From: Candidatus Heimdallarchaeota archaeon B3_Heim | GTDB lineage: Archaea > Asgardarchaeota > Heimdallarchaeia > Hodarchaeales > Hodarchaeaceae | Assembly: GCA_003144275.1 (NCBI GenBank) | Contig: NJBF01000069.1 | Location: 1 to 12,821 of the forward strand | Direction: 5' to 3' | Length of the DNA: 12,821 nt | Shown: in pieces, positions 1 to 12,821 of the stretch | How the letters are laid out: every line of letters begins with the position of its first letter | Position numbering within the stretch: the first letter of the stretch is position 1 | Notes under the pieces: model-generated | Told to the model about the DNA's origin: nothing | Databases searched by the model: none | The model's input: the letters and a program-made list of their open reading frames with translations, nothing else | Made by a program: the position numbers and the translations under genes

Positions 1-2
1 AT

Positions 3-98
3 GTTGTTTTTAACACAGAAACTAGCTCTGGTAGTTCTACTATAACCATAATTACTGTACTTCTGGCACTGATCGTCCTTCGAAAAAAGAGGAATTAA
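3..98 (+). CDS. 3' end of a gene running in from the left: C-terminal membrane anchor with basic tail
   Basis: Frame from 3 reads VVFNTETSSGSSTITIITVLLALIVLRKKRN, TAA at 96-98. This is a Ser/Thr linker, a hydrophobic helix and a polybasic tail. Confidence 0.75.
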   Translation, partial: VVFNTETSSGSSTITIITVLLALIVLRKKRN

Positions 99-122
99 TT
101 CTTGGGCGGTTTCTTACACAAT

Positions 123-257
123 TTTTCTTGTGTTAATAAACTCTCTCGGAATCAGGCCTTAGAAGCTGGATCCGAGGTCAGAATCGCGAATGGTCAATAT
201 CCCAAAAGTCTTTTATTTTAAGCATATCCCGTTAAATGTTGATATAAAGAGTATCAA
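123..257 (+). repeat. Copy R1 (shortest, right-truncated) of a three-copy dispersed element with coding signature
   Basis: Aligns with 982- and 2375- from TTTTC(T/A)TGTGTTAATAAA through AGGTCAGAATCGCGAATGGTC to AGTATCAA (257). From ATG 190 it reads MVNIPKVFYFKHIPLNVDIKSI. Confidence 0.9.
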
Positions 258-262
258 TATTC

Positions 263-988
263 TTAAATTTCTTGAATAGCCGTTCTTTTCTTCTGTCGCC
301 GTCTTCGAAGTATTATCAAACTGACACTAGGTAATAAAACGAGTACAGTTACGGTTAAAATAAGACGGGGTAATTCTTCGCTTTTGGCTTTTCTCCAAGC
401 AGCAATATCAGCAACATACAAGTGGGATGTTCCAACATCGAATAAATAACCTGGAAAAATCATGATCAATTGATAAGTCCCCTGGGCATACTCTATACTA
501 TTATTTAACCTGATATAAAACCCTATCCCAGTCATAAAATCAGCTGTGATATGTGAAACGTATTTTTCAGTAGCTTTTTGTCCTGGGTCAACGGAAAACT
601 GCTTTGGCCCTTCCCACCAATTCTCGACATTCTTGTATGTTCGAATGACTGGATTGGAATAGCTAATGTCAATCCTTGTGCTCGAATTTGCTAAAAGATC
701 TACAGTTAGATTCCACGTTTCGCCAATTCGATTAATATTACCTGCTGATGCAAGGAAAAGGCTTTCAGTTGTGTTATATAGTGAAAACGTCCCACTTTTT
801 TCTATCCTTTCGGGAGTTAATGGGAATGCGTGTAGTTCTCGATTTAAAGGTAGAAATATCATTATTAAGAATATTATACACGTGAAGTGTCCCGTCCACT
901 TTTTCATGCCCTTCTCACTCTTGATTACTTTTAAAAAAAAATATCTATTCTTATCAAATTTATTTCTTATTTCTCCGATTTTTTTCAT
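263..988 (-). CDS. Secreted, C-terminally anchored protein of unknown function (probable true start ATG at 907, MKKWTGHF)
   Basis: 241-aa ORF. MKKWTGHFTCIIFLIMIFLPLNRELHA looks like a signal peptide. The C-terminus has a TM helix (LILTVTVLVLLPSVSLIIL) followed by RRRRQKKR. The ATG at 988 lies inside repeat R2. Confidence 0.8.
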   Translation of the reverse strand: MKKIGEIRNKFDKNRYFFLKVIKSEKGMKKWTGHFTCIIFLIMIFLPLNRELHAFPLTPERIEKSGTFSLYNTTESLFLASAGNINRIGETWNLTVDLLANSSTRIDISYSNPVIRTYKNVENWWEGPKQFSVDPGQKATEKYVSHITADFMTGIGFYIRLNNSIEYAQGTYQLIMIFPGYLFDVGTSHLYVADIAAWRKAKSEELPRLILTVTVLVLLPSVSLIILRRRRQKKRTAIQEI

Positions 989-1231
989 GTGTTAATAAAG
1001 CCTCTTGTGATCAGGCCTAAGAAACAGGATCAAAGGTCAGAATCGCGAATGGTCGATGTGCCGAAAGTCTTCTATTTTAAACACATTCCATTAAACATCG
1101 ATGAAAATAGTATCAAGGTCTTCCTCCACTCCAAAGATACCTATACAGTTGAATACAGACTTTTTTAATTTAGATCTGTCCTTGTTATGACGACCCCTGA
1201 ATGTGGATGCTGGTTTCGACAAAAGAAAAAC
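982..1231 (+). repeat. Copy R2 of the three-copy element; in-frame TAA at 1166-1168
   Basis: From ATG 1049 it reads MVDVPKVFYFKHIPLNIDENSIKVFLHSKDTYTVEYRLF*FRSVLVMTTPECGCWFRQKKN, colinear with R3. Confidence 0.9.
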
Positions 1232-1257
1232 GAAGGGGGATTTATCACGATTCTTGA

Positions 1258-2274
1258 TTATTTATTCTTCTTTCGCTTCCGCCATATCCGATATCCCATT
1301 ACACCGACAATGCCTAAGAGAGGTGTAAGAAAAGAGAGATCAAAGAGTTGATTCGATTTTATATTACTTATCTGGATGTACAGATTCGCACTTGCTAACC
1401 ACACGCTCACTGTGGGTTCCCAGAATAGGTATTTTTTGGTTACATTGACTGCTGACAGTTTTATTTCAGAGTCCTCTATGATTTCCTCCCCTGCAATTGT
1501 TGTTGAAATTTTTAGACTATCCAAGGAAAATCCGTATCCCGCTTCCAATGTTATTTTATTTTCTCCTTCTATTTCCACAGGTAATCTATAAAGAAGGCTC
1601 TTACTCCCATATTCTTCGTGCCAAATAATTGGCCAATAGTTCTGGATACTTCCATTCTCAAAAATTCTAAAAAATACCCAGACGCTTGTTCGTATTGTGA
1701 AAGTTAGCATAATTGTCCAATTCAATACAGGAATAGGAATCGTCTTGGAAATTGTGTTTAACCCAAGAATCTCATCAATGATTATTGGATCTATTCCTAT
1801 CATTGCATCATTAATTGTTTGAAAGCTAATTTCTTGATTTCCAATAGTCACAGGTAAATATTCCCCAATAATTGGATCTAATGCATCTATTAAGAGAGAT
1901 TGGACATCCATGATATACAACTCTGTATGGGATTCTCGGGGAAGAATCTCACTTGTGAGGTTAATCGTTGCATTTGGTTTAATTGTTTCATCCGATTTAA
2001 AAGAGAGAAATGCATCTATTGCAATGGACACATTAAACTCGCCCACTTGCGGAGAGTAAATTAGCATCTTTTGCTCCCACTCTATGATCCCAGTATCATT
2101 GATTTTATTATCCGCGTCTGTATGATTGAATTGTGTCTTTGGATATGGGATAGTAATATCCATCAACCGTAATTTTGGATACGGTGGGTCAGATCTACTA
2201 TCCCCCAGAATTTTCGCGGGATAAAGTGAAATACTGAGAATTATAATTATGATAATTCCCAAAATACGTTTCAT
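1258..2274 (-). CDS. Secreted, C-terminally anchored protein of unknown function
   Basis: 338-aa ORF with N-terminal signal MKRILGIIIIIILSISLYPAKILG and a C-terminal hydrophobic segment followed by RIWRKRKKNK. An SD-like AGGTGA lies upstream. Confidence 0.85.
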   Translation of the reverse strand: MKRILGIIIIIILSISLYPAKILGDSRSDPPYPKLRLMDITIPYPKTQFNHTDADNKINDTGIIEWEQKMLIYSPQVGEFNVSIAIDAFLSFKSDETIKPNATINLTSEILPRESHTELYIMDVQSLLIDALDPIIGEYLPVTIGNQEISFQTINDAMIGIDPIIIDEILGLNTISKTIPIPVLNWTIMLTFTIRTSVWVFFRIFENGSIQNYWPIIWHEEYGSKSLLYRLPVEIEGENKITLEAGYGFSLDSLKISTTIAGEEIIEDSEIKLSAVNVTKKYLFWEPTVSVWLASANLYIQISNIKSNQLFDLSFLTPLLGIVGVMGYRIWRKRKKNK

Positions 2275-2282
2275 TTAGCTAA

Positions 2283-2331
2283 TTCACCTTAAGTCAGATT
2301 AATTACCCCTAATTTGTACTTAAAGCTTTCC
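2283..2331 (-). promoter_or_regulatory. Archaeal-type BRE/TATA and SD for the 1258-2274 gene
   Basis: Minus strand reads GGAAAGC-TTTAAGTA (2331-2317), about 43 nt upstream of the ATG, and AGGTGAA (2289-2283) just before the ATG. Confidence 0.6.
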
Positions 2332-2374
2332 TCGAAGTATGTAACAAAATATTCTCATGAGGTTCTATATCATC

Positions 2375-2623
2375 TTTTCATGTGTTAATAAACCCTCTTT
2401 CGAGTCTACCTAAGAAGCGAGATCCGAGGTCAGAATCGCGGATGGTCGATGGTCCAAAAGTCTTTATTTCAAGCATATCCCGTTAAACGTCGATAAAAAT
2501 AGTATTAAGGTCTTCCTCCATTCCAAAGATACCTTTTCCCTTGAATACAGTATTTTTGAACAAAAAACCGTTCATGTAACCATGGCACCAGTCTGCGGTC
2601 GTTGGTTTCGGCAAAAAAAGACC
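2375..2623 (+). repeat. Copy R3 of the three-copy element; 1-nt deletion near 2465
   Basis: Reads MVDGPKVF, then after a frameshift FKHIPLNVDKNSIKVFLHSKDTFSLEYSIFEQKTVHVTMAPVCGRWFRQKKT. The shifted frame stays open to TGA at 2759-2761. Confidence 0.9.
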
Positions 2624-2717
2624 GCCCGCGCGTTGGCCTCCATTCAGCAATTTGCCTCCACTATGGGCTTACATTCTGATTTTAATCCTTCACACCTCGA
2701 CCCCTCTATCCAATATC

Positions 2718-2732
2718 TTTTAAGTTATAAAT
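2718..2732 (+). promoter_or_regulatory. TATA-like element for the 2758 gene
   Basis: TTTTAAGTTATAAAT lies 26-40 nt upstream of the ATG. Confidence 0.45.
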
Positions 2733-2757
2733 CTCCAGTTAAGAGTAGATTTTTACC

Positions 2758-3483
2758 ATGAGTATTTCCAATATTTCGCTCACTTTTTCATATTTACATC
2801 CTGTATGGTTTATTATCAGCTTTTTCGGAGTGATCCTAATCGAAGGAGGGATTTATTATTTTTATTTTCATGATGCGCTTAGAGCGCTTAAGTTCGCAGC
2901 CATTGCAAATACGATAACTACGTTTTTTCCCCTTCCCTTACTGTTATTTCCTATATTTTCTCGAACAGATACTCTTATGGAGGATGGATATATCGTTCAA
3001 GGAGGATCCGAGATGCATTCCCTCTGGTTGATCCCGATTATCTTCGGATTCGTACTCCTTGTTGATTTACCCCCCGCTCCTCCATATGCCTATAACGTGG
3101 TTACCTCTGATTATATCTGGACATTTTTTATATTTATGATGGCATTTGTGTTGTCTGCCATCATTGAATTTTATTTTATTCGAATAGCAAGTACACCTGG
3201 GGAGAACGAGGGTAATCTTACACTTTCCCGACTAAAAATGGTTTTATTTGCAAATCTAGCAACGTATATTCTCATCGTTGGTTGTTTGATAAGTATCGGT
3301 TTTCTAGCTGCTGTTTCCGGAGTTATTGATCCTATTAGTGAGCTCTCCTGGTTATTCTCCACCAATGCTGGGAATGTAGGATTGATTCTCCTGTTTTTTG
3401 TTATTTTTCTTTTCGTGTTCGCGTTGATCGTCAGTTTGATGAAGGGTTTTATTCCAGTGCAAAGATTGAAAACTGGGAATTAG
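2758..3483 (+). CDS. Polytopic membrane protein with internal two-fold repeat
   Basis: 241 aa with about 6-7 hydrophobic segments. The motif W...IE.....(K)....AN..T occurs twice. Confidence 0.8.
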   Translation: MSISNISLTFSYLHPVWFIISFFGVILIEGGIYYFYFHDALRALKFAAIANTITTFFPLPLLLFPIFSRTDTLMEDGYIVQGGSEMHSLWLIPIIFGFVLLVDLPPAPPYAYNVVTSDYIWTFFIFMMAFVLSAIIEFYFIRIASTPGENEGNLTLSRLKMVLFANLATYILIVGCLISIGFLAAVSGVIDPISELSWLFSTNAGNVGLILLFFVIFLFVFALIVSLMKGFIPVQRLKTGN

Positions 3484-3538
3484 AATTGTTGTTCCCACTG
3501 TCATTTGTCTAATCTCCGTCAATGGGCAATTGTCATTT

Positions 3539-3718
3539 TTAAGTACTAATGACTTCCCCCTGGATCTGTCTACGTCTTTTGATTTCAGTACCCTTCAAGC
3601 TCCTCCCCACCAGCGACGCCTCCAGACCTCGTATCAGCAGCCTGTCTTTGACCCCATTGATGAAATTGCTTTCTTCAGAATACACAGAGAGGAATTCAAA
3701 GAATAAAGAAAATATCAT
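3539..3718 (-). CDS. Possible 59-aa small protein (below the ORF-track cutoff)
   Basis: Reads MIFSLFFEFLSVYSEESNFINGVKDRLLIRGLEASLVGRSLKGTEIKRRRQIQGEVIST*, with GAGGAG 6 nt upstream of the ATG. Confidence 0.3.
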   Translation of the reverse strand: MIFSLFFEFLSVYSEESNFINGVKDRLLIRGLEASLVGRSLKGTEIKRRRQIQGEVIST

Positions 3719-3844
3719 TACTTCTCCTCATTTTTTCAGAAAGTTGAACGAAGAAGAACTGATTAAAATAATATTACATGAAGAAAATCCAGAACGACAA
3801 GATTAATCTTAAACGGCATAATCCATAGCGATGAATTCAAAAAA

Positions 3845-3890
3845 AAGAAATCTTATATATCCCGAAAGATACCAAAACTATTTTGGAGGT
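3845..3890 (+). promoter_or_regulatory. BRE/TATA-like promoter and SD for the beta-helix gene
   Basis: AAGAAATCTTATATAT at 3845-3860. GGAGGT at 3885-3890 lies 7 nt before an in-frame TTG at 3898. Confidence 0.55.
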
Positions 3891-6069
3891 ATTTATATTG
3901 AGACGAAGACGTTTTTTAGGAATGATTTGTATTTATCCAATAAGAATAGTTATTATCTTATTTCTTTTTATAAATTTGATTTTTGTCTTTAATTCGCACT
4001 TTAGTGAATTTATTTCTCATCAAGAAAATATGAAGGCTTTTTATAACAAAAATGAGTCAGAAAATCACAGAGTTAACCCTAAAATCATGTACATGACACG
4101 AACTACCCCTATCCAAATTTCAAGCTATGGAGAGCTTGTTTCGTTTTCCAGTACGGGTTTCGGAACAAAAAGTCAACCATTTATTATCGATGGGTGGAAT
4201 GTAACAACTAATACCGGTCCATGTATCAGTGTTTCAACCACTGACTATTATTTTATCATCAGGGACAATATATTTAATGGAATTGATAATTCATATAATG
4301 GCGTCTTTCTTGATCATACCGTGAACGGAACTATTGCTTTTAATGAGATTTATAATTGTAAAAATGGTTTATATGCTGATTTTGCCCGATTCAATAACTT
4401 GTCTGGTAACACCATTTATGGTAACTCAGAACACGGGATTTATCTGGCATCGTCTTCCCGATTTATAAACATCACAGCCAACGATATAACCGCCAATACA
4501 CTAAATGGTATATACGTGTCGTGGTCGCCTTTTAATAATATTACAGACAACACAATTTATGCAAATATTAAGACTGGAATTGAATTAAATGGATTAACTG
4601 CGGCAGACAATACGATAGCAAGAAATATCATTTATAACAATACATTACATGGAATTCATGCAAGAAATAATGCAGAAAGAAACAAAATAAACGAGAATAA
4701 TCTTACGTCTAATCAAGAAAATGGTATGCGATTAGAAAACTCCCCAGATAATATTATCACGAGCAATAATATCTCCAATAATTATCAAGATGGAATCCTC
4801 ATTTCTACTTCTAATGGAAATATGTTATCGGGGAATGAGGTTTATAGAAATGTTTGGAACGGGGTAAAACTCGTTAACTCCGACGATGTGAGCGTTAATG
4901 GAAATAATATTTTCTTTAATTTCCAAAATGGAATATGGTACGACAGATCTAATCATTCCTCATTTATTCTGAATAATGTTTACAACAATTCTTGGGCAGG
5001 GATAGGAGTAGATTTTTCAATGACTAATACCTTTGGATCTAACACAATTTATGAAAATGATCATGGAATTGCGGTTTCCTTCTCAAATGATATAGAAATA
5101 TCTGAGAATTCAGTCGATAAAAATGCTCTAACGGGAATCGTAATCTACAACACTATTGACGTAACTTTGGAGCTAAATGATATCACTAATAACGAGGATG
5201 AGGGGATATTATTATTAGAATCAAGCAATTTGATTATACGGTATAATAATTTAATTGATAATATCTACGACTCTTCTCGTCCCCAAATTAACGATACTGG
5301 ATCGTCGAATCTTATACAATATAACTATTATGATGATTGGTTGGCTGGAACTAATGACTCTGATGGCATTGTGGATAACCCTTACGTTTTTTCTGGAACA
5401 GCTTCTAATTCGGATGCCTTTCCCGTTTGCTCCGCCTTTAATTTCAGCTACATTCCCCCTATAACAAATCTTGATATTATATCTCCCGATGGAGGCGAAG
5501 TATTTGATGATGACGATAATATATTAATTCAATGGACGGCTCCCTATGACCCCTTGACCAGAAGTGTGGTCTACACTCTCTATTATTCCTCAGATAATGG
5601 TTTTTCATGGAATATACTCGTTGGATCCTGGATAGAAACCACATTCAACTGGAATTCCTTATCAAGTCTCCCTAAAACAAGCATTTATCTTATCAAAGGA
5701 ACAGGAACAATAGAAGGAGGAATTAATCTCGAAGGTGTTTCAGCAGGGAATTTTGAAATTCAATCAACTAGTACAACAACGACTACCCTACCTACAACAA
5801 CAACGACTATTACACAGGAGGATGGATTGTTTGGTACGGTAGAACAAGTTGCAGGTGCAGCAGTAGCTGTTATCAGTCTTATGGTTGGATCATATGGATT
5901 TGTGAGGGGAGTTCTTCCGCGACTCTTACGAAGTAGAAAAGAAAAAGCAGCAATTGAGAAATTCAAGGCGTCTAAGGCCACTGAAGAGGAAATTATCAAA
6001 ATTGCAGAAGAATCTGGTATCTCTGTAGCCGAATTTAAAAAAGTACTAAAACAAGAGGGTTATCTTTAA
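3883..6069 (+). CDS. Cell-surface right-handed parallel beta-helix (PbH1/NosD-like) protein with Ig-like domain, Thr-rich linker and TM anchor (probable start TTG 3898)
   Basis: Many N.I.GN.I..N...GI.L repeats. A SPDGGE...IQW...YTLYYSSDNG Ig-like module is followed by STSTTTTTLPTTTTTIT, a TM segment (VAGAAVAVISLMVGSYGFV) and a charged cytoplasmic tail. Confidence 0.9.
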   Translation: MEVFILRRRRFLGMICIYPIRIVIILFLFINLIFVFNSHFSEFISHQENMKAFYNKNESENHRVNPKIMYMTRTTPIQISSYGELVSFSSTGFGTKSQPFIIDGWNVTTNTGPCISVSTTDYYFIIRDNIFNGIDNSYNGVFLDHTVNGTIAFNEIYNCKNGLYADFARFNNLSGNTIYGNSEHGIYLASSSRFINITANDITANTLNGIYVSWSPFNNITDNTIYANIKTGIELNGLTAADNTIARNIIYNNTLHGIHARNNAERNKINENNLTSNQENGMRLENSPDNIITSNNISNNYQDGILISTSNGNMLSGNEVYRNVWNGVKLVNSDDVSVNGNNIFFNFQNGIWYDRSNHSSFILNNVYNNSWAGIGVDFSMTNTFGSNTIYENDHGIAVSFSNDIEISENSVDKNALTGIVIYNTIDVTLELNDITNNEDEGILLLESSNLIIRYNNLIDNIYDSSRPQINDTGSSNLIQYNYYDDWLAGTNDSDGIVDNPYVFSGTASNSDAFPVCSAFNFSYIPPITNLDIISPDGGEVFDDDDNILIQWTAPYDPLTRSVVYTLYYSSDNGFSWNILVGSWIETTFNWNSLSSLPKTSIYLIKGTGTIEGGINLEGVSAGNFEIQSTSTTTTTLPTTTTTITQEDGLFGTVEQVAGAAVAVISLMVGSYGFVRGVLPRLLRSRKEKAAIEKFKASKATEEEIIKIAEESGISVAEFKKVLKQEGYL

Positions 6070-6087
6070 TTTTCAATAATACCGACC

Positions 6088-6597
6088 TTACTCTTTTAAC
6101 GGACTTTTAATAAGGTAATTATAGACATACCTTATCAATTTTTTTTCTACAGCCCACATTATTATCTTATAGGCTATTTCAAAGCTGCACCATTTCCAAT
6201 CTGTATGTTCCGGAGGATTCAGCACCGGATCCTGGGGTTGATCTATTAGAGCGATGAAATTATAAAATGTAATCTTTTCTAATTCTTCTTGAAGCTGAGG
6301 AGGACTTCTATCACCCTCATCTTCATCATTTTCGATATATAATTCTTGAGGAATGTTAAGCGGGAGTATAAGAGCAGGAATGTATGCTGTTTCTTCATAT
6401 AGTTCTCTTTTTGCACACTCCAGAGGACTTTCTCCTTTCGGGTGATCAAGGGCCCCCATGGTATCCCCTACTGAACCACTTACGCATTGCCAATTGTAAC
6501 TCAATGTAGTCCTTTTTATCATGAGAAATTCTAAATTGTTGTTTTTGTACCTGATGGGATAAACATTAACCATCTCTTTCTGAACCATCATACTCAC
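6088..6597 (-). CDS. Nudix hydrolase, NudB-like
   Basis: Nudix box GESPLECAKRELYEETAY. WQCVSGSV resembles NudB WQSVTGSV, and there is a C-terminal EHTDWKW motif. Confidence 0.85.
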   Translation of the reverse strand: MSMMVQKEMVNVYPIRYKNNNLEFLMIKRTTLSYNWQCVSGSVGDTMGALDHPKGESPLECAKRELYEETAYIPALILPLNIPQELYIENDEDEGDRSPPQLQEELEKITFYNFIALIDQPQDPVLNPPEHTDWKWCSFEIAYKIIMWAVEKKLIRYVYNYLIKSPLKE

Positions 6598-6990
6598 TTT
6601 AAATCATGATTAGTTAAAAATAATAAATCTGAATTAATTATACCATCATTAAATTTGTTCCTAGTAAGATTCGACTTAACCTCATTAATTGCATAAACAC
6701 CTTCTGCTCTGTCCAATAGGCGGGTGGCTAATGGGGTAAATAGGGCAAACACTTTTGTGATAACCGATCCTGATACTCCAAATGACTAATTCTCCGAGCG
6801 AATAATTCTCCTCTAGATGCTGATACCCTTTAGATTTCGGTCCTCTCTTAATAATAATCCTTTGCATTGTTTTATAAATTCATAAATACTATAATCTCAT
6901 TCATTCTTATATTTACTATTGGTTTTTAAATGTTAATTCTTCATCACAGAGAGCCTGTAGAAGGATATCGAGGTTTGTTGAGAGAGGTTT

Positions 6991-8790
6991 ATGGTGGATC
7001 GGAATCAAGAATTTACTAAAGTATTTACAAAAGATGTTCTTAATTCAACTGCGAATTTTATTGGTGATTTGGTTGATCAATCAAAAAGCAACGTCAATTT
7101 TTACCAAAGGCAATTGGCCAAGCATTTGTTTAAACTGGGAATACGCGTTCCAGATAGCGATCTGATTCATCGTGCAAAGGATATTCTCCCAAATTTGTCC
7201 GTTCTTGATCAAATCAATGTGTATTCCGAGATTGCCAATTATTATTTACTCAATCCATTCTTTCCCGATCAAGATTCAGGTGAAGTCTATCTACAGAAAG
7301 CCCTAGAGGTGTGGAGAAAGTCTCTATCCGAAGGACATCGACCAAAGCAACTTCTGAGTTCCTATGATTATTTTAATCATGATCTAAGGTTATTATCAAC
7401 TGTCATTAAATTTAAAGACAAATCCGCTCTCCAAGAGGTGAAACAAGGATGTCTGGATTTCATTACGACTTGTCCTCGTAATATCCAACCCCTCTTACTC
7501 GTCTCCTTTGCAGAACGGCTTCAAGAGGTTGAGGATAATTCTCAACTTCATGAATATCTCCAGAAAGCGGATAATATCGTCCAAGATTCTTCTCAAACTC
7601 AACATAAAATTATTGAGACCGATTTAGAGAGATCGCATACGAATTATCTTGTTCCCCAAGCCGCTCAGCAGCAAGTAGTGTTAAGTAATTCTCTTTTTGA
7701 CCTCCAACTTGCTCTTGCGCAAGCTACTAAGGATCCTTCCATCCTTAAGTCGTTATTGACTAGCGTCCAGAATATGGAAATGATGCATTTTCCATTTTCC
7801 TCCATCCCATTACTTCTGATTGCAAAAGCTTTCTACACGCTTGGAGATCCCACCTCCGCGCTTTCTCTTTTTCAGGATGTTTTAGGGGATTTACTAGATG
7901 ACACGAATGATATGATGAAATCTCTCCCTCAAGCGGGAATGTTTCTTCCTATTATCGCTTCACGTTTTGCGAAGATTTGCCTAGAATTGAATGAAACCGA
8001 TTTAGCTCGTAAGGTTGTTCCCATTCTCACCAAATCGAAACAAGACAAGCAATTCGCATTTCTTAGTGAGAATAAATCACTTTTAATTGACTTAGGAGCA
8101 TATACTAGTGATGATTTACGTAAAGACATAAATTGTCTTAAAAAACGAATAGAAACTCTTCAGATCAAAGGTGAAAAGAACCTAGATCCCAAAGTATTTA
8201 TTCCCAATCTGTTTGCAGGGATACCTGAGGAGGCGGAGCTTTCAGTAAAACTCGCGGAGCTTCAAACGTGTGCAGAGAATTTGGGAGTGGAAGTCCTAAA
8301 ACAAGCAATTTCATCCATAGAAACTACATTAGTTGAAAAAATCTCACAAGCGAGAGGGTGGAAAGAACCAAGAAAGAATTATCTGGATATGTTTAAAGAA
8401 TCACAACCAAAATCAACTCCTGATATGATACTAGAGGCATTTAAAGTAGGAAATATTGATCAGGGAATTTCTCTCTTGAAAGAATTTGAACAGCTGATTC
8501 ACCAACAAATTGAAACCCAGCAAAATCGGAGAAAGACCCCTCCATCTGTTCCAAATCTTCCCCCAGGAGTATTATATGGTGATGCAGCTATGGGTTGGCT
8601 TTTACTACTATCTTCTCTTGCAAGTGTCTATGTCAAAGTAGATCAATCCAAGAAAGCCTCTCCCATTCTTGAGGAAATTAAAACATATTTAGAGGCGAGT
8701 AAGGATAAACTCGATGCTGTCATTAAAACTGCTCAGCCTGCGTTCCCGATACTGCAGCTTTTCAGATCCTATCATGAGTTAAAACTTACA
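6991..8790 (+). CDS. ~600-aa alpha-helical (TPR/solenoid-like) protein; no own stop, reads in frame into an intI fragment (ORF ends 9312)
   Basis: GAGAGG lies before the ATG. The sequence is Leu/Ala/Glu/Lys-rich with helical patterns (e.g. EVYLQKALEVW, ALSLFQDVL) and a Pro-rich PPSVPNLPPG stretch. The 3' boundary is approximate. Confidence 0.65.
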
Positions 8791-9403
8791 GTGGGTTGTA
8801 GTGACAGTGAGATTTCTGAAATCATCAGACGAATGAAACATCCATACAGGCTCATGACGGAAATAATCTACGGCGGCGGGCTCAGGCTTTCCGAATGTTT
8901 GAATCTCCGCATAAAAGATGTAGATTTTAAGAATAATATTTTGACTATCCGCTCGGGCAAAGGAGATAAGGACAGGCAGACGCTTCTCTCAACAAGAGTC
9001 CTGCCTGCCTTGAAGAAGCAGATACAGGATATCAGAAAATACTATGAAGATGACCGTTTCGAAGATCGTCCCGGTGTTGAACTTCCCAGGGCTCTTGAGA
9101 GAAAATTTCCCAATGCGGGCAAAGAATGGGCATGGTTCTGGGTCTTTCCATCGGCGAGAATCTCCGTGGATCCCAGAAGTGGTATAGCCAGGAGGCATTA
9201 TATGTTTACAAGCTCTTTACAAAAATCCTTCAAAACAGCTCTAAGTGTATCTGGAATAGCAAAAAACGCGAGTATCCATACTCTACGCCTTCTTTGCCAC
9301 ACATCTTGTTGAAAGCGGCTATGATATCCGGACTATCCAGGAGCTCCTTGGGCATTCCAATGTCTCTACTACAATGATCTATTATGACAAGCAAGTTCTT
9401 ATG
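8782..9403 (+). pseudogene. intI: Integron integrase, C-terminal catalytic half; N-truncated, frameshifted, IS-interrupted
   Basis: Motifs YGGGLR and RSGKGDKDR, the IntI-specific insert VELPRALERKFPNAGKEWAWFWVFPS, and HTLR. After a net 2-nt loss near 9289-9295 it continues [29 protein letters not shown] (Tyr at 9380). Confidence 0.92.
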
Positions 9404-9530
9404 TGTCCAGGGTAATTACAATTCCCCATTAATTCCAGTTCAGGGTAATTAAGATTCCCCAGTGGGAAAGGTCCAGGGTAATTACAATTCCCCACCTTTT
9501 TCCATTTAGGGTAATCATATTCCCCACCCC
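9404..9530 (+). repeat. IS21 left end: four subterminal repeats at 33-bp period
   Basis: (C/T)AGGGTAAT...ATTCCCCA begins at 9408, 9441, 9474 and 9507. Confidence 0.9.
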
Positions 9531-9601
9531 ACAGATGTATAGTCAACTACTGGTGATACTCATACTATCCTTCCAGTTAACAAACAAATACTGGAGGAGA
9601 T

Positions 9602-11170
9602 ATGGGGTATCGAAGAATGACAAAAGAAGATGTGTATGAAATCCTACGCAGATGGCATGCCGGTCAAAGCATGTCTCGGATTGCTTCTGTTGAGAGGTGT
9701 GACCGGAAAACAATTCGAAAATATATTCAGAAGTTCAATGCAGCAGGATTGAGAATTGGCCAGAGCCTTCCTGGTAAAGAGAAGATATGGGAGCTTATTG
9801 ATGCCAGTATACTGCCATCAGTAGAACGTGTGCGGCCGGCCTCCAAACAGCTGGAACCATTAATAAAACCTATTCAGGAAATGATTCAGGATTCGAAAGA
9901 GCCTATTAAGCCAAAGAGCGCATTCAAAGTTCTGAAGGCAAAGCACAATATTGATGTGAGCTATGAAACCTTTAAAAACTTTGTCCGAAAGAGGGAGCTG
10001 TCGAAGAAACCTCTCAAGCAGATGATTCGTATTGAACTACCGCCCGGTCTTGAGACCCAAATAGATTACGGTAAAGTCGGCCTGCTTGAGGATCCATCCA
10101 CGGGAAAAAGGAGGGTGATCTGGGCTTTCTGCGGGCTTCTGTCTCACTCACGACTACCATTTATCCAGTTTGTGTATACTCAAAACCAGAGTTCCTTTGC
10201 TGAAAGCTTTATCGACATGTTTGAATATTACGGAGGACTTACTGAGATCCAGTCGATCGACAATCTAAAAGCAGGAGTCATTAAACCTGATCTGTACGAC
10301 CCTAAGCTGAATAGAACTCTTCTTGAGGTAGCGGAATACTATGGCACTTTTATTGATCCCTGCAGGGTAGGCAAAGCCACGGACAAGGCCAAAATAGAGC
10401 GTTTTATACCAACCGTCAGGGAGGTGTTCCGCATCTTGAAAAAGATTCACCCTACAGCAGATATACATACGCTGAATGCTCATGTTCTATCATGGTGCCG
10501 AGAGGAATACGGGACAAGAGAGCACGGCACCACAGGAAGAGAACCCATGGAAGTTTTCGAGGAAGTGGAAAAGCAGACTTTAAAACCTATTCCGGAAGAA
10601 CGTCTTGAAGTGCCTGTATGGGCTCCGGCTCATGTTCACCGCGGTGATCAGATGTTTACTTTTGATAAAAAAAGGTATTCGGTTCCTGCCTTCTACAAGG
10701 GGCAGGATTTATGGGTTCGCTACACTGAGAAGAACAGGCTGCTGCGGGTATTTTCCGATAGGCGGTTGATCCGTGAGTATGTGGTTACAGGGAAAGCCAT
10801 AAACTATTTTGATGAGGATTACCCTGAAGTCAAACGAGAGATGATGAATGGAGGCTATCCCCGGTATCTGTTGAATCAGGCTAAGGACTACGGAGAAGCC
10901 AGCCACAGGCTTGTTGAGTCGATATTGAAGCCTCATGCCTATCTAAACTGCAGGAGAGTCCAGGGGGTGCTGGGAATCATGAAAAAATACAGCAAGAAGC
11001 CATTCTATGAGAAAGTCTGCGGAAAAGCCTTAAAGATAGGGGTCAAGTTACCTCAAACCTTCAAGGCTATGCTGCAGGCAGAGGAGAAACAGCTTCAACT
11101 CGACGTAAAGATCGGTATCTCAGATTTAGGACGACAGATGATCAGGGATGCCTCGTATTACATGAATTAA
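9602..11170 (+). CDS. istA: IS21-family DDE transposase
   Basis: 522 aa with an N-terminal HTH and DDE motifs QIDYG, SIDNLKAGV and KAKIER. SD GGAGGAG. Confidence 0.95.
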   Translation: MGYRRMTKEDVYEILRRWHAGQSMSRIASVERCDRKTIRKYIQKFNAAGLRIGQSLPGKEKIWELIDASILPSVERVRPASKQLEPLIKPIQEMIQDSKEPIKPKSAFKVLKAKHNIDVSYETFKNFVRKRELSKKPLKQMIRIELPPGLETQIDYGKVGLLEDPSTGKRRVIWAFCGLLSHSRLPFIQFVYTQNQSSFAESFIDMFEYYGGLTEIQSIDNLKAGVIKPDLYDPKLNRTLLEVAEYYGTFIDPCRVGKATDKAKIERFIPTVREVFRILKKIHPTADIHTLNAHVLSWCREEYGTREHGTTGREPMEVFEEVEKQTLKPIPEERLEVPVWAPAHVHRGDQMFTFDKKRYSVPAFYKGQDLWVRYTEKNRLLRVFSDRRLIREYVVTGKAINYFDEDYPEVKREMMNGGYPRYLLNQAKDYGEASHRLVESILKPHAYLNCRRVQGVLGIMKKYSKKPFYEKVCGKALKIGVKLPQTFKAMLQAEEKQLQLDVKIGISDLGRQMIRDASYYMN

Positions 11171-11187
11171 AACAAAAGGAGGAATAG

Positions 11188-11937
11188 ATGGAGATCAAAC
11201 AACACCTGGAACAGAACATGAAGAGGCTGAAAATGCCTGGAATGATGTACAATCTGGAGCTGAGACTTCAAGAAGCCCGGGAGAATCAATTAGGGCACCT
11301 TGAGTTTTTATCTCTGCTTTTTCAGGATGAGCTTCTTAACCGGGAAGGCAATAATTTTCAAAAACGTATCAAGGCAGCGGGGTTTGGAGTAATCAAAACC
11401 TTTGAGGGGTTTGATTTTAACTTTAACGAGGAAGCCTTCTCTTCTTCGCTTATTCGTGATCTGGCTACCTGTCATTTTTGGGAGCAGAGACGAAATCTGG
11501 TTCTCTGTGGGCCTAGCGGGATTGGAAAATCCCACATTGCAAAAGCTATCGGACATGAGATATGCAGGAGAGGAGAAAATGTACTATTCAAGAAAACGGG
11601 CAAGCTATTACAGGAATTGATGAAACTACCCCACAGTGGGCGGGCTGAACGATTATTTAGAAAGTGTGTCAAAGCAGGTTTACTGATTCTTGATGATTTT
11701 GCCTTTCGAAAGTTCGACCAAAAAGAATCTGAGCTTCTCTATGGGCTGGCGGATGAACGGCTGGGGAGAGCTTCAACAATTCTTACCTCAAATCGGCCAC
11801 CTCAGGATTGGTATGGTATCTTTCCAGACCCTGTTATCGGTCAGGCTATTTTAGATCGTCTTGTCTCCGGAGCAGTGAAAGTGATTACCACCAAAGGAAA
11901 GTCTTACCGCAAAGAAGGGAAATTTGGAATCGAATGA
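11188..11937 (+). CDS. istB: IS21-family AAA+ helper ATPase
   Basis: 249 aa with Walker A GPSGIGKS, Walker B LLILDD, TSNRPPQDW and AILDRL. SD GGAGG. Confidence 0.95.
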   Translation: MEIKQHLEQNMKRLKMPGMMYNLELRLQEARENQLGHLEFLSLLFQDELLNREGNNFQKRIKAAGFGVIKTFEGFDFNFNEEAFSSSLIRDLATCHFWEQRRNLVLCGPSGIGKSHIAKAIGHEICRRGENVLFKKTGKLLQELMKLPHSGRAERLFRKCVKAGLLILDDFAFRKFDQKESELLYGLADERLGRASTILTSNRPPQDWYGIFPDPVIGQAILDRLVSGAVKVITTKGKSYRKEGKFGIE

Positions 11938-12293
11938 ATGTTAAATTATCTCTAATAACCATGATGGTTAAACCTGTAAGGTCCGGAATAGGATTCATGC
12001 GTCTGAAAGGCTTTTATCGGATTCAAAGACTCTTCTCAGTCTATTCAGGAAAAACGTGTCTCGTGATGGCCCGTGAAGGCATTTTCTCAGATGACCTGGT
12101 ATCGAAGTACCTCCCTGAAAAGAGGATCCTGGCAGCTTGTGAAACTAACAGCCATGGTTTTTTAATAATATGTGAATGCGTTGAGGGTTACCCCCCAATC
12201 GGCTTTCGGCGGATTTCTAACGATCCGCCGAGCCTCATGTGGATAACCCGTGAAAGGGCGAACTTGATTGACAAGAGAGTAAGATGCATTTAG
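11934..12293 (+). CDS. 119-aa passenger ORF inside the IS, unknown function
   Basis: ATG at 11934 overlaps the istB TGA (ATGA). The ORF fills the space up to the right end (MNVKLSLITMMVKPVRSG...KRVRCI). Confidence 0.55.
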   Translation: MNVKLSLITMMVKPVRSGIGFMRLKGFYRIQRLFSVYSGKTCLVMAREGIFSDDLVSKYLPEKRILAACETNSHGFLIICECVEGYPPIGFRRISNDPPSLMWITRERANLIDKRVRCI

Positions 12294-12317
12294 TTTAGAT
12301 GCAGGGTATCACCGGCA

Positions 12318-12370
12318 GGGGTGGGGAATTGTAATTACCCTGGGGGTGGGGAATATGATTACCCTGGACA
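12318..12370 (-). repeat. IS21 right end: two subterminal repeats, 24-bp period
   Basis: GGGGTGGGGAATTGTAATTACCCTG followed by GGGGTGGGGAATATGATTACCCTGGACA, reverse complements of the left-end repeats. Confidence 0.9.
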
Positions 12371-12398
12371 ACTTACCGGGAAAAAATCAGGAGTTTAG
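12371..12398 (+). pseudogene. intI: Probable separated 3' tail of intI
   Basis: Removing the IS plus 7 bp gives VL(M/T)GKKSGV*, in register with the IntI C-terminal VLNRGGRGV-type motif. Confidence 0.45.
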
Positions 12399-12413
12399 CT
12401 CGCATGGTACTGC

Positions 12414-12509
12414 AGGCAACAGCTTATACCCGGTTTTACTCTCTTCGGTCGTTTCACCCAAATTGGCTCCCGTTGGTCGCCAACTTCTTTTACCCGCGCC
12501 CCGTTATAT
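12414..12509 (+). other. attC-like (or attI-region) integron recombination site, degenerate
   Basis: AGGCAAC...GTTATAT spans 96 bp and contains an internal hairpin AAATTGGC/GCCAACTT. It lies 27 bp before a gene with its own RBS. The L-box arms pair poorly. Confidence 0.5.
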
Positions 12510-12536
12510 GCAATGTTGCACAAAAAAGGAATAGTT

Positions 12537-12821
12537 ATGAAACAATGGTATGAAACTCTATTTGAAAACTATGGTATGAAGTATGACAAAGAATGTTTTG
12601 TACAGGGAACTATCGGAGAGTGCGACTTTATTGAAAATGAAATTGACTTTAATAAAAATATCAAAATTTTAGATATCGGATGCGGTACGGGCCGCCATTC
12701 AATAGAATTAGCAAAGCGTGGATATTCGGTAACAGGAGCTGATTTGTCCAAGTCGATGTTAAAACACGCAAAAGAGAAGGCAATGGAACAAAAAGTAAAT
12801 GTTGATTTTAAAAAAGCAGAT
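12537..12821 (+). CDS. Class I SAM-dependent methyltransferase (5' part; runs off the window), probable integron cassette
   Basis: Reads MKQWYETLFENYGMKYDKECF...ILDIGCGTGRHSIELAKRGYSVTGADLSKSML, with motif I DxGxGxG. RBS AAAGGA upstream. Confidence 0.9.
   Translation, partial: MKQWYETLFENYGMKYDKECFVQGTIGECDFIENEIDFNKNIKILDIGCGTGRHSIELAKRGYSVTGADLSKSMLKHAKEKAMEQKVNVDFKKAD

Follow-up and report, generated by a model that had tools for sequence, protein, structure and literature searches.

What are the three repeats that alternate with unrelated surface-protein genes at one end of a contig from Candidatus Heimdallarchaeota archaeon B3_Heim, and how did such an array arise? The window, meaning the whole stretch of DNA that was analyzed, is the complete 12.8-kb contig C77 of a 103-contig metagenome-assembled genome (MAG) with an assembly size of 3.95 Mb. 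Blastn located the repeats on the plus strand at 122-257 (R1), 981-1233 (R2) and 2363-2697 (R3), with pairwise identities of 77-82%. R1 aligns with R2 over 981-1116 (80.9% identity, E = 6e-29) and with R3 (82.4% identity, E = 2e-28), and R2 982-1227 aligns with R3 2375-2619 (76.8% identity, E = 3e-45). The similarity among the copies is far above chance, and their alternation with unrelated surface-protein genes, as reported in a first-pass annotation of this DNA, is real. It is extremely improbable that a chimeric join of strain variants produced the layout. The contig is a short piece of a fragmented MAG and carries repeats and an IS, as an artifact might, but the copies have diverged from one another, each has unique flanks and intact neighboring ORFs, assemblers misjoin at near-identical repeats and not at diverged ones, and the same layout is present in two independent assemblies.

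All copies share the abrupt left edge described earlier, TTTTC(A/T)TGTGTTAATAAA, at positions 123, 982 and 2375. A degenerate form of this string was found at only four sites in the whole assembly, namely the three repeats and a position ahead of an intact gene on contig C54. The right ends are unequal. R1 is 135 nt long and stops 5 nt short of the gene1 stop codon (263-265), R2 is about 252 nt long and stops ~25 nt short of the gene2 stop codon (1258-1260), and R3 extends for 335 nt when its limits are set by blastn comparison with C54. The unequal right ends originally described therefore stand for R1 and R2, and R3 is longer than was visible at that time. No motif is common to the right ends in the window and in the pieces from genomes G007 and L046 described below. 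An nhmmer search of this genome returned no further copies except for a weak match to a second paralogue on contig C50. The spacing between copies (859 and 1393 nt) and the copy lengths (135-335 nt) exclude a CRISPR array. An IS or MITE was also rejected; no inverted repeats bound R1-R3, and the sole IS in the window is an unrelated IS21. Rfam gave no structured RNA match in the window at E values up to 1, neither terminal repeats nor hairpins were found at R1-R3, and single-strand folding of both repeat strands was no better than that of shuffled sequences (z = -0.7 to +0.7).

The genes beside the repeats were characterized by ORF reading and a TM scan. gene0 (3-98, plus strand) is a surface-protein gene that the contig start truncates to its 3' end, and its product ends in ITIITVLLALIVLRKKRN* with a TM helix and a basic tail. 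gene1 (263-988, minus strand; start likely M28, at 907) encodes a surface protein with a signal peptide, an ectodomain, a C-terminal TM helix and an RRRRQKKR tail. gene2 (1258-2274, minus strand) encodes a 338-residue surface protein with a signal peptide, a C-terminal TM helix and an RKRKKNK tail, so the helix-plus-tail ending previously attributed to genes 0-2 is present in all three. gene3 (2758-3483, plus strand) encodes a 241-residue protein with seven predicted TM helices. BLASTP detected no similarity between gene1 and gene2 (best E = 5.3), as first noted, and gene1, gene2 and gene3 have no Pfam, NCBIfam or PADLOC match. The gene1 family is multicopy and is present in 11 of 22 genus genomes, this one counted, at 28-42% identity. 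gene2 is an orphan, absent from the 21 other genus genomes and from JGI metagenome contigs, and gene3 has one weak match in the genus (E = 6e-5). Look-ups of gene2 and gene3 returned no exact protein on record and no related contigs, and a 21-nt conserved leader pattern had no match in JGI metagenome contigs.

The repeats match the 5' end of the intact C54 gene (C54:3344-5608), which encodes a protein of 754 residues and is 81-87% identical in nucleotide sequence to R1-R3 over this region. Blastn identities are 86.7% for R1 with C54:3373-3507, 80.6% for R2 with C54:3373-3624 and 85.5% for R3 with C54:3363-3697. Tblastn of the ATPase against the repeats gave E values from 8e-12 to 1e-38, matching residues 15-72 of P0001 in R1, residues 1-100 of the ATPase in R2 and, in two frames, residues 8-40 and 28-114 in R3. 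Each copy consists of an 18-nt motif (123-140, 982-999 and 2375-2392), a leader of ~50 nt and an ATG (190-192, 1049-1051 and 2442-2444) that opens the first 22 (R1), 61 (R2) or 86 (R3) codons. These comparisons identify R1, R2 and R3 as the promoter-like motif, leader and first codons of a gene for a lineage-specific predicted DUF87 (HerA/VirB4-like) ATPase. Searches of Pfam, NCBIfam and PADLOC assign the intact C54 gene to DUF87 (PF01935, 5.8e-15), with weaker VirB4, CedD and HerA matches. Two intact paralogues are present elsewhere in this genome, and most genus genomes hold only one or two intact copies. The 72 homologues found in the protein database are labeled ATP-binding or DUF87 protein, and the named ones are nearly all from Heimdall-group Asgard MAGs. 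An AlphaFold2 model of the ATPase from a six-sequence alignment had a mean pLDDT of 37 and was unusable.

This assignment changes the interpretation of the locus. The copies had been called an unannotated element, but they are pieces of a protein-coding gene with its upstream region. The suggested platform with a fixed end for swapping surface-protein genes contains no discrete element; what is fixed is the promoter and 5' coding end of the DUF87 ATPase gene. The other suggestion, that a promoter-plus-ORF unit was amplified and its genes were then replaced, comes near to the data in that a promoter with a 5' ORF piece is repeated and unrelated genes lie between.

The copies differ from the intact gene and from each other mainly at third codon positions. 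The numbers of differences at positions 1/2/3 are 2/4/21 for C54 and R3, 10/8/21 for C54 and R2, and 10/10/26 for R2 and R3, a pattern which indicates that each copy was formerly part of a working gene. Third-position divergence between R2 and the other long copies is 34-43%, and neutral flanks would therefore be unalignable. For the window, an element terminus was considered as the source of the abrupt left edge and rejected, since promoter constraint combined with saturated neutral divergence suffices to produce it there. Coding capacity has been lost in all three copies through an in-frame TAA in R2 (1166-1168), a 1-nt deletion in a T-run of R3 (near 2464) and truncation at 257, 1233 and 2697. 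A small conserved peptide encoded by the repeats was likewise rejected; the 'peptide' is the ATPase N terminus, differently broken in each copy. We take the stranded pieces to be pseudogene relics.

The rest of the last ATPase gene lies to the right of R3. A 3' remnant at 3506-3667 (plus strand) corresponds to residues 697-750 (tblastn, 70% identity, E = 3e-15), and blastn aligns 3512-3667 with C54:5438-5593 at 71% identity. gene3 occupies the place of the missing ATPase middle, residues ~115-696, and the homologous blocks are separated by 1741 nt in C54 versus 814 nt here. By these alignments, R3 formed the start of the last resident ATPase gene, and R3, the 0.8-kb foreign insert with gene3 and the 3' remnant together make up one gutted resident gene. 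Downstream, at 3883-6069 on the plus strand, is a gene for a NosD-like surface protein that has a right-handed beta-helix and a C-terminal TM helix (PF13229, 5.6e-40; PF05048, 1.4e-36). Such a protein is the usual partner of this ATPase class. The G009 homologue overlaps the ATPase stop codon, and beta-helix neighbors are likewise present in G007 and L046.

The fixed left end of the repeats is a motif conserved upstream of the orthologues across the genus. In most orthologues of other species TTTTCATGAGTAAATAA is kept 65-85 nt before the ATG within differing flanks, and in several species the motif-to-ATG region is interrupted by stop codons. R2 and R3 have the same 18-nt motif, R1 departs from it at one base, and 10-14 positions of the adjacent 49-nt leader differ among the repeats. 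We infer that the motif is probably a BRE/TATA promoter. The contrast between motif and leader could mean that the pieces, whatever their origin, have been retained for promoter use, with R1 and R2 firing antisense into gene1 and gene2 and R3 driving gene3 and the beta-helix gene. This explanation is unlikely. It would account for the higher number of 5' than 3' pieces and for the location of R3 upstream of gene3 on the same strand, but the conservation of the motif may date simply from the era of the functional gene, and motif-less pieces exist. Equally unlikely is retention of the A-rich coding stretch as an oligo-T terminator on the opposite strand; R2 ends just past CAAAAGAAAAACGA, for which the gene2 strand has TCGTTTTTCTTTTG at ~25-40 nt beyond the stop codon, but on the gene1 strand R1 has no stretch of at least five T.

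The outcome that the first-pass annotation named as refuting its idea largely holds, since the repeat is a fragment of an ordinary gene and this genome has only the three copies plus the intact gene. Two further genomes of the group nevertheless show the same layout, with at least eight pieces in G007 and two in L046, and recurrent recombination at the 5' end of this gene is therefore still a real finding. On contig G007:C37, four 5' pieces but no 3' piece precede an intact gene. G007 has 5' pieces downstream of the intact gene too, and some of its pieces have in common an additional upstream stretch, which is the 3' end of a gene for a Ras-like GTPase. Contig L046 likewise has only 5' pieces, two of them, ahead of its intact gene, and L046 copy 2 is without the motif. 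Same-orientation orphan 5' ends lie on one side of a single complete copy in L046 and upstream of the G007 intact gene; the window correspondingly contains three 5' ends but a single 3' end, which lies rightmost in the array. In the genomes examined, 5'-only pieces number 9-11 and 3'-only pieces number one. The young-looking G007 and L046 copies (91-98% identity) have left breaks within ~5 nt of the motif. In four independent cases (R1, R2, G007 piece f and L046 copy 2), the truncated end either comes within 1-25 nt of a convergent gene's stop codon or overlaps it.

We propose that the array grew by serial homology-anchored displacement at the ATPase 5' end, with later loss of the last copy, and give this proposal an even chance of being correct. 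Incoming DNA from diverged relatives would carry an upstream gene together with the promoter and 5' end of the ATPase. Anchoring would occur through homologous sequence within the ATPase gene, and an illegitimate join would form slightly to the left, within the resident 5' end. Each such event, by homology-facilitated illegitimate recombination or an equivalent single-crossover integration, would add one gene and one new front end and strand the old front end. R1 and R2 would be older displaced front ends, with an unrelated, oppositely oriented surface-protein gene after each, and the last ATPase copy itself would have been destroyed later, with the paralogues elsewhere staying intact. Displacement is favored because 5' ends outnumber the lone, rightmost 3' end in the window by three to one, because G007:C37 and L046 have upstream 5' pieces without 3' pieces, and because 5'-only pieces so outnumber the one 3'-only piece. 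Further support comes from the lack of relationship among the interleaved genes, the near-orphan status of gene2 and gene3, and the small number of intact copies, one or two, in most genus genomes.

Several observations run counter to displacement. Homology-facilitated illegitimate recombination does not predict the four ends that hug stop codons, and neither the motif-less L046 copy 2 nor young-looking copies that break within ~5 nt of the motif fit well. Such breaks in young copies mean that homology-block-limited gene conversion or a site-specific step would be needed. The G007 downstream pieces and the common Ras-like GTPase sequence indicate plain segmental duplication. No donor, empty site or strain variant was found by the gene2 and gene3 look-ups or in JGI metagenome contigs.

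The abutment of pieces and stop codons would be explained if erosion were limited by the stop codon of the neighboring gene. Three complete modules, each an ATPase gene with a downstream surface gene, would have formed by duplication or whole-module accretion, and the redundant ATPase genes would have eroded by deletions that left only the front end against the neighboring gene. This history is possible, though on the unlikely side. An ATPase gene followed by a convergent gene is the commonest arrangement at intact copies (11 of 17 loci), and one intact ATPase gene of G007 has as its downstream neighbor a convergent gene for a 267-residue surface protein built like those of gene1 and gene2. 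The third-position bias marks each copy as formerly functional, and internally deleted or hollowed ATPase pseudogenes occur in the window (R3 with the 3' end), G002, G011 and G007. However, random erosion should yield equal numbers of 3'-only and 5'-only pieces, not 1 and ~9-11, and deletion would have had to halt four times no more than 25 nt from the neighbor's stop codon and yet leave 49-250 nt of the opposite end in place. The history also requires 3-4 functional tandem paralogues in this genome or at least nine in G007, and many tandem functional copies are unlikely because most genus genomes hold so few. The partner genes of the supposedly duplicated modules are unrelated.

A more specialized version of serial capture would make the ATPase promoter and 5' end a dedicated handle by which Hodarchaeales-type Asgard archaea take up single surface-protein genes one after another. 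The left crossover would fall precisely at the promoter motif, the unit boundaries would be the stop codons of the captured genes, and the process would be driven either by a trans-acting recombinase or by the DNA-translocating ATPase system. We regard this version as quite unlikely. Site-specific cassettes, in which the motif end is a recombination site and units of a repeat plus a gene are moved by a trans-acting recombinase, are very unlikely. One candidate recombinase would be the integron-type integrase whose remnant is on the contig, in an integron-like process or an SXT-like 5'-end integration with a replacement promoter. The minus strand does read ORF-repeat-ORF-repeat with a repeat 5-25 nt after each stop codon, left breaks fall within ~5 nt of the motif even in the young-looking copies, and integron cassette arrays have been reported in Asgard MAGs (Ghaly et al. 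2022, PMC9668308). The repeats, however, are coding sequence with third-position-biased divergence, they fold like shuffled sequence, no hairpin-forming RYYYAAC...GTTRRRY pair is in or near them, and their right ends lack a common motif. Some pieces are without the motif or reach upstream of it. G007:C37, the largest array, has no tyrosine recombinase on the contig, and no integrase-family Pfam match was obtained for the genes called between the L046 copies.

The degraded integron-integrase-like gene at 6991-9394 (plus strand; NCBIfam TIGR02249, 1.1e-54) has its IntI part from ~8755, after 590 unrelated residues, and adjoins the IS21. Its match to PDB 2A3V (IntI4; 1.2e-37) spans the IntI-specific insert, or additional domain, but the first ~87 model positions are missing and a 2-nt deletion falls at the HTLRH box. 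The integrase gene is separated from the array by 4.3 kb and three other genes, and relative to the resident ATPase gene it is on the wrong side. The IS21-family element (9404-12370, plus strand) contains istA (9602-11170) and istB (11188-11937; PF01695 IstB_IS21, 3e-57) and has multiple inverted and direct terminal repeats at 9405-9530 and 12318-12370. Nothing ties the integrase remnant or the IS21, 4-9 kb to the right, to the repeats. A scan limited to the strict RYYYAAC/GTTRRRY consensus, by regular expression and DNA folding on both strands, found no attC at R1-R3 and one chance candidate inside the integrase ORF. An integron was rejected because no attI was found, the strict-consensus scan gave no attC at the repeats, and no functional IntI lies beside the array. 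The absence of a recognizable IS, attC or CRISPR pattern from the first-pass annotation is borne out by the attC, inverted-repeat and spacing results. The degraded integron integrase in this genome is flagged as a separate observation.

[quoted passage not shown] 2017, PMC5361080). As in C-terminal displacement in Rhs, CDI and T6SS effector-immunity loci, serial displacement would use the conserved part of a gene as the anchor while incoming modules displace the resident part, and orphaned ends that keep a once-functional signature lie among unrelated genes. Unlike those systems, the 5' end and promoter are orphaned here instead of the 3' end, and the array grows upstream. The gene encodes an ATPase and not a toxin, the cargo is surface and membrane proteins and not immunity genes, the host is an Asgard archaeon, and the transfer events are postulated. 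SXT/R391 integrates at the 5' end of prfC with a replacement promoter and 5' coding end (PMC2791158). It resembles this locus in the direct repeat of the gene's 5' region around inserted DNA, the potential for tandem arrays, and a functional copy on the gene side with the displaced copy on the far side. In contrast to SXT/R391, no integrase, excisionase or constant crossover lies between the repeats here, the inserts are single genes of 0.7-1.1 kb, and the right ends differ.

Integron arrays share with this locus small same-strand ORFs, each trailed at a distance of a few nucleotides by a variable-length repeat with one conserved end, and an IntI-family gene on the contig. They differ in that the repeats here are ATPase coding DNA with no R''/R' cores and no hairpin, and the integrase is a remote pseudogene. 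Erosion of pseudogenes under deletion bias in prokaryotic genomes was reportedly described by Mira, Ochman and Moran in 2001. The truncated pieces with a stop or a frameshift, redundant with intact paralogues, are like its products. Unlike simple erosion, the pieces here show a strong 5' excess in one orientation in three genomes, and are grouped ahead of a single copy that is complete or the most complete.

Identification of the repeats as ATPase front ends removes a false lead, in that they are neither a new class of mobile element nor an attC-like site. What emerges is a recurrent mode of growth of variable surface-protein regions in three Heimdall-group Asgard genomes. The front end and promoter of one conserved gene are repeatedly duplicated and stranded, and unrelated membrane and surface genes accumulate between the copies. 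A genus-wide ATPase that travels with beta-helix surface proteins is flagged as well. The gene-exchange mechanisms of Asgard archaea are little known. If serial displacement is correct, these arrays would be, as far as we know, the first 5'-end, promoter-carrying counterpart of the Rhs/T6SS orphan arrays, and would represent the footprint of homology-anchored gene acquisition in Asgard archaea.

Three direct repeats, R1–R3, lie on one strand of the window, which is the entire contig C77 (12,821 nt) of a 3.95-Mb, 103-contig assembly. Each opens with TTTTC(A/T)TGTGTTAATAAA, at 123, 982 and 2375. R1 (122-257) is 80.9% identical to R2 (981-1116) and 82.4% identical to R3, and R2 (982-1227) is 76.8% identical to R3 (2375-2619); E values for the pairwise matches run from 1e-28 to 1e-45. 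These alignments bear out the three repeats with a common left start described in the first-pass annotation. The interleaved genes were said to be unrelated, and BLASTP detects no similarity between gene1 (263-988, minus strand) and gene2 (1258-2274, minus strand). The shared C-terminal hydrophobic helix and basic tail of gene0, gene1 and gene2 were likewise seen. Gene1 belongs to a multi-copy small surface-protein family of the genus, and gene2 and gene3 are essentially orphans. A whole-genome search located a fourth copy at positions 3373-3639 of another contig, C54, and a degenerate motif search and nhmmer found no additional copies in the assembly. The genome-wide count called for earlier is R1–R3 plus one copy at the start of an intact C54 gene.

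The C54 copy is the beginning of a 754-aa ORF (C54:3344-5608). Sensitive blastn aligned R1 to C54:3373-3507 (86.7%), R2 to C54:3373-3624 (80.6%) and R3 to C54:3363-3697 (85.5%). The last 156 nt of the gene (C54:5438-5593) match window positions 3512-3667 at 71%, and tblastn concurs, placing a 3′ remnant at 3506-3667. The encoded protein belongs to the DUF87 ATPases (HerA central domain; PF01935, 5.8e-15) and also matches, partially and less strongly, VirB4-like conjugation ATPases, CedD, antiphage HerA and MADS mad8. In a large protein database, 72 relatives carry no label beyond 'ATP-binding' or 'DUF87 domain-containing' protein; the named ones come nearly all from Hodarchaeales, Heimdallarchaeota or 'Promethearchaeota' MAGs, and two are labeled Thorarchaeota. 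Orthologues from other species align to the C54 ORF only from residue 33-39, and several have stop codons within the stretch before it, which places the true start at the ATG at C54:3440. This ATG corresponds to window positions 190 (R1), 1049 (R2) and 2442 (R3). Each repeat is, by alignment, the upstream motif, a leader of ~50 nt and the predicted first 22 (R1), 61 (R2) or 86 (R3) codons. R2 has an in-frame TAA at 1166-1168, and R3 lacks 1 nt of a T-run near 2464. The repeats had been read as a new element; as judged from sequence, they come from an ordinary, lineage-specific ATPase gene whose front ends were displaced or eroded.

Another paralogue (52% identity) is encoded at C50:40384-42498. 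The intact C54 paralogue has a DDE_Tnp_1 transposase gene behind it and a methyltransferase-TPR gene in front (C54:5887-7143, L005), and like the window locus it sits in a non-conserved setting. A protein of ~310 aa that matches the ATPase's N-terminal half alone is encoded in two other species (G007:C38:6789-7646, L036; G021:C52:594-1529, L039) next to homologous polytopic membrane proteins; instead of a pseudogene, this may be a gene in its own right.

The sequences preceding 12 orthologous genes of other species were aligned. Most contain the motif TTTTCATGAGTAAATAA, with small variants, 65-85 nt upstream of the ATG, and the sequence to its left is unrelated. A pattern search found the motif in 11 of the 22 genomes of the genus, and wherever positions could be compared with ATPase matches it precedes the ATPase gene or its fragments. 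Its A/T richness and position suggest a putative BRE/TATA promoter of the ATPase gene. Third-position divergence of R2 from the other long copies is 34-43%, a level that leaves unconstrained flanks unalignable, so similarity begins where constraint begins. The sharp left edge of the window copies needs no special mechanism. R1–R3 share derived motif bases, TGTGTTAAT versus TGAGYAAAT elsewhere, and therefore form their own group. In several species (L008-L016) a short hairpin (GAGAG-N4-CTCTC, with variants) directly precedes the ATG and an SD-like TAGGAGG lies ~12 nt downstream of the promoter-like motif; together these may be a conserved leader structure.

Differences at codon positions 1/2/3 number 2/4/21 for C54-R3, 10/8/21 for C54-R2 and 10/10/26 for R2-R3. 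The concentration at third positions indicates that the copies diverged mostly inside working genes rather than as inert fragments duplicated from each other. First- and second-position changes are more numerous in R2 than in R3, which fits an earlier death of R2.

Between R3 and the 3′ remnant, the ATPase gene's middle section of 1741 nt has given way to 814 nt that carry gene3 (241 aa, seven predicted membrane helices). Directly downstream of the remnant lies the gene for a right-handed beta-helix (NosD-like) surface protein of 728 aa. A beta-helix homologue overlaps the ATPase stop codon in a complete genome, G009, and beta-helix proteins also adjoin the gene in G007, of the same genus, and on L046, a JGI metagenome contig. 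This adjacency identifies R3 together with 3506-3667 as the gutted resident ATPase gene of an ATPase/beta-helix pair, with R1 and R2 as two additional front ends on its upstream side. No synteny with relatives was found beyond this pair.

The G007 contig C37 carries an intact ATPase copy (83518-81282) and at least eight further pieces on the same strand. Pieces that begin at the motif are located at 97834 (49 nt), 91315 (128 nt), 87375 (49 nt), 67554 (129 nt), 57881 (109 nt) and 69580 (25 nt, joined to a 3′ end). The proposed constant left end holds for these, but two other pieces take in sequence upstream of the motif. Genes among the pieces encode signal-peptide/TM-tail surface proteins, beta-helix and LRR proteins and a Ras-like GTPase. 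The region (C37:46000-105000; L044, L021, L043) is a 50-kb surface-protein island with many internal repeats and at least eight ATPase 5′ pieces, and its products include proteins with a signal peptide, C-terminal TM helix and basic tail, NosD-like beta-helix, LRR, Ras-like GTPase and NYN/LOTUS proteins. L046 has an intact copy with two same-strand pieces upstream, one of 440 nt that begins at the motif (90.7% identity) and a 64-nt copy of the leader only. In G013 the C54-type gene is reduced to one 5′ piece. No extra copies were present at eight other loci examined; four of the eight clearly hold the paralogue, flanked by conserved genes. A conservative count across these genomes gives 9-11 5′-only pieces versus one 3′-only piece, on G020:C18, and a few more copies are hollowed or internally deleted. 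Opposite the 3′-only piece (G020:C18:4599-10365, L037), five convergent surface-protein genes lie in a row; each encodes a C-terminal TM helix and basic tail, and one is a gene1 homologue. An assembly artefact is an unlikely source of the array, since identity among the copies is just 77-82%, every copy has flanks of its own and other, independent assemblies show the same layout.

Integrons have been reported from Asgard MAGs (PMC9668308), and the cassette reading was therefore tested directly. The window contains a degraded tyrosine recombinase ORF (6991-9312, the rest in another frame at 9293-9394) with an integron-integrase-type C-terminal part (TIGR02249, 1.1e-54). Its best solved relative is VchIntIA (PDB 2A3V, 1.2e-37), aligned through the IntI-specific insert, and the gene retains the IntI-specific additional domain. 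The N-terminal ~87 model positions are missing, 590 unrelated residues are fused there instead, and the HTLRH box has a 2-nt deletion. The integrase gene's 3′ end is the insertion point of an IS21-family element (9404-12370; istA 9602-11170, istB 11188-11937), which has three 24-nt repeats at 33-nt spacing at its left end (9405-9515) and two at its right (12318-12365). A cassette platform is nonetheless an improbable, minority reading: in a strict-consensus scan R1–R3 have no attC-like core pairs or hairpins and attC sites were not found in the window, the repeats fold no better than shuffled sequence, and no tyrosine recombinase was found on the G007 array contig.

Serial displacement is the favored mechanism, to which we give roughly an even chance. 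Donor DNA would bring an upstream gene with the ATPase promoter and 5′ end, anchored by homology inside the ATPase gene, and the other junction would be illegitimate, within the resident ATPase 5′ end. Every event would strand the old front end and gain one gene. Such a process would account for the surplus of 5′ pieces, for a lone 3′ end at the array's right (in the window, on L046 and ahead of the intact gene in G007), for the pieces all pointing the same way, for their unrelated cargo and for the retention of only one or two intact copies in most genomes. Divergence would be third-position-biased because the donors would be diverged functional alleles. The scheme mirrors the displacement arrays that have been put forward for T6SS effector-immunity and Rhs loci (PMC5361080) and is likened to elements that target the 5′ end of a gene, such as SXT in prfC (PMC2791158). 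Decay of tandem modules, each an ATPase gene with a convergent surface gene, agrees equally with what the pieces are but is a more doubtful possibility; the convergent arrangement is frequent around intact ATPase genes (11/17 loci) and clearly eroded copies occur elsewhere, but decay predicts symmetrical survival of 5′ and 3′ pieces and needs many functional tandem paralogues. Four independent truncated ends (R1, R2, G007 piece f and L046 copy2) lie 1-25 nt from, or overlap, the stop of a convergent gene, and copies that look young (91-98% identical) have their break no more than ~5 nt from the motif. Neither feature is explained by displacement or by module decay; the near-motif breaks could arise from gene conversion limited to the homologous block or from a site-specific step. 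The recurrent pattern points to a 5′-end displacement process in Asgard surface-protein islands.

Follow-up and report, generated by a model that had tools for sequence, protein, structure and literature searches.

The locus raises the question of whether a single reading frame of 773 codons in an Asgard archaeon encodes a new two-domain protein, in which a helical scaffold carries the core of an integron integrase, or is the product of an accident. The stretch of DNA analysed (the window) is the entire 12,821-bp contig C77 of the source MAG, G000, an assembly of 3.95 Mb in 103 contigs which is 94% complete and has an estimated contamination of 3.9%. The frame reported in the first-pass annotation was confirmed from the ORF list and the sequence: it runs from an ATG to a TGA on the + strand, between positions 6991 and 9312. 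A plausible archaeal promoter and start precede it. With Pfam and NCBIfam the only match in the 773 residues was to an integrase, at the C-terminal end. We conclude that the ORF is an accidental in-frame join of two genes and not a new two-domain protein.

Codons 1-612 (6991-8826, + strand) belong to a truncated host gene of genome-typical composition. By alignment, the encoded residues make up the N-terminal 60% of a TPR-like protein which is wholly helical and about 930-1025 residues long. When residues 1-588 were compared with 5.8 billion cluster representatives, three matches were returned, of 1017, 1025 and 931 residues and 55-61% identity, and all three were without any Pfam domain. P0002 (1017 residues) is 61% identical to residues 1-612, and P0003 (1025 residues), named Candidatus Hodarchaeota archaeon, is 55% identical. 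Using HMMER over 1.84 billion 50%-clusters, just 15 relatives were obtained, the complete members being 931-1025 residues long, and an integrase domain was absent from all 15 representatives and from all the 90%-cluster hits. The family was found solely in Hodarchaeota-type Asgard genomes. JGI metagenome contigs, scanned twice with the protein or its alignment, gave no match, and neither did viral contigs scanned with the alignment.

No significant Pfam or NCBIfam match was obtained for the first 600 residues. The score for TPR_12 on the N-terminal part was 16.5 bits, under the cut-off of 30.1, and the leads for the family from the protein atlas were all weak, unnamed or to TPR proteins. An AF2 model of residues 1-612 was all-alpha, with 31 helices and a mean pLDDT of 73, and its best Foldseek matches were TPR or designed-repeat/solenoid proteins, which were weak, with TM-scores of only 0.13-0.24. 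The label "helical solenoid-like" is thus a fair description of the predicted structure. The first-pass annotation had described about 600 residues of helical protein; the helical character is borne out by the model, and what has to be amended is the idea of a complete protein, as these are the first 612 of approximately 930-1025 residues.

Pairwise alignments show that homology to the helical family extends as far as ...KLTVGCSDSEISEII and takes in ...GCSDSEISEII. Past EII the intact homologues continue as (T/K)N(F/Y)QK(F/Y)DPEGL..., followed by about 410 more conserved residues which are unrelated to integrase. The way in which homologues of the first 600 residues end had been raised in the first-pass annotation, and the answer is an unrelated, conserved C-terminal module of about 410 residues containing no integrase. 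Other fusions of a solenoid to an IntI core, which it had also proposed to look for, were not found among the helical-family relatives. Since the homologues end in an unrelated C-terminus and the fusion is unique, a real fusion family is refuted, which is the reading that the first-pass annotation had attached to such an outcome. The C-terminal module of about 410 residues was sought in G000 (94% complete) and was not found there.

The helical gene is an accessory gene. It is present in four of 41 related genomes, where it has no conserved neighbours. A search for synteny around it in G019, G021 and G003, intended to find the other side of the event, found no conserved order, as the gene lies in regions which vary.

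The C-terminal part, judged by its alignments, is a damaged fragment of an integron integrase gene of bacterial type, namely the catalytic half of an IntI of the 415-residue type. The in-frame fragment (8827-9288, + strand) corresponds approximately to residues 209-363 of such a protein. PF00589 was matched over residues 607-767 (E 1.5e-18, 67.6 bits, profile positions 7-134 of 172), and TIGR02249 was matched over the contiguous model positions 88-265 of 315 with 185.9 bits, a score below the curated cut-off of 265 bits. The TIGR02249 match spans the IntI-specific insert (about 183-236), which the XerA-like recombinases of related genomes skip, and within the insert the motif ALERKFPNAGKEWAWFWVFPS is conserved. 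Three catalytic elements are in frame: GGGLRL (Arg I), GKGDKDR (Lys) and HTLR (HxxR). After HTLR the ORF closes as LLCHTSC and a stop, ahead of the second His and the Tyr. The N-terminal core-binding domain (PF13495) is missing from the ORF. In these respects the first-pass annotation had read the fragment correctly: it had named an IntI core at the C-terminus, with the Arg, the Lys, the IntI insert and HxxR kept, a product ending before the second His and the Tyr, and no IntI N-terminal domain, and PF13495 proved to be absent from G000 as well as from the ORF.

Residues 613-767 are closest to IntIs which are about 415 residues long and have the N-terminal PF13495 domain. At the protein level the fragment is 95% identical to P0005 and 91% identical to P0006, named as the integron integrase of a Planctomycetes MAG. 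P0006 is encoded on VRUG01000099.1, a 5.8-kb contig of the deep-sea Mohns Ridge Planctomycetota MAG MohnsGC08_bin181, and by blastn positions 8806-9381 of the window are 90.5% identical in DNA to that contig. The blastn alignment of the intI part with L021 (90.5% in DNA) ends at 9381. IntI had no match among viral contigs. Many of the database relatives are themselves truncated at the 5' end, their start being assigned to the internal Met of LM(A/T)EIIYGGGLRL.

Three separate lesions were observed in the intI piece. The first, the 5' truncation, removes about 208 codons, including the DNA-binding N-terminal domain; when the missing N-terminal fragment was sought across G000 with residues 1-135 of P0006, no match was obtained. 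The second is a net deletion of 2 nt immediately after HTLR (9286-9293, + strand), which alters HTLR-HSFATH and appears as a gap in the alignments to L024 (in which HTLRHSFATH is intact) and to L021. As a result the codons for the second His and the Tyr are out of frame, and the ORF runs into LLCHTSC and the stop codon at 9310-9312. The out-of-frame remainder, 30 residues at 9293-9382 on the + strand, was recovered by tblastn with P0006, with 28 of 30 identities in frame +2, up to and including the codon for the Tyr nucleophile (9380-9382). The third lesion is the loss of the 3' end beside an insertion sequence. Intact intI can be aligned only as far as the Tyr codon, and 21 nt later an IS21-family element begins; the intervening 21 nt (9383-9403) could not be matched significantly with either the 3' end of intI or the inverted repeat of the IS.

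The dN/dS of the intI part relative to its closest intact relative, another of the proposals in the first-pass annotation, was 0.16 for the in-frame part compared with L021 (23 synonymous and 15 non-synonymous differences), a pairwise value which reflects the intact ancestors and is not specific to the fused branch. The low ratio results from constraint during the divergence of those ancestors, and has no bearing on the fused copy or on the date of its decay. That the fused copy is decaying is indicated by its other lesions.

The IS21-family element (9404-12370, + strand) is apparently intact. Its ends are TGTCCAGGG...CCCTGGACA, ie TG...CA terminal inverted repeats, and it contains a repeat of approximately 24 nt in four left and two right copies. 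The istA gene (9602-11170, + strand) encodes a protein of 522 residues which scored 195.2 bits with NF033546, against a cut-off of 160, and istB (11188-11937, + strand) encodes 249 residues which matched PF01695 over 2-235 of its 238 positions (E 3e-57). IstA is 92% identical over its full length to P0125, and its named relatives are bacterial (Aminicenantes, Deltaproteobacteria, Spirochaetaceae). No target-site duplication of 4-8 bp was found at the element, the flanks being ...TTCTTATG and ACTTACCG..., which fits an adjacent deletion or rearrangement. The displaced 3' end of intI was sought after the IS, and the alignment was no better than those of shuffled sequences; a resemblance noted by eye in that region was rejected on the same score. 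Taken together, the lack of a duplication and the lack of the intI 3' end after the element imply that rearrangement accompanied the IS. On two Planctomycetota-binned contigs, L021 and L023, a remnant of about 70 nt of the same IS right end lies approximately 180 nt downstream of intI, and the association of intI with the IS thus arose before the join to the archaeal gene.

Between the IS and the end of the contig there are only 450 nt in which an adjacent attI and attC cassette array could lie. This segment (12371-12821, + strand) consists of a spacer followed by the first part of a SAM-methyltransferase-like ORF, beginning at 12513 or 12538, which runs past the contig end at 12821. It may be a first cassette. 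Compared with other methyltransferases in G000, it gave weak, generic matches only. An Rfam scan of 8600-12821 gave no match.

The two parts meet in the peptide KLTVGCSDSEISEII (8782-8826), which the first-pass annotation had taken for a degraded form of (R/K)LPVVLS..EI, the start of the IntI catalytic domain. We rejected the derivation from RLPVVLS..EI because the peptide is native to the helical family, being conserved in the intact homologues as KLKMGCSESEIDEII (P0002) and MLDIGCSDATINEII (P0003). Its likeness to RLPLVLSQREVSEII of IntI is due to chance, and its final residues form the microhomology of the join. The closest intact IntIs read RLPLVLSQREVSEII-RRMKHPYRLM at this point. By tblastn, the IntI relatives have ...RRLPLVLSQREVSEII-RRMKHPYRLMTEIIYGG and the window has ...KLTVGCSDSEISEII-RRMKHPYRLMTEIIYGG, with E(I/V)SEII common to both parents.

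The position of the crossover could be narrowed at the DNA level. From 8813 the window is exactly identical to the intI DNA of L021 for 28 nt (TTTCTGAAATCATCAGACGAATGAAACA). The codon for Ile608, att (8812-8814), is of the helical-family type, the closest IntIs having Val (gtt) at that position. At the join site the DNA of a helical homologue reads GAG ATC ATC A, and EII is conserved in the helical family. From these observations the crossover is placed, on DNA and protein alignments, within 8813-8827 on the + strand, in the 9-15 nt shared by both parents (TTTCTGAAATCATC(A), which encodes (S)EII in each). Both genes read this stretch in the same phase, as (S)EII, which keeps the fusion in frame. 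With an IntI parent similar to its closest relatives, the two parents could overlap exactly over about 9-15 nt; on the most permissive assumptions the overlap is at most 19-22 nt.

The explanation which we consider probable is that the junction is real and arose by microhomology between host DNA and acquired integron/IS DNA of bacterial type, giving a non-functional fusion which is known from one assembly. A mobile block comprising the catalytic half of intI, the IS21-family element and DNA beyond the contig end would have passed from a bacterium to the archaeon and been joined to the Hodarchaeal chromosome. The join would have taken place inside the accessory TPR-like gene, by microhomology-mediated end joining or slippage in the 9-15 nt ...TCT GAA ATC ATC A..., in the course of either an insertion or an adjacent deletion. 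Such an event would have removed the last 410 or so codons of the host gene and approximately the first 208 codons of intI. The intI remnant is dead in addition through the 2-nt deletion after HTLR and the loss of its 3' end next to the IS. The first-pass annotation had ranked an accidental read-through above an assembly chimera, and a chimera above a co-opted dead recombinase; the evidence supports that order, and the one element of its interpretation which proved mistaken was the origin of the junction peptide.

The foremost alternative is a chimera of assembly or library, in which archaeal DNA (1-8826) and a bacterial integron and IS21 element (8813-12821) from different organisms in the sample were linked, either in silico or through template switching, at the short sequence which they share. 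We regard this as distinctly less likely, and as the one rival with appreciable weight. It would account for the abrupt change in composition at the junction. The left 8 kb of the contig has a composition typical of G000; positions 8806-12821 have a GC content of 0.439, compared with 0.361 +/- 0.019 for 4-kb segments of G000, of which only 0.3% are higher, and the tetranucleotide distance of this right-hand block is in the top 1% of the genome. A chimera would also be in keeping with the bacterial labels on the closest relatives of intI and IstA and with the distribution of both genes. In 40 related genomes there was no true IntI, the TIGR02249 matches there being XerA-like and skipping the IntI insert, and no related IstA. 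The window IntI is only 41-50% identical to the other Asgard-binned IntIs, a divergence which speaks against a real junction, as does the estimated contamination of the MAG (3.9%). The foreign block, moreover, extends to the contig end, 4 kb past the junction, without archaeal sequence resuming, G000 has a single copy of the IS, and the join falls exactly inside a shared oligonucleotide.

Against this, an overlap of about 15 nt is too short for a de Bruijn join with k of at least 21; the parental overlap of about 9-15 nt, 19-22 nt at most, is below or at the edge of the smallest k-mers in usual assemblies and far below the final k. A chimera requires that the last 1.2 kb of the authentic helical gene exist elsewhere, yet this 3' part is absent from a bin which is 94% complete, and no other contig overlaps either end of the window contig. 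There is also precedent for a real acquisition, in that integrons have been documented in Asgard MAGs (PMC9668308), and among 400 Asgard genomes true IntI matches were found in five, the window's genome being one of the five. The foreign composition of the right-hand block, the lack of a true IntI and of a related IstA in the 40 related genomes and the bacterial names of the IstA relatives speak equally for acquired DNA. Whether the junction is real or chimeric, the product would be non-functional, because the fusion has no parallel, 40% of the host protein is missing, and the integrase has neither its DNA-binding domain nor its nucleophile.

A further alternative is that the integrase gene was split by site-specific integration. 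In SSV-type (type I) archaeal integrases attP lies inside int, and the gene is partitioned on integration. Here the C-terminal IntI fragment would be one arm of the integrated element, with the N-terminal fragment and the remainder of the host gene situated at its far end, and the codon after ...EII a preferred target. The likeness to the SSV type is that the gene is divided between its N-terminal and C-terminal parts and borders on host DNA where the two share sequence; intI is cut exactly between the N-terminal and catalytic domains, at sequence which it shares with the host gene. The differences are that no Int(N) partner is present in G000, that the recombinase is a bacterial one of the IntI type with a very short core, and that the target is a protein-coding gene and not a tRNA gene. 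IntI-type enzymes are not known to split their own gene by site-specific integration.

The split-integrase reading draws on a coincidence in G003, a second species of the genus. There a contig of 3,384 bp (G003:C13) carries a homologue, 38% identical, and ends exactly after ...KLKMGCNEREIGII (...GCNEREIGII), at the same alignment column as the window junction, and the C-terminal module of the homologue was likewise not found in G003. That contig ends in ...GAAATCGGAATAATC. We estimate the chance of a shared end column at roughly 1e-3 to 1e-2. No contigs were found which overlap the end of G003:C13 or the ends of the window contig. What counts against a split integrase is that neither the IntI N-terminal fragment nor the helical C-terminal fragment is present anywhere in G000, that neither a true IntI nor a related IstA occurs in G003, that the site DNA is not conserved between G000 and G003, unlike a recombinase core site, and that the shared stretch is just 9-15 nt. 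A site-specific split is therefore very improbable, and we give equally little credence to the broader suggestion that the codon after ...EII is a recurrent breakpoint or preferred entry point for mobile DNA, with the IntI fragment being an arm of a cross-domain element which split its own integrase. The least credible reading, which we dismiss almost entirely, is a functional co-opted fusion, in which a catalytically dead integrase domain would bind DNA from a TPR-like scaffold: a promoter and start of plausible archaeal type precede an open frame of 773 codons and the IntI part has a low dN/dS relative to its relatives, but that ratio is explained by divergence among intact ancestors, the fusion has no counterpart in the 15 family representatives or the 90%-cluster hits, the host protein is without 40% of its conserved length, and the IntI part, lacking a third of its domain, ends as frameshifted junk inside the catalytic box.

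Returning to a real junction formed by microhomology, the remnant can be compared with several known systems. Integrase genes which are truncated, frameshifted or interrupted by an IS are common in sedentary chromosomal integrons. Like the intI pseudogenes of such decaying integrons, the window gene is a true IntI with the insert, which truncation, a frameshift and a neighbouring IS have inactivated. It differs from them in that an unrelated host gene continues in frame into its truncated 5' end, and in that the host is an Asgard archaeon and the integrase lineage is bacterial-affiliated. As in microhomology-mediated illegitimate recombination, the join falls where both parents have the same short sequence, and what flanked it on either side has been lost; in the window the mechanism is inferred from the sequence, and the second junction is off the contig. 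In archaeal integrons attI lies directly downstream of intI and the cassettes are co-oriented, and the archaeal IntIs form a clade apart from the bacterial IntIs (Ghaly et al. 2022, PMC9668308). The window resembles the integrons of that study in having integron parts in an Asgard MAG; its own order is intI, IS, spacer and an ORF on the + strand. Its IntI differs from theirs in being 91-95% identical to Planctomycetota-binned IntIs, only 41-50% identical to other Asgard-binned ones, and dead.

The fused ORF, a pseudogene artefact, does not merit annotation as a new recombinase architecture; what is of some interest is the cross-domain DNA junction only. Should the contig prove to be a chimera, it would serve as a warning for surveys which count integrons in archaeal MAGs. 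If the junction is real, it would be a base-resolved and linked case of recently acquired bacterial-type integron and IS21 DNA in the chromosome of a Heimdall-group Asgard archaeon, with a junction showing that the DNA was joined via microhomology and not by site-specific recombination, and it would bear on the cross-domain entry of DNA into the archaeal lineage closest to eukaryotes.

The catalytic HxxR-H box was damaged in all the closest relatives of the window intI, and each lesion was different. The window gene itself has a 2-nt deletion at the box (9286-9293). In L021 and L023, two contigs of a single Planctomycetota MAG, the box reads HTLAYSFAIH (L021 1714-1740), with RH replaced by AY, and the L023 gene has additionally suffered a large internal deletion, of about residues 30-236. 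The IntI protein P0005 is frameshifted at the box, and P0007-P0009 depart immediately past HTLRH into YAE(C/R)RIMP..., a divergence which may be an insertion or an excision footprint. Beyond the box, the C-terminus of P0037, an IntI encoded on another contig and 71% identical, departs immediately past the Tyr (...TMIY-YEKIFFM...), where the window sequence differs. The position of this divergence hints at an event like that at window 9380-9403, at the same position.

Nearly every genome of the genus (relatives G001-G023, eg at loci L010-L020) carries one XerA-like recombinase of about 300 aa. These proteins align to the IntI model as two separate segments (positions 11-182 and 237-303), ie the IntI insert is missing, and they could be miscounted as IntI in a screen by E-value alone.

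A homologue of the helical protein, 38% identical to that of the window, lies on a contig of a second species of the genus (G003:C13, 1624-3384 of locus L036). That contig ends at the codon of ...EIGII, the exact counterpart of the window junction ...SEISEII (8824-8826). The C-terminal module of the helical family is absent from G003, as it is from the genome of the window.

The IS21-family element at 9404-12370 is apparently intact, with full-length IstA and IstB and terminal repeats (4+2), and is present as one copy in the genome; it has no target-site duplication. Overlapping the end of istB is an additional 161-aa ORF (11808-12293) without a match to any family. L021 (2062-2131) and L023 (1038-1109) each carry, about 180 nt 3' of intI, a solo remnant of the right end of the same IS21-like element. 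The remnant has a single repeat unit with the terminus CCCTGGACA, and beyond it the two contigs are unlike each other.

In the window, the element is followed (12371-12821) by a spacer of 140-170 nt, after which a SAM-methyltransferase-like ORF begins; this ORF is co-oriented with intI and runs off the contig end. In layout this region fits archaeal integrons with attI downstream of intI (PMC9668308), the att site in the window being putative.
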